The notes below the pieces were generated by a model. That model did not search any database and had not been told where the DNA came from. It was given only the letters and a program-made list of their open reading frames with translations. Source: a virus. From it: DNA of 64,000 bases. Both the position numbers and the translations under genes were made by a program. The DNA is taken from the UHGV virus genome UHGV-0211740; one strand, 5' to 3'. Below, in pieces: positions 1 to 64,000 of this stretch. The first letter of the stretch is position 1; every line of letters begins with the position of its first letter.

Positions 1-63
1 TTGAGTGGGAGAACAGTAAAGATATCAACTTTATGTCCACAGATCTTTGGTAATTAAACTATG

Positions 64-90
64 TGGGGGGGCTCTGGCCCCCTTTATTTT
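64..90 (+). terminator. GC-rich hairpin followed by TTTATTTT; probable terminator of an upstream gene outside the window
   Basis: G-run / C-run inverted repeat then T-rich tract, read directly. Confidence 0.4.
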
Positions 91-97
91 ATCAGTG

Positions 98-126
98 TTG
101 TAAAAACGGCTATTTTATGATACAAT
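98..126 (+). promoter_or_regulatory. sigma70-like promoter TTGTAA-17-TACAAT
   Basis: Hexamers with 17-nt spacer about 35 nt upstream of the first ORF. Confidence 0.45.
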
Positions 127-159
127 ATCTAAATGGTATCGGAGTGTCCTGGAGAGGTT

Positions 160-1044
160 ATGCCAAGTAATATAGTTGATGAAAAAGACCTGTACAAGCC
201 TCAAGAGGTTAAATCTCCAAAGGCTGAAAAGGCAGAGCAGCAAACTGAAAGTGATGTAAAGTATACTATGTTTGTCAGCGGTCTTAACTACGGCGGTCGC
301 AATATAGAGATGAAGGGTAAAAACTTCACTAACGACCTTGCCATTATCTTCGATCAGGTTGAGAATTATTCTTTTAAACAAACGGTCGATAAGTCAGATT
401 TTGCAGTAGAAGATAAGTCTACCCTGTCAGATCATGCAGTGGTTAAGGATGGGGTATTTTCTTTCACTGGTCGGGTAAATACATCCCCTCATATAATTTA
501 TGAGCAAAACTACATTGATAGAAACACTGACTCCAAAAACCCTGCAGCGTCTATGCGACCTGGTGCGGCATTAGAAGCTTTGACAGAGATCATTAATAAG
601 CGACAGTTGGTTTCTTTAGTTACCGAGGAGAGACTCCTTGAAAACTACATTATAACCAGTCTTTCTGCCAACAAGTCTGTTGGTGAAGGTGCTGCAATGG
701 TGTTTGATGTGGAACTTACAGAATTCCGCACATTCTACTTGAACAAGGTTGTTAATGCAACTGTATACAGCAATCCTAAGAAGGTCGGCAAGACTCAGCA
801 AAAAGGTGCTGTCAACGATTGCAAGAATGGTAGTAACGTAGGTAACAAGAGAGACACAGGGGCATTTGCAGACACCGCGTCCACAAATGCTGCAGAAGAG
901 TGGCAGCCATACAAATCTATGATGTGGACAGATGAAAACGGTGTTACCCAATCGGCTGCAGATTGGTACTATCAGGAATATGGAAGACCTTCCACCATAG
1001 TCCCATCTGAGCAGGGAAACTACAACAAAGTTAACGGAAAATAA
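160..1044 (+). CDS. hypothetical virion-associated protein
   Basis: ORF track 133..1044; in-frame ATG at 160 preceded by GGAGAGG; first gene of a same-strand structural block. Confidence 0.55.
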   Translation: MPSNIVDEKDLYKPQEVKSPKAEKAEQQTESDVKYTMFVSGLNYGGRNIEMKGKNFTNDLAIIFDQVENYSFKQTVDKSDFAVEDKSTLSDHAVVKDGVFSFTGRVNTSPHIIYEQNYIDRNTDSKNPAASMRPGAALEALTEIINKRQLVSLVTEERLLENYIITSLSANKSVGEGAAMVFDVELTEFRTFYLNKVVNATVYSNPKKVGKTQQKGAVNDCKNGSNVGNKRDTGAFADTASTNAAEEWQPYKSMMWTDENGVTQSAADWYYQEYGRPSTIVPSEQGNYNKVNGK

Positions 1045-1056
1045 GGGGAGCGTGTA

Positions 1057-1437
1057 ATGGAGCTTAAAGATTGGTGCGTAATCACCTTTGTGTGGGACAT
1101 TGACGGCTTTCCTGATCAGACTATGCGTGTGGTTTTAGATAATGAAACCTATGAAATGCGTATGCAATGGAACGAGAGGGATGAGTCCTGGTGGTTATCT
1201 CTTGGTCCAGTAGGCGACAGTCCTTTAGTAACCAGAAAAGTAACAGCTTGTCAAGACATTTTAGACGGGCTGCATTACAGAGACGATTTACCGAAGGGTA
1301 GGCTAATGGCTCTGTCGTTTAAAGACGATCAATATTGGGGCAGGGTTGGAAGATACAACCTTGGGGCCAGATCTGAGCTACAACTTGTATACGGCACCCC
1401 GGTTGATCTTTACAAGGAACAGCAAGGGTTAGACTAA
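1057..1437 (+). CDS. hypothetical protein
   Basis: ORF track; AAGGGGAG RBS; tight packing. Confidence 0.55.
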   Translation: MELKDWCVITFVWDIDGFPDQTMRVVLDNETYEMRMQWNERDESWWLSLGPVGDSPLVTRKVTACQDILDGLHYRDDLPKGRLMALSFKDDQYWGRVGRYNLGARSELQLVYGTPVDLYKEQQGLD

Positions 1438-2441
1438 TGGCAGAGTATAGACGTAGAACATGGCGATTGTTGTTTGGTCGCCCTGTAGAACATGGCGGAA
1501 AATCAAAAACCAATATCCCAAAATCTGTTGAAAAGAAAGGAGAAAGTGATTCTGGAGTTTATGAGGTTAGCTCAGACACAGGTGCTGCCAATATAGAGTT
1601 CGACATACAAAAGGATAACACCAAAGAGCCAAACAAAGGCTATGTGATAGTTTACAACCTGTCTGACGATACGGTTAACTATCTGGACATGCACCAAGCT
1701 GATGCTCTTGCAGTGATGTTTGAGGCTGGCTATGATAATGAGAACCAGTTGATATTCTCAGGAACTGTAGAGTTTGTTGAAGATAGGTGGGAAGGCCCGA
1801 CTAGGAAAACTAAGTTCATCTTCGGAGACGGCACTGAGAATATCATTAAGTGCCAAAGCACCAGATCTTATCAGAAAGGCACACCTCTGGACTCTGTGCT
1901 TAATGACCTCCTGAAGGATATGAACTTACCAAAAGGTAGGGTTGTTGGTTTTGGAAACCAAACTTTGCAATACTCTATGGCTTTCTCTGGGAACACTGCA
2001 GAGAACCTCCGCAGATTTGCAAGACTGACCAACTCAACATTTAGCGTTCAGGATGGGGCTTTGTATTGGACCAAGGTTGGGAAAAGGTTCAAGGACTCTG
2101 TATTTGAAATCAGTGCAGAGTCTGGGATGCACGGATCGCCCACCCCTAAAAACCCAGAGCCTGCGAGAAAACGAAAAGCTAAAGCTGCTGCAAAAGGCGG
2201 TTCAACATCTAAAAAGAAAAAGAAAAACCCGAAAGAGGACGTTGGTCTTACCGTGACAACATGTCTTAACGGGGCTATCCTCCCAGAGTCAACCATCTAT
2301 CTTAAGAGCAGGCAATATACAGGCTTCTACAAGGTGATCACAGTGCACCACAAGGGCACCATCGAAGGAGGTGATTACATTACAGAGCTTGGACTTGGGG
2401 AAGCTGTTGGTGGGGTTGTTGACAAAACTGAGGAGGTATAA
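1437..2441 (+). CDS. hypothetical structural protein with lysine-rich segment
   Basis: ORF track; start overlaps upstream stop (TAATG); KRKAKAAAKGGSTSKKKKK tract. Confidence 0.55.
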   Translation: MAEYRRRTWRLLFGRPVEHGGKSKTNIPKSVEKKGESDSGVYEVSSDTGAANIEFDIQKDNTKEPNKGYVIVYNLSDDTVNYLDMHQADALAVMFEAGYDNENQLIFSGTVEFVEDRWEGPTRKTKFIFGDGTENIIKCQSTRSYQKGTPLDSVLNDLLKDMNLPKGRVVGFGNQTLQYSMAFSGNTAENLRRFARLTNSTFSVQDGALYWTKVGKRFKDSVFEISAESGMHGSPTPKNPEPARKRKAKAAAKGGSTSKKKKKNPKEDVGLTVTTCLNGAILPESTIYLKSRQYTGFYKVITVHHKGTIEGGDYITELGLGEAVGGVVDKTEEV

Positions 2442-3118
2442 TGGCAATAAACAGGAAAGATGCTGCTGTAAGATCCTTTATAGAAAAGATAATGAGGGAC
2501 TACCACACCAGTATTAGAGCCAGAGTTGTCAGTGTAGATTACAGTATCCCCTCTGCAGCCGTGCAGCCAATAGCCGAAACCATGTTTGACGATGGGGATG
2601 TAGAAAGGTACCCTCTTATCTATGATGTCCCAATTCAGGTGATGTCTGCAAATGGTGGTAAGGCAAGGTTAACACTTCCTATTAAAGCTGGTGATGTTGT
2701 AGGGCTGCAATTTTCAGAGAGAAATGAAAACAATAACGATGACCAGCAAACCCACGGCCTGTTTCCAGGATGGGCTATCACCTCTGTTCATTCTGACTCT
2801 AATGCCTTGCAGATCGACCCTGATAATGTAGAGTTATGGAACGACAGGGTTTATTTTAAACTAACACCTTCTGGTGATTTTGAGCTTCAAACACCGGGCG
2901 GAACATTACGGTGCGACAGTAGCGGGGAGTTTTCTTTTACTAACGGAGCTGCCAATTTACGCGCTGCCGTAGATGGGAATATTAGAATGAATGGTGCCAC
3001 AATAGATCCGTCAGGTAGAATCATAACGGCTGCTGGTGTGGATTTGGATTCATTCTATGCAGAATATAAAGGTCATACTCACTCTTGCCCTGATGGCGAG
3101 ACCAGTGGACCGCACTAA
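2441..3118 (+). CDS. putative baseplate or tail spike-like protein
   Basis: ORF track; GAGGAGG RBS; position ahead of baseplate-like gene; assignment tentative. Confidence 0.4.
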   Translation: MAINRKDAAVRSFIEKIMRDYHTSIRARVVSVDYSIPSAAVQPIAETMFDDGDVERYPLIYDVPIQVMSANGGKARLTLPIKAGDVVGLQFSERNENNNDDQQTHGLFPGWAITSVHSDSNALQIDPDNVELWNDRVYFKLTPSGDFELQTPGGTLRCDSSGEFSFTNGAANLRAAVDGNIRMNGATIDPSGRIITAAGVDLDSFYAEYKGHTHSCPDGETSGPH

Positions 3119-3130
3119 TAGAGGGCTTGC

Positions 3131-3847
3131 ATGGCTACGCTTTATAGTGATATATTGATGGACCCGCAGACAGGCGATTTGGCAATAGACAACGGTCTTG
3201 AGTTGATAGATTCAAACCAAATAAGTCTGCGCCAGCGCCTGTGGATGAGGTTTAACACATGGAAGGGGAGCTGGTACTTTGACGAGTTGTTTGGCTTCCC
3301 TTATATGGACTTTCTTAGTAAGAAGGTCATGAAGACTGTTCTTGATAACAAGATTATGGAGGTGGCAAGACAGGAGCCTGATGTGCTAAACATCATAAAC
3401 TTCCAGTCTACCATGGATCGAAGATCGAGAACATACCAGGCGTTCTTTGAGGTTGTTACCAAGGAGAACGAAATTGTAAGACTGGCCTTCGTAGGTCTTG
3501 ATCAGTTCACTTACCCACAACCTGATGATGGAGCAACTTCTCTTTGTGATGATGAAGGCTGGATTAAGTGGGCTAATAAGCTGTACTACCTAATCAACTT
3601 CAGACTACCGAGGACAGGTGATGCCACATGGTGGAACCAGTATGCTGGCCCTGAGATGGAAAACCCGATCCCTGTAGGCTCTTTGTTGACTCAGGATAAA
3701 GATCTGCTGATGACTGAGGCAGAACAAACCATTAACCGTAATACCTGGACGCTTGCTCCAGATGAGCGCGAATACTCTGGCGTTATTGCTACCTCTAATG
3801 ATGAGGCTATTGCCAACCAGTCTGGTCGTGCTATTGATGTTAACTAA
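3131..3847 (+). CDS. baseplate wedge-like protein (gp25/GPW-like N-terminal motif)
   Basis: N-terminal LYSDI...QRLWMRFNTWKGSWYFDELFGFPY resembles the gp25/GPW signature as recalled; no search run. Confidence 0.4.
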   Translation: MATLYSDILMDPQTGDLAIDNGLELIDSNQISLRQRLWMRFNTWKGSWYFDELFGFPYMDFLSKKVMKTVLDNKIMEVARQEPDVLNIINFQSTMDRRSRTYQAFFEVVTKENEIVRLAFVGLDQFTYPQPDDGATSLCDDEGWIKWANKLYYLINFRLPRTGDATWWNQYAGPEMENPIPVGSLLTQDKDLLMTEAEQTINRNTWTLAPDEREYSGVIATSNDEAIANQSGRAIDVN

Positions 3848-3856
3848 GGAGAAATC

Positions 3857-4525
3857 ATGGCTGTAGCTTATCCTACAATACCAATTCCAGATCTTGAAGA
3901 TGCAGAAACAGTCTTGAGCGATGACTTCTTGGTTGTCAACCAGACTGATGGGACAAGAAAGGCTAAGATTGATGATGTTGTCAATGATCTTAGTATTACT
4001 AAGATAGTTTATTTCACAGAGGGTGGTTATCTTAAAAGTAAGAAAGATTTTGCCTACGATCCTGAGACTAAGCGCTACTACACGTGGAACGGGGATTATC
4101 CTAAAATAATCCTTCCTGATTCCACTGTGGAGGGGGCAGGAGGGGTATCTGCAAAAGCCTGGTCTGTTTTTGGAGAGCTTGCTGCAACTTCTTCAGGCAG
4201 GATAGTTGACTACGGGTCTATCGGCGGTCAGTTGGACATGGATCTTAACGTTGCAGACACATTTAAAGTTAGGCTTACTTCGAATACCACAATCTCTTTT
4301 GAAAATCAAACAGAGGGGCTTAACGAGGTGGCAAGAACTGTGACTGTATGCATTACCCAGTCCTCTGGCGGCAACAAGGTTTATTGGCCTGACAATGTTA
4401 AATGGGCCTACGGAAGAGATCCTATCCTAACATTCACAGCTGGTGCAACAGACATTTTCAAGTTAGAAACCTACGATAATGGACTAACTTGGTACGGGGC
4501 ACTGATTATAGCAGGAGCTATCTAA
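3857..4525 (+). CDS. tail fibre/spike protein with shared N-terminal anchor domain
   Basis: AAGGAG RBS; N-terminal ~70 aa homologous to N-terminus of the 7160 gene (DDxLVVxQxDxTRxxKIxDVV ... FxEGG ... DFAY). Confidence 0.5.
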   Translation: MAVAYPTIPIPDLEDAETVLSDDFLVVNQTDGTRKAKIDDVVNDLSITKIVYFTEGGYLKSKKDFAYDPETKRYYTWNGDYPKIILPDSTVEGAGGVSAKAWSVFGELAATSSGRIVDYGSIGGQLDMDLNVADTFKVRLTSNTTISFENQTEGLNEVARTVTVCITQSSGGNKVYWPDNVKWAYGRDPILTFTAGATDIFKLETYDNGLTWYGALIIAGAI

Positions 4526-4526
4526 G

Positions 4527-7124
4527 ATGCGTATTCAACACAACATTGATAACGTATTTCAGATGATTGAGGGGCACAGGAAGTGCCTCGATAATAACAC
4601 AGGTATTACCAACACCACTACACAAAATAAGCTAGTAAACCCTGATGGTCTTATAGCTGCAGGGTGGGCAGGTAATAAGATAAACAATGATTGGGCAATG
4701 CATGAGGCCCAAGCTGTGTTGATTCTGGGGTACATTGAAGCATATAGGGCATCGAAAAGCGATTTCTATCTGGACAGGGCAAAAGAGGCTTGGGAAGCTT
4801 ACAATAGTCATCTCTTGGGAGTATACGCAGTAGAAAGTAAAATGCAAAGACTATCCCACTACCCGTTATCTACTGATGGGGTTCCATCCCATGGTGGGTT
4901 TAAAGATGTGGTGGTGTCTTTTAACAAAGGTAGAGGAAAAATTCCGGCGGGATCTCCGACATGGGGTGAATACCTGGATAAAGCATTCCAGGCGTATAAC
5001 GGTGTGTTGGGAAGAAACACAGTTGATGCGGATGTTTACGGCGGCACAGATGCTAACCCCAACTGGACAACATCCGGATTAAGTTGGTGGGTTGAATGGT
5101 ATATAGCGTGGGACGGTAACCGCTATTGGGCCAACGGCAGCATAGCTGACAGTGGGCACACATCTGCAGAGTTTGGCACAATACAGCTGCAAGATAAGGG
5201 CGTTACAGGTAGCCATAAGGTAACCTACTGTGTGAGATTGCCTCAAGAGCAAGGTGGATCTGTGATACCTTCAGGATCTCCAGTAGTTGTAAACCCTATA
5301 AACGTGGTTGCAGATAATCAGGCTCCGGAATTGGACGGAGAAGAGATGTGGTGTGACGCTTGTTATCAACTCTACTCTTTGACAGGCGAGGAGAAGTATT
5401 ACACTGCGTTTAAACAGTCTTACGACAAGCTGCTTAATTTCAGTGATATAAACGCCTACGACAAACTGTTTAGAAAGACCACGTTGATTAAGGCACCGTT
5501 TACAGATGGTACTTGTCTTGTTGCAGGAACAGTTCCTGCTATGAGCAGGGACAGTGACGGATATATCAACTTTAGAATGAACGCACGCCAGCCCTGCGAG
5601 ATAATTCAAAAAGGTACCACCTACAAAATAGGTAGAGATACTGAAATTGTTATGAATTTCGGGGGAGAAGGTGTTCTGTTCCAGCCTCATTTCATCATTA
5701 ACGATGGCAACAATAATAAAAAACAATACAGAATAGGGGTTCCTTTTGGTGCGGCAGATGTAACAGAGGTAGTTGCCAAAGTTACTGATTTCGTCGAGGT
5801 GGTGGGGAAGGATGGTAACCCGTACCTCCTGCCTGAGGAGGAGAACATTGTCGTAACTGGTGGCGCTAGTGTTAGTATGCAATACGCTACTGACATTTAC
5901 AACCACTCTGACAACTTCTCCCGTTGCAATATAGCAAAAGGTAAAGTAACTTTCAATTTCGGAAGAGAGATTTCTTTAAACTCAGTGACTTACCGATCAG
6001 ATGATGAAATGGTAAGAGTCAAATTCCTTGACAAAGATCGTTGGTTATGGTATGCTGATCTATATGCTACTAACGGACAATGGGTAACAGAAACTCTTAC
6101 TTTAGGGGATTTCAAACTAGACCCAACACAACCTCATCACACCGAGGAGGAGATTAAGCCTTTCTTTGCTAACACCAAAGGTATTACCTCTGTAGATTTC
6201 AGTCTGAGCGATAGACAGATAGGAAATGGCCTGTTTGATCTGTATTGCGTCAATACGCTGCCTCAATTCTATATTGCAGATATGGATGCTTACCTAATCT
6301 GGTTTAGTGTATGGATGGCAAGCAAGACAGAATCGGTTGCTAAAGTTGGCGATTGCTATGTCAGAAACTACAAGCAAGGGGCATACAGACACACTCCAGG
6401 TGTGTTCCCTGCAGGGAAGGTGATAGATAAGGAAAGTTATCTTCTGGAAGAAAAGCCAAATTGGCCCTACCCAGGCATGCAATACCCAGCGGTATATTGT
6501 ATGGGCGCGGAAAACATAGATCGCCTCAGGTTGTCAAATACAATTGGGTTTATGTACGACTCTCAAGTTTGGTATAATAACACATTTAAAACCGAAGGAC
6601 CAGTCGCATCCCGCTACGTGTGGCAGAGAGGTAATGAGGGATTGTCTGGTTGGTGGGAGATGGTAGATAACTCTAAACTCCAGTCAAGATCTTTTGTTGC
6701 TGCGTGCCGCACAATATATGAGCTCAAGAAACATAAAGAGCCTGTTGATGAAAAACTTTTCCTGTTCTGCCAGAGATGGGCATGGTTCCTCAACAGATTC
6801 CAATCATCTCATTCTGGAAATCTTCCCACAGACTTTAACACCTCTGGAGGATATTCTTATCAAGACAGAGGAGACAGGATGTGGGTGGTCGGTGAGTGGC
6901 TTGCAGGTTGCTGCTGGTTAGGCTTGTGTGGGTATTCAGAGACAATACCTCAAATAGATATTGTTGTAGAAGCTTGCATGAAGCTGCTGCAAAAGCACCA
7001 CTTCATTAATGGCGATAATGTTTTAAACGGCTGCTGGGCAGTTTCTGATCCGGTAGGCTATCACTCTGGCGAAATCCTTCGCGGTCTAGGCCTTTATGCT
7101 CAATACCGTGGATTGTACCTTTAA
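4527..7124 (+). CDS. large virion/tail protein, function unknown
   Basis: 865-aa ORF, Trp/Tyr/Gly-rich; GGAG RBS; sits between two anchor-domain proteins. Confidence 0.55.
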   Translation: MRIQHNIDNVFQMIEGHRKCLDNNTGITNTTTQNKLVNPDGLIAAGWAGNKINNDWAMHEAQAVLILGYIEAYRASKSDFYLDRAKEAWEAYNSHLLGVYAVESKMQRLSHYPLSTDGVPSHGGFKDVVVSFNKGRGKIPAGSPTWGEYLDKAFQAYNGVLGRNTVDADVYGGTDANPNWTTSGLSWWVEWYIAWDGNRYWANGSIADSGHTSAEFGTIQLQDKGVTGSHKVTYCVRLPQEQGGSVIPSGSPVVVNPINVVADNQAPELDGEEMWCDACYQLYSLTGEEKYYTAFKQSYDKLLNFSDINAYDKLFRKTTLIKAPFTDGTCLVAGTVPAMSRDSDGYINFRMNARQPCEIIQKGTTYKIGRDTEIVMNFGGEGVLFQPHFIINDGNNNKKQYRIGVPFGAADVTEVVAKVTDFVEVVGKDGNPYLLPEEENIVVTGGASVSMQYATDIYNHSDNFSRCNIAKGKVTFNFGREISLNSVTYRSDDEMVRVKFLDKDRWLWYADLYATNGQWVTETLTLGDFKLDPTQPHHTEEEIKPFFANTKGITSVDFSLSDRQIGNGLFDLYCVNTLPQFYIADMDAYLIWFSVWMASKTESVAKVGDCYVRNYKQGAYRHTPGVFPAGKVIDKESYLLEEKPNWPYPGMQYPAVYCMGAENIDRLRLSNTIGFMYDSQVWYNNTFKTEGPVASRYVWQRGNEGLSGWWEMVDNSKLQSRSFVAACRTIYELKKHKEPVDEKLFLFCQRWAWFLNRFQSSHSGNLPTDFNTSGGYSYQDRGDRMWVVGEWLAGCCWLGLCGYSETIPQIDIVVEACMKLLQKHHFINGDNVLNGCWAVSDPVGYHSGEILRGLGLYAQYRGLYL

Positions 7125-7127
7125 CAT

Positions 7128-7147
7128 AAGGGGGCTGTTTGCCCCCT
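7128..7147 (+). promoter_or_regulatory. intergenic GC hairpin (GGGGGC-loop-GCCCCC)
   Basis: Inverted repeat between stop of 4527 gene and RBS of 7160 gene; no T-tract. Confidence 0.35.
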
Positions 7148-7159
7148 TCAGGAGAAAGA

Positions 7160-9640
7160 ATGGCTGATATTAAAGTTGTCAGAATTGAATCTCTTCCTGC
7201 CACCACAGCAGTGGCAGAGGATGATTACCTGGTTGTTCAACAACCAGACCTGACCCGTCGTGTAAAAATTGGCGATGTTGTCCATGTGGATGGGACTGTT
7301 TCTCATGTGATCTCCTTTAAGGAAGGTGGTAAGTTAAATGGCCCAATGGATTTTGCCTACTTCGAAGAGGAAGACCTCTACCTGCGTTGGAAGGGCGAAT
7401 TCCCGCACACTGTTCCTGCACTGTCCTCACCATACTCTGATGGCGGTATTACTGATGCCACATGGATGGTATATACAGACCCTTCCTTAAGAGAGGAGCT
7501 GGAATCAACAATTGGCGCATCCATGATTATGACAGCCGAAGGGCAGTCTGTCCAGGATGTAATGGATGTTACAGTTAAGACAGCCAACGATGCTAAAGCG
7601 CTTGCACAGCGGGTGGATTTTGGCACTGTGCACACAGTGGGTGATGTTATTCACCTGGATAATTTTGTTGGCCCTGCAGTTATTGAAGAGGGAAGAACCA
7701 CCAACTATCCTTCTGAAGCCACTGGTGAAAAATTTCTGAACGGTGTGGTATCTCGTCGTGATACTACAACTGTTGATGGCATTTTCCGTGGCGCTACCTC
7801 TGGAGCTATGTACACCATTGCAGTAACCAACGGTGTCGCAACAACAAAAAGAATAGCCCTTCGTGATGAATTTAAACGCCTGGAGGCAAGCAACCCAACA
7901 AGAACAGTTATCCGTGCTGGAGATGATTTAAACACGGCAGGGTACTTGCAGCTTGATGCAACAGGCCGTTGGGGTATGTGGAACCAACAAACAGCTTCGT
8001 GGCAACCTCTTGCTATAGAGCAAGGCGGTACAGGGGCCAGAGATGCCGCAGGTGCACGTATTAACTTAGGGGCTTTCTATAAGCAACGTGCAGCCCTTGA
8101 GCCAAATTTCAATATCAATAACTTGACTGGTAATCAGGATGGTGTATACTACCAGCCGATGACTGCTTATGCAACCGAGGCAAATGGTTACCCTGCAGGT
8201 TCTGGTGCTGGTCACTTGATTGTTTGGCAGAACAATGCTAACGGCGGTACAGGTTGTCGTCAGGAATACTACCCGTTCTCTAACGTGGATGTTTGGTATC
8301 TGAGAACCTACCAAGCCAACACAAACCAGTGGACTGCATGGCAGCCGATGGTCAGACCTCGTAACGATGATACCTTTAGAGCGCACATCGGTCTTGGTTC
8401 CAGAAATTCCCCTACCTTCGGGCACCTTTACCTGTCTCAAAGCTCTGCGGATGTTAAGTCAGCATCAGGTATTGTTCACGGAGACAAATACAGTGCTGAC
8501 GGCGTTCTTGAGCATGGGTATAGAATTTACTCCGAGGTAAGAAACGACAATAAGGCTTGGTTGACAATCCACCTCCACAAAGGTGCAAAAGGGTCTGAAA
8601 CTCATAGATATTTAGGCTTCCGTGAAGACGGTGTGTTAGATTGTCCTAAATATATGCAGGTTGGTGATCTGAACGGTCAGCTGGCAAACTGGGGACTTGG
8701 AGAATGGATCCGCAGTTCAGGAGCAGAAAGAGGTTTCTGGGGATCCAAGAAAGCCGCCAAGATGGTCATCTGGGATGGCGGTATGGATGAGCAAGGTGAA
8801 GGCACTCTGGAATGGGGTGTTTATAACAACCGCAAGGCTAAATGGGAACCTTTGCCGATAGGTTGCGGTGGCACCAGTGCTAGGACTGTGGGAGATGCCC
8901 AGGCACAATTCAGAATCCCTCTTGCAGCAGGTGTCAGACCATATATAAACCTGCCTAGAACTGCAGCGATGCAGGATGGCAAGTATTATCCGATTATTGT
9001 CAGAACAGATCCTAACCATGCGCCAACAATCGGGACAGATTTAACCATCGTTACCAGATCTTCTTCTGGCAGCGATCCTATGAACTGTGCTACACTGCAG
9101 TGCCACTACAGAACTGGTGGCTGGACTGATCGTGGTGACTTCTTTACCGGGTCGATAAATTTCTACCAGAAGGAGAAGGCGATACTTGGGTGCGTTGCTC
9201 CAACAAGGGGTAAACAAGAGTATGTTGCGTTCTATGTAGAGGCACGTGCCTTCCCTGTAACAGTGTATGCCAGCGCTGACGTAATAGAGGTGTCAACAAG
9301 AGAGGCAGACTGGCAGGTTGGCAATGTAACAGACAACCAAGACGGTGTTAAATTCTGTGCACCTCTAGCATCTGCTGACTTGAATCTAGCAATCAAAGGT
9401 GACAATGTAACAAACACTCGACCTCTGGCTGAATTTAATGGTGTAACAGGTTTCTACACCAATCAGTGGATGTATCGTGGGTCTTCTGACAGATATTTCC
9501 TGTCCAATAAAACAGAGTTTGGCCTGACAGAGTTATGGTGCAACGGTCTTAACTACATCTGCCCAGGTAGTCAGACTACTCGAAAAGCACTGTTCTCTAA
9601 CGCAGGGTTCCAGGCTGATAGGAAAGAACAGAGGATCTGA
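7160..9640 (+). CDS. tail fibre/tailspike protein, N-terminal and central part
   Basis: ORF track 7139..9640; ATG at 7160 after AGGAGAAA; N-terminal anchor domain paralogous to 3857 gene; ends at TGA 9638-9640. Confidence 0.65.
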   Translation: MADIKVVRIESLPATTAVAEDDYLVVQQPDLTRRVKIGDVVHVDGTVSHVISFKEGGKLNGPMDFAYFEEEDLYLRWKGEFPHTVPALSSPYSDGGITDATWMVYTDPSLREELESTIGASMIMTAEGQSVQDVMDVTVKTANDAKALAQRVDFGTVHTVGDVIHLDNFVGPAVIEEGRTTNYPSEATGEKFLNGVVSRRDTTTVDGIFRGATSGAMYTIAVTNGVATTKRIALRDEFKRLEASNPTRTVIRAGDDLNTAGYLQLDATGRWGMWNQQTASWQPLAIEQGGTGARDAAGARINLGAFYKQRAALEPNFNINNLTGNQDGVYYQPMTAYATEANGYPAGSGAGHLIVWQNNANGGTGCRQEYYPFSNVDVWYLRTYQANTNQWTAWQPMVRPRNDDTFRAHIGLGSRNSPTFGHLYLSQSSADVKSASGIVHGDKYSADGVLEHGYRIYSEVRNDNKAWLTIHLHKGAKGSETHRYLGFREDGVLDCPKYMQVGDLNGQLANWGLGEWIRSSGAERGFWGSKKAAKMVIWDGGMDEQGEGTLEWGVYNNRKAKWEPLPIGCGGTSARTVGDAQAQFRIPLAAGVRPYINLPRTAAMQDGKYYPIIVRTDPNHAPTIGTDLTIVTRSSSGSDPMNCATLQCHYRTGGWTDRGDFFTGSINFYQKEKAILGCVAPTRGKQEYVAFYVEARAFPVTVYASADVIEVSTREADWQVGNVTDNQDGVKFCAPLASADLNLAIKGDNVTNTRPLAEFNGVTGFYTNQWMYRGSSDRYFLSNKTEFGLTELWCNGLNYICPGSQTTRKALFSNAGFQADRKEQRI

Positions 9641-10959
9641 TCAACAACACCTTTACCTCTAAATGTGGCAATGGTGCCGCGCTGAAAGGTCAGGCAGAGT
9701 TCAGATCTACTCCAGAGGCTGGTCAGGTTATTGTTCGTGATGTTGTAGGCACAGCCCATAGATTCTACAATTTCAACAAAGATGGCACTTTCTCAGCCCC
9801 TGGTGGTTTTGTATGCCACACGGGTGGTGACTGGAACAACCAGTTTGGGCCTAACAACCCGTCAAAAATAATGGCTGGTAATGTCAATGGGCCTGAGGGT
9901 TCGATGGTCGTTGGTGGATTGTCTGTGGCGTTTTCTGGAAACTATGCTTTCCAAATGGCTGGTCGCCTTGATCGATTATACACCAGGTCTATCGAGGGAG
10001 GTAACCATAGGGCGTGGAACAAAGTCATACAACACAGAGGCCAGGGTCTGGGGACAGACGATCTTAATAGCTATGATGGAACTCGTGACGGTATCTATCA
10101 TCAGGGTGCAAATTCTGACGCACTCACATCCCGTCATTATCCTGCTCCGTACGCTGGTACGCTGATTGTTTATCAGAACACTGCTAACCAGTTGACAGGG
10201 TGTGTGCAGGAGTATATAACCTATTTTGGTGACAGGTATACTCGTGCTGGCAACACGAATGGTGAAGATTTTGTTTGGGAAGAGTGGAGACACGATGCGG
10301 GTAAGGGAATCCAGTTAAGACCTAATTACACTTTTGGTGAAACCAGTAATCAACTGGAAATTCATGTCGGTGCTAATGGTCTTCCCTCCAACGCAGATGG
10401 CTTACCTAAGAATGATGCTGTACTCCATTATTGGGGTAACGGCAGCACAGGGGATCGTCCAAACGTGTTAGAGTTTAAGGTTCGTGACGAGTCTCAAGCA
10501 AATTGGGTATGGCATTGCGGTACCTTGCCAGATAACTCAAGATATCTTTCTGTAAATGGTGCTGTGAATTGCACATCTGTCAATCAGAGTTCTGACAGAG
10601 ACCTGAAAGATAACATATCTGTTATTCCTGATGCGTTAGAAGCTATCCGGAAGATGAAGGGTTATACTTACACTCTTAAAGAGAACGGTATGCCTTATGC
10701 AGGTGTTATAGCACAAGAGGTGCTTGAAGCGCTGCCGGAAGCAGTTAGCTCTTTCGTGCAAAGAAAGGAAATCCCAAACCCTGATCAAGATGGAACTCCT
10801 TTGATAACAGAGGAAAGATTCTACAGCGTGGATTACGCAGCCGTAACAGGCTTGCTTGTCCAGGTTTGCAGGGAACAGGATGATAAAATAACCGCCCTTG
10901 AGGAGCAGGTTAAAAAATTGACAGAGGTTGTTACTGGGTTGCAAGAGAAATTGAAGTAA
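9622..10959 (+). CDS. tail fibre C-terminal part with intramolecular chaperone (peptidase S74-like) domain; -1 frame relative to 7160..9640
   Basis: Frame open from 9622 with no start codon before ATG 9871 and no RBS there; C-terminus has SDRDLKDNI...GVIAQEV...coiled coil. Confidence 0.55.
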   Translation, partial: ERTEDLINNTFTSKCGNGAALKGQAEFRSTPEAGQVIVRDVVGTAHRFYNFNKDGTFSAPGGFVCHTGGDWNNQFGPNNPSKIMAGNVNGPEGSMVVGGLSVAFSGNYAFQMAGRLDRLYTRSIEGGNHRAWNKVIQHRGQGLGTDDLNSYDGTRDGIYHQGANSDALTSRHYPAPYAGTLIVYQNTANQLTGCVQEYITYFGDRYTRAGNTNGEDFVWEEWRHDAGKGIQLRPNYTFGETSNQLEIHVGANGLPSNADGLPKNDAVLHYWGNGSTGDRPNVLEFKVRDESQANWVWHCGTLPDNSRYLSVNGAVNCTSVNQSSDRDLKDNISVIPDALEAIRKMKGYTYTLKENGMPYAGVIAQEVLEALPEAVSSFVQRKEIPNPDQDGTPLITEERFYSVDYAAVTGLLVQVCREQDDKITALEEQVKKLTEVVTGLQEKLK

Positions 10960-10966
10960 CTGTTTT

Positions 10967-10996
10967 GCCCTCGCTTCGGCGGGGGCTTTTTGTTTG
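10967..10996 (+). terminator. rho-independent terminator
   Basis: 8-bp stem with TTCG loop followed by TTTTTGTTTG. Confidence 0.6.
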
Positions 10997-10998
10997 TA

Positions 10999-11027
10999 TT
11001 GCGTATTAACTTAAAATCTGGTAAAAT
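10999..11027 (+). promoter_or_regulatory. putative promoter with extended -10 (TGG TAAAAT)
   Basis: TAAAAT preceded by TG; weak -35 TTGCGT at 17-nt spacing. Confidence 0.35.
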
Positions 11028-11058
11028 AACTATCATACTTGTTTAACCTGGAGGCACA

Positions 11059-11649
11059 ATGTTTTTATGGGAAAGGCCTAGATACCTTCCAGATATTAGA
11101 TTAGAGTTGCTGGCAGATATTGTCACGTTTAAAAGCCCGTTTACAGGTAAAACGCAAAAAGTAACCTATGCCACACCTAACTGGAAAGGCACTTTGACGG
11201 TTTCCAATATTAGCGAATCGCAGTTGCTTGAGCTCAAGAGTTTTGTTGACCAAGTTTACAAAGATGGGAATATCTTTCTTATCAAAACTTATGGTCATTC
11301 GGTGACAGCCAATGAGCCAATCGCTCTCGGACCGACTGGTAACGACGATTTTTTGAAGACGGTTGGTTGGGAGCCGAACAGGGATATAGCCAGAGCTGGG
11401 GATAAGATATCTGTTAATGATGAGTTGAAAGTGGTAACAGCTCCAGTACGTAGTGATGGTGTTGGGGCCGCTGTTATAAACATATCTCCAAGACTTAGGA
11501 AACCTATTGCAGCAGGGGATACTATGAAGATAATAACTCAATCCCCGAAGGGTAGGTTTCATATCAGAGATATTTATAAAATTAAGCAAAAAGTTGATGC
11601 TATGCAAAAAGGCGATAATATAGTTATCAATTTCTTTGAGGATTTCTAA
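11059..11649 (+). CDS. tail tip module protein (distal tail/minor tail-like, tentative)
   Basis: GGAGG RBS; first of three small genes before the J-like gene. Confidence 0.5.
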   Translation: MFLWERPRYLPDIRLELLADIVTFKSPFTGKTQKVTYATPNWKGTLTVSNISESQLLELKSFVDQVYKDGNIFLIKTYGHSVTANEPIALGPTGNDDFLKTVGWEPNRDIARAGDKISVNDELKVVTAPVRSDGVGAAVINISPRLRKPIAAGDTMKIITQSPKGRFHIRDIYKIKQKVDAMQKGDNIVINFFEDF

Positions 11650-11650
11650 G

Positions 11651-12202
11651 ATGATCAGAGCTCCATTAGATAATTTATTTATTGAAAATATAGAGCTTGA
11701 TGGCGTTGAGATCTTAATTGCTGCAAAACTGGAGCTACCAACAGGAACTGTCAGGGTGTGCTCAGGCACTGGTGTTGTAGTAATTGAAGGGCAACATTTT
11801 ATAGGTATAGGTGGATCAGCTACATTAACTGCTGTGTCGGAGAAAGATGCCACCAACTTCGGATCTGTGGTAGCAACATTGAACGGGTTTGACCCTAAAT
11901 ATGTTGGTGATTTGTTGAAGACTGAGTATTCAGGTTGTCGTGCCACGTTATACATTACAGCCATGGAGAATGGTCTGCCAGTAACCACTAATGGCTTGTT
12001 TGACGGACTTATAACAGATATGGCTATTCAGACAGGAGAGAATAGTGCTCTATCTATATCCATATCTTCAATCTTCAACAGCTGGCTAAGAGGGTTCCCT
12101 TATCGCTACACAGAAGAAAGTCATAGCTCAAGAAACGACAACGATAGATTTTTTAAATATGTGGATCAGGTGGCTAGTCGCCCGATCATTTGGGAGGTTT
12201 AA
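11651..12202 (+). CDS. tail tip module protein
   Basis: ORF track 11636..12202; ATG 11651 right after upstream stop with GAGGA RBS. Confidence 0.5.
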   Translation: MIRAPLDNLFIENIELDGVEILIAAKLELPTGTVRVCSGTGVVVIEGQHFIGIGGSATLTAVSEKDATNFGSVVATLNGFDPKYVGDLLKTEYSGCRATLYITAMENGLPVTTNGLFDGLITDMAIQTGENSALSISISSIFNSWLRGFPYRYTEESHSSRNDNDRFFKYVDQVASRPIIWEV

Positions 12203-12630
12203 TGAGTATCATACATCCTCGTTTAGTAGACTGGCAAGAAAGATTGTTGAAGGTGTTTGACGAAGAGTCAGCCGTTCCGTTCGAGTGGGGATTTCACGAT
12301 TGTTGCACTTTTGCAGCCAAGTGTGTTGATGCTCAGTATGGAACAGATATTCTCTCTAACTTCGAAGGCACGTACAAAACAGAACTGGAAAGTAAGAGAT
12401 GGTGTATGTTACATTTCAAAACCACCAACTTGCCTACCATTTTTGATCTCTTTATGACCAGACTGGATACTCCTAAACAGGTTCAGCGTGGAGATATTGT
12501 TATTTTCAAAGGTCTGAACGGACTTACCGCTGGCGTGTTTTGGAACAATCAGATTTGGTCAAAAGGTGATAAAGGGGTCTTTATGTTTGACATGAAAGAT
12601 TCTATCGTTGTTGATGTCTGGAGGTATTAA
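12202..12630 (+). CDS. putative tail-associated cysteine peptidase (NlpC/P60-like, tentative)
   Basis: ORF track 12190..12630; ATG 12202 with GGGAGG RBS; FHDCCTF motif; position like lambda gpK. Confidence 0.35.
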   Translation: MSIIHPRLVDWQERLLKVFDEESAVPFEWGFHDCCTFAAKCVDAQYGTDILSNFEGTYKTELESKRWCMLHFKTTNLPTIFDLFMTRLDTPKQVQRGDIVIFKGLNGLTAGVFWNNQIWSKGDKGVFMFDMKDSIVVDVWRY

Positions 12631-15600
12631 TGCCAATTGCAATGATTGATAACATCGTTGCTTCTGCAAGATCTTCGAGCTATGACTGGAACGCATCCAA
12701 GGCGGCTCTGGCTGACAGTCTGAACACTGTTACCACCAGAACTCTGGATAAGATTTTTGAGGGCAACAAATCTTACAGAGGCCAGCAAGATAGACAAAAG
12801 CTTCTCAGATCTTCAGCTGCACCTTGTTCTGTAGTGTATGGGAAGACACGCACATCGGGATTGCTTGCGTTTTTGGAGCAGGACAGGGACAGAACCCTCC
12901 ATTGTGCCATTGTTCTTGCCAATCACCCTCTGGAAGGTGTAGAAGACATACTTATCGACGGTAATCCTATTTCTTCATATGGAGATTTGGTATCGTGGGA
13001 GCTGCATAACGACAGAAAAACATCTGATCCTTTCATGGGGACACACTGCCCTTCGTGGTCACCAGACATGATAGGTAGAGGGATCAGTTGGCTGCGTGCC
13101 AGCTTCAAATTTGACCCTAACAAGTTTCCTTTTGGGTTGCCAAACGTTACACTCGTCAAGGTTGGTAAAAAATGCTATGATCCTCGCATCAGCAAAGAGG
13201 TGTATACCAATAACGCGGCCTTGGTGATTCTGGACTATTTAAGAACATACCTTAAATGTCCTGACGAAACCATCAACTGGGAGTCCTTCAAGGAAGCTGC
13301 CAACATATGTGACGAGGCTGTAAGAAACGCTGACGGAACCAGTGAGCGTCGTTACACCATCAATGGTGAGTTCGACATGGATGAGGCTCCAGCAAGCATC
13401 ATGGCAGAAATGCTGAAAGCCTGTGGTGCAGATCTTAGCTATGTGGCTGGTAAGTATGGATTGCTGGTTGGGGCCTATTATGGACCAGCAACAATGACAC
13501 TGGGTGAGGATTGTGTTTGTGGTGAAGTCAAGATCTATCCAGAAGCTTCCTTTGACAAAAGATCCAACACAATAACTGGTAGATTCACCAGTCCTGCCAA
13601 AGGATACTCTGAAACAGATTTCCCATCAGTGTTTGTTCCAGAGTGGATAGAGAAGGATGGGGAAAGAAAGATAATCGATATAGATTATCGTTTTGTCACC
13701 AGTCCTTATCAGGCCCAGCGTGTTTCCGCGATATTCTTAAGACGTGCCAGAGCTGGTAGGATTATTGAAGTCACGTGCAATATGCGTGGTTTTAAATTTA
13801 AGCCTGGACGCTACGTCACAATGAACCTCCCAAGTATTGGCATAGTAGGCCAAGAGATGAGAGTTCTTGAGTGGGAGTTCACTAAAAAGGGCGGTGTTAA
13901 GGTAAAACTTCGTCAAGATGCGAAAGAGTGGAATGATGCCACAGGTCAACTTCCTGACTCTGGTGATGTAGATATTCCTGTGTCCCCATCTGGTGTGGCT
14001 CAACCGCAAAACTTCAGATTCTCTGTTCTTCAAGCTGGAGAAGTAACTCATGGTGTTTTAGCTTGGGACAACGTTGGGACTTACGCTCAAAACATTGTGC
14101 AGGTCAGGAAAAATGGAGAGATTGTCTGGACAGCACAGACAGTTGAGCAGTTTGTCCGTGTTGAAGGTCTGACTAAAGGGTCTTACACAGCCACTGTTGT
14201 TGCAACATCTTATAAAGGCGGTGTATCTCCAGAAGCGTACTGTGAGTTTAACATTCAGGCACCTGAGGCTCCGGTTTCTGTAGAAGTTAAGCAGGGATAT
14301 TTTGCTATCACCTTAATTCCGCACAGCAGGGATTTAGCAAGTGTCAGCACCCAGTATGACTTTTGGACATCCGGCATGACAAGGTTGCCTGACACTAGTG
14401 ATGCAACCGTCACTTCAAAAGCTACTCGCATGGGTGTTGGTTCAACTTGGACATCTGAAGGTCTGCAGAACGATAAGGTTTATTATTGGTATATTCGAAC
14501 CACAAACGCTTTTGGTAGTTCTCAGTTTGTAGAGTGTGCTGCACGCTGCTATACCTCTATTGAAGATTTGATGCCTCAGATAGATGCTGAATTTAAAAAG
14601 ACAGAGACTTATAAAGAGTTGATGAGCACTTTAGATTCTTCTATCGAAGAGGTTGAAAATCGGGTCACAGAACTTAACAAGTACATGGATGGTAGAGTTG
14701 ATGAAGCTTTTGATCACATGGAAAGTGAGTTCTCTAGAGTAGACAAGCTGTATGCTCAGCTGGGAGATAGGGTAGGGGTATTCATCCAAGAAACCAGTGA
14801 AAACTTCCAAGATGTTAATGGAACGCTTACCGCTCTCGACCAGAAACTGGTAGCCACTCAGAACAAGTTTACAGATGATCTCTCTAAAGAAAGTGGCAAG
14901 CTAACCTCTCTGATCCAGACCACTAACAAAGCTACAACTGATCTTCTTAATAAGAAAACAGAAGCTTTGGACGAGAAGATTGTTTCGACCAGGGGCGAGT
15001 TGGAAGATGCTTTAGCACAGGAAAGCGCTGAGCTGAACTCTCTGATTGTATCTACCAATAAAACGACTACAGATCTCCTTAATCAGAAAACCGAGGCACT
15101 GGACAATAAGCTGACGGCAACGAAAGGTGAGTTGACCAACAACTTGAATAATGAGAGTGCTAAACTGTCGTCGTTGATTGAGACAACCAACAAATCCACC
15201 ACTGATCTTCTTAACAAGAAAACAGATGCGTTGGATGAAAAACTGGTTGCTGCACAGGGTGAGCTAACTGAGCAGATTGGCGATGTTGAAAAAGGTTATC
15301 TGGCTGGAGATAAGAGCCTAGAAGGTAAGTTGAATACTCAGAGATCTGAGTTGGATGCAAGCATTCTGAGTACTAATCAGGCTACTGTGGATTTGCTGAA
15401 TAGAACTTCTCAGACTCTTGACCAGAAGATTAGCCAGACTAACGCCACGGTATCTAAAAACTACACCACTCTAGATGGCAAGATCAACACCACCAAATCT
15501 GATCTCAATACGTTGATCTCTACCACCAACAAGGCCACAACGGACCTGCTGAATCAGAAAACTGCAGCCTTATCTGAACAATTAACCTCTGCTAAAGGGC

Positions 15601-16775
15601 AGATTACAACCAACACCAATAATATTACGGGGTTGGATAATAAGCTTACCCAAGCTAAGAAAGATTTGTCTGCAAATATTTCTGAAACTAATCAGGCCAC
15701 TGTTGACCTGATTAACGGAACAGCGTCAGCTATTCGTCAAGAACTTGCTGTTGCTAAGCAGGAGATCATTGATGATGTTGGAGATGTGTCCGAGATCAGG
15801 GCTGCAGTAGCTACAACATCTAAGGCTGTAACCGACTTAGAGGGCAAAGTAAACGCTCAGTGGGGCACAAAAATACAGGTAGACTCCGCAGGGAATAAAT
15901 ATGTTGCAGGTATCCAGTTGGGGATGGAAGGGTCTGGGGGCCAAGTTCAATCCTACTTCATGGTTAGTGCAAACAATTTTGCGGTATATAACCCTGGGAA
16001 TGGAACAGCAACCCTTGCCTTTGCAATCAAGAACAACCAGGCGTTCTTGAAAGATGCCTTCATAGAGAATGGCACAATCTCTTCAGCCAAGATTGCACAA
16101 GAGATTTCGTCAAACAACTACGATGGCAACGGGTACCACAAATACGGCTGGTATATTAACAAGAATGGGCACGCCCAGTTTATGGATGTGTGGGTGAAAG
16201 GCAACATCAACGCTAGTGCAGGTAACTTCACAGGAGCAGTTAACGCCACCAGCGGTACCTTCCGTGGCGATGTTTATGCCAACAACGGTAGTTTTAGAGG
16301 TACCATAGACGCAACAGGTGGTACTTTCCGTGGGCGTGTAGAAGCTTCTGTTATCCGTGCCAACCAGTTTGAAGGTGCAATTGTTGCACACAGGACCTAT
16401 GGTGACTGTCCTCCGGTATATAACTCCCAGCAGAGGGTTTGCCGCTGGAAATGGAGATATGTGGATAACGTGCAAGGCCAAGGTAAGAACGTAACATTCT
16501 TCTTTAAACTGAACGGTACGCTCGCCAGCTCCCAGCTTAACGTTTGGATAGCCGGACATCAAATCCTTGCAGGTAAGAAGTACGGAAACGACAACAACGG
16601 CATGTGTGCGGTAGGGATAACGGGTCTAGGTGAACAGACCATAGACATTATCGTTGAAATTTACACACCATGGTCAACGTCAAGCGTGACAGGAGTTACA
16701 ATATCTTGTCCTACTGTTGTGGTGAGCCGATCCAACTCAAGTTTCCAAGGCCCTTGGAACGAGTCTCACGACTAA
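12630..16775 (+). CDS. host specificity / central tail fibre protein (lambda gpJ-like)
   Basis: 1381 aa; N-terminal region with gpJ-like motifs (VILDYLRTYL); six ~44-aa coiled-coil repeats; C-terminal GxFRG repeats. Confidence 0.6.
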   Translation: MPIAMIDNIVASARSSSYDWNASKAALADSLNTVTTRTLDKIFEGNKSYRGQQDRQKLLRSSAAPCSVVYGKTRTSGLLAFLEQDRDRTLHCAIVLANHPLEGVEDILIDGNPISSYGDLVSWELHNDRKTSDPFMGTHCPSWSPDMIGRGISWLRASFKFDPNKFPFGLPNVTLVKVGKKCYDPRISKEVYTNNAALVILDYLRTYLKCPDETINWESFKEAANICDEAVRNADGTSERRYTINGEFDMDEAPASIMAEMLKACGADLSYVAGKYGLLVGAYYGPATMTLGEDCVCGEVKIYPEASFDKRSNTITGRFTSPAKGYSETDFPSVFVPEWIEKDGERKIIDIDYRFVTSPYQAQRVSAIFLRRARAGRIIEVTCNMRGFKFKPGRYVTMNLPSIGIVGQEMRVLEWEFTKKGGVKVKLRQDAKEWNDATGQLPDSGDVDIPVSPSGVAQPQNFRFSVLQAGEVTHGVLAWDNVGTYAQNIVQVRKNGEIVWTAQTVEQFVRVEGLTKGSYTATVVATSYKGGVSPEAYCEFNIQAPEAPVSVEVKQGYFAITLIPHSRDLASVSTQYDFWTSGMTRLPDTSDATVTSKATRMGVGSTWTSEGLQNDKVYYWYIRTTNAFGSSQFVECAARCYTSIEDLMPQIDAEFKKTETYKELMSTLDSSIEEVENRVTELNKYMDGRVDEAFDHMESEFSRVDKLYAQLGDRVGVFIQETSENFQDVNGTLTALDQKLVATQNKFTDDLSKESGKLTSLIQTTNKATTDLLNKKTEALDEKIVSTRGELEDALAQESAELNSLIVSTNKTTTDLLNQKTEALDNKLTATKGELTNNLNNESAKLSSLIETTNKSTTDLLNKKTDALDEKLVAAQGELTEQIGDVEKGYLAGDKSLEGKLNTQRSELDASILSTNQATVDLLNRTSQTLDQKISQTNATVSKNYTTLDGKINTTKSDLNTLISTTNKATTDLLNQKTAALSEQLTSAKGQITTNTNNITGLDNKLTQAKKDLSANISETNQATVDLINGTASAIRQELAVAKQEIIDDVGDVSEIRAAVATTSKAVTDLEGKVNAQWGTKIQVDSAGNKYVAGIQLGMEGSGGQVQSYFMVSANNFAVYNPGNGTATLAFAIKNNQAFLKDAFIENGTISSAKIAQEISSNNYDGNGYHKYGWYINKNGHAQFMDVWVKGNINASAGNFTGAVNATSGTFRGDVYANNGSFRGTIDATGGTFRGRVEASVIRANQFEGAIVAHRTYGDCPPVYNSQQRVCRWKWRYVDNVQGQGKNVTFFFKLNGTLASSQLNVWIAGHQILAGKKYGNDNNGMCAVGITGLGEQTIDIIVEIYTPWSTSSVTGVTISCPTVVVSRSNSSFQGPWNESHD
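14900..15770 (+). repeat. in-frame tandem repeats (~132 bp units, degenerate later) encoding coiled-coil segment
   Basis: Repeated L(N/S)SLIxTTNKATTDLLNxKTxALDxKL units visible in DNA and protein. Confidence 0.7.
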
Positions 16776-16783
16776 CCTTTAAA

Positions 16784-16810
16784 GCCCCGCTTCGGCGGGG
16801 TTTATTTTTA
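16784..16810 (+). terminator. rho-independent terminator
   Basis: GCCCCGC-TTCG-GCGGGGT hairpin followed by TTTATTTTTA. Confidence 0.65.
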
Positions 16811-16818
16811 TGCTCAGA

Positions 16819-16847
16819 TTGACTATTGTTACAAAATTTGGTAAAAT
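16819..16847 (+). promoter_or_regulatory. sigma70-like promoter TTGACT-17-TAAAAT with TG extended -10
   Basis: Read directly upstream of GTG 16881. Confidence 0.5.
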
Positions 16848-16880
16848 ACCTTGTAGAGATTTTCATACCGGAGGAGTGAA

Positions 16881-18371
16881 GTGGCTAAGTATGGATTGAC
16901 AGAGGCTGGTTTCGTTATACCAACCCTAAATGACCTGATCGTTGAAACTAAGCAAAGCCTGATCCGTGCTTTTGGCGAAAACTTCAACGTACAGAGTAAC
17001 TCAGTTGCAGATAAGCTGACCACTATCTTCAACGAGCGAGAGTATCAACTTATTCTTATGGCAGCGTCTGTGTATGCATCGCAGACACTGTATGGGGCAG
17101 AGGGTATTTACCTTGATGAACTTCTTGGAAGACAAGGTATTTACCGAAGAGGTCGTTCTAAATCATCAGGTACCTGCCAGTTGACAATTAACACAACTGT
17201 GCCGTACAATATGATTTATGATTCCAAAACTTACACGCTGGACAGTGGCAACTTTGTCCTCAGTAATGACGTGCAGGTAGCTGGGAATCTGATTGCTCAC
17301 AGAATAAACGCTCCAGACCTAAGAATTGGGAAATACAATTTTCAAATTACCAACCAGACAGATGGAAGTATCAAAACAAAAAGTCTGGTTTTAACAGATA
17401 AGGCCCTGGACTCTTCTGATCTTCCCAGCTTTTACGGGGAGATTAAGCAATTTATTGTCGATAATACAACCCTGTTGAACGACGATTTGATCCAGATCGA
17501 TATGTTGACAGGTACGTTGTGGATAGGTTACAATTCTAACCTTGATCAAGTTGGGCTTAATAGTAGGGTGGATTTCAGAGTATCTCCGATTGTAGGGGAA
17601 AGAACTATCACCCTGGATGTTATCGCTAACGAGGCTGGTGAGCTGTCAAGAGAGGCAGAAACTGTAACAACAATGTCACCTACCCCTAGTGGGTTTATTA
17701 AACTCACCAACCGAGAAAGATTCAATGAGGGCAGGGATGTTGAGAAAGACTCTGAGTATCGCTTAAGAGCTACCAGCACTAAACAGCTGACATCTAAAGC
17801 TACTCGCCCTGCAATCCTTAGCGCCGTAAGCGAGGTGAAAGGTGTTGAGAAAGTGAGAGTGTTCTCTAACAACACCGATAAAACGGATGCGAAAGGTATA
17901 CCACCTTACAAATTTCAAGTGGTGGTGTTTGGTGGTACAACAGAGGATATCTGTCAAGCATTGTATCAAACCATAGCTTGCACAAACAGAACTTATGGTA
18001 ATATCTTCTACGATATTAATACATCAGACGGTCAAACTGAAAGGATTTATTATTCTAAGGCAAACACTTACCGTCTGGATATGAGGATTACCTACTCAGG
18101 TGCTGCGCTTTCCACGACTGAAAAAGATGCTATTACAGAGGCCCTTCTGCAGGTTGTTAATGGACTAGATGTTGCCGATACGTTGTATAATATCCAATTG
18201 GTTGGTGCTGCATCTGCGGCTGTTTCTATAGGCAGATTTAACAGACTGGTAATTCAAGTTAAACCTGTAGGGGCTTCTGATGAAGCTTACACCACAAACG
18301 ACATTGTTGCAAACATGACCGAGGTGTTTGACCTCGACGAAAGTAATATAACTTTCCAACAAACTATTTAA
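16881..18371 (+). CDS. structural protein (possibly baseplate-associated), function unknown
   Basis: GTG start with GGAGG RBS; 496 aa; no recognised motif. Confidence 0.5.
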   Translation: MAKYGLTEAGFVIPTLNDLIVETKQSLIRAFGENFNVQSNSVADKLTTIFNEREYQLILMAASVYASQTLYGAEGIYLDELLGRQGIYRRGRSKSSGTCQLTINTTVPYNMIYDSKTYTLDSGNFVLSNDVQVAGNLIAHRINAPDLRIGKYNFQITNQTDGSIKTKSLVLTDKALDSSDLPSFYGEIKQFIVDNTTLLNDDLIQIDMLTGTLWIGYNSNLDQVGLNSRVDFRVSPIVGERTITLDVIANEAGELSREAETVTTMSPTPSGFIKLTNRERFNEGRDVEKDSEYRLRATSTKQLTSKATRPAILSAVSEVKGVEKVRVFSNNTDKTDAKGIPPYKFQVVVFGGTTEDICQALYQTIACTNRTYGNIFYDINTSDGQTERIYYSKANTYRLDMRITYSGAALSTTEKDAITEALLQVVNGLDVADTLYNIQLVGAASAAVSIGRFNRLVIQVKPVGASDEAYTTNDIVANMTEVFDLDESNITFQQTI

Positions 18372-18382
18372 GGCGGCGAGAT

Positions 18383-19069
18383 ATGGCAGAGATTAAGTCG
18401 GATGTCAACCACATCCACACTCTGCCAGATTTTGTTCAGGGAGGTCTTGACTACCTGCCTGGAGATTTTCTGGCTGAGAAGGTTAATTTGGTCACATTCT
18501 TAACCGTGTACCTTAAAAGGTTGGAGGATGTTGATAAGATGCTGGTAGGTTTGGCTGAAGGAAGATTGCTTAACAATGCCAGCGGAAGATACCTTGACGA
18601 GGTAGGAAATCAGCTTGGCATTCTTAGGAACGGGCTTTCAGATGCCGATTTTCGTGCCACACTAATTATTCAGCAGGCAGCATCCTCAAGGGGTGGGACT
18701 AGAGAAGATGTCATCTCCACTTTGCGACAATTGTTCGGAAGAAATAATTTCGATACGTGGAAAGGTGACAACTTCAGGTTTGACATAAATATTAGAAAAA
18801 CTTGCTTTGATATACTGCAGTCTATCGATCAGATCTTAGATATGCTACCGCTGCCTTGCCATTTGCGGCTTACAGAGTCGCAGGGGCAAGCTTTTGGCTT
18901 TGAAGGGGACTCAACAGCTCTCGGTTTCGGATCAGTGTGGGAAGAAAACCAGTTCGGAGTTGGTGGATTGGCTACTTTATTGTACGTTCCTGACGTAAGA
19001 CCTGATTGGGACACCACAACCATTTATTGTGAAAGTATTACAGTGAACGCAACTAGACAGGAGGGTTAA
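18383..19069 (+). CDS. hypothetical structural protein
   Basis: ORF track; operon context. Confidence 0.5.
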   Translation: MAEIKSDVNHIHTLPDFVQGGLDYLPGDFLAEKVNLVTFLTVYLKRLEDVDKMLVGLAEGRLLNNASGRYLDEVGNQLGILRNGLSDADFRATLIIQQAASSRGGTREDVISTLRQLFGRNNFDTWKGDNFRFDINIRKTCFDILQSIDQILDMLPLPCHLRLTESQGQAFGFEGDSTALGFGSVWEENQFGVGGLATLLYVPDVRPDWDTTTIYCESITVNATRQEG

Positions 19070-21141
19070 TGGCAACAGCTATTTTTAAACCTTACCGTGA
19101 TTACTCTACAATGGCTGCACGGTTTCATTACCGCACAGTTCAGGATACTGCCGTTCCAGGTAGGGATTATGATCATGTTGAGGGAGATGTAACTATTCCG
19201 GTTGGAGCAACCAGCATTGAGATCCCAGTAGAAATTGTTGACAAATTGCCCAACAGGTTGCCAAGAAGCTTCTTCATGGAGTTTTCATCAGAGTCTCAAG
19301 GGGTGATGATCGGGACGCAAAAAGCAAAATGCACAATAGTCTCGGATGAGAATCTTGACAGATTATCCTGGGATACTGTTGAGGAGAGAATGTTCCACCC
19401 AAGGTATTGGGTTACAACCACTCAACAAACTGAAAGTACCTGTATTGTTGCAGATAACAACTGTTGTATTAACCGTTTGGTGTCAAGAACGTATGGGGGT
19501 ATGGCAGGTTGCATTTGGGAAACAGTTGACAAGTATGACCATTTCGGTATTGGATTTGATGATCATTATGAAATGAGAAACACCAAGCTTTGGTTCAGAA
19601 TGTCAATAAACAACGCCACCAACTTCTCCACCCCTGAAAAGATGATTATGACTGTGGACCTTGTTGATGGCACAATCATCTATGTTCCTTTAGCTCAATA
19701 TGCCGCCAGCATTTCAGAAGATAAAAATGTTGCAGAGATTCATATTGACTTTGAGGATTGCATTGGGATGGACCAGCACAACAACATGATGGGTGTTGAT
19801 CCTCGGCAGGTGAGAAGGATTCTAATTCCGCTTATGCCTAAAGATTGGGTAAGCAACAGCACAGACCCAAGGACGGAAAATGTAGAGTGCGAGTTGCGCC
19901 TAGACCTGCTTCAGCCAGACACAGGCTGGAAAATGATGCAACTTAACAATATTCAGGTGAAAGAGCACGACGTCGGGATCTGCACTGCATATGATGATAT
20001 GTGGAACGTATCACCTTTGAGAGTGTTGAACAATATTAAGCGTTTGGGCTACACGGGGATCATAAATCACTATGTTGGGATGAGTCATTACTATGACTAC
20101 ACGTGGACTGGTACTCAATGGTCTATAAACAAAACAGGGGCCTTGAACGCAGCAGCTTATAAATGGCATGATGACTTTATGTATAATGCCAAACAGCATG
20201 GCTTCGAGGTTATGCAATCTGTAAGTTTTGAGCTTTACAGTGATGCCTGCCCGTTAGAATGGACCCAAAGAGATTGGAATGATAACTATGCTAAAACAGG
20301 GTACACCCCTTGCAGCTACCTTCTATCTCCGACCATTGAAGAGGGTATGAATTTCCTTACGGCAGTGTTTAAGAATTTTGCATCGGCAGCTATGCGAAAC
20401 AATCTGCCAGTGATTATGCAGATCGGGGAGCCGTGGTGGTGGTTCAACACCGACACTCGTAAACCTTGTATTTATGATTATCCTACAAAACAAGCGTTTT
20501 ATGACGAGACTGGAGAATATGCGCTAGATATTGGAACTATTGACGATCCTAAAACTGGCGGGGTTTACGACAAGTATGTAGCATTTTGTCGTGGCAAGCT
20601 CGGAGCTCGTATTGCAGCCATTTCAAAAGCAATCAAGGCACACGCTGCATCGGCTCAGATGACAGCTTTGCTGTTTTTCCCAACCATTATGGAAACCGAG
20701 CTTACGCAGAAACTGAACCTTGCTGACCAATATAAAAAGGAAGCAGGAGCTCTTGATTTCTTCTGCACTGAGTGCTACGATTGGGTGATGCAGGGCGGTA
20801 TTGAAAAGGCAAAAGAGTCTGTAAACATACCTATCGTTAAGTTAGGTTGGCAACCGTCTGAAATACAATACCTTGCAGGGTTCGTTCCTAGTAAAGAGCT
20901 TGCTCCGGTATATGGCTACGACCCAACCAGGAATTACCAAGAATTTTTATGGAGATGTATTTGCGGAAACATGGCAACCATAGAGTATAGATACCCTGAG
21001 GTAAAACAGTATGTGTGGGCATACCCACAAGTGATGTCTGATAGTATTACTGTTACTGCCAGGGAGTCTACTGTGCTTCATATGGGGCAGGTTGCTCTGA
21101 AAGGGTATGTAGAAGATGTTGTTCCGCCAGACTTCTCATAA
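19069..21141 (+). CDS. hypothetical large structural protein
   Basis: ORF track; AGGAGGG RBS; start overlaps upstream stop. Confidence 0.5.
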   Translation: MATAIFKPYRDYSTMAARFHYRTVQDTAVPGRDYDHVEGDVTIPVGATSIEIPVEIVDKLPNRLPRSFFMEFSSESQGVMIGTQKAKCTIVSDENLDRLSWDTVEERMFHPRYWVTTTQQTESTCIVADNNCCINRLVSRTYGGMAGCIWETVDKYDHFGIGFDDHYEMRNTKLWFRMSINNATNFSTPEKMIMTVDLVDGTIIYVPLAQYAASISEDKNVAEIHIDFEDCIGMDQHNNMMGVDPRQVRRILIPLMPKDWVSNSTDPRTENVECELRLDLLQPDTGWKMMQLNNIQVKEHDVGICTAYDDMWNVSPLRVLNNIKRLGYTGIINHYVGMSHYYDYTWTGTQWSINKTGALNAAAYKWHDDFMYNAKQHGFEVMQSVSFELYSDACPLEWTQRDWNDNYAKTGYTPCSYLLSPTIEEGMNFLTAVFKNFASAAMRNNLPVIMQIGEPWWWFNTDTRKPCIYDYPTKQAFYDETGEYALDIGTIDDPKTGGVYDKYVAFCRGKLGARIAAISKAIKAHAASAQMTALLFFPTIMETELTQKLNLADQYKKEAGALDFFCTECYDWVMQGGIEKAKESVNIPIVKLGWQPSEIQYLAGFVPSKELAPVYGYDPTRNYQEFLWRCICGNMATIEYRYPEVKQYVWAYPQVMSDSITVTARESTVLHMGQVALKGYVEDVVPPDFS

Positions 21142-21153
21142 TCAGGAGATAAA

Positions 21154-22194
21154 ATGTCAAAACCTAGTTTTCCATTAGAGATTTGGGCAGAGGAGGATCA
21201 GGTTCTGCCTAACACCCACAGACAGAACAGGCTGCGCCCGATTGATGATTTGTGGAGAAAAGGTTGGGATCTTGGTCAAAAGCCCTCATGTGAAGAGCTT
21301 AACTATATTTTTAATATGCTTGGAACTTGGGCAAAATATATTGCTGACGAGCAGATCCCCGCTCAAGAAGGTCGCTATCTGGTACGGGATAATAACTTGA
21401 GCGATCTTTTGAACATCCCTGTTGCCCGTAAAAACCTTGGGATTATTACTAAGGAAGAGGCAGATGCCCGGTATGTAAAAGTTACAGGGGATACAATGAC
21501 AGGCCCTTTAGGTCTGCAACGTATCAACTTTAAAGCTGCCGAGACGGACAAGGCTTGGATAGAGACAACCATTGGTCCAGACAAGACAACTCTTGATTTT
21601 GGTTTGAGTGACAATACAGGGTCGTTCGATGATGGTGGAACATCTACAGTAGACGCATTCCGCTGGAGATTTCAACCAACTCAGCCGGACATTAACCCTG
21701 AGTTTACCTTGATGTACCTGAATGCCATCACAGCTAACCGTGCACTGCTGAAAGTGATAGGTAATGTTGAAATTGTAGACAACATGAGGTGCAATAACCT
21801 TACCATTACCAGCACAGCAACATTCACCAACTGCAATGTGGGAAGCCAGTTAACTACAGGGTCACTGTATGTCAATGGAGGCACCAGCTGCGATAGTTTG
21901 GTTGTGAGAAGTCAGCACTGTGTTGTTGGTAACCGAAATGTGGTCCGCTCTGTGAACGGTGTAACCGCCAACGGCAACGGCGATGTGACGATCACTATTC
22001 CGCAAACAGGTGTGCAAGACATCAGAATTGGTGCAAGACTTGTTGACGGTGTTTCTGAATCTCCAGTCCGCAATGGCTACGTTGTCACAGGATGGCATTT
22101 TGGTGATAAAAAAGAAATGCGTGGTTCAACTTACTGGGCAGGACCTTTACAAAAACTTGTAAACGGTCAATGGATCACTGTTAATTATGCGTAG
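21154..22194 (+). CDS. tail fibre / receptor-binding protein, paralog A
   Basis: AGGAGA RBS; N-terminus and C-terminal 14 aa (QKLVNGQWITVNYA) shared with 23209 gene; followed by Tfa-like chaperone. Confidence 0.6.
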   Translation: MSKPSFPLEIWAEEDQVLPNTHRQNRLRPIDDLWRKGWDLGQKPSCEELNYIFNMLGTWAKYIADEQIPAQEGRYLVRDNNLSDLLNIPVARKNLGIITKEEADARYVKVTGDTMTGPLGLQRINFKAAETDKAWIETTIGPDKTTLDFGLSDNTGSFDDGGTSTVDAFRWRFQPTQPDINPEFTLMYLNAITANRALLKVIGNVEIVDNMRCNNLTITSTATFTNCNVGSQLTTGSLYVNGGTSCDSLVVRSQHCVVGNRNVVRSVNGVTANGNGDVTITIPQTGVQDIRIGARLVDGVSESPVRNGYVVTGWHFGDKKEMRGSTYWAGPLQKLVNGQWITVNYA

Positions 22195-22208
22195 ATCGGA
22201 GGACTAGC

Positions 22209-22793
22209 ATGAAAATACTTCAAGAGTTTAAGCTTTACCAGCCAGGATCTGGCGAATACTCCGCCAATGAGGAAACCAAAGAGTTGACCCCTCAAGAGGT
22301 TGAGGATTACACTGCATACACAGGGTATTTTTTACGTAATGATGATGGAGATTGGTATGTGCAGTCCAGAACATTACGACAAGAAAACCCAGGGTGTATC
22401 TTCCTACTTGTTGACGAGAAGGGTATTCTTAAGACATCTACAGAAGAGCCTGATGCCTTATGGCCTGCTCCAGGTCTTCGTGTGGTTATCGCCAAAAAAG
22501 AAGAGGTACCAGAAAACATTATGCTCCACCACGACGCTTTGCGTTTAGTTGGTGATGAATTTGTCACAGATAATGAATTCTTTGTTCAACAGGCAGAGGG
22601 TGTCATAGAGACAGAACTTGCTTGGGCTACTGCTAGAATTGGTGCCTATCAAGACATGATTGACCTTGAATATGATCTTACTGATGACCAAAAACGCAAC
22701 ATCAGAGATTTGAAAATGTACAGGGTAAAACTTCTTGAAATAGATACATCTAAAGCCCCTGACATTTTCTTCCCGGAACGACCTACCCTCTAA
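22209..22793 (+). CDS. tail fibre assembly chaperone (Tfa/Caudo_TAP-like)
   Basis: C-terminal W..YR..LL..D...APDIFFPERP motif; immediately downstream of a fibre gene. Confidence 0.55.
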   Translation: MKILQEFKLYQPGSGEYSANEETKELTPQEVEDYTAYTGYFLRNDDGDWYVQSRTLRQENPGCIFLLVDEKGILKTSTEEPDALWPAPGLRVVIAKKEEVPENIMLHHDALRLVGDEFVTDNEFFVQQAEGVIETELAWATARIGAYQDMIDLEYDLTDDQKRNIRDLKMYRVKLLEIDTSKAPDIFFPERPTL

Positions 22794-22804
22794 GAGGAGG
22801 TGTT

Positions 22805-23119
22805 GTGGAGTTGGATTTGGCGGCGTTGTACGGTATCTGCATGGGTACCGTTGTCCCGATCTGTGTATGGGCTTTCAACCAGTGGCACACCAAATGGAAA
22901 GGTATTTCCAAGAGGTTGGATGAGCTGGAGAAAGACCTCATCCTAGTGAAAAATAGCATGGTTACAAAAGATAGACTTGATTCCATTATCGAGACCCGGT
23001 TAAGTAAGCTAGAGGCCGATATTAACGACCTTAAGCAAGATGTCAGAACAGATGTCTCCGGTATCCGAGCTGACGTGCAAAAGATTTTGCACATGCTTGT
23101 AGAGCATAGTAAAAGGTAA
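22805..23119 (+). CDS. membrane-anchored coiled-coil protein (possible i-spanin-like or assembly factor)
   Basis: GTG start after GAGGAGG; N-terminal hydrophobic helix then charged coiled coil. Confidence 0.4.
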   Translation: MELDLAALYGICMGTVVPICVWAFNQWHTKWKGISKRLDELEKDLILVKNSMVTKDRLDSIIETRLSKLEADINDLKQDVRTDVSGIRADVQKILHMLVEHSKR

Positions 23120-23129
23120 ACAAAGGTCA

Positions 23130-23160
23130 GGACGGAAAGGACTCCGTTCTTGCATTTTGT
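23130..23160 (+). terminator. hairpin plus T-rich tract, weak terminator
   Basis: GGACGG-loop-CCGTTC then TTGCATTTTGT. Confidence 0.35.
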
Positions 23161-23178
23161 TCTCTAAAGTGTTAAAAT
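23150..23178 (+). promoter_or_regulatory. sigma70-like promoter TTGCAT-17-TAAAAT
   Basis: Read directly upstream of the second fibre paralog. Confidence 0.45.
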
Positions 23179-23208
23179 AGTCCTAAGGAATTTTCTCAGG
23201 AGAACGTG

Positions 23209-24252
23209 ATGGCTAAACCAGTTATCCCTCTTGATATTTGGGCCAATCAGGATGTTGTGCTTGAAAATACAGGAGAGTTGAATAAGTCTCAACCAAAAAA
23301 AGAAGAGAGACTGAAAGGTTGGGATATGACACAAAGGGTGGCATGTGAAGTTGTTAACTTTGAACTTCACATGCTCTCTGCGTGGTTAAGACATTTAACA
23401 GAAGATGTTATTCCAGGGTGGGATAATAGATTTTTAAGGGTTACCAATAATCTAGCAGACGTTCCAGACAAAGCTGCTGCACGCCAAGTCCTCAATGTAT
23501 ACTCCCCTGAAGAAATGGACGACCTATATGTTGACAAATCTGGGGACACAATGACCCAAACTCAAACTTTAGGTCTTCAAAGAATACAGTTCGCATCTGC
23601 GTCCACAGATAGTGCGGCAATATATACCACTATAACTCCAGACAAGACGCTGATGGATTTCTGGATTATGGACAATATTGGTGGTGCAGACGGTGCAGAT
23701 CTTGATGATTCTTCTAATCAAATAGATGGGTTTCGTTGGAGATTCCAGCCTTCTGGTGGACAGCCTGTATTTTCTGCCATGAAGCTTAATGCTATAACTG
23801 CCAATCGTGCAAGACTGGCTATTCAGGGGAATCTTGAATGCAACGACGCAAAAAGTTCCTCTGCAAATGCTAATGCGGTCACGATACCAAGAGCTACCGT
23901 CAATGGACAACAATCTTGCGGTAATGCCCAAGTTGGTGGAAGATTGGATTGTAATGATGGAACTGTACGAGGTCAGTATTCGATAGTCGGCGGTAGAAAC
24001 GTGGTTCGTAGGGTGAACGGTAATAGTGCAGACAGCAGCGGTAACCTTACTATTCCTATGCCAAGTAGGGGAGTTGACGATGTAAGGATAGCAAACCGCT
24101 TCAGAACCACCTACAGAGAATCAAGAGTCTACGTAGGACATGTAATGTGTTCTGGTAATTACGCTTACAAACACCCATATCAAGGCGACTATTGGACAGG
24201 TGCTATCCAAAAACTTGTAAACGGTCAATGGATCACTATATCTTATGCTTAA
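23209..24252 (+). CDS. tail fibre / receptor-binding protein, paralog B
   Basis: ORF track 23206..24252; ATG 23209 after AGGAGA; shares conserved N-terminal motifs and C-terminus QKLVNGQWITISYA with paralog A. Confidence 0.6.
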   Translation: MAKPVIPLDIWANQDVVLENTGELNKSQPKKEERLKGWDMTQRVACEVVNFELHMLSAWLRHLTEDVIPGWDNRFLRVTNNLADVPDKAAARQVLNVYSPEEMDDLYVDKSGDTMTQTQTLGLQRIQFASASTDSAAIYTTITPDKTLMDFWIMDNIGGADGADLDDSSNQIDGFRWRFQPSGGQPVFSAMKLNAITANRARLAIQGNLECNDAKSSSANANAVTIPRATVNGQQSCGNAQVGGRLDCNDGTVRGQYSIVGGRNVVRRVNGNSADSSGNLTIPMPSRGVDDVRIANRFRTTYRESRVYVGHVMCSGNYAYKHPYQGDYWTGAIQKLVNGQWITISYA

Positions 24253-24263
24253 AAAGAGGGTAA

Positions 24264-24530
24264 ATGAAACTAACTCAGTTTTTATGGGGACTGGTTGCGG
24301 CATCTGATGACCCTACAAAAGTGTCCCAATCTAAGCTATGGTCGAACATCGGCATGGCAGTGATGACTGGGGTGTTTATTCACATGGGGTACAATGATAC
24401 ACTTCCTGAATGGTATGCGTGGATATACGCACCATCGGTAGCCTGTCCCCAGCTTATTAGCAAATTCATCTCGCTCCGGTGGGGTTGCCAGCACCCTGAC
24501 CACGTTAAAAGCGAAGAGCAAAAAGCTTAA
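24264..24530 (+). CDS. small protein with hydrophobic segments
   Basis: ORF track; AGAGGG RBS; function unknown. Confidence 0.4.
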   Translation: MKLTQFLWGLVAASDDPTKVSQSKLWSNIGMAVMTGVFIHMGYNDTLPEWYAWIYAPSVACPQLISKFISLRWGCQHPDHVKSEEQKA

Positions 24531-24539
24531 GGAGAAATC

Positions 24540-26285
24540 ATGGCGCAAGACATGACAAGCTTCGAGCAGGCGGTAGATCAAGTAATTGTGGATTCTGAAC
24601 GTCTGCACTTGGTTGTCAACGGTAACGCTGTGGATGAAGTTGTCGTAGAGGATGGTACCACCATCCCTACGGTACGGAAAGCCATGCTTGACAACCTTTA
24701 TTTTAAAACGCCACCGATTCCTTGGGCGTACGGGGCATCCACAACAGTTTTTAACCAACTTTATGAGTTTAAAGGTGACACAGGTCCTCAGTGGTGGTAC
24801 GCGCCTGCGGCATCAAAAGCTAATCCGGTTAGAATGCCAGCAGACCCTTCACAATCTGCAAACTGGAGATTGTATACCGACTCTGCAGTAATGGCAAAGT
24901 ACTATGCAAAACTTAACAGCCCGAGGTTTGAAGGTGACCCGCGAGTACCTACACCTCCAATGGATGATAAGTCAGAGTCTATAGCAAACACGGAGTTTGT
25001 TGTTGACTACGTGGATAGTATATTTGAAGCTATGGAGGGGATGAAAGTTACCGTAGGTTCTTTGGTGGTAAAAGGTCTTTCAGAGCTTGCCAATACCATA
25101 GTTGGAGGGACTCTTACCTTACAAGGGCCTGTCAACGGAGCAGACTCTACGGCACGCTTCAGAAACCTAATCCTCACGGCAAATACTTCTACACTTACCT
25201 TCGCTTGGAGCGATCCTAAGCATACGGACTGGAAAAGCACAGAACTGCAGCCTCACGAGGTGTCAACGCACAGGGTTATAGCTGACACTATAACATCTGG
25301 AAAACCTGTGGCAAACAACAATGATGTGCATTTTAATGGTCTTGGAAACAACTTCTTTGACTATGTGTATATCCGTGGTAATGCCATGAAGGCGGCGACC
25401 GAACCAACACTGCAGGTTGATGGTATCACCAGGGTTAAAAACCTGGAAGTGACAGGCACTGTTACAGGGATAACCTACTCTGTTGATGGCACCATGATTT
25501 ACCCTAGCTACATCGAAAGCACAGGGGATGCACTGATCAATGGAGATTTAGAGGTTGGCGGGGCAATAGTTATTCGTGGTACAGCCTCTGTGCAGAACTT
25601 GTCCTTAAACACTCTGAGTGTGAACGAGCGTGCCACTTTTGAAGGAGAAGGAATTACAGCCAATAAGGGTGCAATTACCTCCCTGACTGCCACCACTTTA
25701 ACGGCAACAACTGCAAACGCTGAAAACTGCAACGTTAGCAGAAACTTGCAAGTTAATGGGGATGTGAGTTTGAACGCAGCAGGGACTGGAACTACCTACC
25801 TCCACAACCTTGAAATATCAGGTGCCGTCACCGGGTGGTTGCCAGACTTCTCTAATGTTAACTTTGTCTGTAATGGTATCAACTCTAGTGGTAAGATAAC
25901 CACCTCTCAAGGAATTGAGGCTGGTAAAACTATCACTGCCCCTGCTTTCCACGCAGGAAAAGTAGACTTTGACTTAGAAGAGGTTGATGCATCCAGTGGG
26001 ACATGGACACCTAACGGGCAGGCCAATATGTATGTTGTCCACGCAAAAGGTGACTTTACAATAGGTCAGTGGCCTGGAACATCGGCTGAAGATAAACCTT
26101 ACCCGTTCACTGCAATCATCTATGTCATTCAGGATGCTGTAGGTCACAACGTGACTTTACACGATAAGTATGCCATCTTGTCGGCAACGCCTGTTATTAA
26201 CAACAAGGCCAACAGCGTCACCTTACTACAATTGACATATTGTGGTGTTGGTGATATTGTGGATGTGGTTATTGCACAACGTTAA
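24540..26285 (+). CDS. tail fibre protein
   Basis: AAGGAG RBS; N-terminal region ending SIANTEFV as in long tail fibre proximal domains; Gly/Thr-rich body. Confidence 0.6.
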   Translation: MAQDMTSFEQAVDQVIVDSERLHLVVNGNAVDEVVVEDGTTIPTVRKAMLDNLYFKTPPIPWAYGASTTVFNQLYEFKGDTGPQWWYAPAASKANPVRMPADPSQSANWRLYTDSAVMAKYYAKLNSPRFEGDPRVPTPPMDDKSESIANTEFVVDYVDSIFEAMEGMKVTVGSLVVKGLSELANTIVGGTLTLQGPVNGADSTARFRNLILTANTSTLTFAWSDPKHTDWKSTELQPHEVSTHRVIADTITSGKPVANNNDVHFNGLGNNFFDYVYIRGNAMKAATEPTLQVDGITRVKNLEVTGTVTGITYSVDGTMIYPSYIESTGDALINGDLEVGGAIVIRGTASVQNLSLNTLSVNERATFEGEGITANKGAITSLTATTLTATTANAENCNVSRNLQVNGDVSLNAAGTGTTYLHNLEISGAVTGWLPDFSNVNFVCNGINSSGKITTSQGIEAGKTITAPAFHAGKVDFDLEEVDASSGTWTPNGQANMYVVHAKGDFTIGQWPGTSAEDKPYPFTAIIYVIQDAVGHNVTLHDKYAILSATPVINNKANSVTLLQLTYCGVGDIVDVVIAQR

Positions 26286-26293
26286 TATATCTG

Positions 26294-26320
26294 ACCGCTC
26301 CTGACGGGGCGGTTTTCTTA
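26294..26320 (+). terminator. rho-independent terminator
   Basis: 8-bp stem with TGAC loop then TTTTCTT. Confidence 0.55.
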
Positions 26321-26333
26321 TCTGGAGAACACA

Positions 26334-29300
26334 ATGCTTCCAATCCCTTTGCTAAAACTTGGTCGTCATTTCCTCGATAAGAGGGGTGGAGTTAAGGAAC
26401 TTGCTGTTCTGTCATACCCAATAGACAACAGTGACGGTACAAGCACTACAGTAGCCTATGTAAATAGCTTAGCTATACTTTTTGATAACGGTCAACTCAA
26501 TATTACAGGTTACAACAGGTTCGGGGAGTGCAGGACTGGAGATCTTGACACGATAAACTACCCAAATGAGGCTGCCTGGAACGTTGACCATGTGTGGAGA
26601 GCAGACCGTGCGTTTGTGATCCGAACTTTTGATAATCAGTTTTTCTACATCGGCTGCACTGCAGGGCTTATTGGGTCTGATGCTGCAGGTGGTAATGATG
26701 TTTGTGTAAGGGAGTGGACACCTCTTCCTGAACAGATTGTTAAAGGATTGCACCTTGACACCCACCCAGAGCGCCTTGTTGAGGTGATGGGCGGTATTAA
26801 CAACACCGTCTGGGTTATGGCAGAGGCAGAAGGCACTGGCATTTTACACCTGTACGGATCTGGTAACAACACCTACGGATCTTTGCATGTGGATAAAAAC
26901 CAGCATGCAACCCCTGTAAAGATTGGTGAAACATCGGAAAATCCTGAAACAGGTCCTTGGAAAAACCCAAGCATCAACTGTGAGGTGCATGATAACTCTG
27001 TTATTTTCGGCGGTCCTAGAGGTTTCTGGATTGCGGGATACGACTTTCTGAGAAACAACAGCAGAAACGACCTTGTTTGGCCTCCTGCTCAGATTACCCG
27101 TGACGATTTGAGAGGTATTCCTGCAGATGAGGAGTGGAAAGGGTTCATGTGCGGTCCGAACGGGGCAGTGGTTGTAACACAAAGAATGCACAGACCTGAT
27201 GACCAGCAACTTGTTAACGTATTCTACGGGCAAAACATCTGGGGAGATGATACATGGCGTTCCTTAAATCTTACCTACACCCATGAAGTAATAATGGCGC
27301 GTGGGTACGGAACAAGCGGCATTTTCTTCAATAATGGCACTAAGCAGTATCGTGGATTCTCTCGCAACTTATGTAATGATATTGGTGCACAGTCTGCAAA
27401 CAATAGCCCTAGGGATAATTTTATCCACTATCAAGCCCTTGCCACAGCTAAATATGTTGAGCAAAGACTGCCAGTCAGCTGGACAGAGAGTGTTTATTTC
27501 CAGGGCATTCACAGAGAGGGTTTTTTAGGGACCTTTACTGTTGTTAATGGTAAACTTTGGTGGTCAGGTATCCCAAGGGGAAGTTTTGCAGGCTCTAATA
27601 ACTTGTTTGGGGGTAGACTTAATAGTCAAGGGTTCACAGAGGTTCCTGAGAATTGGTATAAAAATGTTCCAGTAGACAGTTGGGATATTGAGGATATTTT
27701 TGACGTTAACGGTGTTAGCAGCGTTAGCAATATTTACATTGGTGACACGGTCAAGATGAAATTGAAGCCTCAGCCAGAGGGTGCTACGTTCATTATTGAC
27801 AAGATTGAACTGGTAAATGCTGCAGGCACGGTTGTTACAGATGCAAATTATCAATTCTCCACCAACTGGAACCACGGTGGTGCCAACGAAGTTATTGTTA
27901 CCCAGTATAACAGGAATGTTAACAGACGTGGCCTGTACTCTGTAAAAATAACCTATCATGACAAGCATGGCACAGGTAGAACTCACACGACAAGGACTTT
28001 GAACTGGAACACCATAGTTCCTGCGTATCCGTCTAACGGTAAGTGGCATACTGTCGGTAGAAACAAGCAGTTCCATGTTAACGATACTGTGTACTTTGGG
28101 CTGAATGGTACTCAGCCTGCAGTAGAAGGGGATACATCGTATATGGTCAGACTCCATAGAATGGATGCTGGATCAGTAACTTATGATGTTACCCAAGAGA
28201 TTTATGATCAGCGACGAAATACCTACAATAACTTGGTGCAGACACAGGCCTTATGGGAGTTCAACCCCAACGGCAGAGGTGGTAAAATGTTGCAGGTCAA
28301 CGAACAAAACGGGACATCGTTGACTGTACACGAACATTCAGATCCTTGGCCTGATCCTGGAAAACCTCACCCAGGCGCTCGTACACTAAAAATTGTCAGC
28401 CATGACGTAGGATATTTCGGAATACGCTGGGAAGCTACGGTAAGATATGCCGACGGGACGACAAACAATATTGGGATTACTCTTGGCGGCACCAGTGAGG
28501 ATAACTCGCTGAAAATTGCCTACACACCCAGAGGCATCTCTATTGACAATATGGATGTTGTTCGCAATGGTTACGGAGATGTAAACATCAAAGTTACTCT
28601 TGGTGAGCATCTCGGCGGAGAGAGGATCATTATGTATGCCTTTGATCATGACCCGCGAACCAACGGAACTTATGCGAATCAGGCCTGGAGTTACCTGATA
28701 AGTGCGCCTGAGCCAAATACTAAAGAATTCTACTACGGTATGAAGCGAGATGTGTGCAAGAAAACAGGAACACATGACTGGATTGCTATCTGCGTTAAAG
28801 ATGAGAGAACAGCTTGGGATGAGCCTGTTAACAGATGGTTCATAGGTATTCCCACTCGAAGTGATAAATACGTTGAAGAATATATTGTGTGCATGGGTGG
28901 CACCAACCTCAATATGTGTTGGAACGAGGATGCAAACAAATACTCTGATTATGACTATATGAGGGACTACTCTTGCAATCAATGGTTTAACCAAACCGGG
29001 TATGCTAATCGGCAGTCAAGAGTAAACCCTGCAATCTTTACAGATACGCAGGTTTTCTTGACAAAACAGGCAAACGAGGTTCAGACCTTCAAGAACAACT
29101 ATGACCCTAACAAGTGGTTCTATAACTGCTATGGGGCATTTTTCTGGGGACCCGGGGAATTACCTGGTGGTGGCTCTTGTTTTGAGGCTGCAACTTACGC
29201 CAGTGACAGATTTATGGGCCAGGTCAAGAAATACAAGATAATTCCAGGGCCTGAAACTTTAGGTAACGCTGTCGACCCCTATATCATCATGAGTGATCTA

Positions 29301-31967
29301 AGATCGAACATGGATGGAACATCCATATCTATGCAAGTTCCGGTAACAAACGGATACAAGCGTGTTGTGATGATCATTAAGTGCGATCTGATAGGTAAGC
29401 AAGTTCTTGCAGAGAACGGAACTTCCACCCACCTATTTGAGACTGCTCTGCACTATCAGTTTGCTGATTCCCCTTTTGCAGGGGATAAGAGAATATCTGA
29501 CACAGACGCTGTGCGATGCAAGAAATTTATGCTAGGTGGTGGGTGGTGGTGGTATGAATTTGACTTAACAGACAAATTCACCGACACGTCTAAAGTAGTG
29601 ACGGGGCTTCGTCTAGACCTTGGCGAAAACATGCACAAAAGTGTTTGTGATGGCACCTACGGTGACCCAACAATCTACTTAAAGTATGTCTCTTTTGAGC
29701 ACCCAGAGGATGTTGTTTATGGTCCAAAACTGAGACTGTTTGGCAATTGGATTGCTAAAGACAGGGTAGGTATGGGCAAGAAGGTAAGAGGTTTCTTAAT
29801 GGATGCCGGTACAGAGGACATGCTAGTTAATGCAGTGTGGCCTGAATTACCCGGAACTCAGTGGAACAACTCCGCTAAATCTATAAACTGGTTCAATATC
29901 CACAGGGCTATGTGGACAACCAACTGTTATCTGTGGAAAGAGCTGAATGACGGCGCTTTCGGGTTCACAGGTGGCAGAAGAATGGCAATCATTTGCTGGA
30001 CAACGTTGCAAAGATGTTATGAACATGACTACGAGATTGGAGGTAGGGCATGGAAAAATATTAGGGATAGAATCATAACCAACTTTGCAGATCCTAACGG
30101 TGGTGGAGCGTATGGCTTTGACTGCAGCAGGCTCATCCATTTGAACGGATCCTCTGCCTACAAGAAAGAAGGTTACTCTGGGTCTATGATAGAATGGGGC
30201 CTGGTGAAAGATGCTCGCGTGCTGATGGGTCAACAACTTGCTGCTGCAATAGGTCCTAATGCAGTGCAATCTGTTAAACCTGCGTGGTTTGATATCCCAT
30301 TGTGGTCATCCGGTACACCAGGGACCGCTGCAATCAACCCGACCACGGGGGATCTGGAAATATCTTGGGAGGACTTGAAGCAGGTTGGAGGCTGGGATAA
30401 AACAGGGTATCAGGTTCAGTGGTGGAGGGCTGACGGATCTTTAGCTGCTGATGAGTTTGTTAAGGACAACTTCTACACCATGTCCTCTGCAAAAGCACAG
30501 CAACTGTTTGGTCAGGCTACTCCGTCAACGATTACCATGTCCATGTGCTGTAAAGACAACAGGACTGGAGCTTTGGGGCCAAGGGTTGCTAAAGTTTTCT
30601 CAGGTATTAAATGGAATCTCCCTGTTCAAAGTGTTTCATGGAAGCAAATAGGTGATAACAAGCTACTAGTTACTCCTGCCTGCCAGTTCAACGCAACCCT
30701 CAACGTTGATCCGGCTGTTGCAGCAAACTCAGCTAAAGCTTCTGACTTCTCTGTGTCTAACACTGCCATGGCAGATGTGAGAAAGATTGATACACTGAAT
30801 GCCAGAATTACCTGTAAAAACACTTACGGCACATTCCAGATCATCAACAACTTCACAGATACTGATTCTAAGGTAGTGAGGACAGCAAGCCAGACTATGC
30901 AGTTGGGAACTCTGGCATACTCTGCCCTGATCACTGAACAATCTCCTACCCTTCAGGGTGGAGGTGTTGGTAAGTTGATCACAACACCTGTGTGGAAGCC
31001 AAATGAGTGGGTTGTGTTTGATTTGACTGTAGACTTCTCCAGTGACAATAACTGGACATGGGTAAGGAATTGCTTGTCACAGTTGATGGGTGGTCCAAGC
31101 TCTGTTAGTGATAGCCACGACTCTACGGACCCGAGCGTGTTCCAGGTGGGTAAAACTCATCCAGAAACTGGGGCACAGTTGCCTGACAGGAAGTATGCTT
31201 TGGTTTGCATCTCCAACGGCAAGGCAGATGTAACCTTCTCAGGGACACACGCATATAACGGCACTTACAACTTCTCTAAAAAGTACAGCCTCAAGGCAGG
31301 TAACATTGTAGATGAAGTTGGTGCGTTGTATAATCCAGGTAACGGCATAGGGATTGTGGGTGGTAAACTGCAGATGCAGGAACCTTCTATTACCCCTTCC
31401 AATGTGCCAGGGATTAGAAAGACTTGGGAAAGTAGTAATACTAACATTGCAACAGTGGATGCTACCACAGGATTGGTAACATTTAAAGCCCCTGGTAATG
31501 TCACTATAAAGTTTGTAGTTACGGATGATGCAGGCCGCAAAACGTCTTCAACATCTTTCACTGTAAGACAGATGGCACCTCAGTGGAGAATGTGGATAGG
31601 CACAGCAACAAACGGGGCATACCCTAATCCGGCAGGGACTTCTGGTATGAAGACTTTCTCTACAAGCAAGCCGATGGAGTACGGCAGCGGTCCTAAGGTA
31701 GGGCAGATGGTGTACTTTGGTGCATATATTCCTGAAATTATAGGGCTTCCGAGAAGTCAGCTTCAGTTGCTGTTTGGGGCTGGTGTTGACGATCTTGCCA
31801 CTTTCGGGTATAGCGACAACATCGAGGCTGCAAGAAGTTCAGGATGGGTAGGGTTCAGAATGGAGTCTGGAAAGGAAGGCAGGATTCTAGGGACAGCCTC
31901 TATAGGTGTTATGTTCCCTGGTGACCAGCAGTATCGTCTGGGAGCCTACGCAACTTTCTCTCTTTAG
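26334..31967 (+). CDS. giant virion protein (1877 aa) with C-terminal Big_2-like Ig domain
   Basis: Single uninterrupted ORF; segment IRKTWESSNTNIATVDATTGLVTFKAPGNVTIKFVVTDDAGRKTSSTSFTV matches Big_2 pattern. Confidence 0.6.
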   Translation: MLPIPLLKLGRHFLDKRGGVKELAVLSYPIDNSDGTSTTVAYVNSLAILFDNGQLNITGYNRFGECRTGDLDTINYPNEAAWNVDHVWRADRAFVIRTFDNQFFYIGCTAGLIGSDAAGGNDVCVREWTPLPEQIVKGLHLDTHPERLVEVMGGINNTVWVMAEAEGTGILHLYGSGNNTYGSLHVDKNQHATPVKIGETSENPETGPWKNPSINCEVHDNSVIFGGPRGFWIAGYDFLRNNSRNDLVWPPAQITRDDLRGIPADEEWKGFMCGPNGAVVVTQRMHRPDDQQLVNVFYGQNIWGDDTWRSLNLTYTHEVIMARGYGTSGIFFNNGTKQYRGFSRNLCNDIGAQSANNSPRDNFIHYQALATAKYVEQRLPVSWTESVYFQGIHREGFLGTFTVVNGKLWWSGIPRGSFAGSNNLFGGRLNSQGFTEVPENWYKNVPVDSWDIEDIFDVNGVSSVSNIYIGDTVKMKLKPQPEGATFIIDKIELVNAAGTVVTDANYQFSTNWNHGGANEVIVTQYNRNVNRRGLYSVKITYHDKHGTGRTHTTRTLNWNTIVPAYPSNGKWHTVGRNKQFHVNDTVYFGLNGTQPAVEGDTSYMVRLHRMDAGSVTYDVTQEIYDQRRNTYNNLVQTQALWEFNPNGRGGKMLQVNEQNGTSLTVHEHSDPWPDPGKPHPGARTLKIVSHDVGYFGIRWEATVRYADGTTNNIGITLGGTSEDNSLKIAYTPRGISIDNMDVVRNGYGDVNIKVTLGEHLGGERIIMYAFDHDPRTNGTYANQAWSYLISAPEPNTKEFYYGMKRDVCKKTGTHDWIAICVKDERTAWDEPVNRWFIGIPTRSDKYVEEYIVCMGGTNLNMCWNEDANKYSDYDYMRDYSCNQWFNQTGYANRQSRVNPAIFTDTQVFLTKQANEVQTFKNNYDPNKWFYNCYGAFFWGPGELPGGGSCFEAATYASDRFMGQVKKYKIIPGPETLGNAVDPYIIMSDLRSNMDGTSISMQVPVTNGYKRVVMIIKCDLIGKQVLAENGTSTHLFETALHYQFADSPFAGDKRISDTDAVRCKKFMLGGGWWWYEFDLTDKFTDTSKVVTGLRLDLGENMHKSVCDGTYGDPTIYLKYVSFEHPEDVVYGPKLRLFGNWIAKDRVGMGKKVRGFLMDAGTEDMLVNAVWPELPGTQWNNSAKSINWFNIHRAMWTTNCYLWKELNDGAFGFTGGRRMAIICWTTLQRCYEHDYEIGGRAWKNIRDRIITNFADPNGGGAYGFDCSRLIHLNGSSAYKKEGYSGSMIEWGLVKDARVLMGQQLAAAIGPNAVQSVKPAWFDIPLWSSGTPGTAAINPTTGDLEISWEDLKQVGGWDKTGYQVQWWRADGSLAADEFVKDNFYTMSSAKAQQLFGQATPSTITMSMCCKDNRTGALGPRVAKVFSGIKWNLPVQSVSWKQIGDNKLLVTPACQFNATLNVDPAVAANSAKASDFSVSNTAMADVRKIDTLNARITCKNTYGTFQIINNFTDTDSKVVRTASQTMQLGTLAYSALITEQSPTLQGGGVGKLITTPVWKPNEWVVFDLTVDFSSDNNWTWVRNCLSQLMGGPSSVSDSHDSTDPSVFQVGKTHPETGAQLPDRKYALVCISNGKADVTFSGTHAYNGTYNFSKKYSLKAGNIVDEVGALYNPGNGIGIVGGKLQMQEPSITPSNVPGIRKTWESSNTNIATVDATTGLVTFKAPGNVTIKFVVTDDAGRKTSSTSFTVRQMAPQWRMWIGTATNGAYPNPAGTSGMKTFSTSKPMEYGSGPKVGQMVYFGAYIPEIIGLPRSQLQLLFGAGVDDLATFGYSDNIEAARSSGWVGFRMESGKEGRILGTASIGVMFPGDQQYRLGAYATFSL

Positions 31968-31980
31968 CAAGCAGTAAATA

Positions 31981-32010
31981 AAAAAGGGGCCGTTTGGCCC
32001 CTTTCTTTTT
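31981..32010. terminator. bidirectional terminator between convergent gene blocks
   Basis: AAAAA-GGGGCC-GTTT-GGCCCC-TTTCTTTTT between + gene ending 31967 and - gene ending 32015. Confidence 0.65.
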
Positions 32011-32014
32011 ATAG

Positions 32015-32215
32015 TTAGTAATACTCCCAACATGCCCCATCTTCAGACGGCTTGACTCGCTTACCCTTGTGGTCCACATAGGTGTAACCGCAACCTTCAC
32101 AAATAACAGGTGCTGCATAACCTTCTTTCCACTGATCCTCAGTGATCAGACCTTCCAAATCTTTGCAGTCAAAGCCAAACAACTCTTCAGAACAATTTTT
32201 GCAAAAATCAGCCAT
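32015..32215 (-). CDS. small zinc-ribbon protein (CxxC...CxxC)
   Basis: ORF track; GAGGA RBS; four-cysteine pattern. Confidence 0.5.
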   Translation of the reverse strand: MADFCKNCSEELFGFDCKDLEGLITEDQWKEGYAAPVICEGCGYTYVDHKGKRVKPSEDGACWEYY

Positions 32216-32218
32216 TTC

Positions 32219-32626
32219 TCAGTCCTCGCATTTAACAAATTTTTCTACAGATCCACCAAGCACAGCTTGTTGTTTGATGGCACTTTCTTCATCATAGTGG
32301 ATAGACTTATGTTCCGTACCTCCGAACTTACCTGTGTGGAAGGTGTGCACCCAAATCTCTTTGGGAAGGGATTTATTCTCTTCTTCCACCAATTCCCACA
32401 TACCCCACAAGTGATCTGTGATATCTTTGATGAAATATCCCTCGCCGAGGTTTGTATTCACACTATAGGCCGATTCGTGATCTCCGTGAATATAACGGAA
32501 GGCAGTATACTCTTTCCCTGGCGTGAAGTGGGTATCCATCAGTATGGCTGTTAAAGAATTAGGGTCTCGAAATCCCAAGAACTTTAGTTTAACAATTTCG
32601 ACGTTTACACTTGCAAGATTCTCCAT
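32219..32626 (-). CDS. hypothetical protein with metallophosphoesterase-like motifs (MDTH, GDHE)
   Basis: ORF track; GAGGAG RBS; motif assignment weak. Confidence 0.4.
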   Translation of the reverse strand: MENLASVNVEIVKLKFLGFRDPNSLTAILMDTHFTPGKEYTAFRYIHGDHESAYSVNTNLGEGYFIKDITDHLWGMWELVEEENKSLPKEIWVHTFHTGKFGGTEHKSIHYDEESAIKQQAVLGGSVEKFVKCED

Positions 32627-32656
32627 GACAGTCTCCTCTGTTTGGTAGGTGAGAGA

Positions 32657-32685
32657 ATCATATACAAACCCGGTGTCGGTGTCAA
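32657..32685 (-). promoter_or_regulatory. sigma70-like promoter on minus strand, TTGACA-17-TATGAT
   Basis: Reverse complement read directly upstream of the 32219..32626 gene. Confidence 0.5.
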
Positions 32686-32762
32686 GCTTAATTTTAAGGG
32701 ATCTGAGAGGGTATTTTATTCAGGAAGGTAATCACACAGGGTGGGGCAATTTATGAAGGCAC

Positions 32763-32780
32763 AGGCCTCGTTTGAGGCCT
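32763..32780. promoter_or_regulatory. intergenic hairpin AGGCCTC-GTTT-GAGGCCT
   Basis: 7-bp stem just downstream of the 32790..33170 stop; T-rich on the plus-strand side only. Confidence 0.3.
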
Positions 32781-32789
32781 TAAATTTTA

Positions 32790-33170
32790 TTATGGCACCT
32801 TGACATAGCGCTCTGACAAAGCTGGGAAGCCAAAAGTGGTGCCTATACTGCCGTACGCTATCCACCATTGAAGTTCATCGTGACACCATTTTCCGATCAG
32901 AAAGGTGCTGGGGTATCGGGTCAGTATTTTGGCATAATCTTTAGGATCTGCACCTTCTGGGATAATGATGCTTGGAACATCTTTGTTATGACCGCAGCAG
33001 CAGTTTAGCGTTTTCAAACCTGCTGCCCACAAGCTCATGATAGGCTTAGCCATACACTTATCAAGGCACACACGTTTTTTGCCGTCACGAAGATTTTTAG
33101 GCACATCAACGATAACATTTGGGCGCTTGGCACCTTTCACTTTCCAATTGTAGGATTTACACTTACACAT
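32790..33170 (-). CDS. cysteine-rich hypothetical protein
   Basis: ORF track; GGAG RBS. Confidence 0.5.
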   Translation of the reverse strand: MCKCKSYNWKVKGAKRPNVIVDVPKNLRDGKKRVCLDKCMAKPIMSLWAAGLKTLNCCCGHNKDVPSIIIPEGADPKDYAKILTRYPSTFLIGKWCHDELQWWIAYGSIGTTFGFPALSERYVKVP

Positions 33171-33220
33171 TTCATTAGTCTCCGTCTAGAAAGCCGCACT
33201 ATATGTTTTTGAGGTATATT

Positions 33221-33391
33221 TTACTTAAAGTCTTTATCACCTGCCACGATTGCATGAATCCACTCGTTGTGATGCTTAATGGCGGTGAGGTGTAGCATAA
33301 TGTAGTGATTGTCATTACCAAGCATGGTGAGATAAGCTTTAGCAGCACCATGATATAACTTCCACATTAAGTAATGATACCTTCGTTTCAT
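33221..33391 (-). CDS. small ORF (56 aa), hypothetical
   Basis: Not in ORF track (below 60 aa); ATG overlaps stop of upstream HAD gene (ATGA); fills an otherwise empty 217-nt gap. Confidence 0.3.
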   Translation of the reverse strand: MKRRYHYLMWKLYHGAAKAYLTMLGNDNHYIMLHLTAIKHHNEWIHAIVAGDKDFK

Positions 33392-33867
33392 GGCTCTTTC
33401 TCCGGTTCAGGATCTGGGTAATCTTCAATAATAAAAGGCCATCCATTACGCTTTGCGTCAGACTTATACTTAATCTCCTTCATTGCGAACTCTAACTGAT
33501 TTTTAGCAGGAATGCAAGCCGGAGAATCATCCACCCAGATGTCAGGGTAGATATCGAACTGTGCCAAGTAGGCTGCCTTTTGTACACCGCCTGTGTAGAA
33601 CACACCTACATCCAACTCCTTGCGCCAATACTCAATGTCCACGTTGTCTTGAGTGATGAACCGAGAAGTCACAAGGTATACTGTCCACCCTTCCTTTTTC
33701 AAGTCCTTAATCAGGCGGGAGAAGATGAAAGGACTCGCATTAAACGTTCCATCAAAGTCAATGGCAATGATGTGTGTGCCGTGGCGAGTCTCATATGGAT
33801 TGCTCGTGGTGAGATTGCTGTAGTTAAAAGGGACCTCTTCCCCGCAGTAGCTGTAGTCCATATTCAC
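33388..33867 (-). CDS. HAD-superfamily phosphatase / nucleotidase-like
   Basis: Motif I IAIDFDGTF and motif IV WVDDSP. Confidence 0.6.
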   Translation of the reverse strand: MNMDYSYCGEEVPFNYSNLTTSNPYETRHGTHIIAIDFDGTFNASPFIFSRLIKDLKKEGWTVYLVTSRFITQDNVDIEYWRKELDVGVFYTGGVQKAAYLAQFDIYPDIWVDDSPACIPAKNQLEFAMKEIKYKSDAKRNGWPFIIEDYPDPEPEKEP

Positions 33868-34193
33868 ACCTTCTCGTTGATAAATTTACGGGCGGTTTGG
33901 TGAGTTGTTTCTGCTGTCTTCAGGATGATATTAATTTTATCGTCAAGATCATTCATCTCAGCAGTTAATTCAGGAATCTCTCCGGCATGCATGGTGAAAT
34001 CATACATAGACATACCCAGGATCTCGTTGATTCGGCGGTTGCATTCTGCAGCACGCTGGTTCATTTTCCAGGCTAACACTAAAGCCTCTTGTGTAGCCTC
34101 CAGTGCAAAGTCTAATACGTCAGCTTCTTCTTTCGTCATCTCAGTCTCTCTTGTTGTATTTGTTGGTAGGTGCATGAACACCTTATATCTCAC
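33864..34193 (-). CDS. hypothetical protein
   Basis: ORF track; true start may be the internal ATG at 34139. Confidence 0.4.
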   Translation of the reverse strand: MRYKVFMHLPTNTTRETEMTKEEADVLDFALEATQEALVLAWKMNQRAAECNRRINEILGMSMYDFTMHAGEIPELTAEMNDLDDKINIILKTAETTHQTARKFINEKV

Positions 34194-34195
34194 TT

Positions 34196-34768
34196 TTATT
34201 CAAACTGCAATAGCAAGTCCACCACCGCACTAGGCCTGTCAACAAATTCCCCAGGTCCACATGCCCATAGAGGGTATCCGTCAACATACCTCCATATCCA
34301 ACCTGCAGTGTGGAGCTCAAGCAGGGCAGTGCCGTCCTTACTGTCAACCACTCTTTCCCACAGTGTTGGGCAGCGAAGCTTGAGAATCGGGTCCCCGCCC
34401 TTATACCCGTCCATGTAGATACCCATTGCAAAGTTCAGCATCATCTTTTTGTGCATAGATCTTTTACTGAGGGTGCTCATCACTTCCTCTTTGTGAATGC
34501 TTGTAAGCTTCTCCTTAGCTATCCGTAGATCGTTGCAACCATTGTTCAGCAGATCTTCCAGGCACTTGATCCGAAGGTCGTGAATGTCTTTGTCGTGTAC
34601 CGTTGGCACAGGGTCGTAGCGATATAGCACTGTTGATACAAGGTTGCTAGGGTGTGGGTCTGATAGCAACCCATACCCCCAGTACTCTTCTGTATCTGAA
34701 AGGACAAGACACCCAATGTCTCTGTCAAGCTTTCCTGTGTTGTAAGCCACATTGACCGCCATGATCAT
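34196..34768 (-). CDS. hypothetical protein
   Basis: ORF track; overlaps neighbours by 4 nt. Confidence 0.5.
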   Translation of the reverse strand: MIMAVNVAYNTGKLDRDIGCLVLSDTEEYWGYGLLSDPHPSNLVSTVLYRYDPVPTVHDKDIHDLRIKCLEDLLNNGCNDLRIAKEKLTSIHKEEVMSTLSKRSMHKKMMLNFAMGIYMDGYKGGDPILKLRCPTLWERVVDSKDGTALLELHTAGWIWRYVDGYPLWACGPGEFVDRPSAVVDLLLQFE

Positions 34769-35010
34769 AACTCCACTAGCAAAGTACTTTCAAAATGCCT
34801 CTCATGTAGACCATTATAAGGAACCACTTCCACAACACCATCACGGATATATGGAGTCATCATAGTGATATAATCCCCGAACGGGTTGGTATTATCACTA
34901 ACCACAACAACATGCTGCCCTTCCTTGGCAGAGTGCCAGATAGATCTGCACTTCATCATGTGCTCTAGGGCACCTGGTAAAATTTTGTTACGTTCTTTAC
35001 GAGTTTTCAT
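34765..35010 (-). CDS. hypothetical protein
   Basis: ORF track; operon context. Confidence 0.45.
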   Translation of the reverse strand: MKTRKERNKILPGALEHMMKCRSIWHSAKEGQHVVVVSDNTNPFGDYITMMTPYIRDGVVEVVPYNGLHERHFESTLLVEL

Positions 35011-35453
35011 AATAGAAATAGCTCCTTATGAAAATGGGCTTTCAATTTCTCACCAAGAAACTTCTTAATGCCTTCTTCAAGGGTGTTCTCGATGTAGTCC
35101 AACTTAACCGCTTCGATGGACATATCATAGATCGCCAGCTCTAAGCTGTCAAGCCCCATCATAGCATGAACCATAAGATTTTCATCTTCAGATACGTTCA
35201 GTGGGCTACCTATAACATCTGTAGGTAGAATAGTCTCCCAGTTATTCTGGGAGGTTCTATCACCATCCACTTTACGGCGGAGCTCGAAGGTATTCTTAGT
35301 GTAAAACACTTCATAAGAAACGATACGGCTGTCGCTCTCGTAATAAACGAAGTTCAGGTAGGAGCCGAGCCGCAGACGGCAAACTTCTACCCCAAACCAT
35401 TGTTTCTTATAGGAATTCAGGCTAATGCTGTCGCATTCACGTTTGCTCAACAC
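35007..35453 (-). CDS. hypothetical protein
   Basis: ORF track; operon context. Confidence 0.5.
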   Translation of the reverse strand: MLSKRECDSISLNSYKKQWFGVEVCRLRLGSYLNFVYYESDSRIVSYEVFYTKNTFELRRKVDGDRTSQNNWETILPTDVIGSPLNVSEDENLMVHAMMGLDSLELAIYDMSIEAVKLDYIENTLEEGIKKFLGEKLKAHFHKELFLL

Positions 35454-35469
35454 GGCTCTCTCCTTTTTG

Positions 35470-35703
35470 TTAATCTTCGTAAATAAGGATTTCTGCTTTA
35501 GGTTTTCGTGCTTTCAGGTCCAGCTCTATCCAGTGTACCATAGCTGTTTCAAGAAAAACAGCCTGGATACATCCGTCCTCAGCGTGACCAACCAGCATAA
35601 CAAGATCTTCAACTTCATCATCTGCATCACGAACATACAGAATCTCTCCAGATTCAAAGTCTTTCACAACCTGATTGTTGGATAATTTACGAATTTTTGC
35701 CAT
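35470..35703 (-). CDS. hypothetical small protein
   Basis: ORF track 35470..35754; internal ATG at 35703 has GGAGGG RBS and avoids overlap with next gene. Confidence 0.45.
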   Translation of the reverse strand: MAKIRKLSNNQVVKDFESGEILYVRDADDEVEDLVMLVGHAEDGCIQAVFLETAMVHWIELDLKARKPKAEILIYED

Positions 35704-35704
35704 A

Positions 35705-35968
35705 TTAGAAGCCCTCCAGGAAGCTTTTATAGAGGATGATTTCAGTGTCAACACCTGTTACAATCTTATCGTTGCGGATCTCGTCGGTAAGATAGGTGTC
35801 GAAACGCAGCACCTGTGTGGTATTGTCACACATCCACTCTGAGGTAACCATAGCGAAGATTTTGGTGTCTTCGTTGTCTGGTGTGAATGTTACAACTTCA
35901 CCACCCTTAAATTTTTCAATAGGTTGTGTGTTGGCTTTCGGTTCTGCTACAGTGATTTTCGTGGTCAT
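35705..35968 (-). CDS. hypothetical small protein
   Basis: ORF track; operon context. Confidence 0.45.
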   Translation of the reverse strand: MTTKITVAEPKANTQPIEKFKGGEVVTFTPDNEDTKIFAMVTSEWMCDNTTQVLRFDTYLTDEIRNDKIVTGVDTEIILYKSFLEGF

Positions 35969-36225
35969 TACTCTTCCTCCGTAGTTTCACCAAATACCTC
36001 GATACGAGCATCAAGCTCAGTTACTTTCAGCTCTCCAACAAAATCTTTCAGTTCTTTCTCGTCCAGATCGTAAGCCCATACACAAGAAGAGCATGCAGAT
36101 TTCACAATCAGTAGAGTAGATACACGGCCTGACTCTGTAATCATGCTCACAATGGTTCCAACAGGGAACGTGTTGATGGCCTTTTTAACTGGACGTTCAG
36201 TTTTAATTACTACCTCTGTTGCCAT
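35968..36225 (-). CDS. hypothetical small protein
   Basis: ORF track; operon context. Confidence 0.45.
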   Translation of the reverse strand: MATEVVIKTERPVKKAINTFPVGTIVSMITESGRVSTLLIVKSACSSCVWAYDLDEKELKDFVGELKVTELDARIEVFGETTEEE

Positions 36226-36236
36226 AAAATCCTCTC

Positions 36237-37697
36237 TTACTTAGCATACTCGATTAACTCTACAGTTTTCCCAAAGCTTGGGATATAATTTTTATTATAC
36301 CCCTCTGTGAGAACCCACAAAGTATCGTACTTTTTCCACTTGTTGTCAACAGCCTTTTGTTCAAAGTTATGCTCAAAGTATAGGTCGGTCAGGACGATGA
36401 CATCTTTTGCATTTGGTATGTTGGCATCCAGATACTCGAACACGCAAGCGGCTGTTGTGCCCCATGTTGAGTGGACCCCATAATTAATCATCTCGTCGAT
36501 GTTGCCACGAGTGTATACTTTGACCTCTCCAACCTCAGTTGACCAACAGAACATCGTAACCTTAAACTCTTTATACAGATTGCACAATCCAGTGATCTCA
36601 TTGAACATTTTCTTTAAAGTTCTTTGAGAGATCGAGCCAGAAACGTCTAAAGCCACCACAATATCTATCGTGTTTTCCGGATTACGCCCAGGAACAATAA
36701 CGTGCTGATTCTTGTTTATAGCTCCAACTTTCCGCATTGTGCTGGTCAAAGATCCGGATCGGCGACCAGGCTTTCTGTAGGTCAGTTCAGCCTTTCGTTT
36801 AGACAACATACGTTGCTTAATGATGTCTATATAGTTGATTACAGGCTTACCTCTATTCTTGACAAACTCTCGCACAGCCTCAGGGCAACGACCTCCGGAA
36901 GCTTGCATTGCTGCCTCCAGCATGTCACCAGAGTCCTGCATGGCCTGATCTTTATCAGATTGGCTAATTACAGGTTGTGGCTGATCATACCCCATAGCCT
37001 TTCCGAGATCATCACTGGCCCCACCGTTTCCACTCATGTGATCATCGGTTTGTCGCTTATCTCCTTGAGGGTTCTCACCTTTGCCATTCTTACTTTTACT
37101 GTTATTCTGGTCTCTTTGCTTGTCAAGAACTGCATAGACGTTCTCAGCAATCCATCCATGAAACCTCATATCACAGTAGCAACTGGCTAAGAAGCCAAAA
37201 GGCTTACCTTTTACGAAGGTAGTGCTTTTCCCCTTCGGGAAGAAAACACAAGGTGGCTTGCTAAAGTCAACCACAAGACCTGTATTGATAACGTGATCAC
37301 AAGCAATATTGAACAGTTCCGGTTCAAAGCTTTTACCACGGACCAGATGATCACAGATAATATGTCCAACCTCATGCGACAGAAGAAAGGCCACCTCTTT
37401 CACAGATTTTGGGGAATAGAAAACCTCAGCCATCTCAAACTGCTCGTCAGTAAGAGAGGCTTTAAGAATAGCCCTGCGCTCATCAGCCAACCCCATAATG
37501 AACTCAGGGCTGTAATAGATGCGTTTATGGTCGGTTGCCATGGTGGAGCACCATGTGTGGTTTTCTACGAACTGCAACCCTGACAACAGTGTGCCATAAA
37601 ACGGCAGCTTTTCAAGGAGATACATACGTGCAGCCTGCAACATTCTCAGGGCATCATCTTTTTGCGAGGCAATGATTTCTGAACTTCTGCTATCCAT
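36237..37697 (-). CDS. putative metallopeptidase (HExxH) fused to von Willebrand factor A domain
   Basis: N-terminal LSHEVGHIICDH; C-terminal DIVVALDVSGSIS (MIDAS DxSxS); GGAG RBS. Confidence 0.6.
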   Translation of the reverse strand: MDSRSSEIIASQKDDALRMLQAARMYLLEKLPFYGTLLSGLQFVENHTWCSTMATDHKRIYYSPEFIMGLADERRAILKASLTDEQFEMAEVFYSPKSVKEVAFLLSHEVGHIICDHLVRGKSFEPELFNIACDHVINTGLVVDFSKPPCVFFPKGKSTTFVKGKPFGFLASCYCDMRFHGWIAENVYAVLDKQRDQNNSKSKNGKGENPQGDKRQTDDHMSGNGGASDDLGKAMGYDQPQPVISQSDKDQAMQDSGDMLEAAMQASGGRCPEAVREFVKNRGKPVINYIDIIKQRMLSKRKAELTYRKPGRRSGSLTSTMRKVGAINKNQHVIVPGRNPENTIDIVVALDVSGSISQRTLKKMFNEITGLCNLYKEFKVTMFCWSTEVGEVKVYTRGNIDEMINYGVHSTWGTTAACVFEYLDANIPNAKDVIVLTDLYFEHNFEQKAVDNKWKKYDTLWVLTEGYNKNYIPSFGKTVELIEYAK

Positions 37698-37710
37698 TAA
37701 AACTCCAGAA

Positions 37711-37725
37711 GGGGCCGTTGGCCCC
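37711..37725 (-). promoter_or_regulatory. intergenic hairpin GGGGCC-GTT-GGCCCC
   Basis: Between the stop of 37731..38717 and the start of 36237..37697; same motif family as the 31986 and 7130 hairpins. Confidence 0.35.
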
Positions 37726-37730
37726 TGTCA

Positions 37731-38717
37731 TTATTTAACGTGTTTGAAAATACTCGCCAACTCGGTCATCGTCATGCGGGTAGTCTTCATAAGGTCTGTC
37801 ATAGCTTTTTCCATAATCGGTGATACTACCATGAAGTTGCCTTTAGCGAAACCTTTGTTCCAGTCGGTCACCAACAGAGGTTTGATCCCAGCCCCAAGAC
37901 GCTCACCAGTTAAAGCACAGTATTTGCGAATATACGAACTCTTGAATTGGCTAAAGGATAGATCAACTTTCATACCTGCATCGTAGAATGTTTGGCAATA
38001 GAAAGTGTAAGCCTTGGCAATCTCAACATCATCAGGCAGTGCAGGAACCTCTTCTGCAACCTCCTCTTCGACCTCCTGAGGCTCTTTTTCCTCTTCAGAG
38101 GTCTGTTGCACCATTTCTTCAATTTCTTCTGCCACAGGCTCGTTTACGATGTCTGAAATGTGTTTGTTGGCTGCACGCTCTGCCATAAAATTCTTAAAGT
38201 CCTGCATTGGTGACATATCTTCCTCCTCTTCGTCAAATAGTGCTAGTTTATCTTCTTCTGTCCCATATTGCAAGATGAAATCTTCAAAAGTATATTCATC
38301 TTTTAATTCCTCCATCCTCTCTTCGCTCAGGTGGAGCATCATTTGTTGGACAATTTTTCGATCAGTTTTGTCCTTAATCAAGATTGCGGTCGTTTTATCT
38401 ACCAGACAATCCTTAAGGGAGTTGCACCGAAGTCCAACCACACAACAGTTATCGATTGCATAAGGACCTTCATCGTTTATCCGCTCCAAAGATGGGTAGA
38501 ACGGATTCCCCAGTCCGTTTTCATCTGTGTGCATGTCAAAAGGAATAAGGGTGTAGTCGCACACCCCCTCTCCTAAAAGTTTTTTACCAAATAGGAGGTA
38601 TTCTTCCCATGACAGGTTGAACTCTATATCTCGTTTCCGTGCATTATTCTGTTTACGTCTATATTTTTTGAGCAGGCGCTCTAACTCTTCTGGTGTATAA
38701 TATTTTTCAAGATTCAT
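37731..38717 (-). CDS. hypothetical protein with acidic glutamate-rich central region
   Basis: ORF track 37731..38912; start placed at ATG 38717 so the gene does not run through the divergent promoters. Confidence 0.45.
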   Translation of the reverse strand: MNLEKYYTPEELERLLKKYRRKQNNARKRDIEFNLSWEEYLLFGKKLLGEGVCDYTLIPFDMHTDENGLGNPFYPSLERINDEGPYAIDNCCVVGLRCNSLKDCLVDKTTAILIKDKTDRKIVQQMMLHLSEERMEELKDEYTFEDFILQYGTEEDKLALFDEEEEDMSPMQDFKNFMAERAANKHISDIVNEPVAEEIEEMVQQTSEEEKEPQEVEEEVAEEVPALPDDVEIAKAYTFYCQTFYDAGMKVDLSFSQFKSSYIRKYCALTGERLGAGIKPLLVTDWNKGFAKGNFMVVSPIMEKAMTDLMKTTRMTMTELASIFKHVK

Positions 38718-38748
38718 GAGTTGTCTCTTGTGCTCTGTAGGTGAAGAA

Positions 38749-38777
38749 ATCTTATCAAGTGCCTCGACAGATGTCAA
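38749..38777 (-). promoter_or_regulatory. sigma70-like promoter on minus strand, TTGACA-17-TAAGAT
   Basis: Reverse complement read directly; drives the leftward block. Confidence 0.5.
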
Positions 38778-38790
38778 CCTCAAAAACGTA

Positions 38791-38819
38791 TTGACTTTAC
38801 TATAAATCCACGATATAGT
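38791..38819 (+). promoter_or_regulatory. sigma70-like promoter TTGACT-17-TATAGT
   Basis: Back-to-back with the minus-strand promoter; drives the rightward block. Confidence 0.5.
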
Positions 38820-38859
38820 GCACCCATTCGAAAGAAAACGAACACAGGAGCACTTAATC

Positions 38860-39759
38860 ATGGCAAATCTTAACAGCTTTAGCACTCGGTGGAAACAAGA
38901 TATCACAACCAATCTCTCAGCAGGTGATATCCTTTCTGCAATTTACGAGGCTTTGGATGATAAAGCTACTTCAAAATCGGTTTGTACCAACCCGCTAATT
39001 CCTATAGTAATGAAGGTTATTGAGCGTAGACTGGTATCCGGATCTGATAAGTGGACATATCTGGATAATGGAGGCCACACTTACTCCAACGGCTATGTCG
39101 ATATAAAAGTAGAATATGCGGTATCATATCGCCGGAGCGGCTCTGTAACTTTCAACTTCTCTGGTGGTTTCCGATCTCTGGCAACTTCACCTTTTGTTTC
39201 CTCAGAGGAGAAGTTTGAACTTCCGTTCCTTTGGATGATGGCTAACGCGACAGGCAAAACCCCCGTAAGCATTCGCGTAAAATACAACTACAACGGATCT
39301 AGTAAGATCTATGCCGAGAGTGTCTCAGCAAGTTTTTATTTTGTGATGGGGGATGGAATCCTCAAACATATAAAGATGTGCGATATGCATGATGTTATAA
39401 ATGAAGTGACTGATAAGAATGTTCTGGTGAAGGATCTCAACAATTTTTATACACCTGGGGACTATTACGTCAACCGTCCACTGTGCATCTTTAATGCCGC
39501 ACACCCTTTAGGTGAGTATTTGATCGCCAATAGCGATATTGCCAATAACCGCTTCGAGGTAGCAAGAGTACAGAATGAGGTGTTGACATCTTGCAAGAGC
39601 GGTGATAAGTTTACCGAAGAGGAGATGGGTGTTTTAGAAATGATGGGATATAAGTGTAGCCTTTGGGTAGATGAGGTGTTTAATGACGGCATCTATGGAC
39701 AGGATATTTACCCGTTAAAGAAGTATACTGATTCCAGTTTAATTTACGCGGAGATTTGA
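38860..39759 (+). CDS. hypothetical protein
   Basis: ORF track 38818..39759; ATG 38860 with AGGAG RBS downstream of promoter. Confidence 0.55.
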   Translation: MANLNSFSTRWKQDITTNLSAGDILSAIYEALDDKATSKSVCTNPLIPIVMKVIERRLVSGSDKWTYLDNGGHTYSNGYVDIKVEYAVSYRRSGSVTFNFSGGFRSLATSPFVSSEEKFELPFLWMMANATGKTPVSIRVKYNYNGSSKIYAESVSASFYFVMGDGILKHIKMCDMHDVINEVTDKNVLVKDLNNFYTPGDYYVNRPLCIFNAAHPLGEYLIANSDIANNRFEVARVQNEVLTSCKSGDKFTEEEMGVLEMMGYKCSLWVDEVFNDGIYGQDIYPLKKYTDSSLIYAEI

Positions 39760-40034
39760 CTATGATGAAGGCATGTGGTAGTGTATATTACGTCGGTGAA
39801 CATGTTCAGGCAGACAGTGTGTGGAAATCTATTAAGTCTACCACTGATGATGCCTTTCTGAGTAGCCTATGTTTCCCCAACCCTGGGGACATCCTTCCCC
39901 ACCAGGGGGATTTCGTTGTTAACAAAGCGGATGGCTATACTGTGTGCCTGATGGTTGAAAAAATCTTTTTAGACCCTCGACACAATCACCGTCTTGTGTT
40001 AAAATTCCAAGAATGTAAAATGACAGTCGCCTAA
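39756..40034 (+). CDS. hypothetical small protein
   Basis: ORF track; 4-nt overlap with upstream gene. Confidence 0.45.
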   Translation: MTMMKACGSVYYVGEHVQADSVWKSIKSTTDDAFLSSLCFPNPGDILPHQGDFVVNKADGYTVCLMVEKIFLDPRHNHRLVLKFQECKMTVA

Positions 40035-40046
40035 GGAGGCCTATCA

Positions 40047-40385
40047 ATGTCAAAAGTTACTTACCGTGCAGCTATTTACTGTAACGAACACCGTGTGAAG
40101 GACGGCGAAGTATGCCTGTTTGAGGAAGGTCAATTGGGGTGTGTCGCCTTGCCGGAGGAAGGAGAGGGCTACCTGATAGCCTTAACAGGTTTTGATGCAG
40201 ATGCCTTAGAGGATAACTTAGATTACCTCGTAGAGAAAGGGGCTGCAGATATCATTGCCAATGGATGCTCACGCAGTCTAGATGAAATTGTTAATTTCAT
40301 GGGCGACTATAAGGTTGTACGTGAATTTACCGTAGAGGTGGAAACCTCAGAGTGGGGTAGTGCAGAAGAAGAGGAGGCAGAATAA
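40047..40385 (+). CDS. small acidic protein (C-terminal EEEEAE)
   Basis: AAGGAGG RBS; strongly acidic composition. Confidence 0.5.
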   Translation: MSKVTYRAAIYCNEHRVKDGEVCLFEEGQLGCVALPEEGEGYLIALTGFDADALEDNLDYLVEKGAADIIANGCSRSLDEIVNFMGDYKVVREFTVEVETSEWGSAEEEEAE

Positions 40386-40642
40386 TGAAAGTACAGATCT
40401 TGACTAATGCCGAGAAGATGTTTATTGAAGATACACCTTTCGAGGCTGGTGAGCTGCAGTTTGTATATTTTGTTGAGGCAGATAAGGTTTTCCCTGCACT
40501 GAATCTGGGACTGGATGAAGTCCCTTATAAAGTTCTACGCCAAGTTGTCCGTGCCCTGGCGGCAGACGGGGAGTTCCACACCCTTGAAGATGTCCAGGCT
40601 TATGGGTATCTTGAGCTGCAGCGAGAAGAAGAGGTGGACTAA
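40385..40642 (+). CDS. small acidic protein
   Basis: ORF track; start overlaps upstream stop. Confidence 0.45.
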   Translation: MKVQILTNAEKMFIEDTPFEAGELQFVYFVEADKVFPALNLGLDEVPYKVLRQVVRALAADGEFHTLEDVQAYGYLELQREEEVD

Positions 40643-40644
40643 TA

Positions 40645-41025
40645 ATGGCACAGTGGAAGACGACAGTCGATCTCCATGAGCAGTGGTTAGGACGCATCGC
40701 CGAAGACGGGAAACTGGTGGATTGGGATAATAAGCATGTTAGTGAGCTGGCAAGTATCGTGGCTGAAAAGTTACGTGCCAAGTTTCCTGAGCAGCTGGAT
40801 CCTGATAATTCAAAGTTTGATCCTGAATTGGAAGATGTTGTATATTACTTCGACACTGTAGATGATTATGATTCGTGGTTTGCAGCAATGAATCATTTTC
40901 CTCAGGGTTCTGCCATGCGCCGGATGGAGGAGGACTATCCACCGTCCGAGCAATTCAATAGTGCAATGACTTGCCTTTATGATTGGGCAGATAAAAACCT
41001 TGTTTGGATTAGAACTGCATTCTAG
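40645..41025 (+). CDS. hypothetical protein
   Basis: ORF track. Confidence 0.45.
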   Translation: MAQWKTTVDLHEQWLGRIAEDGKLVDWDNKHVSELASIVAEKLRAKFPEQLDPDNSKFDPELEDVVYYFDTVDDYDSWFAAMNHFPQGSAMRRMEEDYPPSEQFNSAMTCLYDWADKNLVWIRTAF

Positions 41026-41043
41026 CAGGTGGTGGTGGCAAGG

Positions 41044-41334
41044 ATGCCGCTTAAAAGAGTAATAAATATGTTATATCAGAAACACGTAACGCGTGCAGAA
41101 AAAGAGTTAAATTTTGACAAAGTTATCCACAGATGTTGTTATGGAAAAATCGGAAGACAGTTAAGAGGGTGCCCCACATTCTTTCACTCCAGTAGACGGC
41201 TAAGTCCTGAAGAGGCAACAGCAGAAATGGTTGCATATAACTGGGAAGTTGTGTACGATATTGACAGATCCGATGTGACATCTGTTTTGGAAAACTTTGA
41301 AAACACTTACACACAAGTAGAGGACTTTTACTAA
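41044..41334 (+). CDS. hypothetical small protein
   Basis: ORF track 41029..41334 (GTG); ATG 41044 chosen. Confidence 0.4.
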   Translation: MPLKRVINMLYQKHVTRAEKELNFDKVIHRCCYGKIGRQLRGCPTFFHSSRRLSPEEATAEMVAYNWEVVYDIDRSDVTSVLENFENTYTQVEDFY

Positions 41335-42518
41335 TGTCAAGAAACGTATTTGAAAGTGGTCAAATTACTGTCCGCGAGTTGCCAGCTATTATTAAGTTTG
41401 CCCAACGGCATAATCGATCTGTTCTGATTTTAGGACCGATGGGTGTTGGGAAGAGCCAAGTGATGAAGCAGATCGCTGACAGCATGTTCGGTGAGCGAGA
41501 TGACAACCTGGTTGATGTTCGGCTGTCAGATAAAGACCCTGCTGACTTGTCTGGGTTACCTATCCCTGTAGAGTCGGATGGGACTACACGCACAGTGTTT
41601 GCAATTCCAGAATTTTGGCCTGCAGATCCGGACTGGAGCGGAATTATCTTCCTAGATGAGCTTACTCATGCAGATAACTACCTGCAGAAGGTTGCAATGC
41701 AAATTATGCTCGACCACAAGTGTGGCACCTATGCATTCCCTAAGAGTTCTGTTTTTGTAGCTGCAGGAAACCGTGCTACAGACGGTGCTGTTCTTTCGGC
41801 GCTAGAAGCTCCTCTAGCTAACCGCTTTATCATTGTAGAAGTTACAAGCAATGCAGAGGTGTTTATTGAGGACTATGCATTCCTTAATGGGGTGCACTCC
41901 TCGGTAATTGGATATCTGAAAAGAGTCCCATCAGCCATCGATAATTATGAGGCCATGGCTGAGATTAATTGTCCAGCTTTTGCTACACCGCGATCTTGGG
42001 TTGCTGCATCTGACATCCTGCACGATTTTGACAGCGGTATTATTTCTGACGCTATGGCTCGTGTTCTTCTGCAAGGTGCTATCGGTCACACTGCAGCGGT
42101 AGAAATCTGGACCTACCACACCAAGAAACGAAACTTGCCAGAAATCGGTCGGATTATGGCAGGGGGTTGCAAAGAGTATGTAGGTCCTAAGCAGCCAGAT
42201 ATTTTGTGGATTCTGGGGTCTGAAGGGTGTATCGCTATTCGTAACATGATGGAAAATGCAAGTATCTCCGACGAAGATCTTGTCAGCTGTGTGGCAAACT
42301 TCCTTGATTTCCTTTGGGAAAATTTCAAGGATGAGAACCGAGACTTTGTATTCTCAGTCTTTATGGCGATGATGAAACCCAACGCCCTAGGAAATGCCTT
42401 ACTTATTGGTAAAGGCCGGGACAAGATCGTTGCTCAGCTGATCAAAGCATACCCGAACCTGATGAAGATTGTAAAAGAGTTTGGTGAAGAGTTTAGCGCC
42501 ATTTTAGCTAAAGCTTGA
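41334..42518 (+). CDS. AAA+ ATPase, MoxR/AAA_5-like
   Basis: Walker A GPMGVGKSQ; Walker B IIFLDELTHA. Confidence 0.6.
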   Translation: MSRNVFESGQITVRELPAIIKFAQRHNRSVLILGPMGVGKSQVMKQIADSMFGERDDNLVDVRLSDKDPADLSGLPIPVESDGTTRTVFAIPEFWPADPDWSGIIFLDELTHADNYLQKVAMQIMLDHKCGTYAFPKSSVFVAAGNRATDGAVLSALEAPLANRFIIVEVTSNAEVFIEDYAFLNGVHSSVIGYLKRVPSAIDNYEAMAEINCPAFATPRSWVAASDILHDFDSGIISDAMARVLLQGAIGHTAAVEIWTYHTKKRNLPEIGRIMAGGCKEYVGPKQPDILWILGSEGCIAIRNMMENASISDEDLVSCVANFLDFLWENFKDENRDFVFSVFMAMMKPNALGNALLIGKGRDKIVAQLIKAYPNLMKIVKEFGEEFSAILAKA

Positions 42519-42527
42519 GGAGGTTGT

Positions 42528-42908
42528 ATGGCTAAAGTAGGTAAGCGGGGAAACTACTTGGTGGTATTGACCGAGGAGCCGGAGAAGGAGTACGAATGCA
42601 GCTCCACTTGCGTGATCGATATCCGAGAAAAAGATGTAGATGAAATCTGGTTTAAAATATTGGACGCTTGCGACAGCAGTGACTATTTCTTCATCTATGT
42701 CAACGATAAAGCGGGGTTCTTCCATGACGATGGAGAGTTACCGTATGAAATCTATGAACTTGTAGAGGCTTGCCATCGTGGAGATGCGGAGTTGTTTGGT
42801 CTACGGCTGAAAAGCGGTAAGTTCTTCTACCAAGACGAATGCATGAATCTTCACAACTTCGTAGAGGGAACTTGCAACGATGGAGAGATTCTGGCACACT
42901 ACGACTAA
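42528..42908 (+). CDS. hypothetical protein
   Basis: ORF track; GAGGAGG RBS. Confidence 0.5.
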   Translation: MAKVGKRGNYLVVLTEEPEKEYECSSTCVIDIREKDVDEIWFKILDACDSSDYFFIYVNDKAGFFHDDGELPYEIYELVEACHRGDAELFGLRLKSGKFFYQDECMNLHNFVEGTCNDGEILAHYD

Positions 42909-42922
42909 TTTCTAAGACCACC

Positions 42923-42950
42923 CCCCGCTTCGGCGGGGATTTTCTATTTG
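42923..42950 (+). terminator. rho-independent terminator
   Basis: CCCCGC-TTCG-GCGGGG then ATTTTCTATTT. Confidence 0.55.
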
Positions 42951-42958
42951 GAGTTATT

Positions 42959-43459
42959 GTGAAAATTAAAATCTTTGCTATTATTTTGAGCGCATTTTTA
43001 TCGCTGCCTGTTGTTGCAGCACCAAAACAAAAAGTATATCACACCTGCAAGCCATCGGATACTAAGGAAAACATTCTAGCATGCAATATCTACAGGGAGG
43101 CTAGAGGGGATGGCACGATGGGTATGCTGGCATCAGGGTTTGCCACACTAAACAGGAAATCTCACCCCAAATACCCGGACACCATAAGAAAGATTGTCTA
43201 CCAACCTAACCAGTTTTCGTGGACAAACCACGGCAAAACTTTTAAGGTGATAGAAAAAGATTCATGGGATCACGCTAAAAGTCTTGCAAAGATGCTTCTA
43301 AAGGTCTATAATAACAACCATGTTGCATACATGGCTATGGATATAACAGGTGGAGCAACACACTATCATACAACAAAAGTACGACCGAAATGGGCAAAAA
43401 AGATGCAGAGGACAGCCCAATTCGGGAGTCATATCTACTACAAGGAGCGCAATAAATGA
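42959..43459 (+). CDS. SleB/CwlJ-type cell wall hydrolase with N-terminal signal peptide
   Basis: ORF track 42839..43459; GTG 42959 after GGAG; signal-like KIKIFAIILSAFLSLPVVAAP; motifs NIYREARGDG...LNR...QFSW. Confidence 0.65.
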   Translation: MKIKIFAIILSAFLSLPVVAAPKQKVYHTCKPSDTKENILACNIYREARGDGTMGMLASGFATLNRKSHPKYPDTIRKIVYQPNQFSWTNHGKTFKVIEKDSWDHAKSLAKMLLKVYNNNHVAYMAMDITGGATHYHTTKVRPKWAKKMQRTAQFGSHIYYKERNK

Positions 43460-45438
43460 TTGTAAACAGTAATGAAACTAAAGCAGTGCTAACTGGGAAT
43501 TTGGAGGTCACAAGGGGATCAATTTCTCTGAACAAAGAGACTTTTGGGTTAATCATTAAAGGGATTTATGAAGATAAGGTGCTGGCAAGCTGCCGTGAAC
43601 CAATCTTCAATGCTGTGGACTCCCATGTTGAGTCTGGACGTGGTGATGTTCCGATCATCATTCACTCCCCTACAGATCTTGAACCATACTTCTTTGTGCA
43701 GGACGTTGGCCTCGGTATGTCAGAAGAGATGGTCCGCAACACTTTCATGAACCTCGGTGAGTCAACCAAGCGCAACAGCAACGCTCTGGTAGGCAATAAA
43801 GGTGTTGGTTCAAAGGCCCCGTTCAGCATGGTAGACACTTTCGATGTAATCAGTGTGCACAATGGTGTGGAAAGCACATACCTATTGTTCTTGGATCAGG
43901 GCATCCCAAATGTCACCAAGATCCGTGAGCGGAAGACTGAAGAGCACAACGGGGTAAAAGTTCAGTTTCATGTTAAGAAAGAGCATGTTCTGAAATATCG
44001 CACTGCTATTGCATCATGTCTGCGCTATGCAAAATTCCCGTTCACCGTCACCGATCCAATGACGAGCAAAATGCTGGAGGGGGATAAGGTAGAGGCGCAG
44101 TATTATTATGAAAAAGATGGTTGGAAGATGACCATCCTGAAGGGCTATACCAGCTCTGACGAGAGTCGTGTGGTAATGGGTCACCAACCTTACCGTTCTA
44201 AGTTCCTGGAAACACTAACAGATTATCCTGCAATTTGTGTAGAGATCCCTATCGGAGACTGCAATATTAACCCAGGGCGTGAATGGACCATAGAAGGTCA
44301 CGATGATGGTGGATTCCAAGAGCGTTTGGAAGCTTTTGTCAAAGAAGGTATTCGCCTTCGTGGAGCAGAAGTTGTTGCAGAACTGGAGACAGCAAAAACA
44401 TCCTCAGAAGCACGCGAGATGATGAAGAACAGTGGAGTGTTCGGGCACATTTTCGGTAAGAATTTTATGTATAACCGTTGGGAAGAAACAGGGTTAGGTA
44501 GTTTGGGGGACTGCGAGATCTTCGCGGGTGGCTTAAATAAAGGCCGCATAGGCTACGCTTGTTACGGAAAGGTAGAATTCTTACGAGGAGTCTATTTAGT
44601 ATTTAACGACGGAGACGGTAAATATAACCGAAATAAGTGTAACTACTTAAGCGAGATCACCGGACGCAACGTTTTCTATTGCCGGAACACGGATCTGGTA
44701 AAAGAGTTTAAAGAGGCGGCACACCATCCGTTCTTTGCAGATACGGTCAAATTGTTATCAGAGCTCCCTCGCCGACCTGTGAAGAAAGGTGAAACAAAAA
44801 CTCGTTATGAGCCCGGTTATTGGGTTAAAAAACTTGAGAAGGATGGTTACTTCCGTCGTGAGCGTATTACCAAGGCAGAGTTCAGGAAGATTAAGCACTG
44901 CATACCGTATGAGGGGGATATCCAACGTGGAAGTTGTTGGCTAGGTCAGATGAGCAACATCTACCAGCAAGATTATGACCGTGTGCGTGCAGCACTTCAG
45001 ATCCCTGAAGGGGAAGATCTGTACCTGGTATCGGAATCTCGTCTGCTTTGGACTGATCCTAATTGCCAATATGTTACAGAGAAGAATGTGGAACATTTGT
45101 TGAAAGAGGATGCTTGGAAATTCTTACTGACTCGCGCAGCAAATGAAACTTCATACGACAGCCTGTACAGACAGTTAGGTAAAATTATACCCATGCAGGA
45201 TTTTGGAAATTATCGGCCACATTTCCACAAGTGGGAAGGTAGCACCACGTGGAAGTACGGTGAGCTGAATCATCGTGCCAAAGTCTTAATCGCCAACCGA
45301 GTTAAGTGCGGGAAGGCCTATATTGCAAGATTGGAAAAGAAATATCCACTTTTAAAGCATGTGGGCTTGAAATATTGGGACACTCCTGCTATGATTGAAT
45401 ACCGTGAACTGATTGATACAAAGAATAACATCAAATAA
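43456..45438 (+). CDS. GHKL-family ATPase domain protein (Hsp90/MORC/histidine-kinase-like fold)
   Basis: Bergerat-fold motifs in order: EPIFNAVDS, DVGLGMS, GNKGVGSKAPFS. Confidence 0.5.
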   Translation: MIVNSNETKAVLTGNLEVTRGSISLNKETFGLIIKGIYEDKVLASCREPIFNAVDSHVESGRGDVPIIIHSPTDLEPYFFVQDVGLGMSEEMVRNTFMNLGESTKRNSNALVGNKGVGSKAPFSMVDTFDVISVHNGVESTYLLFLDQGIPNVTKIRERKTEEHNGVKVQFHVKKEHVLKYRTAIASCLRYAKFPFTVTDPMTSKMLEGDKVEAQYYYEKDGWKMTILKGYTSSDESRVVMGHQPYRSKFLETLTDYPAICVEIPIGDCNINPGREWTIEGHDDGGFQERLEAFVKEGIRLRGAEVVAELETAKTSSEAREMMKNSGVFGHIFGKNFMYNRWEETGLGSLGDCEIFAGGLNKGRIGYACYGKVEFLRGVYLVFNDGDGKYNRNKCNYLSEITGRNVFYCRNTDLVKEFKEAAHHPFFADTVKLLSELPRRPVKKGETKTRYEPGYWVKKLEKDGYFRRERITKAEFRKIKHCIPYEGDIQRGSCWLGQMSNIYQQDYDRVRAALQIPEGEDLYLVSESRLLWTDPNCQYVTEKNVEHLLKEDAWKFLLTRAANETSYDSLYRQLGKIIPMQDFGNYRPHFHKWEGSTTWKYGELNHRAKVLIANRVKCGKAYIARLEKKYPLLKHVGLKYWDTPAMIEYRELIDTKNNIK

Positions 45439-45448
45439 GGAGACCAAG

Positions 45449-46654
45449 ATGATTTTCATCTACGAACATTTCAAAACCCGTAAAGAAGCACGAGACCGCC
45501 GTGCAGAACTTGAGAAGAAGGGTTTCACATGTGCCATTGAGAAAGGAGACACAACCTGGACACTGGCAGTGGGTGCCCCAGAGTTGTTCGATCCTGACCG
45601 TGACAGCGTCTGCTACACCCGTGAGGATTTTGAAACCCGTGAAGAGGCCCGTTTATTTCGATATGGACTGGAAGATAACGGTAAGTACGCCATGATCTTA
45701 GACTTAGGCGAAGGTTCCGTTAAACGTTGGGGCGTGGTATACCCACTGTGTGTTGTTCACGGTGTGGGGTTCACTGGGGTAGCAGTTAAGTCAGAAGAAC
45801 CTTCGGTAGAAGTCAAAGACCCGGTGCTGGAGGTGGTGAGCAGTGTGTCTCAGCAACAGACTCGAAGCATCGAGCCTTTGGTAGTTATTTGTGGAGAACT
45901 CCTCCAGATCACCTGCAACGAAGGTATTTTTGAAATTCGCCGTAGCGAAAGTGAGGAAGTTTACCAGAAAGTCTTCGACCATATCTCTGTTCAGGAATAT
46001 GACGAGGCAATTGGTGAAATCCTTATCTGGCTGGAACGCAAGAATGAGTTCACTACACTGGCAGACAACCTGATCATGAAAGATGGTAAGCTCTACTACT
46101 ACGGTGTAGAGATGCGATCTACCATTGCAAAGAAAATTGAGAAAGATTATGCAGATGGAACACTGGATGACCGCTATGTGAAATTCCTAGTTCGCCTGTT
46201 ACGCAATCCGTCTGCAAAATCTGTAAACATGCTCTACGATTTTATGCAGGCAAACGACATTCAGATTGCAGAAGATGGTCGAATCATTTGCTACAAAGGG
46301 GTTCAGTTTAACGGCGACAAGTGGGTGGATTGGCACAGTGGTAAAGTCCCACAATACCAGGGAGCTTTTGTATCCATGCCTCGTAACTTTGTAGAGGATG
46401 ATCCGGAAGCTGCATGCTCTTATGGTCTGCACTGTGCCAGCAAAGAGTATGCAAAGAGCTACGGCACTGTGATGACGGTTATGGTTGACCCTGCCGATGT
46501 AGTCAGTGTACCTTACCAACACAACAGCGCTAAGTGCCGTGCATGCCGCTACGAAATCGTAGTAGCTCCAGAATCGCGCAAAGATGGAGACCCAATCGAG
46601 TACGTGGTTGACCGCGACGGTAACACTATCGACATTATCTACGAGGAGGCGTAA
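45449..46654 (+). CDS. hypothetical protein with two N-terminal ~45-aa repeats
   Basis: ORF track 45413..46654; ATG 45449 after AAGGAG; repeated FKTRKEARDRRAELEKKGF / FETREEARLFRYGLEDNGKY modules. Confidence 0.5.
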   Translation: MIFIYEHFKTRKEARDRRAELEKKGFTCAIEKGDTTWTLAVGAPELFDPDRDSVCYTREDFETREEARLFRYGLEDNGKYAMILDLGEGSVKRWGVVYPLCVVHGVGFTGVAVKSEEPSVEVKDPVLEVVSSVSQQQTRSIEPLVVICGELLQITCNEGIFEIRRSESEEVYQKVFDHISVQEYDEAIGEILIWLERKNEFTTLADNLIMKDGKLYYYGVEMRSTIAKKIEKDYADGTLDDRYVKFLVRLLRNPSAKSVNMLYDFMQANDIQIAEDGRIICYKGVQFNGDKWVDWHSGKVPQYQGAFVSMPRNFVEDDPEAACSYGLHCASKEYAKSYGTVMTVMVDPADVVSVPYQHNSAKCRACRYEIVVAPESRKDGDPIEYVVDRDGNTIDIIYEEA

Positions 46655-48024
46655 TGGAAAAAGGGCAGTACGATGTAGGCACAGATGCTGCCCTTGTTGC
46701 AATCATGAGTGGTGAGAATGTCTTCGTAAGTGGACCTGGTGGAACCGGGAAGACATATCTTATCAACATGATCCAGTCCATGTATGGAGACTCTTGCATA
46801 ACGGTTGCCCCGACAGGGGTAGCCGCTTTAAACGTTAATGGAGCAACAGCGCACCGAACTTTCGATCTTGCCGCAGGTGTGAGCATGGAGTCAGACTGGA
46901 CAGCAATAAGGGCAAAAACAGCAAAGCCTCTGAAAAGCAAGGCATTTACCATCCTAATTATCGATGAAATCTCTATGATCCGTGCTGACAAGTTCATAGA
47001 GATGGATAGAAAACTCCGCTTTCTTCGGAAAAATGACAAACCTTTCGGAGGCATTCAGGTGTTATTGTTTGGAGATTTCTACCAAGCTCCTCCAGTTGTC
47101 TCTTCTATGGAGAAAGAAGCCTACTTCAACTTCTACCACACAGATCTGTGTTGCTATACAGAGTCTTGGGAGGATCTTAATCTTCACAATATAGCTTTAG
47201 TAGACCAGTTCCGTCAGGAATCTGTTCGCTTCGCCACAATGTTGAACTGTGTTCGTGAAGGTCGTCGCATAAAAGAGGTTGTAGCAGAGCTTAACACTCG
47301 TTGCTATCATGGTGGTGTCCCAACAGATGCCTTGACCATCTGTGCCACCAATAAGCAAGCAGAGGAGGTGAACAGACGTTTCTATGATGCCATCAAGGCT
47401 CCAGAGAAGACCTACATTGGTAAAATGAAAGGTAAGTTCCCCTCCACACTGCCTGTGGAGCAGGAAATGAGGCTGAAGATAGGGATGAAGGTTATGATAA
47501 CCTCAAACGATGTTGACCCGACACACAAAGTTCCGTACTATGTCAACGGGACACGCGCCACAGTGGTAAAATTCAAGACCAAGTCTGTGGTGGTTGAGCT
47601 GGAAGACGGGACACAGGTTGAAATTGAGCCGAGATTGTGGGAGAATAACGAGTACAAACCTTCCCAGAGGTACAATATTGCCGAAAGGAAGATGGAGAAG
47701 TTCATAGAGAGGGTTGTGATCGGGTCTTATGAGCAACTTCCTTTGAAATCTGGGTACGCAGTAACATCGCATAAAAGTCAAGGACTTACGTTAGATTGTT
47801 ACAACCTAGACCTCGGAAAGAACGGAGCTTTCTCTCCCGGAATGACGTATGTTGCCTTGAGTCGGGTTAAGACGATACAAGGAATAAACTTGTTGCGTCC
47901 ATTAAGAGAGGTGGATATTATTGTTGACCCGAGAGTCGTAGAGTTTTATAATACAACTTTCCCTGGCTTAGACGAGAAAGTCAGGAAAGATTTTGAAACT
48001 AGAGCAGAAAAGGGGGACGTATGA
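46654..48024 (+). CDS. SF1B helicase, Dda/RecD/Pif1-like
   Basis: Walker A GPGGTGKT; Walker B ILIIDEISM; GDFYQAPPV; VTSHKSQGLT. Confidence 0.75.
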   Translation: MEKGQYDVGTDAALVAIMSGENVFVSGPGGTGKTYLINMIQSMYGDSCITVAPTGVAALNVNGATAHRTFDLAAGVSMESDWTAIRAKTAKPLKSKAFTILIIDEISMIRADKFIEMDRKLRFLRKNDKPFGGIQVLLFGDFYQAPPVVSSMEKEAYFNFYHTDLCCYTESWEDLNLHNIALVDQFRQESVRFATMLNCVREGRRIKEVVAELNTRCYHGGVPTDALTICATNKQAEEVNRRFYDAIKAPEKTYIGKMKGKFPSTLPVEQEMRLKIGMKVMITSNDVDPTHKVPYYVNGTRATVVKFKTKSVVVELEDGTQVEIEPRLWENNEYKPSQRYNIAERKMEKFIERVVIGSYEQLPLKSGYAVTSHKSQGLTLDCYNLDLGKNGAFSPGMTYVALSRVKTIQGINLLRPLREVDIIVDPRVVEFYNTTFPGLDEKVRKDFETRAEKGDV

Positions 48025-48362
48025 GTTTGTGGAGAAATATAGTTAACTACGTGTGCGGTAATCCAAATCCTGAAGAGAAGGATGTTGTGATTCACGATTT
48101 TACTAAAAGATCTCGTGAAAAAGACCTACTGCTAATGAGAGTTGTTGATAAAGATCCTGCAGTAGGGGACTGGGCAGGTTTTGCGTTCACATCGGACAAA
48201 TATACCTTTAACAAAGGTGACTATCTTGTTGTGGATTTTAACGAAGACATCGAGGGTGCTGAACCTTACTACCAAACCCTTATTGTTGCAGAGTGTATCG
48301 AGCTCTCTGCAACCGCGCACAGTTTAATTCTTTTTGAGCTTGACTCTGAAGATCTTCAGTAG
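48021..48362 (+). CDS. hypothetical protein
   Basis: ORF track; 4-nt overlap with helicase. Confidence 0.45.
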   Translation: MSLWRNIVNYVCGNPNPEEKDVVIHDFTKRSREKDLLLMRVVDKDPAVGDWAGFAFTSDKYTFNKGDYLVVDFNEDIEGAEPYYQTLIVAECIELSATAHSLILFELDSEDLQ

Positions 48363-48379
48363 TAAGATGTGAGTATAAA

Positions 48380-48397
48380 GGGGAGGAACTCCTCCCC
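48380..48397. promoter_or_regulatory. intergenic hairpin GGGGAGG-AACT-CCTCCCC
   Basis: 7-bp perfect stem; no T-tract; same GGGAGG...CCTCCC family as the hairpin before the polymerase gene. Confidence 0.35.
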
Positions 48398-48422
48398 ACA
48401 AAACTAAGGAGAGCACCAAACG

Positions 48423-48725
48423 ATGAAGCGTTATAAACCCTATACTTTTGAAATCGATTTCGAACTGGATGATATGTTTACTGTGGAGGCTCAGGCGGTT
48501 GTCCAGTTGCCAGACCCTGAGTGTCATGATTCCGATGTTGATTATTATGGATTTAGACAGATCACGGATGTGCATGTTTACCACAACGGTGAAGAGATTG
48601 ACTTTCACCAACTACCAAACGATCTGCGCCACTCGATTTACAAACGTGCAGCCCGTGAACTGGAGTCTTATCTAGATGCAGCGACAACAGCGGCTGCATT
48701 TGCTGAAGAGGTAGGAGGTTTCTGA
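48423..48725 (+). CDS. hypothetical small protein
   Basis: ORF track; AAGGAGAG RBS. Confidence 0.5.
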   Translation: MKRYKPYTFEIDFELDDMFTVEAQAVVQLPDPECHDSDVDYYGFRQITDVHVYHNGEEIDFHQLPNDLRHSIYKRAARELESYLDAATTAAAFAEEVGGF

Positions 48726-49120
48726 TGATTACTGATGTGAAGATTCTCCAATACTCCTTAACCAAGCTAGAAGATGCTGAAAAAGAGCTTGCAGAAGTCC
48801 TTAACAACGGATACACTATGCTGACCTGCTCCTGCTCAGACTCCTACGCCGTGTGGACACTTATTAAGAAGGAAGAGCCTGCAGGGATCTTGGTGTCTAA
48901 CCCCAAGATTATTAGCGAGATGGATGAATACTCTCAGGACGGGCTGCCAGAAGGCTGGGAAGTGTGGGAAGGTGGTGAAAACCCTGCGCCAGGTAAGTGG
49001 GTAAAATACAAGCTACGGAGTGGTGCACAGTACGCTGACTTCTCCGATGATTTGGACTGGAGTCATTCCTCACCTGGATCATCTGCAAGTTTGTACGATA
49101 TCGTAGCTTTTCAAGAATGA
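48725..49120 (+). CDS. hypothetical protein
   Basis: ORF track; start overlaps upstream stop. Confidence 0.45.
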   Translation: MITDVKILQYSLTKLEDAEKELAEVLNNGYTMLTCSCSDSYAVWTLIKKEEPAGILVSNPKIISEMDEYSQDGLPEGWEVWEGGENPAPGKWVKYKLRSGAQYADFSDDLDWSHSSPGSSASLYDIVAFQE

Positions 49121-49132
49121 GGAGAAGGAGTT

Positions 49133-49615
49133 ATGTCGGATTTTATGTGGAAAGTAGGTTACGCTTCTCCGGAAATGTGTGAGGCCTGTTTTGTAAAAAT
49201 AGGACGAGAAGATATTGACAAAGTGATCCTTAAGTTTCGTGATGTAGCTGTGATCGGCAACCGAGTGCTTAAGCACTTAAAGAATCTGAAGCTCACCAAA
49301 AAGAAGTTCTTTGGGCTTTTCGAAGAAAAAGTCGATGCTTGGACCCATTGCATCCAGGAAGCTAAATCTCACTACAGTGCTATCGTTACTCCAGAACGGG
49401 TAGCCAAGATGGAAGGATTTATCAACAGCACAGAGTTTGAGTGCCTAAAGGCTGCCCTTAATAGTTATCCAAAATGCCTCAAACACCTTGACAAATATGT
49501 AGAAAAGGATGGGGAAATGTATCTCACCCTTGACGCATACTATGAGATGCAAGAAATTTTAAATTTAGATTTGACATTGGTATCCACCGAGTATACAATA
49601 GGTATCCGGGTTTAA
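49133..49615 (+). CDS. hypothetical protein
   Basis: ORF track; GAGGAGAAGGAG RBS. Confidence 0.5.
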   Translation: MSDFMWKVGYASPEMCEACFVKIGREDIDKVILKFRDVAVIGNRVLKHLKNLKLTKKKFFGLFEEKVDAWTHCIQEAKSHYSAIVTPERVAKMEGFINSTEFECLKAALNSYPKCLKHLDKYVEKDGEMYLTLDAYYEMQEILNLDLTLVSTEYTIGIRV

Positions 49616-49620
49616 CACTA

Positions 49621-49648
49621 GGCCCTGCCCGAAAGGGTGGGGCTTTTT
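49621..49648 (+). terminator. rho-independent terminator (GGCCCTGCC-GAAA-GGGTGGGGC-TTTTT)
   Basis: GNRA-loop hairpin then T5; near-identical copy at 60037. Confidence 0.6.
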
Positions 49649-49666
49649 GCATTAGGAGACAGCAAA

Positions 49667-50431
49667 TTGAAATTTATCTATAAAGAACACTACCACAAAG
49701 GTGTTGTGTGGAGTCTATTTGACGGGTCTGGCGGTGCAGTCATTGACTGGGCAAAAGCTGGGTATCTGTGCCTGTGCTTTAACGCAGAAGGTGCTGACCA
49801 CGGCAGTTATGCAGAGGTGATAACCGATCATCCAAATATTCACTATGTAGATTATTGGATTGATCCATGGTTTCCTCAGGAAACTTTCTGCATGTACCCA
49901 GCTCCGGACTTTGTTCTTGCATTTCCTCCGTGCACTCACTTAGCGGTGTCCGGTGCTGCACACTTTAAGAAGAAACTGGCTAAGGATCCGCTGATCCAAA
50001 TTAATGCTGTAAAGGATGCTCGGGTTGCGGAAGAGTTGGGAGAGATTTACGATTGCCCGTGGCATGTAGAGAATCCTGTTGGAGTTATGTCCACATTGTG
50101 GCGCAAACCTGACTACCGTTTTCACCCTTCTGATTATGGCGGGTATTTACCGGAAGATGATGTAAACCCATGGTTTCCTGAATTTATAGCTCCACGTGAT
50201 GCCTATCCAAAAATAACTTGCGGATGGATAGGTAATGGATTTATAATCCCAGCCACAAAACCTGTCCCGCAAATAGTTGATGTGGTTAGCGGTTATTCCA
50301 TGCAACACGCTAAGCTAGGTGGAAAAAGTGCAAGGACGAAGATGATTCGAAGCCTTACACCACGTGGCTGGGCAAAAGCAGTATTCTTAGCAAACGAGCC
50401 TGCAGTAAGGAGCAGAATTAATGGGAAGTAA
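49667..50431 (+). CDS. DNA cytosine-5 methyltransferase-like protein (short, atypical)
   Basis: ORF track 49637..50431; TTG 49667 after AGGAG; motif I LFDGSGG, motif IV-like FPPCTHLAVSG, motif VI-like VENPVG; start uncertain. Confidence 0.4.
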   Translation: MKFIYKEHYHKGVVWSLFDGSGGAVIDWAKAGYLCLCFNAEGADHGSYAEVITDHPNIHYVDYWIDPWFPQETFCMYPAPDFVLAFPPCTHLAVSGAAHFKKKLAKDPLIQINAVKDARVAEELGEIYDCPWHVENPVGVMSTLWRKPDYRFHPSDYGGYLPEDDVNPWFPEFIAPRDAYPKITCGWIGNGFIIPATKPVPQIVDVVSGYSMQHAKLGGKSARTKMIRSLTPRGWAKAVFLANEPAVRSRINGK

Positions 50432-52499
50432 ATTCATGGCATCTGCATATAACCGTTTCGGTGAGCCAAACCCGAAAGCAACTAAGTATAAAAGTGGGGG
50501 AAGTGTGAAACGAGACTATCGTGATGAAAAAGAAGTTGAAACTGTAGAGACTGTTTTAGAAAATACTAAAATTGTTCCTGTTCCACAACAAAATATCGGA
50601 CTGATGGCTGCACAGTATTTCGGTGTACGATCATCCCTATCCCAAGAGGATGGTGTAACTGTTACTGCCACCTACTTCCCGTATTATGACCGCTACGGGA
50701 ATCTATCTGGCTTTAAAAAGCGCGACTGGACAATCCCTAAAGAGCAAAGGGGCCATTTCTCAGTTGTTGGCATAGTAAAAGCCAACTCCCAGATGTTTGG
50801 TCAAAAGCTGTGTGCATCCTCCAACAACCGTAAGCAGATTAACGTTTGTGAGGGGGAAGGTGATGTTATTGCAGCGTGGCAGGCTGCATATCAGATACAA
50901 GTAAAAGGAATTCTCACCAATGCCAAGGCCCCAGCAAAGGTTAAGCAGTGGGCTAAAGAGGTCCAGGACGGGATCGATGCAGTTATCAACGGGGGTGATC
51001 TGGCAGGAAAACCATGTCTACCTTTTGTTGGAATTAACTGTGGGTGTGCAAACGCAGTAGATACTTTTGCAAACAATGAGAAATTTATCCGTAGCTACGG
51101 AACAGTGGTCCTTGCAATGGACAACGATGCAGCTAACGAGGTAGAGAAGCAAAAACACGTTATCAAAGGTGTTGAAGCCACACATAATATTGCAGCATTT
51201 TTGATGGCTGATAATGTTTACCATGTGGAATACCCTGGTGAGGTGAACGACCCTGACGGTGTAAAAGATATCCGTGACATGCTGAAGGCTAAAAAGCTGG
51301 AAGATATTGTCAACATGTTCCGTCACCCAGTTAAATATGTGCCTGATGCTGTATCTGATTTAGAAGACTTTTCCATTGAATCTCTTCGTAAGAAGACTTC
51401 CAATGGCGTGGATATCAGTGCAGAGTTCCCTAAACTACAGAAGATGCTGAAAGGACTCCACAAAGGCACCTTGATGATGCTGACAGGCCCATCTGGTGGT
51501 GGTAAAACAACTGTAGCCAAGAAACTGGAACACTGCATTGCAAGATATTTGATGGATCCGACATGCCCTAAAGCCGATGATTATGAAGAGGATGATCGCC
51601 TGTGTATGATCCACCTTGAAGAGGATCCTGAGGAAGCAATAAACTCTCTATACGCTAACCAGTTGGGGTTTGATGTTAAAGAGTTTGTTGAAGACCCTAG
51701 TCAGTTCCTGACCGATCAGGAGCATGCTGAGATTCACCAATCTTGGGCCAAAGCTGGAAAAATCAAAGTGTTCAAGCATTTTGGTTCTATCCCTGTAGAT
51801 GAGCTGATCACTAAGCTTAAACAAATGGTGTGTCTGTATCACTGCCGTTACATTGTGCTGGATCACCTGTCCATGGTAATTTCAGGGCTTAATGTTAAGG
51901 ATGAGCGAAAAGAACTTGACATGGCTATGACTCAACTAGCCGCGTTCTGTAAGCAGTTTAATGTATTTATCTTGGTGATCGCTCACCTGAAACGCACAGA
52001 GATTGTGCCTCCAAAGGACAAGGATGGGAATCCGTTACCTTTCTGGTATCCTGTACGAAAAGAGAACCTTCGAGGTAGTGCTGGATTGGAACAACTTAGC
52101 TGGGTAGTTGTTGGGGTAGAGGCAGAAGAGATGGTGGATCGTTCCCGTGGACGTGTCCGGCTGGTAGGTCTTAAAAACCGCCCAGCAAAAACGTTAGGCA
52201 TTGCGGACACCTTAGTTATGGATCCTCACACAGGTAAGTTCCATGATGCCAGCAATTGGTACTGGGACAAAGAAATGCAGATGTTCACAGACGGCGAAGG
52301 TGGGGAGGTTGTTTGGAGACCTCAAGCTATGTTTGAGGATCAAGAGCACGCAGTTGTAGAAACACCTGTAGGCAGGGTTGTGGCTGATAAGGTTGTAACT
52401 CCTACTGTTAACCCTGTTGACACACAAGAAGACCTTCCGTATGATGATCCGTCCTCTGACCCTGTTCCCGGTTTTGAAGACGATGAAACACCTTTTTAA
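50421..52499 (+). CDS. primase-helicase (TOPRIM plus DnaB-family SF4 helicase)
   Basis: TOPRIM CEGEGD and MDNDAANE; helicase Walker A GPSGGGKTT, Walker B IVLDHLS. Confidence 0.7.
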   Translation: MGSKFMASAYNRFGEPNPKATKYKSGGSVKRDYRDEKEVETVETVLENTKIVPVPQQNIGLMAAQYFGVRSSLSQEDGVTVTATYFPYYDRYGNLSGFKKRDWTIPKEQRGHFSVVGIVKANSQMFGQKLCASSNNRKQINVCEGEGDVIAAWQAAYQIQVKGILTNAKAPAKVKQWAKEVQDGIDAVINGGDLAGKPCLPFVGINCGCANAVDTFANNEKFIRSYGTVVLAMDNDAANEVEKQKHVIKGVEATHNIAAFLMADNVYHVEYPGEVNDPDGVKDIRDMLKAKKLEDIVNMFRHPVKYVPDAVSDLEDFSIESLRKKTSNGVDISAEFPKLQKMLKGLHKGTLMMLTGPSGGGKTTVAKKLEHCIARYLMDPTCPKADDYEEDDRLCMIHLEEDPEEAINSLYANQLGFDVKEFVEDPSQFLTDQEHAEIHQSWAKAGKIKVFKHFGSIPVDELITKLKQMVCLYHCRYIVLDHLSMVISGLNVKDERKELDMAMTQLAAFCKQFNVFILVIAHLKRTEIVPPKDKDGNPLPFWYPVRKENLRGSAGLEQLSWVVVGVEAEEMVDRSRGRVRLVGLKNRPAKTLGIADTLVMDPHTGKFHDASNWYWDKEMQMFTDGEGGEVVWRPQAMFEDQEHAVVETPVGRVVADKVVTPTVNPVDTQEDLPYDDPSSDPVPGFEDDETPF

Positions 52500-52514
52500 T
52501 GTTTAACCAAGAGT

Positions 52515-52540
52515 GGGAGGGGTAGTACAACCGCCTCCCC
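52515..52540. promoter_or_regulatory. intergenic hairpin GGGAGG(GG)-loop-(CC)CCTCCC
   Basis: Between primase-helicase stop and polymerase RBS. Confidence 0.3.
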
Positions 52541-52557
52541 TTTAAGGAGAACTGTAT

Positions 52558-54981
52558 ATGAGTATGTGGTCTTTCGACCTGGAGGCCTCTGGTTTACTAG
52601 AAGACCTAGATCTTTATTATCACTGCGGCTTGTTTAAAGAGTTGAATAAGAACCGTTTTATGCTGTTCCTTCCTCTAAATGACCGCACACACTACTCTGA
52701 AGAGGATATAGAGAAGGCTAAGAACTTTATTCTGGCAAAGAAAACTCTTTATAAAGATTTTGAAGTTCGCATAGCAGATTTTTCAGAGTTGGAAGGTTGG
52801 CTTACAGGCAATTCTGACTGGTCACCCACAGCTTTGAACTGCCACAACTGCTACAGCTACGACTTTATGCTGATGGAGAGATTGTCCGGTATTCATTTTG
52901 ATATGTTCCGTGATCCTAAGTGTATGGGAACTATCAACGACCACCAGGTTAATCTGTTTGATACATTGGCTATGAGCCGAATCTTGTGGCCTGACCGACC
53001 TTTGCCAAAAGGTTGTCCAGACTCAGTATTCAACCCAGTTACTAAGAAAATGCAACCTGTTGGACCTCACGGTCTTATGGCATGGGGCTATGCTCTTGGT
53101 AACCAAAAAGTTCAAATTGATGACTGGCGCGAGCTTCCGTTGTGGAAGTATGTGGATCGTGTGTTCGAGGACGTTATCATCCAAGAGCTACTCTGGAAAG
53201 AGTTGGTAGCGGAATCAAAAGGTGTATTCTACGGCAAATCTGACATGCAGAACTTTATGTACGATCCTGCCAAAGAGAAGCCGAAAGGGTTCAAAAAGAT
53301 CACCTGGAAGAATGCATTGCGTCGAGGCATGCTGCAGCACTTCCTGATGGAGCTGCAGGCCCGTCAGGGTGTGTATTTTGACATAGACGGGGCTATTGCT
53401 TTACGTGACCGCTGTGATGCGTGGATGAAGGAGATCGCTGATCGTGTTGAACCTCAACTCCCTTTAAAAGAGTTATCAATATCTCAGCGGCCTAAATTCC
53501 CTGAAAAGCCGTTTAACCAAGATGGGACAATTTCCAATAACGGCTGGAAATGGTTAAAAGATAAACTTGGCTATCCTGTGGACATGAGCGCTTTAGAGTT
53601 CAAAGCCCCGCCTAAGCGAGCATTTACCTCCACAGGAGATGTCAGTAAAATGGGGATAAAATGGTGTGAAGAGATGGGCTGCAAAGACCCAGACAAGATG
53701 GCTGATTTCTTGAGGGGGTATATTAAAGGCACCTCCACACCACACCCTTTACCTAAAGAGCTGATGGATCAGGCAATAAGTGATCTGCAGCAGAAGCGAA
53801 TGCCGGAATGCAAGATACCTATGAAAATCAGCAATCAGGACGATATTAAGCGATACCTGATCAGTGCTGGTTGGCTTCCAACAATGTGGAGAACTAAAGA
53901 TGTAACTAAAGACAGTAAGAAGAAAGCTTTACCTGATGCAGATGTTGATGCACGAGTATATGCATATATGGACGAGCTTTTAGAGTCAGAGTATTGTGAC
54001 CTGATTATCAACTTCTGGAACAAAACTGATGCTAAGTTCCAGACAACTGTGCACAAGTTCCGAAGCTTCCCTAACTCCGAAAGGATTAAAAAAGAAGTAT
54101 TCGGGAAAATACGTAGAAAAGCCAGGGCACTTATCACTTCTCCACAACTGAAAGATACGTTTGGGCACCTGTGCCCGAATCTTGAAAAATTGAACGGAGA
54201 AATGGCTAAGGACATCGTCTTGTGGTTATCCTTGCGAAACCGCAGGTCGGTCCTTGATCCAATCAAGGAGGATAAGGTTGATACTGGTCTTCTTAATCAT
54301 CCACGTTTGAAGATTGACCATAAGCTTCCTGCTAAAAGCTCTGGATTAACAAACACTTCCAGACAGAAACACAGTATTTGTGCAAACATGCCTAAACCAT
54401 CTCCGAAAGTGGTTATGGGTAAAGAGATGCGTAGTCTGTGGGGTGTTCCTCCTGGATACTTTGAGATCGGTATTGACGGGTCCAACTTAGAGCAGCTTAT
54501 CGGGGCTTGGGGTGCCTTTGAGTTCGACAACGGCCTGTATTATGATGTTGTAAGTAACGGGGACGCGCACCAAAACAATGCTGAGGCGTATACAAAAGTA
54601 GCAGGAAGAGAGGTATCTCGTAATGACGGTAAACCTATCACGTATGGGGTTATGTACGGGGCACAAAAAGATAAAGTTGCAGACATGCTGGATATCTCTC
54701 CAGAATTGGGACAAAAGGTAATCGATGCTCTCTGGGATGCTAACCCCGGCCTTAAGGGGCGTAAAGAGGACTTGGAGAAATTCTGGGAAGCAACAGGTAA
54801 GAAATTTATCTACTCTTTTGATGGTCATGCCATCTGGACCCGCTCTAAACACTCTTTGCTTAATGCATACCAACAAAATGGCGGTGCATCGTTGTGTGAC
54901 TTGGTTGGGATACTCATGCACCACCAGATGGTGAAGCGTGGGTGGTATGATGAAGGTGTTCGTCGTATTATTTATTACCAT
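52558..54981 (+). CDS. DNA polymerase, family A, exon 1 (3'-5' exo domain to first half of motif C)
   Basis: Exo I SFDLEASG; motif B RNDGKPITYGVMYGAQ; ends ...RRIIYYH then an in-frame stop. Confidence 0.75.
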
Positions 54982-55257
54982 AAATAACATTGTGGCTTCA
55001 TAGAGCAATCTATGTCGAATAACCTCTTTAACTGCGGGAAGCCTAAACCTTATGGCAAGGTAATCCGCAACGAAGCGCTCAAAAGAGCGAACGCTCAGAG
55101 GCCATTCCGAAAGGAAGTAGACCAGCAAGTGCGGTCGAAATGGGAGGGTTCCTATGGTTGTTTACCCTAGGAATGTGAGATGGTCCGATCCTACGTGAAA
55201 ACGTATGGCTATGCACGTAATGGTGCGGGGTAGCTTAACGACCTACCTGAACTATTG
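54982..55257 (+). other. putative group I self-splicing intron (276 nt, no ORF) in the DNA polymerase gene
   Basis: Exons in the same frame; joining gives RRIIYYH-DEYQLQV (motif C); 5' exon ends in U, intron ends in G; IGS GUGG; P-like ACUGCGGGAA and Q-like AAUCCGCAAC. Confidence 0.6.
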
Positions 55258-55611
55258 GATGAGTACCAACTTCAAGTACCTGATACACCTAAATATAAAA
55301 CTGTGTACACCTTCGACACAATTGAAGAGTTGGAGGAGTTCAAAGCCAAGCAGGAAGCCAAACTTCATGTGTTCGACGGTCATAAGTACAAAAAGGCACG
55401 CAAGGATGAGGATGGAAACGAAGTAGTTGACAGTAATGGGAATACGGTATACGATCCTATCCTGAACGATGACGGAAAGCTTGAACTTATCTGGAGCCCT
55501 GTGGGTGAAATGGTGGTACATTGCTTCTGGCAAGCGTCTAAAATGATGGGAGTCCCATTCCAGATCACAGGTGAGTACTTGTGTGGTCGTAACTGGGGTG
55601 ATTGTCACTAA
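55258..55611 (+). CDS. DNA polymerase, family A, exon 2 (second half of motif C to C-terminus)
   Basis: In frame with exon 1; begins DEYQLQV; ends GRNWGDCH, like the Pol I terminus. Confidence 0.65.
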   Translation, partial: DEYQLQVPDTPKYKTVYTFDTIEELEEFKAKQEAKLHVFDGHKYKKARKDEDGNEVVDSNGNTVYDPILNDDGKLELIWSPVGEMVVHCFWQASKMMGVPFQITGEYLCGRNWGDCH

Positions 55612-55660
55612 TGTAAACTATCAGCACAGGGAGGTGCTGTTGAGCAGAGAGGAGACTTTT

Positions 55661-55945
55661 ATGGTAGTAGAACCAACAAAAACATTTACATCCATGACTA
55701 TTCCTGTTATTATGCAGGTGAAATGCGTTCAGGTGTCCCAAGTATGGCCAGGTACTAAAATACCAACAGGGCCAGATTTCTTTCAAGTTGACAAAGTGTA
55801 CAATGTCTGGAAGGCACCAGACTGCTACCCTTTCATTAAAGATGACCGTGGAATGCTGTGGTATCTGGGAAATGATTTGACACTACATCTCGGAAATGCT
55901 ATTATTGCAGTGTTCCAGCTTAATAAGAAGGAGACAGATCAATGA
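55661..55945 (+). CDS. hypothetical small protein
   Basis: ORF track 55571..55945; ATG 55661 after GAGAGGAG. Confidence 0.45.
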   Translation: MVVEPTKTFTSMTIPVIMQVKCVQVSQVWPGTKIPTGPDFFQVDKVYNVWKAPDCYPFIKDDRGMLWYLGNDLTLHLGNAIIAVFQLNKKETDQ

Positions 55946-56169
55946 TAACTTTTGTTAAAGCTACGTTTGTAGAAGAAAAGATGACAGACCTATCGTTCTT
56001 TAAAGAAGGTAAGGTCTACAAGGTTTATTACGACAAGGATCGCAGAAACAATATGATCGAAGACGAGGAAGGTATCGCCTGGTTTATCTCCCATCTGGCA
56101 AACGGTGAGTATCATATCTATGGGACCACCCTGCTTGCCAAGTTTGTAGCTGTGGAAGAGAGCCTATGA
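55942..56169 (+). CDS. hypothetical small protein
   Basis: ORF track; AAGGAGA RBS. Confidence 0.45.
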   Translation: MITFVKATFVEEKMTDLSFFKEGKVYKVYYDKDRRNNMIEDEEGIAWFISHLANGEYHIYGTTLLAKFVAVEESL

Positions 56170-56360
56170 AAGTAAAGTATCTGGCTGAGGGCATGAGTAG
56201 GTATTTTACCCTTGGAGAGGAATATTGGCCCTTTACAAGTAACGGCGATGTCTACGTGAAAGATAATTTCGGCACGCCGTGGTTTCTGCACTCTAATGGG
56301 CTGGGATACTCCATTTACTGCGGTGCAGTGAACAACACAACTCTTGCAGAGTTTGTATAG
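56166..56360 (+). CDS. hypothetical small protein
   Basis: ORF track; 4-nt overlap. Confidence 0.4.
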   Translation: MKVKYLAEGMSRYFTLGEEYWPFTSNGDVYVKDNFGTPWFLHSNGLGYSIYCGAVNNTTLAEFV

Positions 56361-56370
56361 AGGAGGTAGA

Positions 56371-56742
56371 ATGTTAGTAAAAGGTACCCACACAGTCAAA
56401 CAACGTATCGAAGTTGAGATCGATGACTGCGAGCTGAAGCATATTTTACGGTCATGCTCCAACGTTTTGCTCCTTAGTATTCTCCAGGAGCGAGCGGAGA
56501 ACGAGTTCTTAAATGCACTGGCAGGCCGCCCTGGTGACTTCTGTGTGCGTAAGCGTGGTGACAACAAGTCATGGTTGTGGGAAATCGATGCCGACTGGGA
56601 TTACCACAAAAATGAGGGTATAGATGAGCCTATTCGTGAATTGACAGACAAAGAGGTGCAGATGTACAATGAAGTTTGTCATTGGGCAACACGCCAACAA
56701 ATTTACCTCGACCCTGTGTGGCTGATTGAAAATAGCCATTGA
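56371..56742 (+). CDS. hypothetical protein
   Basis: ORF track 56344..56742; ATG 56371 after AGGAGG. Confidence 0.5.
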   Translation: MLVKGTHTVKQRIEVEIDDCELKHILRSCSNVLLLSILQERAENEFLNALAGRPGDFCVRKRGDNKSWLWEIDADWDYHKNEGIDEPIRELTDKEVQMYNEVCHWATRQQIYLDPVWLIENSH

Positions 56743-56767
56743 CAAGAAGTAAGATTAGATATAAGAT
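56739..56767 (+). promoter_or_regulatory. sigma70-like promoter TTGACA-17-TAAGAT
   Basis: Read directly; -35 overlaps upstream stop. Confidence 0.5.
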
Positions 56768-56818
56768 GCTTCACACAAACAGAGCGTTGATTTTTAAATA
56801 ACCAAGGAGACTGCCAAG

Positions 56819-57001
56819 ATGAAAATTACTTTGAAGCCAGAATGCGTTGCAAATGACCGAGCTTTTAAAGATTGCACAGTCGGTGCAATTTATGAAGCAG
56901 AGTTTTGTGAGAACCCTCTGGTAAAAGCCCTTCTGGAAGAAGGGGCCCCTTTATCACAAGAAGAGATTGATGGAAAACTCAGCACAGTGCCTTACCTTTA
57001 A
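56819..57001 (+). CDS. hypothetical small protein
   Basis: AAGGAGA RBS; downstream of promoter. Confidence 0.45.
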   Translation: MKITLKPECVANDRAFKDCTVGAIYEAEFCENPLVKALLEEGAPLSQEEIDGKLSTVPYL

Positions 57002-57071
57002 AGATGATGAAGGAGACTCTGTCTGGTGCACTGTTAATGAAGTAGTTTTTGTAAAACCTGAACATTAATAC

Positions 57072-57100
57072 TTGACAACAGTGATGGGGCCTAATATAAT
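57072..57100 (+). promoter_or_regulatory. consensus sigma70 promoter TTGACA-17-TATAAT
   Basis: Perfect hexamers with 17-nt spacer. Confidence 0.6.
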
Positions 57101-57131
57101 GGCCCTATCAAAACGAAAGGGGACCACAGCA

Positions 57132-57392
57132 ATGACCAAACAATATCAACGAATTAAAGCCAAGGTTAAGCCAGACTATCTGGAGAAGGACTCTGCTTTT
57201 CGGGACTGCACAGCTGACAAAGTTTACACAGGGGCCGTCCTGTTGAACGATGAACTTGAAGTAGGTGTGCTTGGCAAAGAGGCCGTCATCGAGGATGACA
57301 AAGGGGACTGTGTTTTCTGCACCACACGTGAGCTAGAAGTCTTAGAATACTTCGGTGAAATCTTCAACTCCTTAGATGACGAGGCAGAGTGA
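57132..57392 (+). CDS. hypothetical small protein
   Basis: ORF track 57072..57392 begins inside the promoter; ATG 57132 with AAAGGGGA RBS. Confidence 0.5.
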   Translation: MTKQYQRIKAKVKPDYLEKDSAFRDCTADKVYTGAVLLNDELEVGVLGKEAVIEDDKGDCVFCTTRELEVLEYFGEIFNSLDDEAE

Positions 57393-57793
57393 TGAAAAAC
57401 ATTTGGGATATTAATATCTTTGAAGCCTCTGAGCTTGACGGTGCTGATGGGGTTATTATGGTTTCTGATGGAAAGGCCACGCTGACCTCTGGACTGACCT
57501 ATAATGACACTACCTACGTACTGGGAGATCTTGCCTTGTTGAAATCGACAGGTGACTCTCTGGAAGAACGTCTGCAAGGATTTGCCTTTAAAGAAGGCAC
57601 AAACACCACGCTAATGTGCACCACACGCACTGTTCAGTTGGGCAACGGGGTATATATGGTCATTGCAGTGTGTCCTAAATTCAGCAACGTCAACAAAGAT
57701 GATGCTGACGCTGTCAACGATGTGGTTGTTCTCTTCGTGGGTGACGCTATGGCAGATTTGATGAATGCAGGAGAAGCAGCAAATGAAGACTGA
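57389..57793 (+). CDS. hypothetical protein
   Basis: ORF track; 4-nt overlap. Confidence 0.45.
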   Translation: MMKNIWDINIFEASELDGADGVIMVSDGKATLTSGLTYNDTTYVLGDLALLKSTGDSLEERLQGFAFKEGTNTTLMCTTRTVQLGNGVYMVIAVCPKFSNVNKDDADAVNDVVVLFVGDAMADLMNAGEAANED

Positions 57794-58085
57794 AAACATC
57801 ACCCCCGCAGGGTTCTTAAAAGTATACCGTGAACTGCTATATACTACAGAGGACAGTGTTCTAGAGTATCCAGAATATCTTTTGCTGTATAAGTATCTGC
57901 AGGAGGCGGGTGAAAATTTGCCAGTTAGTGCAGAAGGTGGTCCGAACTGGGTATACAGCGCATGGAGAAAGGTTGACATTCTCCCAGACCCAGGTAAAGA
58001 TATGGTAGTTTGGCAGCTAATTAATAACATCGGGGTTCCAATCTTCGATGAGGCTGTTAAGATTTATTTTGAACTTGACGATTGA
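57783..58085 (+). CDS. hypothetical small protein
   Basis: ORF track 57765..58085; ATG 57783 after AGGAG. Confidence 0.45.
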   Translation: MKTENITPAGFLKVYRELLYTTEDSVLEYPEYLLLYKYLQEAGENLPVSAEGGPNWVYSAWRKVDILPDPGKDMVVWQLINNIGVPIFDEAVKIYFELDD

Positions 58086-58102
58086 TATCAGGAGACCTTA
58101 AG

Positions 58103-58348
58103 ATGGCTGAAGTAGTTGCTCGCGCAGGACAGAAAGTACGTTGTGTTGAAGTAGGTTTCGGCGGTAAAGGTTGCCAGAACCTGACACAAGATAAGGAATA
58201 TACTGTTATTGCTGGAGGTGGTGACGAAAGCATTGTGTTTGATGACCACATTCTTGATGCTGAAAACTTTGAAATACTTGACGACGATGGTGATCCAATC
58301 ACCTGCCTGTTGGATGGCTCTTGGGGCACTTTTGAAGTAGTCGGTTAA
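58103..58348 (+). CDS. hypothetical small protein
   Basis: ORF track 58082..58348; ATG 58103 after AGGAGA. Confidence 0.5.
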   Translation: MAEVVARAGQKVRCVEVGFGGKGCQNLTQDKEYTVIAGGGDESIVFDDHILDAENFEILDDDGDPITCLLDGSWGTFEVVG

Positions 58349-58357
58349 TAATAAATG

Positions 58358-58386
58358 TTGTAATTTACAGAAGGGGATGCTAAAAT
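58358..58386 (+). promoter_or_regulatory. sigma70-like promoter TTGTAA-17-TAAAAT
   Basis: Read directly; -10 overlaps the first ATG of ORF 58385. Confidence 0.45.
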
Positions 58387-58429
58387 GGTATCTCCTTTAT
58401 GTTGTTCAAATAAAATCGGAGATTCCACA

Positions 58430-58795
58430 ATGGAACAAATGAACGATCAAGCGTCGGTTGCGATGAACGAGCAAGAACAACCTCAAGAATTTTTCTTAGG
58501 GTTAAGCAAAGATCAAGTGTCTCTTCTGCTGGTGCTTTCCTCTTTCATGGGAAGACTACAGGAGCTCACACAACAACCAGAGGCTGAACAATTATTTCAG
58601 GCTCTGCGTGAAGAAGAAAAATATCGTCGTTTGGACTATGCCTTGGGTTGGGTAGCTCAACAACGGGATATGCTAATGGCCCTCTCTGGGACCACAAGTT
58701 TTGCAATGGGCCTGTTGGCTCAAGTCCAGGACAAATTGATTCAAGCAGGGTTTGCACACACGGCAAACACCAATGAAGAACAAGGAGACAAATAA
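58430..58795 (+). CDS. hypothetical protein
   Basis: ORF track 58385..58795; ATG 58430 with GGAGA RBS lies downstream of the promoter. Confidence 0.45.
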   Translation: MEQMNDQASVAMNEQEQPQEFFLGLSKDQVSLLLVLSSFMGRLQELTQQPEAEQLFQALREEEKYRRLDYALGWVAQQRDMLMALSGTTSFAMGLLAQVQDKLIQAGFAHTANTNEEQGDK

Positions 58796-60021
58796 TGAGC
58801 GTTATTCAGCAATTTGCTAACCCGATGAATCCACGTGAGACTGTTTTACTGGCTCACGGTATGATTAAACGTGTCAGCATCAAGCCTATCAAAGGTGCTG
58901 ATCCCACAACAGGTATTAAAACCACTGTGTGGCAAGGTAAGAAAATTGAATCCAGCCACACCGTCTCTTTACTTATTTCTGAACTGGACTCCTCCGATAA
59001 CCCGCTCCAGGGTGGTGAAGAAATCTGGATCAGCATGGGAGATAAACTGCTTAAACCAGGTCATCAAGACTCTGTTTCTGTCAAAATTGATGATAAGTGG
59101 GAAACCGTAACGCCGGGATGGATCGTAAATATCCCTTTGAAGGCAAACGAGCATAATGGTAAGACCTACTACAAAGGCTCGCTGGCTAAGATGGTTAAAC
59201 TGGGGGCAGGAGAGGCTCCAGCAGCTACTCAGCAGCAAAAACAGCAACAAGGTGCACAATCACAAGGCCAGAAGCAGAAACCTCAGCAGAATGCCAATCA
59301 GGACGTTTTACGCATCTATGGTGATGTAACTCAGATTGTTGGCAACGTGGTTACTGTTAACGACCACAAGATTGGCGAAGGTGCTATGGTTGTCTCTGAT
59401 GAGCAGCTTAAAGACCTGGTGGTGGGTGGTCGTGTTGCAGCTATTGTTGACAAAGACACTGGTAACATTATTAGTGGTTTTAAAGCCTACCCACCTAAAG
59501 CAGAGAGCGGCACCCAAGGCTCTGGTGGCAAGCGTAAATCCTCTTACGATCCTATTGGTGTAGAAACAGGGCATAGTATCAATGCGTTGCAAATCATCTT
59601 GGATCGCGGGTTTAAGGTAGATAGTCCTTTGGATGTGGCTAAAACACTGCACGTGGTCACTATTGAGCTTAAGAAAGAGTATGCTCAAGCCACCAACCGA
59701 ACTGAGGATGAAGTAGGTGCCAGTGTCGGTAATGCTGTGTTGAACGCTTGTCGCCGTATTGACAAGAAAACGAAAGTTGATGATTTTGCAGTGGCAATTA
59801 CTGCAGAAGCAAAAGATGTCTTGACTAATCTGGCTGAGCCGTTGTACGATTGGATCAAGAACGGTGCTGGGTCAACTAGCTATCAAGAACCTCAAGCTAC
59901 CAAACAGGAAGCCGCTCCACAGCAAAACACTGTAGACGCTCCCCCTGTAAGTGATGGGGAAGATGACCCGATGGATCAGAATCCGGCGCAATATGCCTTT
60001 GATGATGACATACCTTTTTAA
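58795..60021 (+). CDS. putative single-stranded DNA-binding protein with SSB-type C-terminal tip (FDDDIPF)
   Basis: C-terminal ...AFDDDIPF; Gln-rich linker; body not recognisable by eye as canonical OB fold. Confidence 0.45.
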   Translation: MSVIQQFANPMNPRETVLLAHGMIKRVSIKPIKGADPTTGIKTTVWQGKKIESSHTVSLLISELDSSDNPLQGGEEIWISMGDKLLKPGHQDSVSVKIDDKWETVTPGWIVNIPLKANEHNGKTYYKGSLAKMVKLGAGEAPAATQQQKQQQGAQSQGQKQKPQQNANQDVLRIYGDVTQIVGNVVTVNDHKIGEGAMVVSDEQLKDLVVGGRVAAIVDKDTGNIISGFKAYPPKAESGTQGSGGKRKSSYDPIGVETGHSINALQIILDRGFKVDSPLDVAKTLHVVTIELKKEYAQATNRTEDEVGASVGNAVLNACRRIDKKTKVDDFAVAITAEAKDVLTNLAEPLYDWIKNGAGSTSYQEPQATKQEAAPQQNTVDAPPVSDGEDDPMDQNPAQYAFDDDIPF

Positions 60022-60036
60022 CATTTAGTTAACATG

Positions 60037-60066
60037 GCCCTGCCTGAAAGGGTGGGGCATTTTTGT
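60037..60066 (+). terminator. rho-independent terminator (GGCCCTGCC-TGAAA-GGGTGGGGC-ATTTTTG)
   Basis: Near-identical to the terminator at 49621. Confidence 0.6.
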
Positions 60067-60083
60067 ATAAGAGGATCTGAAAA

Positions 60084-60500
60084 ATGACATTAGAAGATAT
60101 TATTGTTAAACCTGAGAACTATGACCAATACAACCTATCAACTCAATCTGTAGACCTAGGATGCGCCACAGTCAGTGCATGGCTGGTTAACGGAAAAGAG
60201 CTTGACGCGTGCCTGGAAGCACACATGTCGGTGAATAAATTTCTCGATGAAAATACCCACTGGCTAGAGGGTGCAGGTGTGTACGCTTCGTGGCTGGAGA
60301 GCATGGGATTTGACTACCAATCTGAAGAGGGATGGTGGAGCTATTTAGCTGTCTGTCCAGAGACGCTGCAATGCTTCATGAAATATTCTGAAGATTTGGA
60401 GTATCGCGAGGTGGTTGACGGAGCTATCGCTCGTTATAGTCGTAAACCTTTTTCCCACGACATCAAAACTGTGGAAGAATTTATTGAAGTTTTCTGTTGA
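60084..60500 (+). CDS. hypothetical protein
   Basis: ORF track; AAGAGGA RBS. Confidence 0.5.
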   Translation: MTLEDIIVKPENYDQYNLSTQSVDLGCATVSAWLVNGKELDACLEAHMSVNKFLDENTHWLEGAGVYASWLESMGFDYQSEEGWWSYLAVCPETLQCFMKYSEDLEYREVVDGAIARYSRKPFSHDIKTVEEFIEVFC

Positions 60501-60525
60501 CACAGGCTGAAAGGTGTGCCATTAT
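60497..60525 (+). promoter_or_regulatory. possible promoter TTGACA-17-CATTAT
   Basis: Good -35, weak -10. Confidence 0.3.
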
Positions 60526-60596
60526 GGCTTAATAAAACGGGAGGATGTGATGAACGAAGAAAACTGGGATGTATAACTGACAGGAGACCGCTGCCC

Positions 60597-60794
60597 ATGA
60601 TTTATCGAATCCGTGTAAGAGAAGATGCACCAGGTTGTTACTTTGACTGGCGTGGGTGGTGGTTTCTCCACCCAATGGATGGACTCACAGATAGAATGCT
60701 GGATGCCGCCATTTATACAGATACCGACATAGAGTATAATCTCTATCTGAAGGACGGTATAGATAACGGTCTGTTTGAAGCAATTCCTGTGTAA
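60597..60794 (+). CDS. hypothetical small protein
   Basis: ORF track 60516..60794; ATG 60597 after CAGGAGA. Confidence 0.4.
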   Translation: MIYRIRVREDAPGCYFDWRGWWFLHPMDGLTDRMLDAAIYTDTDIEYNLYLKDGIDNGLFEAIPV

Positions 60795-60861
60795 GAGACT
60801 GTATAACTATGTTTTATGATCTTCCTGTAGCACCACCACCTGTTGAACCCGGAGAACTAAG

Positions 60862-61287
60862 ATGATCTATGAAATGCCAAAACTGATTCGTGACGATGCC
60901 CAAAACGCTCACACCATTATTATGGGCAAACGCATGGATATTATTTGTCATAAAGATTTCTGGGAAGGAAGTTACTTCACAGAGTATTTTGGTAAACTGG
61001 ACAATGGTCTGCTGATCCAGTTCTACACCGATGCGGAAAACAACATTCACTGGGAGTTCGAAACTGAAGATATCCATAAACTTTTCACCTTCCTCGGTAT
61101 TAAGGTTGAGGCCAAGTTTGAAGAAGGTGAGTGCGACGATTGTGGATTCTACGAGGTAACAGATTTCTATCTTCCAAGTGGTAAAAATCTCTACTACGAA
61201 AGCCACTTCGGTAACTCCAATATGCCACAGTGCTGGACTGAGTTTTTGGAAATTGCAGAAGAGGAGTTGTCATACCATGATTATTGA
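60862..61287 (+). CDS. hypothetical protein
   Basis: ORF track; GGAGAA RBS. Confidence 0.5.
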   Translation: MIYEMPKLIRDDAQNAHTIIMGKRMDIICHKDFWEGSYFTEYFGKLDNGLLIQFYTDAENNIHWEFETEDIHKLFTFLGIKVEAKFEEGECDDCGFYEVTDFYLPSGKNLYYESHFGNSNMPQCWTEFLEIAEEELSYHDY

Positions 61288-61735
61288 TACTGTAGAGGGA
61301 GATCTAATCTCCCTTTTCAAGAAAGGGGCAGGACACATGATCCACGGTTGTAACTGCTTTCACACAATGGGGGCAGGTATAGCGAAAGATATTGCCCGTG
61401 AGTTCCCTCAAGCATTGGCAGCCGACAAAGAGACTGCTTATGGCAATCTGGACAAGCTGGGCATGTTTTCTTGTTGGGAGCATTTTGCCAAGAACAGGGT
61501 TGTATATGGAATCAACCTGTATACTCAGTTCTACCCTGGGCCCAATGCTGAATACTTCTCAATCATGAAAGGTTTTGAGCGAGTCAACGAGGTATTCAAA
61601 GGTGTGTCATTGCCGTTCTACATTCCTAAAATCGGATGCGGTATTGGTGGTCTAAAGTGGGAACACGTAGAAGATGTCATTAATCTTGCAACCACGGATA
61701 TTGATGTGGTTGTAGTAGAGTACAAAAAGTGTTGA
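61277..61735 (+). CDS. macrodomain protein, TARG1/DarG-like (putative ADP-ribose glycohydrolase)
   Basis: ORF track 61178..61735; ATG 61277 after GAGGAG; GDLISLF...MIHGCNCFHTMGAGIAKDIAREFP resembles the TARG1/DarG macrodomain signature as recalled. Confidence 0.5.
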   Translation: MIIDTVEGDLISLFKKGAGHMIHGCNCFHTMGAGIAKDIAREFPQALAADKETAYGNLDKLGMFSCWEHFAKNRVVYGINLYTQFYPGPNAEYFSIMKGFERVNEVFKGVSLPFYIPKIGCGIGGLKWEHVEDVINLATTDIDVVVVEYKKC

Positions 61736-61760
61736 CGACCATCTTCTGAGGTGATATAGT
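61732..61760 (+). promoter_or_regulatory. sigma70-like promoter TTGACG-17-TATAGT
   Basis: Read directly; -35 overlaps upstream stop. Confidence 0.5.
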
Positions 61761-61799
61761 CTCCACAACAACTAAGAGAGGAGAGCACTGTGGAGACTA
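61757..61799. promoter_or_regulatory. 11-bp perfect inverted repeat (TAGTCTCCACA ... TGTGGAGACTA, 21-nt spacer), operator-like
   Basis: Left arm overlaps the -10; right arm overlaps the GTG of a small ORF. Confidence 0.45.
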
Positions 61800-61960
61800 A
61801 AATCTTAATTCTTGCTGTGGTAGATACAACCGAAGGAGCTATATTCGAATCTGCAGGAGGGTATTTCTACCTACCATACGGAAAAAGAACTTCCGAGCCA
61901 AGTAAAGATTCAATCCTTGAAGTGTTCCCGTGCGCTTTCTGGCTGGAGATTTTGGTATAA
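61790..61960 (+). CDS. small ORF (56 aa), hypothetical
   Basis: Not in ORF track (below 60 aa); GTG start after AGAGAGGAGAG. Confidence 0.3.
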   Translation: METKILILAVVDTTEGAIFESAGGYFYLPYGKRTSEPSKDSILEVFPCAFWLEILV

Positions 61961-61986
61961 GATTACAGAGGATTTTGGAGAGAATT

Positions 61987-62181
61987 ATGAGAAACAAGAG
62001 AGAGCTTTACTCTGGCGAGTGGATAAACGATCAACAGGTTGGAGAGGTAACCTGCTTCCGGTGTTTTACTCGGTACAATCTTAAAACTGCACCAAAAAGT
62101 GTTCCAAAGACTGACGGTTATTACATAAAAGAACCTCATTGCCCAAAATGTAAATGCCGATTATACTGGAGTAACCTGTAA
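61987..62181 (+). CDS. small zinc-ribbon protein
   Basis: ORF track 61930..62181; ATG 61987 after GGAGAG; CFRCF...CPKCKC. Confidence 0.45.
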   Translation: MRNKRELYSGEWINDQQVGEVTCFRCFTRYNLKTAPKSVPKTDGYYIKEPHCPKCKCRLYWSNL

Positions 62182-62185
62182 AAGA

Positions 62186-62213
62186 TTGACATCTGAAAAC
62201 TGCGGTGTATAAT
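62186..62213 (+). promoter_or_regulatory. consensus sigma70 promoter TTGACA-16-TATAAT
   Basis: Perfect hexamers with 16-nt spacer. Confidence 0.55.
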
Positions 62214-62244
62214 ACAAGCATAGACTGGCAGAGAGGGATATATT

Positions 62245-62436
62245 ATGGTAATTTTTAATCGAGACGGTATCATAGTTAGACAGCACCCATTCCTTGAATA
62301 CTACCAAATTGAGCAATGGTGCTACGGAGATTGCAGTCACTCCTATGGGCAAAGTTGGGGATATCGCACAGTTTTTGAATCAACAGATCTTGATAAAGTA
62401 AGACAGAAAGTTTTAGAACTTCTTAACAACAAGTGA
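62245..62436 (+). CDS. hypothetical small protein
   Basis: AGAGGGA RBS; downstream of promoter. Confidence 0.45.
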   Translation: MVIFNRDGIIVRQHPFLEYYQIEQWCYGDCSHSYGQSWGYRTVFESTDLDKVRQKVLELLNNK

Positions 62437-62446
62437 GTATCGTGCC

Positions 62447-62779
62447 ATGGTAACATTAGAAAGACGTAAAGCTAACGCCGCTACACTGGCAGACATCTTT
62501 TGGGATTGCAATTTAAAAGATACCCGAAATTGTGGCGCATCTGTAGATGTATTATTTCCACGACCTACCATTGTTGCGATGGGTAACCTGCTGGATACAG
62601 TTACAGGTGCATGGGATAAGGAGGGCGGTTTCTATATCTGGCAACCTGTCTACGGAGCCTGGAAAGAGGTAAGGGGTGCTGACGACTTTGGGCCTACAGC
62701 TGCTAAGATGGATGGCTGGAAAATTTATGTTGGAAACGATATGAAGCTGAAAGGCGAGATTGTTTATTGGTTACCTTAA
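62447..62779 (+). CDS. hypothetical protein
   Basis: ORF track; weak RBS. Confidence 0.4.
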   Translation: MVTLERRKANAATLADIFWDCNLKDTRNCGASVDVLFPRPTIVAMGNLLDTVTGAWDKEGGFYIWQPVYGAWKEVRGADDFGPTAAKMDGWKIYVGNDMKLKGEIVYWLP

Positions 62780-62799
62780 TAAAACGCAGGAGATAAAGT

Positions 62800-63045
62800 A
62801 TGAACAAAGAATGGACATTAGTAGACGGCGTTAAAAACATGCCTCTTGGAAAGTATATCGTAGCCATGGCTGATGAAGATGGTGATATCGATTTCGGAGC
62901 TTGTGAAGTTGTTCTTGCAGGTTCAGGTGATCATATGTGTAAAACTGGGATAATTAACGGTCAGTTCTACTTTGATCACAACCCTGTTGTAGCGTATATG
63001 GCTATGCCAGAGTTCAAGCTCCCAAAGGAGTGCGCCAATGTTTAA
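62800..63045 (+). CDS. hypothetical small protein
   Basis: CAGGAGA RBS. Confidence 0.45.
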   Translation: MNKEWTLVDGVKNMPLGKYIVAMADEDGDIDFGACEVVLAGSGDHMCKTGIINGQFYFDHNPVVAYMAMPEFKLPKECANV

Positions 63046-63232
63046 GCTAAAATCCGCATGGAACATTGCTGTAGGAGATGAGATCCGCATCCCAGGCGGG
63101 AAGACCATTATGAAGATATCTCGTATTGAGTACGAAGGTGACCGTGTATTCCACATCTTTGCAGAAGATGGTCGAGAAATTTATATACAGGCAGGATCAC
63201 ACATCTATATTCGTAAAGGGGATGACAAATGA
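63038..63232 (+). CDS. hypothetical small protein
   Basis: GGAG RBS; overlaps upstream gene. Confidence 0.4.
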   Translation: MFKLKSAWNIAVGDEIRIPGGKTIMKISRIEYEGDRVFHIFAEDGREIYIQAGSHIYIRKGDDK

Positions 63233-63558
63233 CAGAGATCATCATTTCAACTGCAGGGTATGTATTCCTGACAATCATTGCGCTGATCATCTTGGTGGTG
63301 GTGTATGGATTTGTTATCCTGCCTATTCTTGAGACATTTAGTTTGTGTCGGTGTTGGAGAAAGGCTTACGGTCCACAGCCGTGGAAAGACTGGCCCCATC
63401 TGTTACGCATAGCGTTCTCTTATGCCTATGATCACTCCAGCAGTGCATGCATAACCGGATACCACGCCCACAATTGGAGCTGGGAAGGGTTGAGGAAGTG
63501 GAATGTTACAAAGACTATACCTCTCCGCATGTATAAACCTAAAAACAAAGATAGCTGA
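63229..63558 (+). CDS. small membrane protein (N-terminal transmembrane helix)
   Basis: AGGGGA RBS; hydrophobic stretch YVFLTIIALIILVVVYGFVILPIL. Confidence 0.45.
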   Translation: MTEIIISTAGYVFLTIIALIILVVVYGFVILPILETFSLCRCWRKAYGPQPWKDWPHLLRIAFSYAYDHSSSACITGYHAHNWSWEGLRKWNVTKTIPLRMYKPKNKDS

Positions 63559-63561
63559 TAC

Positions 63562-63590
63562 TTGAAAATTTCTGACATATCAAGTATAAG
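63562..63590 (+). promoter_or_regulatory. possible promoter TTGAAA-17-TATAAG
   Basis: Read directly at the start of the terminal non-coding region. Confidence 0.3.
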
Positions 63591-63869
63591 GGGGATTTCT
63601 AAAATGGATTTCCCCCTTTTTGATATTTTACCCAGCCAGATATTTTAAAATTCTTAGAAAATCAGAAAATGGATCGAAAACTAAAATGGATTTTTTCAGG
63701 ACGGGCGTGGCAAATTGTGCCAATCTCTCCAGCCATTTGCACCATATCCGAGATCACCATTTCAGATTTCCCACACATACACACCTCTCCCCACTACCTT
63801 TCTCTACCTGCTCTTGGTGCTTTATGACGGAAAGCTCATCACTGTTAGTGAGCTGCGGTACAATCTTTC

Positions 63870-63981
63870 CAGTACTCGATCTACTTTTCATTTCAGGGCT
63901 TGGATTTTCTGAAAATTTTTCTCGATAGATTTCTCAGTACTCGATCTGTTTTTCGTTTTCTGAATTGGATTTTCTGGAAAT
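63870..63981. repeat. two imperfect ~47-bp direct repeats in non-coding DNA
   Basis: CAGTACTCGATCT...GGATTTTCTG(A/G)AAAT at 63870-63916 and 63935-63981. Confidence 0.55.
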
Positions 63982-64000
63982 CCAAGCCCCCCAAACACAC

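What the first reader, a model, noticed from the sequence alone, without database searches (positions are those of the whole stretch)
21154..24252. Duplicated receptor-binding cassette with conserved ends and its own promoter
Genes 21154..22194 and 23209..24252 have similar N-termini and nearly identical last 14 residues, with about 30 nt of matching DNA (CAAAAACTTGTAAACGGTCAATGGATCACT), but divergent central regions. The first copy is followed by a Tfa-type chaperone. The second has its own hairpin and TTGCAT-17-TAAAAT promoter. Conserved ends with variable centres suggest a host-range exchange module.
Basis: partly seen in the sequence, partly recalled or inferred. Interest (0 to 1): 0.6.

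Follow-up and report, generated by a model that had tools for sequence, protein, structure and literature searches.

The report
Two paralogous rV5-type short tail fibres
The window is from an rV5-like E. coli phage, and the two genes are its already described pair of short tail fibre paralogs with one chaperone gene and a published late promoter, not a swappable host-range cassette; the only new detail is that gene conversion keeps their 3' ends alike.

Summary
The sequence facts hold. Genes 21154-22194 and 23209-24252 are paralogs, the 30-nt exact repeat exists, 22209-22793 is a Caudo_TAP chaperone, and a hairpin plus TTGCAT-17-TAAAAT precedes the second gene. The "divergent centre" does not hold: the proteins align end to end (43% identity, E 3e-94) and residues 106-200 are the most similar part.

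The window is a Vequintavirus, 98% identical to EcoIv14a_Aya and about 91% to rV5. The genes are rV5 gp033, gp032, gp031 and gp030. Kropinski 2013 described the pair and listed promoter P030. Maffei 2021 described "two paralogous short tail fibers plus chaperone" with no allelic variation.

All 117 GenBank relatives keep both genes collinear, at 95% or more (copy 1) and 90% or more (copy 2) protein identity. Against four relatives omega is 0.02-0.06. No central segment is swapped.

The new detail is concerted evolution at the 3' ends. The 30-mer is identical at 9 of 9 degenerate codons (P about 1e-4). A divergent lineage carries its own synonymous variants in both copies. In a deeper lineage about 135 nt of the tip region were homogenised between the copies. 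Gene conversion explains this.

The feature is ordinary and already known, so interest is low.

The parts
21154..22194 (+). Short tail fibre paralog 1 (STF1, ortholog of rV5 gp033), 346 aa
   Evidence: Matches phrog_4465 over its full length, E 1e-170. It is 96.5% identical to rV5 gp033. Residues 1-108 match the phiTE short tail fibre 9cuy (E 1.6e-19) and residues 286-343 match the Mu tail fibre S tip 5yvq (E 3.6e-6). In the tree of residues 1-285 it groups with the single-copy fibres of Avunavirus and Seunavirus.
22209..22793 (+). Tail fibre assembly chaperone (Tfa, rV5 gp032), 194 aa
   Evidence: Pfam Caudo_TAP 45.8 bits against a cutoff of 22.1; phrog_136 E 2.8e-36. The N-terminal half varies between lineages and the C-terminal half is conserved.
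22805..23119 (+). 104-aa protein of unknown function (rV5 gp031); by eye a hydrophobic N-terminus followed by a long charged stretch
   Evidence: phrog_5345, unknown function, E 1e-48; only sub-threshold Pfam hits, mostly to helical or coiled-coil families. It is present after Tfa in all relatives, including the single-copy outgroups.
23129..23150 (+). Conserved hairpin (8 bp stem, 6-nt loop) abutting the -35-like hexamer; terminator-like
   Evidence: Flagged by the terminator scan and present in the MFE fold. Across 8 sequences, 86% of cells pair against 29-55% for slid controls, and 4 of 8 pairs carry compensatory changes. Terminator function is inferred.
23150..23179 (+). Promoter of the second fibre gene (= rV5 P030): TTGCAT, 17 nt, TAAAAT, with TG upstream (extended -10, late motif TGnTAAAATA)
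   Evidence: The same sequence is listed as putative late promoter P030 in Kropinski 2013 Table S4. TTGCATTTT and TGnTAAAATA are invariant while the spacer varies in all lineages, down to those with 47% STF2 identity. The motif occurs 5 times in the window against 1.0 expected; three plus-strand copies end 30-33 nt before start codons. It scores below the sigma-70 scan threshold.
23209..24252 (+). Short tail fibre paralog 2 (STF2, ortholog of rV5 gp030), 347 aa
   Evidence: phrog_4465 E 5.6e-162. It is 94% identical to rV5 gp030. A profile of STF2 homologs matches phiTE STF residues 1-121 at E 9e-15. It forms a separate, faster-evolving clade.
22150..22179 (+). 30-nt exact direct repeat, copy 1 (codons for QKLVNGQWIT at the STF1 C-terminus)
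24208..24237 (+). 30-nt exact direct repeat, copy 2 (same codons at the STF2 C-terminus)
24264..24530 (+). 88-aa membrane protein (rV5 gp029), probably co-transcribed with STF2
   Evidence: phrog_1322, membrane protein, E 5e-32. It starts 11 nt after the STF2 stop codon and is present in the single-copy outgroups too.

Best explanation
This is the short-tail-fibre locus of a Vequintavirus (rV5-like myovirus). STF1 (21154-22194) and STF2 (23209-24252) are old paralogs.

Each has three parts:
- an N-terminal baseplate-docking domain, homologous to the solved N-terminus of the phiTE short tail fibre;
- a shared shaft;
- a C-terminal tip of about 60 residues of the Mu-GpS kind, ending in the family-wide motif (P/A)(L/I)Q-K-L-V-N-G-Q-W-I-T.

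STF1 is the ortholog of the single fibre found in sister genera and is followed by the only Tfa chaperone gene. STF2 is a faster-evolving copy. It sits where sister genera have a 157-aa gene, and it arrived with, or acquired, a hairpin and a late extended -10 promoter. That promoter gives STF2, and probably the downstream genes, transcription independent of the STF1 operon.

Both genes are conserved virion-fibre genes under purifying selection. They probably give the phage two LPS-core specificities, because the tips differ in the loop GWHFGDKKEMRG (STF1) versus SGNYAYKHPYQG (STF2).

The nucleotide identity of the last 30 coding bases is not a cassette boundary. It is a product of intragenomic gene conversion between the paralogs. 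One possible reason it persists is that both tips must be folded by the one Tfa.

Shown: homology, synteny, conservation, concerted evolution, and the promoter and hairpin footprint.

Inferred: virion location of both proteins, LPS-core binding, a shared chaperone, and terminator function of the hairpin.
For: Identity of the locus:
- The region is 98% identical to EcoIv14a_Aya and about 91% to rV5 and over 110 other records, all collinear.
- Annotations in RudolfGeigy and rV5 read short tail fiber, chaperone, hypothetical, short tail fiber.

Paralogy: 43% identity over the full length; both match phrog_4465 end to end.

Domains: phiTE STF N-terminus and Mu S tip; phi92 fibre III gp147 is described as Mu-like and wedge-attached.

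Chaperone: Caudo_TAP.

Conservation: 95% or more and 90% or more protein identity in 117 records; omega 0.02-0.06 against four relatives.

Origin:
- Avunavirus and Seunavirus have the order STF, Tfa, 104 aa, 157 aa, 88 aa, fibre.
- The tree of residues 1-285 puts all STF2 in one clade (bootstrap 100) and STF1 with the single-copy fibres (99).

Promoter and hairpin: published as P030; hexamers invariant with a variable spacer; compensatory stem changes; motif spacing to start codons.

Gene conversion:
- 9 of 9 identical codons, P about 1e-4.
- Lineage L017-L019 has CTG, GTC, AAT and CAG in both copies where the window has CTT, GTA, AAC and CAA.
- In L020/L021 about 135 nt of the tip region are 83-93% identical between copies, the last 60 residues are 85-88% identical, and the bodies are 45% identical.
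- The C-terminal tree groups their STF2 with their own STF1, bootstrap 96.

Literature: Kropinski 2013 gives 42.3% identity and suggests two LPS chemotypes. Maffei 2021 describes two paralogous short tail fibres plus chaperone, homologous to Mu GpS/GpU.
Against: - No experiment assigns a receptor to either fibre.
- The rV5 paper's text says gp30, gp32 and gp33 were found by mass spectrometry. The held Table S5 lists 19 loci; the 18 I read are not 30, 32 or 33, and the 19th carries peptides I did not see in either fibre, so virion presence is weakly documented.
- The STF2 tip has no significant sequence match to Mu S.
- The shared-chaperone idea lacks co-evolution support. In L017 the Tfa N-terminal domain is only 71% identical to the window's, while both tips stay 90-93% identical.
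- A 30-nt island is short for homologous recombination.
- The NJ tree cannot separate an ancient duplication from horizontal acquisition of STF2.
- The sigma-70 scan does not call this promoter (8 of 12 matches), and terminator-like sites are not enriched in the region.
Confidence: 0.85

Rival explanations
1. Host-range exchange cassette. Conserved 5' and 3' ends act as recombination handles, so that central receptor-binding segments are swapped between phages or between the two copies.
For: - dS between the window and rV5 is very uneven along both genes: 0.07-0.15 at the 5' ends and above 1 in the centre. That indicates a recombination history.
- At the inter-genus level, modules are shuffled. 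phi92-like fibres share only residues 1-76 and 287-343. Mydovirus fibres share residues 1-291 but not the tip. Rosemountvirus shares only the tip.
- STF2 diverges much faster than STF1 in deeper lineages, 77% against 89% and 47% against 75%.
Against: - There is no allele replacement in 117 genus members.
- The central divergence is almost all synonymous, dN 0.00-0.09.
- The centre is the most conserved part between the paralogs.
- The 5' ends share no DNA identity beyond 12 nt.
- Maffei 2021 reports no allelic variation.
Confidence: 0.07
2. STF2 is not a duplicate of STF1. It is a xenolog captured from another phage as a moron-like unit (hairpin, promoter, gene) that replaced the 157-aa gene. 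The resemblance at the 3' end was imposed afterwards by conversion.
For: - With midpoint rooting, STF2 branches outside the group formed by STF1 and the single-copy fibres of other genera.
- STF2 comes with its own promoter and an upstream hairpin in an otherwise tightly packed operon.
- It occupies the slot of a different gene in sister genera.
Against: - No donor lineage was found. STF2's closest non-Vequintavirus hits (under 40% identity) are the same single-copy fibres that match STF1 better.
- The long STF2 branches fit accelerated evolution after duplication equally well.
Confidence: 0.25
3. The 30-nt identity is kept by selection on the DNA or RNA itself, for example an RNA structure, a translational-coupling element for the next gene, or a protein-binding site, and not by gene conversion.
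For: Both copies lie 12-15 nt before a stop codon and about 25-30 nt before the next gene's start. The patch is nearly invariant within the rV5 clade.
Against: - The sequence is free to change as long as both copies change together, as in L017-L019.
- In L020/L021 the terminal 30 nt differ between copies at many synonymous sites (19-22 of 30 identical), while an upstream tract is homogenised instead.
- The single-copy outgroups lack the 30-mer; no match within 6 mismatches.
- No Rfam family matches at E up to 1.
- The sequences downstream of the two copies are unrelated.
Confidence: 0.06

Closest known systems
rV5 gp033, gp032, gp031 and gp030 (Kropinski et al. 2013, PMC3606486); 'two paralogous short tail fibers + chaperone' of Vequintavirinae sensu stricto (Maffei et al. 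2021, PMC8594841, S5C/D Fig)
   Same: Same genes, same order and same promoter (P030). Protein identity to the window is 96.5% for gp033, 98.5% for gp032, 97% for gp031 and 94% for gp030.
   Different: Only lineage-level sequence differences. The window belongs to the EcoIv14a_Aya sub-lineage, about 91% DNA identity to rV5. Neither paper's text that I read mentions concerted evolution of the 3' ends.
phi92 fibre III (gp147) and the single short tail fibre of Justusliebigvirus and Phapecoctavirus
   Same: Homologous N-terminal docking segment (residues 1-76, 38%) and C-terminal tip (residues 287-343, 61%), followed by a Tfa. In phi92 it is attached to the wedge protein and described as Mu-like.
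   Different: Single copy, with a different and shorter shaft (327 aa). There is no second paralog and no internal promoter unit.
Phage Mu tail fibre GpS with chaperone GpU (PDB 5yvq), and the Mu G-segment / P1 C-segment inversion switches
   Same: The STF1 tip matches the Mu S tip, E 3.6e-6. A Caudo_TAP chaperone gene lies immediately downstream. Both offer two alternative fibre ends in one genome.
   Different: Mu alternates S/U and S'/U' by Gin-mediated inversion between inverted repeats. Here the two genes are complete, in direct orientation and expressed separately. There is one chaperone gene, no significant inverted repeats, and no recombinase among the nine neighbouring ORFs scanned.
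phiTE (Certrevirus) short tail fibre, PDB 9cuy/9mjn
   Same: The N-terminal approximately 110 residues are homologous (E 1.6e-19 for STF1, 4e-9 for STF2). In phiTE this part forms the joint that docks on the baseplate wedge.
   Different: The phiTE fibre is 554 aa, with a coiled coil and Ig-like domains, and is thought to bind flagella. Only the final strand (PIQKKVNGVWVTI) resembles the C-terminus here.
T4 gp12 short tail fibre
   Same: Functional analogy as an LPS-core-binding baseplate fibre. Kropinski 2013 reported HHpred similarity of gp30 and gp33 to gp12.
   Different: No gp12 chain appears in my PDB sequence searches at E up to 1. The chaperone is also different: Tfa here, gp57A in T4 (own knowledge).

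Membership tests
Vequintavirus short tail fibre paralog pair (rV5 gp033 / gp030) | Orthology by sequence and synteny with rV5 gp033, gp032, gp031 and gp030 | tested here: met
   96.5%, 98.5%, 97% and 94% protein identity in the same order and spacing. The 6-kb region is collinear in 111 of 118 records.
Vequintavirus short tail fibre paralog pair (rV5 gp033 / gp030) | Both proteins are members of one fibre family over their full length | tested here: met
   phrog_4465 covers residues 1-346 and 1-347, E 1e-170 and 6e-162.
Vequintavirus short tail fibre paralog pair (rV5 gp033 / gp030) | Both proteins are present in the virion | not testable with these tools
   Claimed in the text of Kropinski 2013. 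The held MS table lists 19 loci; the 18 I read do not include 30, 32 or 33.
Tfa-dependent, Mu GpS-like fibre | A Caudo_TAP chaperone gene immediately downstream of the fibre gene | tested here: met
   Met for STF1: 22209-22793, 45.8 bits against a cutoff of 22.1. STF2 has no chaperone gene of its own; the next gene is an 88-aa membrane protein that is also present in single-copy relatives.
Tfa-dependent, Mu GpS-like fibre | C-terminal tip homologous to the Mu S tip (5yvq) | tested here: inconclusive
   STF1 residues 286-343 match at E 3.6e-6. STF2 alone and an STF2 profile give no 5yvq hit at E up to 1. STF2 aligns to STF1 across the tip at 45% identity. The AF2 monomer model was too poor for a fold search, pLDDT 37.5.
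Tfa-dependent, Mu GpS-like fibre | Fibre folding or trimerisation requires the chaperone | not testable with these tools
   Needs co-expression or a multimer prediction.
Invertible host-range switch (Mu G segment, P1 C segment; Gin/Cin) | Alternative fibre ends flanked by inverted repeats, with a site-specific invertase nearby | tested here: not met
   The repeat is direct, spaced 2058 nt. Only weak 14-18-nt inverted matches exist. None of the nine ORFs between 16881 and 26285 is a recombinase.
Diversity-generating retroelement targeting a fibre tip | Reverse transcriptase plus a template/variable repeat pair differing at adenines | tested here: not met
   The repeat pair is identical, not adenine-mutated. 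There is no RT among the nine neighbouring ORFs. The rest of the window was not scanned for an RT.
T4 gp12-type short tail fibre | Sequence homology to gp12 | tested here: not met
   No gp12 chain at E up to 1 in three PDB sequence searches. The HHpred similarity is reported only in the literature.
Moron (Hendrix sense) | A gene with its own promoter and terminator, inserted between genes that are adjacent in relatives | tested here: inconclusive
   Own conserved promoter: yes. The hairpin lies upstream of the promoter, not after the gene. In sister genera the slot is not empty; it holds a 157-aa gene.

The most novel reading that the evidence does not exclude
Within each genome, the two fibre paralogs are held in register at their C-terminal tips by recurrent gene conversion, because one Tfa chaperone has to fold both. 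Conversion tracts range from a 30-nt island (rV5 clade) to about 135 nt of the tip region (L020/L021 lineage). The tip is therefore a unit of concerted evolution and the shaft is free to diverge. As a by-product, the 2058-nt direct-repeat unit could be lost or duplicated by recombination, giving rare single-fibre variants.
Probability: 0.3. Interest if true: 0.4.

Novelty: already known. Interest (0 to 1): 0.18.

Why it matters
Very little changes. The locus, the paralogy, the chaperone and the promoter are already in the literature for rV5 and the BASEL phages, and the cassette-swap idea fails on 117 relatives.

The modest added value is evolutionary. Two co-resident fibre genes show clear concerted evolution confined to their tips. 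This is a tidy natural example of intragenomic gene conversion in a lytic phage. It also gives a testable hint that one Tfa chaperone serves two fibres.

For phage engineers, the result says that the last 14 residues, or the last 57 or so in one lineage, can be shared between fibres with different shafts.

Tried and rejected
- AF2 monomer of STF2 with a 14-sequence alignment gave mean pLDDT 37.5 and pTM 0.20, unusable for fold search. No fold search was run.
- The IMG/VR scan with STF2 returned only 4 loci, all 93-95% identical.
- The sigma-70 scan does not list the TTGCAT/TAAAAT pair. Promoter-like and terminator-like counts in 20900-26500 are at chance level (13 against 9.6, 5 against 4.5). 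Promoter support therefore rests on the phylogenetic footprint and the published motif.
- My first hairpin structure string was mis-registered by 2 columns and was corrected.
- A second cluster of same-codon sites at residues about 36-50 (7 of 7) looked like another conversion tract. It consists of two-fold and preferred codons (P 5e-3 before correcting for scanning) and is absent in L017, L020 and L021, so I rejected it as chance.
- An invertible switch and a DGR were considered and rejected.
- No known RNA family matches in 20900-24700.
- A literature search for gene conversion between phage fibre paralogs found nothing specific.
- The held version of PMC13419801 contains only an abstract.
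- The rV5 MS table was read to compare gp30 and gp33 abundance, but neither locus is among the 18 of 19 loci I saw.
- Tfa-tip co-evolution was examined and is not supported in L017.
Full report
**What is in the sequence**

The region holds, on the plus strand:
- a 346-aa ORF at 21154-22194;
- a 194-aa ORF at 22209-22793;
- a 104-aa ORF at 22805-23119;
- an 89-nt spacer;
- a 347-aa ORF at 23209-24252 (ATG; an in-frame GTG at 23206 is too close to the AGGAG site);
- an 88-aa ORF at 24264-24530;
- a 581-aa fibre gene at 24540-26285.

The 30-mer CAAAAACTTGTAAACGGTCAATGGATCACT occurs exactly twice in the window, at 22150 and 24208, in direct orientation. The next longest exact match between the two genes is 12 nt.

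**How similar the two genes are**

BLASTP aligns the two proteins end to end at 43% identity, E 3e-94.

- Residues about 106-200 are the most similar, at 57-67%.
- The first 60 residues are 37-50% identical.
- The weak stretches are about 205-245 and about 291-330, at 20-33%.
- The last 14 residues are 12/14 identical.

**Identity of the locus**

Megablast places the 6-kb region in 118 phage records. It is 98% identical to Vequintavirinae sp. EcoIv14a_Aya and about 91% to rV5, FFH2, FV3, Murica, LL12 and the BASEL Vequintavirus isolates. The region is collinear in 111 of these records.

In rV5 the genes are gp033 (tail fiber), gp032 (tail fiber assembly), gp031, gp030 (tail fiber) and gp029.

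Family matches:
- Both fibres match phrog_4465 over their full length.
- The 194-aa protein matches Pfam Caudo_TAP (45.8 bits, cutoff 22.1) and phrog_136.

Matches to solved structures:
- Both N-termini match the phiTE short tail fibre (9cuy), whose first about 90 residues form the joint docking on the baseplate wedge.
- The STF1 tip (residues 286-343) matches the Mu tail fibre S tip (5yvq, E 3.6e-6).

The phi92 homolog, gp147 or fibre III, is described as Mu-like and wedge-attached.

**What the literature already says**

Kropinski et al. 2013 noted that gp30 and gp33 are 42.3% identical. They suggested that two LPS chemotypes may be recognised.

Their Table S4 lists a putative late promoter P030, TTGTTCTCTAAAGTGTTAAAATAGTCCTAAGGAATTT. 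This is identical to window 23157-23193.

Maffei et al. [quoted passage not shown] They place the terminal receptor in the LPS outer core.

The feature, including its promoter, is therefore already described.

**Test of the cassette idea**

tblastn finds two places per genome in every Vequintavirus record. Copy 1 is 95% or more identical in 116 records. Copy 2 is 90% or more identical in 117. No record carries a replaced allele.

Against rV5 and three other relatives both genes have omega 0.02-0.06. dS is uneven, 0.07-0.15 at the 5' ends and above 1 in the centre. The central DNA divergence is therefore almost all synonymous.

Module shuffling is visible only between genera:
- phi92-like fibres share residues 1-76 and 287-343.
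- Mydovirus fibres share residues 1-291 but not the tip.
- Rosemountvirus fibres share only the tip.

**Origin of the second copy**

Avunavirus Av-05 and a Seunavirus have the order STF, Tfa, 104 aa, 157 aa, 88 aa, fibre, with overlapping genes. Vequintavirus has the spacer plus STF2 where they have the 157-aa gene (phrog_7451, unknown function).

Three deeper two-copy lineages came from Logan assemblies:

| Lineage | STF1 | Tfa | gp031 | STF2 |
|---|---|---|---|---|
| L017-L019 | 89% | 78% | 84% | 77% |
| L020/L021 | 75% | 45% | 50% | 47% |

Percentages are protein identity to the window.

An NJ tree of residues 1-285 puts all STF2 in one clade (bootstrap 100). It puts STF1 with the single-copy fibres (99). 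STF1 is therefore the ancestral ortholog. STF2 is an old, faster-evolving copy, or possibly a captured xenolog.

**The 30-nt repeat**

At the 143 identical, degenerate residues, the two genes use the same codon 38% of the time. That is 34% outside the patch and 9 of 9 inside it (P 6.6e-5). Under the window's own codon usage, P is 1.2e-4.

In relatives the patch co-varies between the copies:
- The AAC/AAT polymorphism agrees between copies in 15 of 17 genomes.
- L017-L019 carry CTG, GTC, AAT and CAG in both copies where the window has CTT, GTA, AAC and CAA.
- In L020/L021 a different tract, about 135 nt of the tip region, is 83-93% identical between copies. There the last 60 residues are 85-88% identical against 45% for the bodies. 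The terminal 30 nt are not homogenised.
- The C-terminal tree groups L020/L021 STF2 with their own STF1, bootstrap 96. This is incongruent with the N-terminal tree.

The single-copy outgroups lack the 30-mer.

This pattern is concerted evolution by intragenomic gene conversion. It is not a fixed DNA element and not a cassette boundary.

The amino-acid motif itself, PLQ-x-x-(V/I)-NG-x-W-(I/V)-T, is family-wide. It is present in Av-05, Seunavirus, phi92-like and phiTE fibres.

**Promoter and hairpin**

The pair TTGCAT, 17 nt, TAAAAT scores only 8 of 12, so the sigma-70 scan does not list it. It does carry TG one base upstream of the -10, which makes it an extended -10. It also fits the rV5 late motif TGnTAAAATA.

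That motif occurs 5 times in the window against 1.0 expected. Three plus-strand copies end 30-33 nt before the start codons at 11059, 16881 and 23209.

Across all lineages, TTGCATTTT and TGnTAAAATA are invariant while the 17-nt spacer changes.

The hairpin at 23129-23150 keeps pairing in 86% of cells, against 29-55% for slid controls. It has compensatory changes at 4 of 8 pairs.

rV5's published list shows other terminator-then-late-promoter pairs: t041/P040, t049/P048 and t052/P051. This unit fits the phage's usual punctuation. Terminator activity is inferred.

**Mechanism**

Shown:
- two conserved paralogous fibres with the same docking domain and different tip loops;
- one Tfa gene;
- separate promoter control of STF2;
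- 3'-end gene conversion.

Inferred:
- Both fibres are mounted on the baseplate and bind LPS-core sugars, with two specificities.
- The single Tfa folds both fibres, which would explain why their tips are kept alike.

Points against the last inference:
- In L017 the Tfa N-terminal domain is only 71% identical to the window's, while both tips stay 90-93% identical.
- The STF2 tip has no detectable match to Mu S.
- The held rV5 MS table lists 19 loci. The 18 I read are not 30, 32 or 33, and the 19th carries peptides I did not see in either fibre.

**Verdict**

The interpretation as an exchange module is not supported. The feature is already known. The only new detail is concerted evolution of the fibre tips.

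Noticed in passing
L004 6949-7422 (Av-05); L005 6997-7470 (Seunavirus NINP13076); corresponds to window 23120-24252: Single-copy relatives carry a 157-aa gene of unknown function (phrog_7451) exactly where Vequintavirus has the hairpin, promoter and STF2. It sits between the conserved 104-aa and 88-aa small proteins. This trio of small proteins embedded in the fibre operon is uncharacterised.
   Followed up: partly
window 22805-23119 and 24264-24530: Two small conserved proteins flank STF2. One is 104 aa and, by eye, has a hydrophobic N-terminus followed by a long charged stretch (phrog_5345, weak XhlA and fibritin-like hits). The other is an 88-aa membrane protein (phrog_1322). Their role in a tail-fibre operon is unknown.
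   Followed up: no
L012 5986-6371 (FFH2, KJ190158.1); corresponds to window about 26285-26334: FFH2 has a gap of about 385 nt between the gp028-like fibre gene and the next gene. The window has 48 nt there, so FFH2 carries an insertion of about 336 nt.
   Followed up: no
L014 3501-4540 (phage V18, KY683736.1): The STF1 ortholog is split in this record, and only residues from about 54 onward are annotated. This is either a frameshift or a sequencing error. If real, STF1 would be dispensable.
   Followed up: no
GenBank MG0656xx records: Sixteen records named 'Campylobacter phage', 15 of them with host C. jejuni, match this rV5-type locus; those listed are about 91% identical. The host label looks wrong, or the phages are E. 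coli phage carry-overs.
   Followed up: no
window 10881, 11019, 16839, 23170 (+ strand): The late-promoter-like motif TGNTAAAATA occurs 5 times against 1.0 expected. Three plus-strand copies end 30-33 nt before the start codons at 11059, 16881 and 23209, which matches rV5 P040, P036 and P030.
   Followed up: partly
window 21154-22194 and 23209-24252 compared with rV5 (L003): dS varies more than ten-fold along both fibre genes: 0.07-0.15 at the 5' ends, 0.9-2 in the centre and 0.3-0.5 at the 3' ends. The Tfa 3' half and gp031 are 98-99% identical. This is a mosaic of coalescence times without protein change.
   Followed up: partly
PMC3606486, main text versus Additional file 5: The text lists gp30, gp32 and gp33 among proteins detected by MS. 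The held supplementary MS table contains 19 loci; the 18 I read are not these three, and the 19th carries peptides I did not see in either fibre.
   Followed up: yes
window 19069-21141: The upstream 690-aa protein matches the Pfam non-contractile tail sheath TIM-barrel (E 5e-80), NCTSP_N and a Calx-beta domain. It is the conserved fibre or sheath-like protein with a deacetylase-type domain that has been linked to ECA or NGR binding in Vequintavirus.
   Followed up: no

What the first reader, a model, noticed from the sequence alone, without database searches (positions are those of the whole stretch)
26334..31967. 1877-aa virion protein with an Ig-like domain
One uninterrupted ORF of 5.6 kb ends the structural block. 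It has a clear Big_2-like segment near the C-terminus. Its function (adhesin, depolymerase, decoration) cannot be assigned by eye.
Basis: partly seen in the sequence, partly recalled or inferred. Interest (0 to 1): 0.45.

Follow-up and report, generated by a model that had tools for sequence, protein, structure and literature searches.

The report
Giant modular tail-fibre adhesin of rV5-like phage
The 5.6-kb ORF is a real, single, strongly conserved gene: the ortholog of gene 27 of E. coli phage rV5, an already catalogued but uncharacterised giant protein built like a string of sugar-binding and Ig-like modules. It most likely hangs on a tail fibre as a dispensable adhesin.

Summary
It is one 1877-aa ORF (26334-31967, +) with a good Shine-Dalgarno, a Big_2 domain at aa 1685-1732, and a bidirectional terminator and strand switch behind it.

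The window is a Vequintavirus (rV5-like myophage). The ORF is the ortholog of rV5 gp27 (95% aa identity), present in more than 100 genomes and annotated as an 'Ig-like domain protein' or 'lateral tail fiber protein with intimin domain'. It is not a merged artefact: dN/dS is about 0.05 in every 150-codon window.

New here is the anatomy:
- a conserved N-terminal M-x-P-I-P peptide;
- an RCC1-like beta-propeller (aa ~20-440);
- three Ig/FN3 domains;
- a divergent module homologous to the esterase-like and FN3 domains of the phage N4 receptor-binding 'sheath' protein gp65, split by an inserted beta-sandwich;
- further Ig-like domains including Big_2, and a small C-terminal domain.

The same slot, the last gene of the tail-fibre module, holds shuffled relatives in five genera. 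All carry the MxPIP start, and all follow a fibre gene with a conserved C-terminal head.

Best reading: an accessory, monomer-type glycan-binding distal fibre or adhesin that is non-essential in the lab. The gene is deleted in APCEc02 and its syntenic counterpart is broken in phi92. Virion location and ligand remain unproven. The gene is already known; interest is modest.

The parts
26334..31967 (+). Whole gene, ortholog of rV5 gp27 (1877 aa plus stop)
   Evidence: 94.9% aa identity to rv5_gp027; phrog_15684 full length, E 0; dN/dS ~0.05
26293..26314 (+). Terminator-like hairpin (9-bp stem, then a T-run) between the upstream fibre gene and this gene; possible attenuator
   Evidence: near-identical in rV5 and EmilHeitz (one change at the 5' edge of the stem). 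Function inferred only.
26324..26327 (+). Shine-Dalgarno GGAG, 6 nt before the ATG
   Evidence: read directly from the sequence
26334..26354 (+). N-terminal M-L-P-I-P-L-L motif (M-x-P-I-P-[LIC]-[LF]); proposed docking peptide
   Evidence: The same start occurs in the syntenic proteins of five genera whatever domain follows; it is unique in the window. Docking role inferred.
26391..27653 (+). RCC1-like beta-propeller domain (aa ~20-440); the most conserved part of the family
   Evidence: hhalign of the family versus the phAPEC8-like 890-aa protein: 99.6%, E 1e-24, aa 1-492 to 1-449. That protein and PVP-SE1 gp40 hit Pfam RLD at E 1e-10, the RCC1 repeat above cut-off, and phrog_4219 at E 1e-34 to 1e-40. 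Weak RLD hits in 12 of 16 family members. AF2 failed here (pLDDT ~25).
27687..28853 (+). Three tandem Ig/FN3-like beta-sandwich domains (aa 452-840)
   Evidence: AF2 pLDDT 60-80; Foldseek PDB hits to contactin/FN3 arrays, Hoc and an ice-binding adhesin, E down to 8e-8; weak Bact_surface_Ig-like hits in 12 of 16 members
28863..29213 (+). First part of the N4-gp65-type esterase-like module (aa 844-960), with a block-I-like motif YIVCMGGTNLNM; Cys/Trp-rich
   Evidence: hhalign aa 844-865 to 'DSFIKEVIVFAGQDNVNAHFTE' of the domain profile, E 0.004-0.016, collinear with the main hit. G855, G856, T857 and N858 are invariant. Weak on its own. AF2 low confidence.
29226..29708 (+). Inserted beta-sandwich domain (aa 965-1125); candidate carbohydrate-binding module; variable between subfamilies
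   Evidence: AF2 pLDDT 70-85, all-beta; absent from the gp65-type domain alignment; identity drops to 14-26% in one subgroup. CBM role inferred.
29772..30593 (+). Second part of the esterase-like module (aa 1147-1330) plus its FN3-like follower (aa 1331-1420); homologous to N4 gp65 and to the phi92-like 'tail carbohydrate esterase'
30681..31343 (+). Ig-like beta domains (aa 1450-1670); the most variable stretch of the family
   Evidence: AF2 beta domains; 12-40% identity to distant members; Foldseek hits to NUP210, cadherins and S-layer Ig arrays
31386..31529 (+). Big_2 (bacterial Ig-like group 2) domain, aa 1685-1732
31581..31964 (+). C-terminal beta domain (aa 1750-1877); occurs as two alleles within the genus
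   Evidence: phrog_215 match across aa 1592-1876, E 7e-47; AF2 moderate confidence; ~96% and ~78% identity groups
31983..32004 (.). Bidirectional intrinsic terminator closing the tail module
   Evidence: annotated on both strands in rV5
24540..26285 (+). Upstream partner gene (rV5 gp28-like trimeric fibre, 581 aa). Its last ~100 aa (25968-26282) are conserved across five genera; proposed docking head.
   Evidence: phrog_4549 tail fibre. BLASTP: full length to PVP-SE1 gp41 and Av-05_105 (42-44%), but only aa 477-581 (~51%) to phi92 gp151, ALITA and the phAPEC8-like fibre. Partner role inferred.

Best explanation
The ORF encodes the Vequintavirus ortholog of rV5 gp27: a giant, modular, probably single-chain (not classical trimeric) accessory component of the lateral tail-fibre apparatus.

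Proposed mechanism:
- The conserved N-terminal MxPIP peptide, with the RCC1-like propeller behind it, docks the protein on the conserved C-terminal head of the fibre encoded by the gene just upstream (gp28-like).
- From there, a flexible chain of Ig/FN3 domains projects three elements: an N4-gp65-type carbohydrate-esterase-like module carrying an inserted beta-sandwich, further Ig-like domains including Big_2, and a small variable C-terminal domain.
- These modules bind surface polysaccharide, either host exopolysaccharide/LPS-associated glycans or environmental glycans such as mucus. Binding is weak and multivalent, and raises the rate of productive encounters before the dedicated receptor-binding fibres engage.
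- The protein is dispensable for plaque formation in the laboratory.

Shown: gene integrity and constraint, domain anatomy, homologies, synteny, and natural deletions.
Inferred: virion location, docking partner, monomeric state, glycan ligand, and lack of catalysis.
For: Integrity and selection.

Tail-module position, with the same slot occupied in five genera: Vequintavirus, Avunavirus, Seunavirus, Phapecoctavirus and Justusliebigvirus.

All slot proteins start M-[LYF]-P-I-P whether a propeller or a Big_2 domain follows. All follow a fibre gene whose last ~100 aa stay ~51% identical even where the rest of the fibre is unrelated.

N-terminal domain is RCC1-like.

The central module is homologous to N4 gp65 and the phi92-like 'tail carbohydrate esterase' by three routes:
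- pairwise BLASTP, E 4e-7;
- profile-profile, 92-95% probability, E 4e-8 to 6e-7, with negative controls;

N4 gp65 is itself a single-chain 10-domain receptor-binding protein (PMC13434306).

The remaining confident AF2 domains match monomeric Ig/FN3 arrays of adhesins, S-layers, Hoc, lambda gpV and intimin. No coiled-coil, beta-helix or S74 chaperone domain was found.

Dispensability: viable phage APCEc02 lacks aa ~434-1415. The syntenic gene in phi92, only partly homologous, is broken by a 218-nt deletion relative to ALITA.

Weak MS detection of rV5 gp27 in virions.
Against: - No direct, good-quality evidence that the protein is in the virion. The rV5 peptides are non-tryptic and poorly ranked.
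- I could not verify that the fibre with the unassigned distal density (class TC8) is the gp28 homolog; no supplement was held.
- AF2 gave pLDDT ~25 for the propeller and for the helical parts of the central module, so those folds rest on homology alone.
- The oligomeric state was not tested.
- The most conserved part is the N-terminal propeller. That fits an anchor, but it would also fit a conserved ligand-binding or enzymatic role.
- High conservation within the genus (90-97%) is unlike host-range-determining receptor-binding proteins.
- A single-sequence HMMER (phmmer) scan of aa 131-1330 found no relative outside the family. All functional transfer is therefore from remote homologs.
Confidence: 0.55

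Rival explanations
1. It is an active virion-borne enzyme: a carbohydrate esterase/deacetylase (or other depolymerase) that modifies host exopolysaccharide, O-antigen or ECA/NGR-type glycans so that the phage can move through the glycan layer. The Ig-like domains act only as spacers.
For: The central module is homologous to the N4-gp65-type domain. That domain gives weak Pfam SASA (sialate O-acetylesterase) hits in 2 of 7 representatives, best E 8e-4. It is annotated 'tail carbohydrate esterase' in phages ALITA and KMB37. The block-I and block-III-like motifs (GGTN, GTED) are invariant in the family.
Against: The position of the nucleophilic Ser (AGESQV in N4 gp65 copy 1) is Thr in all 16 family members and Asp in ALITA and Av-05. 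The His of the 'RIHY' stretch falls in a gap in this family. The protein itself gives no Pfam, NCBIfam or PDB sequence hit in this region. The SASA link is below the Pfam threshold even in the homologs. The whole module is deleted in a viable phage.
Confidence: 0.2
2. It is a Hoc-like decoration or environmental adhesin located on the head or neck rather than on a tail fibre. It would serve adherence to mucus or particles (the 'BAM' type role of phage Ig-like domains) and not host recognition.
For: The C-terminal 285 aa match phrog_215, 'structural protein with Ig domain', category head and packaging. Foldseek lists RB49 Hoc among the matches. The phi92 paper notes that gp151, whose last ~100 aa match the upstream fibre here, resembles a head spike of phage Pa223. 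The protein is strongly conserved within the genus, unlike host-range determinants, and is dispensable.
Against: The gene sits at the end of the baseplate/tail-fibre operon in five genera. Its N-terminal region belongs to phrog_11922, 'tail protein'. The central module's solved relative is a tail protein, N4 gp65. Head genes lie elsewhere: rV5 gp60-64.
Confidence: 0.15
3. The long ORF is an annotation artefact: two or more genes fused, or a gene normally expressed as separate products from internal starts.
For: A few GenBank records annotate it as 2-3 ORFs: ime, ECP26, YP-6, APCEc02.
Against: 108 genomes carry it as one frame. 15 protein clusters of 1711-1976 aa are collinear over the full length. 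dN/dS is ~0.05 with no relaxed junction wherever it could be computed. Homology units cross any plausible split point. In 'ime' the split coincides with small indels relative to the window ORF (5 gap positions in the alignment); in APCEc02 with a 2.9-kb deletion.
Confidence: 0.03

Closest known systems
rV5 gp27 (rv5_gp027, YP_002003529; phrog_15684) and its Vequintavirus orthologs, e.g. BASEL Bas49 bas49_0041 'lateral tail fiber protein with intimin domain'
   Same: Orthologous: 90-97% aa identity, same length, same position and same flanking genes.
   Different: Nothing essential differs. The window carries one of the two C-terminal alleles and a mosaic of recombined segments. No function has been shown experimentally for any ortholog in the papers I could read.
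Phage N4 gp65, the non-contractile tail sheath / receptor-binding protein (PDB 9LC0, 9YF4; Pfam NCTSP families; phrog_15324)
   Different: Only ~20% identity. gp65 has two copies of the module and four FN3-like repeats. Here there is one copy, split by a 160-aa beta-sandwich, with Thr in place of the Ser of gp65 copy 1. gp65's N-terminal NCTSP_N and TIM-barrel domains are not in this protein but in another protein of the same phage, the gp34-like protein. gp65 wraps a podovirus tail and binds NfrA; none of that can be transferred.
phi92-like 'tail carbohydrate esterase' (ALITA WWP17711, 719 aa; phi92 gp152+gp153; Av-05_00106; phrog_32204)
   Same: Same genomic slot, same MxPIP start, Big_2 domains, and the gp65-type module.
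   Different: About 650-720 aa, no RCC1-like propeller, no inserted beta-sandwich, and Asp at the nucleophile position. The gene is disrupted in phi92 itself.
phAPEC8-like and PVP-SE1 gp40 'tail protein' (phrog_11922)
   Same: Same slot, MxPIP start, and homologous RCC1-like propeller followed by an Ig-like domain: hhalign 99.6% over ~450 aa.
   Different: 600-890 aa. They continue into Big_2 and, in the phAPEC8-like protein, a BspA-type LRR domain instead of the gp65-type module.
Accessory Ig-like (Big_2/FN3) domains on phage structural proteins: lambda gpV C-terminus, T4 Hoc (Fraser et al. 2006, cited in PMC7344957); bacterial intimin/invasin stalks
   Same: Big_2 domain and strings of beta-sandwich domains thought to bind carbohydrates weakly.
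   Different: Those are one to four domains appended to a capsid or tail-tube protein. Here, about eight such domains are combined with a propeller and an esterase-like module in a dedicated 208-kDa protein. The similarity to intimin is confined to 39 residues.

Membership tests
rV5 gp27 family (phrog_15684) | Full-length collinear similarity to the family profile, and the same genomic slot | tested here: met
   phrog_15684 E 0, 4444 bits, 1-1876 to 1-1877; synteny with rV5, EmilHeitz and a divergent metagenomic relative
Big_2 (PF02368) bacterial Ig-like domain | Score above the Pfam gathering cut-off | tested here: met
   33 bits versus 22.8, aa 1685-1732; the confident AF2 beta-sandwich matches lambda gpV C-terminal domain and intimin
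Intimin | Full-length match to the intimin model (inverse-autotransporter beta-barrel, LysM, C-type-lectin tip) | tested here: not met
   NCBIfam intimin_all 21 bits versus a cut-off of 1400, only aa 1695-1733; the PDB intimin match covers 39 residues. The 'intimin domain' of some annotations is just the Big_2 fold.
RCC1-like beta-propeller (Pfam RCC1 / WD40_RLD) | Significant match of the protein itself to the RCC1/RLD models | tested here: not met
   The window protein scores only RCC1_2 E 0.11. Family members score RLD E 1e-4 to 3e-3, far below the domain cut-off.
RCC1-like beta-propeller (Pfam RCC1 / WD40_RLD) | Homology over the whole domain to proteins that do match RCC1 models | tested here: met
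   hhalign 99.6%, E 1e-24, 414 columns to the phAPEC8-like protein. That protein and PVP-SE1 gp40 hit RLD at E 1e-10, the RCC1 repeat at 24-36 bits (cut-off 21.7), and phrog_4219 at E 1e-34 to 1e-40.
RCC1-like beta-propeller (Pfam RCC1 / WD40_RLD) | Seven-bladed propeller fold / detectable internal repeats | tested here: inconclusive
   AF2 pLDDT ~25 for aa 1-434. hhalign self-comparison found no significant repeat, E 0.72. Seven G-x-N-x-x-G-like motifs are seen by eye only.
N4 gp65-type esterase-like + FN3 module (phrog_15324 / PDB 9LC0) | Sequence-profile homology with correct domain order | tested here: met
   hhalign 92-95%, E 4e-8 to 6e-7, 228-234 columns; other regions of the same protein give E 0.46-0.65. 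BLASTP to phi92 gp153 E 4e-7. The register is consistent through ALITA to N4. HMM-versus-sequence searches are negative.
N4 gp65-type esterase-like + FN3 module (phrog_15324 / PDB 9LC0) | Structural similarity to the solved protein | tested here: met
SGNH/SASA carbohydrate esterase (PF03629) | Catalytic Ser in block I, plus His/Asp, and a Pfam match | tested here: not met
   No SASA hit for this protein. Invariant Thr857 sits at the aligned Ser position and there is no aligned His. Homologs hit SASA only at E 8e-4 to 0.02, below the cut-off.
Classical trimeric tail fibre / tailspike | Trimerisation elements: coiled coil, triple beta-helix or beta-helix, S74 or other intramolecular chaperone, or a dedicated assembly chaperone gene | tested here: not met
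   No such Pfam or PHROG hit. AF2 confident parts are separate beta-sandwiches whose matches are monomeric Ig/FN3 arrays. The chaperone gene in the window (22209-22793) sits next to the short-fibre genes. Oligomeric state was not directly tested.
Virion structural protein | Detected in purified virions | tested here: inconclusive
   rV5 MS: 3 peptides, 9 spectra, 3.1% coverage, non-tryptic, Sp ranks 1, 9 and 14.

The most novel reading that the evidence does not exclude
The protein defines a class of non-trimeric, single-chain distal tail-fibre subunits. They would plug into the conserved C-terminal head of a trimeric fibre through an N-terminal MxPIP peptide. This would be a 'cargo slot' shared by five genera of rV5/phi92-like myophages, into which propellers, Big_2 strings, LRRs and N4-gp65-type pseudo-esterase lectin modules are shuffled. 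It would also be the unassigned density seen at the tip of a Vequintavirus fibre by cryo-EM.
Probability: 0.3. Interest if true: 0.5.

Novelty: already known. Interest (0 to 1): 0.3.

Why it matters
rV5-like phages are among the commonest E. coli phages and are used in therapy and biocontrol, yet which gene builds which of their many fibres is still unresolved (PMC8594841, PMC12143355, PMC13450770).

This 208-kDa protein is the largest product of the tail module and has no assigned role. Three results give structural and genetic work a concrete hypothesis:
- it combines an RCC1-like propeller with an N4-gp65-type module;
- it shares a docking-type N-terminus with the slot proteins of four other genera;
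- it can be lost without killing the phage.

The hypothesis is that it is an optional, exchangeable distal adhesin on the gp28-type fibre. If right, the slot could be used to engineer adsorption properties without touching essential fibres. For the scan itself, the finding is an ordinary, already catalogued gene.

Tried and rejected
1. AlphaFold2 in two segments, using the 16-sequence family alignment. Mean pLDDT was 48 and 55. The propeller and the helical parts of the central module were not resolved, so no fold claim is made from them.

2. Three searches of the 5.8-billion-protein index. The full protein and the family alignment each returned the same 15 clusters; the search with aa 1-450 returned only three fragments of the family.

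3. A single-sequence HMMER (phmmer) scan of aa 131-1330 against 1.84 billion representatives. Nothing was found outside the family.

4. Sequence and profile searches of the PDB. The whole protein and the family profile gave only Big_2-level hits. The profile of aa 1126-1440 gave nothing at E 10.

6. Self-comparison for propeller blades: not significant.

7. phi92 gp152 as an N-terminal homolog: only the MYPIPL start matches.

8. The 'intimin domain' label was rejected as a family assignment.

9. The promoter-like site at 26232-26260 is not conserved (TTAACA in rV5 and EmilHeitz), and site counts equal the shuffle expectation.

10. Literature. No functional study of gp27 was found. RBPseg does not mention the 'intimin-domain' protein in its main text and its supplements are not held. 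The phi92 and PVP-SE1 proteome papers are not held.
Full report
**1. What is there**

The window is part of a Vequintavirus (rV5-like E. coli myophage). The 5.6-kb region matches 121 phage records at 80-94% nucleotide identity, and 108 of them cover it in one piece.

The ORF runs 26334-31967 on the + strand and encodes 1877 aa. GGAG sits 6 nt before the ATG. A hairpin with flanking T-runs follows the stop at 31983-32004; rV5 annotates the equivalent as a bidirectional terminator. GC skew and coding strand flip there.

Upstream are baseplate wedge, short-tail-fibre, chaperone and fibre genes.

The protein is the ortholog of rV5 gp27 (1878 aa, 94.9% identity). GenBank names for it include 'Ig-like domain-containing protein', 'structural protein with Ig domain' and, in the BASEL phages, 'lateral tail fiber protein with intimin domain'.

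**2. Is it one real gene?**

Yes. NG86 dN/dS against EmilHeitz and rV5 is 0.048 and 0.047 overall. It is between 0.00 and 0.15 in every 150-codon window where it could be computed; dS was saturated in two windows of the rV5 comparison. dS itself swings from 0.02 to above 1, which indicates a recombination mosaic.

Fifteen 90%-identity clusters of 1711-1976 aa are collinear with it over their whole length. A 44%-identical metagenomic relative sits in the same gene order.

The few records that split the gene differ from the window ORF by small indels ('ime', 5 gap positions) or by a deletion (APCEc02).

**3. Anatomy**

| Region (aa) | What it is | Main evidence |
|---|---|---|
| 1-7 | MLPIPLL motif | |
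| ~20-440 | RCC1-like beta-propeller | |
| 452-840 | three Ig/FN3-like domains | |
| ~844-1420 | N4-gp65-type esterase-like module plus FN3-like follower | |
| 965-1125 | beta-sandwich inserted in that module | |
| 1450-1877 | four or five beta domains, including Big_2 and a C-terminal domain | |

(a) aa 1-7, MLPIPLL. The syntenic proteins of four other genera start MYPIPLF, MYPIPCF, MFPIPIF and MYPIPCL, whether the next domain is a propeller or a Big_2 domain. The motif occurs nowhere else in the window.

(b) aa ~20-440, the most conserved part of the family (70-80% identity to the distant members).
- The region itself barely touches RCC1 models.
- It is clearly homologous over its whole length to the N-terminal ~420 aa of the phAPEC8-like 890-aa 'tail protein': hhalign 99.6%, E 1e-24.
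- That protein and PVP-SE1 gp40 match the Pfam RCC1-like domain (E 1e-10), the RCC1 repeat above threshold, and the PHROG 'regulator of chromosome condensation' families at E 1e-34 to 1e-40.
- I therefore read it as an RCC1-like beta-propeller. AlphaFold did not fold it (pLDDT ~25) and internal repeats are not statistically detectable.

(c) aa 452-840: three beta-sandwich domains (pLDDT 60-80). They match tandem FN3/Ig arrays, including Hoc.

(d) aa ~844-1420: a divergent copy of the module that occurs twice in phage N4 gp65 and once in the phi92-like 'tail carbohydrate esterase'. The evidence is independent on three levels:
- BLASTP to phi92 gp153 gives E 4e-7 over 216 residues.
- Profile-profile comparison of aa 1126-1440 of the family with a 6-7-sequence alignment of the domain gives 92-95% probability, E 4e-8 to 6e-7, over 228-234 columns. 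Three other regions of the same protein give E 0.46-0.65.

Upstream and collinear, YIVCMGGTNLNM (aa 850-861) aligns with the block-I strand-turn VIVFAGQDNVNA of the domain. This alignment is weak on its own (E 0.004-0.016).

Between the two halves lies a confident 160-aa beta-sandwich (aa 965-1125, pLDDT 70-85). The relatives lack it, and it is the most variable part between subfamilies.

The domain type gives sub-threshold SASA (sialate O-acetylesterase) hits in relatives only. In this family the residue aligned with the Ser of gp65 copy 1 is an invariant Thr, and no His aligns with the relatives' 'RIHY'. Catalysis is therefore doubtful.

(e) aa 1450-1877: four or five further beta domains.
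- aa 1450-1650 is the most variable stretch of the family.
- The Big_2 domain is at aa 1685-1732.
- A C-terminal domain exists as two alleles in the genus.
- Fold matches are NUP210, cadherins, S-layer proteins, lambda gpV and intimin.

No coiled coil, beta-helix or chaperone domain typical of trimeric fibres was found.

**4. The genomic slot**

In Vequintavirus, Avunavirus (Av-05), Seunavirus (PVP-SE1), Phapecoctavirus (ukendt/phAPEC8) and Justusliebigvirus (ALITA/phi92), the last gene of the tail-fibre module encodes an MxPIP protein of 600-1900 aa built from a shuffled set of modules:
- propeller + Big_2 (+ LRR) in PVP-SE1 and phAPEC8-like phages;
- Big_2 + gp65-type module in ALITA and Av-05;
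- all of these in the rV5-like phages.

The slot gene is always preceded by the gp28-type fibre gene. That fibre is conserved end to end within Vequintavirinae. Against the phi92- and phAPEC8-like fibres, only its last ~100 residues are conserved (~51% identity).

Co-conservation of a fibre's C-terminal head with the N-terminus of the next gene product is the pattern expected for a docking pair. This is inference, not a tested interaction.

[quoted passage not shown] I could not confirm that this fibre is the gp28 homolog.

**5. Dispensability**

Phage APCEc02 lacks codons ~434-1415 (2943 nt) and is annotated as three ORFs.

In phi92, the cryo-EM model phage, the intact 719-aa gene seen in ALITA is broken by a 218-nt deletion into gp152 and gp153. 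This may be why neither product appears in the phi92 structures.

The protein is therefore not needed for plaque formation in the laboratory.

**6. Virion membership**

The rV5 virion MS lists gp27, but with three non-tryptic, poorly ranked peptides. That is on a par with two presumably non-structural proteins in the same list. I treat virion association as likely from context, not shown.

**7. Interpretation**

- Best supported (0.55): an accessory, probably single-chain, glycan-binding distal subunit or adhesin of the lateral fibre apparatus. It would be anchored by its N-terminus and present an esterase-like (possibly pseudo-enzyme) module and Ig-like domains to surface polysaccharide. N4 gp65, its only solved relative, is likewise a single-chain 10-domain receptor-binding protein (PMC13434306).
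- Active esterase/depolymerase (0.2).
- Hoc-like decoration or environmental adhesin located elsewhere on the particle (0.15).
- Annotation artefact (0.03).

**8. Novelty**

The gene and its Big_2 domain have been in GenBank since the rV5 genome, so the finding is already known.

What I did not find in the papers I could read is:
- the decomposition into propeller, gp65-type module and insert;
- the MxPIP / fibre-head co-conservation across five genera;
- the observation that model phages carry broken copies.

These are modest, testable leads for phage structural biology rather than a surprise.

Noticed in passing
window 26293-26314: A terminator-like hairpin (ACCGCTCC-TGAC-GGGGCGGT followed by a T-run) sits in the 48-nt gap between the gp28-like fibre gene and this ORF. 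It is near-identical in rV5 and EmilHeitz (one change at the 5' edge of the stem). It may attenuate read-through so that the giant protein is made in lower amounts than the fibre.
   Followed up: partly
L004:11321-12983 (phi92) versus L007:2499-4658 (ALITA): phi92 gp152 and gp153 are the two halves of one 719-aa gene that is intact in phage ALITA. phi92 lacks ALITA nt 591-808 (218 nt, frame-breaking). The reference phage used for cryo-EM thus carries a broken copy of the slot gene.
   Followed up: yes
L013:2501-5173 (phage APCEc02): This cultured Vequintavirus has a 2943-nt internal deletion of the gene (aa ~434-1415) and annotates the remainder as three ORFs. The central Ig and esterase-like modules are therefore dispensable.
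   Followed up: yes
window 25968-26282 (last ~100 aa of the gp28-like fibre): Only this C-terminal head is conserved (~51% identity) in the otherwise unrelated fibres phi92 gp151, the ALITA fibre and the phAPEC8-like gp232. It always lies next to an MxPIP gene, which suggests a docking pair.
   Followed up: partly
window 19069-21141 (rV5 gp34-like, 690 aa); L012:1-1763: The homolog of this neighbouring fibre protein carries Pfam NCTSP_N and TIM-barrel_NCTSP, the N-terminal modules of N4 gp65. The later gp65 modules are in the 1877-aa protein. The domains of the N4 receptor-binding protein are thus spread over two proteins of this phage.
   Followed up: no
GenBank MG065639-MG065677 (hits H9, H19, H20, H24, H25, H27 and others): Some 15-16 records named 'Campylobacter phage', with host C. 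jejuni, are 92-96% identical to this E. coli phage gene. Four others match phi92 gp153. The host labels look doubtful (contaminating coliphages?).
   Followed up: no
window 26334-31967: Synonymous divergence to EmilHeitz and rV5 varies from 0.02 to above 1 between adjacent 450-nt windows, while dN/dS stays ~0.05. This points to a recombination mosaic within the genus.
   Followed up: partly
window 31107-31964 (last 286 aa): Across Vequintavirus genomes this C-terminal part falls into two discrete identity groups (~95-100% and ~77-80%), whereas the rest of the protein varies more smoothly. This indicates an allelic swap of the distal end.
   Followed up: no
P0001 (precomputed Pfam): The 96%-identical cluster representative carries a precomputed Pfam hit, PF26918. 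The gp28 homolog in L012 carries PF26208/PF26209 (Phage_phiTE_241_N/C). These newer families are absent from the Pfam copy I could scan, so their definitions could not be checked.
   Followed up: no

What the first reader, a model, noticed from the sequence alone, without database searches (positions are those of the whole stretch)
32015..38717. Leftward block of 14 mostly small genes of unknown function
These genes are transcribed opposite to both flanking blocks from a promoter at ~38750-38777, with an extra internal promoter at ~32657-32685. They include two zinc-ribbon proteins, a HAD phosphatase, a possible metallophosphoesterase fragment and the metallopeptidase-vWA protein. This is where early host-takeover or anti-defence genes would be expected.
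Basis: inference. Interest (0 to 1): 0.5.

Follow-up and report, generated by a model that had tools for sequence, protein, structure and literature searches.

The report
Dispensable accessory operon of rV5-like phage
This is the already-described "genes 11-26" leftward operon of an rV5-like (Vequintavirus) coliphage: 14 real but dispensable accessory genes, one of which (a metallopeptidase-vWA protein) is the partner of a phage MoxR ATPase recently shown to counter a bacterial defence system.

Summary
The window is a Vequintavirus (92% nt identity to coliphage rV5). The 14 minus-strand ORFs at 32015-38717 are real. All are under purifying selection (pooled dN/dS 0.047). They sit between a sigma70-type divergent promoter pair and a strong bidirectional terminator. 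The 2013 rV5 paper already describes this as transcription unit "genes 11-26".

Domain claims:
- The metallopeptidase-vWA protein is confirmed (Pfam DUF2201_N + DUF2201, HExxH and MIDAS residues invariant).
- One zinc ribbon is confirmed. The second Cys-rich protein belongs to a large uncharacterised family and is not a ribbon.
- The metallophosphoesterase fragment is not supported.

The first gene is a distant Srd-like protein with a duplicated module.

The vWA protein's MoxR ATPase partner lies 3.6 kb away on the other promoter arm. The two genes are adjacent in N4, in an Aeromonas phage and in a bacterium.

Published transposon sequencing of the relative Bas54 shows every block ortholog is dispensable on E. 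coli K-12. MoxR is needed against defence system DS-28. Supplementary data show the vWA ortholog is also depleted on the DS-28 host.

"Early" timing remains untested. Verdict: ordinary, already known, interpretation partly supported.

The parts
38749..38777 (-). Sigma70-type promoter of the leftward operon (TTGACA-17-TAAGAT, extended -10 TG); equals rV5 P11
   Evidence: annotated in the rV5 record; conserved in rV5 and navn. Function not tested.
38791..38819 (+). Divergent sigma70-type promoter (TTGACT-17-TATAGT) for the rightward arm that carries the MoxR gene
   Evidence: [quoted passage not shown]
37731..38717 (-). g14, 328 aa: Srd-like protein (rV5 gp11) with two copies of an Srd-N-terminal-like module joined by a long acidic linker
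   Evidence: PHROG 3118 (4.7e-110), 'Srd anti-sigma factor' phrog_1400 (2.7e-10), phrog_4592. BLASTP to T4 Srd: residues 8-102 E 2e-6, residues 252-298 E 0.002, both against the same Srd region. No Pfam or PDB hit. Bas54 ortholog is non-essential with no phenotype on CFE311.
37710..37726 (-). GC hairpin between g14 and g13 (-12.6 kcal/mol) with a poor U tract; possible attenuator or stabiliser
   Evidence: z -1.7, weak.
36237..37697 (-). g13, 486 aa: zincin-like metallopeptidase (HEVGH) fused to a vWA domain with a complete MIDAS; partner of the MoxR ATPase
   Evidence: Pfam DUF2201_N 1.7e-27 and DUF2201 1.6e-10. H108/E109/H112 and D351/S353/S355/T414/D438 are invariant in N4 gp25, PA5oct and 2L372X homologues. 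Bas54 ortholog log2FC -2.20, adjusted p 0.009 on CFE311.
35968..36225 (-). g12, 85 aa, unknown (phrog_10698)
   Evidence: dN/dS 0.087.
35705..35968 (-). g11, 87 aa, unknown (phrog_12861)
   Evidence: dN/dS 0.017.
35470..35703 (-). g10, 77 aa (ATG start at 35703), unknown (phrog_12046)
   Evidence: Bas54 ortholog log2FC -1.32 on CFE311, not significant.
35007..35453 (-). g9, 148 aa, unknown, restricted to Vequintavirinae; the database label 'tail protein' is unsupported
   Evidence: phrog_6790; distribution. Ortholog is dispensable; log2FC -2.28 on CFE311, p 0.028, adjusted p 0.195.
34765..35010 (-). g8, 81 aa, unknown (phrog_4868), found across Vequintavirinae and relatives
34196..34762 (-). 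g7, 188 aa, unknown, found only in genus Vequintavirus
   Evidence: All 116 tblastn hits are at least 95% identical; phrog_12232.
33864..34139 (-). g6, 91 aa (ATG start at 34139), unknown, probably helical
   Evidence: phrog_12604 aligns from residue 19; only sub-threshold coiled-coil-like Pfam hits.
33388..33861 (-). g5, 157 aa: cap-less HAD-fold phosphatase candidate
33221..33391 (-). g4, 56 aa, unknown (phrog_12006)
   Evidence: dN/dS 0.145.
32790..33170 (-). g3, 126 aa: member of a large uncharacterised Cys/His-rich family (CxCxSYN ... CxDxC ... SCCGH)
32763..32780 (-). Hairpin after g3 (-13.1 kcal/mol, z -3.5) with no U tract on the minus strand
32657..32685 (-). Internal sigma70-type promoter (TTGACA-17-TATGAT) upstream of g2-g1
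   Evidence: The -35 is conserved; the -10 is weaker in rV5 and navn. Not annotated in the rV5 record.
32219..32626 (-). g2, 135 aa: mosaic protein; the C-terminal ~45 aa module is shared with T1-like siphophages; this locus varies among Vequintaviruses
   Evidence: PHROG hits split at residues 12-81 and 91-135; tblastn. Bas54 has two different ORFs at this position.
32015..32215 (-). g1, 66 aa: zinc-ribbon-like protein (CxxC...CxxC) conserved in Felix O1-like and T5-like phages
   Evidence: phrog_2210. 836 phage records match. C5, C8, C39 and C42 are invariant.
31983..32004 (.). Bidirectional intrinsic terminator that closes the operon and the converging tail-fibre gene
   Evidence: -19.7 kcal/mol, z -5.35. 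Annotated in rV5 and discussed in the rV5 paper.
41334..42518 (+). MoxR-type AAA+ ATPase (outside the finding): functional partner of g13, on the other arm of the divergent promoter
   Evidence: Weak AAA_5 and bpMoxR Pfam hits. Homologous to N4 gp24 (2e-28), the 2L372X ATPase (3e-58) and KB57_228 (9e-156). The Bas54 ortholog bas54_0063 is required against DS-28.

Best explanation
The block is the 'genes 11-26' transcription unit of an rV5-like Vequintavirus. It is one arm of a divergent, host-RNA-polymerase (sigma70) driven region that carries dispensable accessory genes for dealing with the host.

Transcription is inferred to start near 38742 and to run leftward through all 14 genes to the bidirectional terminator at about 32000. 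A second start near 32650 probably boosts the last two genes.

The products have no single joint function:
1. g14 is a distant relative of T4 Srd with a duplicated Srd-N-like module and an acidic linker. By inference it binds a host RNA-metabolism or transcription protein such as RNase E.
2. g13 is a zinc metallopeptidase-vWA protein. It is inferred to work with the MoxR AAA+ ATPase encoded 3.6 kb away on the other arm. In this model the vWA MIDAS site holds a target protein, MoxR remodels it using ATP, and the HExxH domain cleaves it. The likeliest target is a component of a host defence system such as DS-28.
3. g5 is a cap-less HAD-fold phosphatase with an unknown substrate.
4. g1 and g3 are small metal-binding proteins from families spread widely among phages.
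5. The other nine genes are lineage-restricted proteins of unknown function.

Shown here: gene reality, operon signals, domain content, and conservation of the MoxR/vWA pairing. Taken from the literature on a close relative: dispensability and the defence-linked phenotype. Inferred: timing, targets and mechanism.
For: Identity and prior description:
- The window is 92% identical to rV5 and the block equals ORF11-26.
- The rV5 paper defines unit 11-26, its bidirectional promoters and terminator, and gp11 as Srd-like.

g13 and MoxR:
- Catalytic and MIDAS residues are invariant across distant phages.
- The ATPase and DUF2201 genes are adjacent in N4 (gp24-gp25), in Aeromonas phage 2L372X and in a 1.25 Mb bacterial contig. 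ATPase homology is confirmed.
- The split arrangement is conserved in a second genus, Klebsiella phage KB57.

Published transposon sequencing of Bas54:
- All orthologs are dispensable on K-12.
- On strain CFE311, MoxR has log2FC -7.23 and the metallopeptidase-vWA has -2.20 (adjusted p 0.009). The genes between g13 and g9 show no effect, which argues against simple polarity.
- A MoxR knockout is sensitive to cloned DS-28.

Other genes:
- g14. T4 Srd binds RNase E.
- g5.
- g1.
- g3.
Against: - No transcript data exist for this phage group, so 'early' is only inferred. The N4 homologues gp24/gp25 are reported as middle genes.
- The g13 ortholog's depletion is much weaker than MoxR's. It was measured in a wild strain that differs from K-12 in many ways, and it was not followed up with the cloned defence system. 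g13 may be only an auxiliary, or its phenotype may be unrelated to DS-28.
- MoxR's own Pfam matches here are below the gathering thresholds.
- Similarity of g14 to T4 Srd is weak and limited to about 90 residues.
- The HAD assignment rests on motifs and a medium-confidence model.
- Twelve of the 14 genes have no phenotype at all.
Confidence: 0.7

Rival explanations
1. The MoxR/metallopeptidase-vWA pair is a virion-assembly chaperone-protease that folds or processes structural proteins, and the block is therefore partly morphogenetic. Iyer et al. 2021 proposed this for jumbo phages by analogy with the MoxR-vWA tail-assembly system of the Acidianus two-tailed virus.
For: - The proposal appears in PMC7824862.
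- The pair belongs to the conserved core of N4-like phages.
- In a 578 kb phage-like contig, the homologue lies among proteostasis genes HSP20, ClpS and ClpP.
- The block abuts the tail-fibre module.
Against: - Both bas54_0063 (MoxR) and bas54_0055 (vWA) tolerate transposon insertions at 94% of sites on K-12, so neither is needed to make infective virions there.
- The MoxR knockout is specifically sensitive to one cloned defence system.
- In the text I read, the rV5 paper names only products of genes 27-66 as structural proteins. I did not open its MS table.
Confidence: 0.12
2. The block has no host-takeover or anti-defence role as a unit. It is a hypervariable 'moron' dump in which most genes are near-neutral passengers, and the weak CFE311 phenotype of the g13 ortholog is a strain-background or measurement artefact.
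For: - Twelve of 14 orthologs show log2FC near 0 on CFE311.
- The g2 locus is mosaic and differs between close relatives.
- g7 and several small genes are genus-restricted.
- 27 genes, many of them tail fibres, change between K-12 and CFE311, so host differences go well beyond defence.
Against: - Every gene is under strong purifying selection, pooled dN/dS 0.047.
- g14, g13, g9, g8 and g5 are kept in the same order across Vequintavirinae genera.
- g1 is 55-70% identical across three unrelated phage lineages.
- The MoxR/vWA pairing is ancient.
Confidence: 0.15
3. The block is a middle, not early, transcription class. Its sigma70-like promoters would be used only after early functions from the rightward arm have acted.
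For: - The N4 homologues gp24/gp25 are middle transcripts.
- Sigma70-like promoters occur all over the rV5 genome, so they do not by themselves define an early class.
Against: - The promoter is a near-consensus extended -10 site placed back to back with the rightward promoter, so naked host RNA polymerase should use it at once.
- An Srd-like gene sits first in the operon. As far as I know, T4 srd is an early gene; I did not check this here.
Confidence: 0.2

Closest known systems
Escherichia phage rV5 transcription unit 'genes 11-26' (Kropinski et al. 2013, PMC3606486), with orthologs bas54_0042-0056 of BASEL phage Bas54
   Same: Orthologous gene by gene at 92% nucleotide identity. It has the same divergent promoter (P11), the same bidirectional terminator and the same Srd-like first gene.
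   Different: The window has an intact 486-aa g13 and an intact g5, where the 2006 rV5 record shows a frameshift (ORF12/13) and a stop. The g2 locus differs from Bas54. The rV5 'P20' promoter is weaker here.
Phage MoxR AAA+ ATPase / metallopeptidase-vWA (DUF2201_N + DUF2201) pair, e.g. N4 gp24-gp25 and the jumbo-phage pair of Iyer et al. 2021
   Same: Same two-domain architecture with invariant HExxH and MIDAS residues, and a homologous ATPase partner.
   Different: In Vequintavirinae the two genes are not adjacent. They lie on opposite arms of a divergent promoter 3.6 kb apart. g13 carries extra inserts, including an acidic low-complexity stretch.
T4 Srd (binds the N-terminal half of RNase E and stimulates host mRNA decay; originally postulated as a sigma-factor decoy)
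   Same: The N-terminal ~90 residues align (E 2e-6). Both are the kind of gene expected in a host-takeover cluster.
   Different: g14 is 328 aa against 248 aa for Srd. It contains a second copy of the module and a roughly 100-residue acidic linker. The rest of Srd does not align, and there is no functional test.
Cap-less (C0) HAD phosphatases such as KdsC, MDP-1 and the T4 Pnkp phosphatase domain
   Same: Four HAD motifs, a Rossmann-like beta-alpha core and small size.
   Different: No HMM-level membership in any HAD subfamily. The substrate is unknown. There is a ~30-residue disordered N-terminus.

Membership tests
DUF2201 metallopeptidase-vWA proteins (Pfam PF13203 + PF09967) | Both Pfam domains score above their gathering thresholds, in N-to-C order | tested here: met
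   97.2 bits (cutoff 23.2) and 41.6 bits (cutoff 26.4).
DUF2201 metallopeptidase-vWA proteins (Pfam PF13203 + PF09967) | Zincin HExxH motif and a complete vWA MIDAS (DxSxS...T...D) | tested here: met
   H108, E109, H112 and D351, S353, S355, T414, D438 are invariant in four distant phage homologues.
DUF2201 metallopeptidase-vWA proteins (Pfam PF13203 + PF09967) | Encoded together with a MoxR-type AAA+ ATPase | tested here: met
   The ATPase lies at 41334-42518, 3.6 kb away and not adjacent. Homologous pairs are adjacent in N4, phage 2L372X and a bacterium.
DUF2201 metallopeptidase-vWA proteins (Pfam PF13203 + PF09967) | Peptidase activity and physical interaction with MoxR | not testable with these tools
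   Needs biochemistry or co-purification.
T4 Srd family | Significant sequence similarity to T4 Srd | tested here: met
   BLASTP E 2e-6 over residues 8-102. phrog_1400 'Srd anti-sigma factor' E 2.7e-10. Weak and partial.
T4 Srd family | Same full-length architecture as Srd | tested here: not met
   Only the N-terminal module aligns. g14 has a second copy of it (E 0.002) and an acidic linker.
T4 Srd family | Binds RNase E or accelerates host mRNA decay | not testable with these tools
   Function is known only for T4 Srd.
HAD superfamily phosphatases | Motifs I (DxDxT), II (S/T), III (K) and IV (DD) conserved | tested here: met
   D37, D39, T41, T67, K97, D113 and D114 are invariant in alignment A1.
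HAD superfamily phosphatases | Rossmannoid HAD core fold | tested here: met
HAD superfamily phosphatases | Match to a curated HAD HMM above its cutoff | tested here: not met
   Best is TIGR01484, E 0.024, 14.7 bits against a cutoff of 41.8. Pfam gives none.
Zinc-ribbon proteins (g1) | Two CxxC knuckles conserved across homologues | tested here: met
   C5, C8, C39 and C42 are invariant in Vequintavirus, Felixounavirus and Tequintavirus copies. Structure not modelled.
   The conserved pattern is CxCxSYN / CxDxC / SCCGH. The AF2 model is an alpha/beta sandwich. There is no ribbon-like match.
Calcineurin-like metallophosphoesterases | Match to Metallophos-type HMMs or the ordered DxH/GDxxDR/GNHE motifs | tested here: not met
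   No such Pfam or NCBIfam hit at E <= 0.1 for any of the 14 products.
Phage early genes | Host sigma70-type promoter upstream | tested here: met
   10/12 match plus extended -10 at 38777-38749. Consensus match only.
Phage early genes | Transcripts appear in the first minutes and are independent of phage protein synthesis | not testable with these tools
   No transcriptome of any Vequintavirinae phage was found.
Phage anti-defence genes | Dispensable on a defence-poor host but required when a given defence system is present | tested here: inconclusive
   Literature data for orthologs. All are dispensable on K-12. Only the g13 ortholog is significantly depleted on CFE311 (log2FC -2.20, adjusted p 0.009), and it was not tested on cloned DS-28.

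The most novel reading that the evidence does not exclude
The metallopeptidase-vWA protein g13 and the unlinked MoxR ATPase form one ATP-driven capture, remodel and cleave machine. It destroys or dismantles a protein of the host DS-28 defence system. This would be an enzymatic chaperone-protease class of anti-defence that is conserved from N4-like podophages to jumbo phages. The published screen reported only the MoxR half.
Probability: 0.35. Interest if true: 0.6.

Novelty: already known. Interest (0 to 1): 0.25.

Why it matters
The block itself adds nothing new. It is the published rV5 gene 11-26 unit in another Vequintavirus isolate.

Its practical value is as a pointer. The MoxR/vWA-metallopeptidase pair is one of the most widespread unexplained two-gene modules in virulent phages. 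It is a core module in N4-like phages and is present in jumbo phages and Vequintavirinae. A 2025 screen tied only the MoxR half to defeating a bacterial defence system. Supplementary numbers in that same screen suggest the vWA-peptidase half matters too. That makes a concrete mechanism directly testable with existing mutants.

The g3 family (hundreds of clusters, no Pfam family, no structural relative) and the g1 zinc ribbon shared by rV5-, Felix O1- and T5-like phages are small, well-defined targets for functional work.

Tried and rejected
- **Sequence-to-PDB searches.** g5, g14, and profiles of the g5 and g3 families gave nothing significant.
- **NCBIfam and PADLOC scans.** The block proteins gave no usable hits. 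The idea that the block encodes a phage-borne defence system has no support.
- **Word-indexed protein search for g5.** It returned only five close relatives. I built the alignment from phage tblastn hits instead. That alignment could not be used for structure prediction, so the g5 model comes from a shallow alignment and is only medium confidence.
- **Direct BLASTP of the two halves of g14 against each other.** It found nothing. The duplication shows only through their common match to T4 Srd.
- **Literature search for Vequintavirinae transcriptomics.** Nothing was found. The daunorubicin paper is irrelevant to the block.
- **rV5 promoter 'P20'.** It is degraded in the window: the -10 is TGCTAT.
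- **Database labels.** I reject 'HNH endonuclease' for g13 and g14, and 'tail protein' for g9, as propagated errors. g13 has clear peptidase/vWA domains. g14 has no Pfam HNH hit, and from reading its sequence the catalytic residues look absent, though I ran no test of that. g9's ortholog is dispensable and lies outside the structural module.
- **Polarity as the cause of the g13 phenotype.** I judged it unlikely because insertions in the two genes immediately downstream have no effect.

Full report
**What the window is.** The 6.8 kb region is 92-97% identical at the nucleotide level to more than 110 Vequintavirus genomes, including coliphage rV5. Gene for gene it corresponds to rV5 ORF11 to ORF26 and to navn_201 to navn_214. 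The gene to its left is the 1877-aa tail-fibre gene. The genes to its right are rV5 ORF10 to ORF1, which include a MoxR ATPase, rIIA and rIIB.

**Checking the observation.** The mechanical ORF list gives 14 abutting minus-strand ORFs between 32015 and 38717, flanked by plus-strand genes. GC skew reverses sign exactly across 32-38 kb. I computed Nei-Gojobori dN/dS for each ORF against rV5 and navn. Against navn the values are 0.015-0.145, pooled 0.047, so all 14 encode proteins. The old rV5 record has a frameshift in the g13 ortholog and a stop in the g5 ortholog. This explains its extra 'ORF13' and its shorter ORF21.

It is the same site annotated as P11 in rV5. It sits back to back with a plus-strand TTGACT-17-TATAGT promoter at 38791-38819. 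The internal site at 32685-32657 is an 11/12 match in the only large intergenic gap and is followed by a GAGGAG ribosome-binding site. Its -35 is conserved, but its -10 is weaker in rV5 and navn.

The operon ends at a strong bidirectional terminator at 31983-32004 (-19.7 kcal/mol, z -5.35). Two smaller hairpins, one after g14 and one after g3, lack U tracts on the transcribed strand.

The 2013 rV5 paper states all of this. [quoted passage not shown] It also calls gp11 a probable Srd homologue.

**The metallopeptidase-vWA gene and its partner.** g13 (36237-37697) matches Pfam DUF2201_N (1.7e-27) and DUF2201 (1.6e-10). I aligned it with its homologues from N4 (gp25), PA5oct and Aeromonas phage 2L372X. 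The zincin residues H108, E109 and H112 and the full MIDAS set D351, S353, S355, T414 and D438 are invariant.

tblastn finds the protein in 643 phage records, including N4-like, jumbo and Vequintavirinae phages. In N4 and in 2L372X the gene directly follows an AAA+ ATPase gene. Those ATPases are homologous to the window's MoxR gene at 41334-42518, with E 2e-28 and 3e-58. In a 1.25 Mb bacterial contig a DUF2201 gene directly follows an AAA_3/AAA_5 MoxR gene.

In this window the two genes sit on opposite arms of the divergent promoter. The same split is present in Klebsiella phage KB57 of another genus, whose KB57_228 is 53% identical to the window's MoxR. gp24 and gp25 are core genes of N4-like phages and are middle transcripts in N4. 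Iyer et al. 2021 described the MoxR/vWA-with-metallopeptidase pair in jumbo phages and proposed a virion-assembly role.

**Experimental data from a close relative.** A 2025 preprint (HIDEN-SEQ, 10.1101/2025.11.20.689424) made a saturated transposon library of the Vequintavirinae phage Bas54. Its genes bas54_0042 to 0056 are the block. All are classed non-essential on E. coli K-12 except bas54_0043, which is classed 'reduced fitness'. Most have insertions at over 80% of TA sites.

The paper reports that the MoxR gene bas54_0063 is specifically required to overcome DS-28. DS-28 is a DefenseFinder-predicted system of uropathogenic strain CFE311. In the supplementary K-12 versus CFE311 table:
- MoxR has log2FC -7.23.
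- The metallopeptidase-vWA gene bas54_0055 has log2FC -2.20 (p 0.0009, adjusted p 0.009).
- The g9 ortholog has log2FC -2.28 (adjusted p 0.195).
- The Srd-like gene has log2FC -0.08.
- All other block genes are near zero.

The two genes just downstream of bas54_0055 show no depletion, so polarity is an unlikely cause. The main text does not discuss bas54_0055. Sheets S6 and S7 of that table hold identical numbers, both computed from the CFE311 file, so the CFE303 comparison is not actually available.

**The other genes.**
- **g14 (Srd-like).** g14 hits the PHROG families labelled Srd anti-sigma factor and sigma70 decoy. Its residues 8-102 align with T4 Srd residues 4-88 (E 2e-6). Its residues 252-298 align with the same Srd segment (E 0.002). 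It therefore carries two copies of that module separated by a long acidic linker. T4 Srd binds the N-terminal half of RNase E and stimulates host mRNA decay. g14 has no Pfam or PDB match.
- **g1 (zinc ribbon).** This 66-aa protein has two invariant CxxC pairs. It is 55-70% identical to proteins of Felix O1-like and T5-like phages. In a T5-like phage it sits inside the tRNA gene cluster.
- **g3 (Cys/His-rich).** g3 belongs to a family of 689 representative clusters with the invariant pattern CxCxSYN, CxDxC, SCCGH. It has no Pfam or PDB sequence match. A confident model (pLDDT 85.9) has no close structural relative. One relative lies in the early operon of a P2-like prophage.
- **g2 (mosaic).** Its last 45 residues recur in T1-like siphophages, and the locus differs between close relatives.
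- **g7.** It occurs only in the genus Vequintavirus.
- **g8 and g9.** They extend across the subfamily.
- **Metallophosphoesterase.** Nothing resembling one was found.
- **PADLOC.** There are no matches.

**Interpretation.** The best reading is a heterogeneous, dispensable accessory operon driven by host-type promoters. It contains one gene with a plausible and partly evidenced anti-defence role together with MoxR, and one distant relative of a known host-takeover protein. It also holds a small phosphatase, two metal-binding proteins and nine unknowns. 'Early' timing is an inference from promoter consensus only. The assembly-chaperone idea for MoxR/vWA is weakened by the dispensability of both genes on K-12. 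That criterion is not met, so the interpretation survives in weakened form.

**Verdict.** The feature is already known and of low interest in itself. The one lead worth following is to test whether the vWA-metallopeptidase is the working partner of MoxR against DS-28.

Noticed in passing
window 54972-55207 (+): A group I intron (Rfam RF00028, 60.8 bits, E 5.8e-13) begins at the 3' end of the 809-aa ORF 52558-54987. That ORF is probably the DNA polymerase gene, which would then be split.
   Followed up: no
window 32015-32215 (-); L012 3001-3195; L013 3001-3201: The 66-aa zinc-ribbon protein g1 is 55-70% identical in three unrelated virulent phage lineages: rV5-like, Felix O1-like and T5-like. 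In T5-like phage oldekolle it lies inside the tRNA gene cluster between tRNA-His and tRNA-Gln. This hints at horizontal spread and a conserved host or tRNA-related target.
   Followed up: partly
window 32790-33170 (-); L015 6001-6813: g3 defines a large family (689 clusters) with invariant CxCxSYN / CxDxC / SCCGH. It has no Pfam model and no structural relative. A 270-aa member sits directly upstream of the gpA replication gene in a P2-like prophage.
   Followed up: partly
window 38860-39759 (+): The gene labelled 'putative alpha 1-3 fucosyltransferase' in rV5-like genomes (ORF10) has no Pfam hit at E <= 0.1, so the label looks unfounded.
   Followed up: no
HIDEN-SEQ preprint, Extended Data Table 8, sheets Data S6 and S7: The sheet titled 'K-12_vs_CFE303' holds the same numbers and the same command line (files '311') as the CFE311 sheet. 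The CFE303 data for Bas54 appear to be missing from the supplement.
   Followed up: yes
L001 (rV5 DQ832317) orthologs of window 36237-37697 and 33388-33861: The rV5 reference record has a frameshift that splits the metallopeptidase-vWA gene into ORF12 and ORF13, and an in-frame stop near the start of the HAD gene. Both genes are intact in the window and in navn, so these are probably sequencing errors in the 2006 record.
   Followed up: partly
window 36237-37697, 37731-38717, 35007-35453 (-): RefSeq and PHROG names for these genes ('HNH endonuclease' for g13 and g14, 'tail protein' for g9) conflict with the domain content and with dispensability. They look like propagated mis-annotations.
   Followed up: partly
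L020 1-9434 (578 kb JGI contig): A DUF2201 homologue in a very large phage-like contig is surrounded by HSP20, ClpS, ClpP and T4-type RNA ligase genes. This is a proteostasis neighbourhood that may bear on how the vWA-peptidase works.
   Followed up: no
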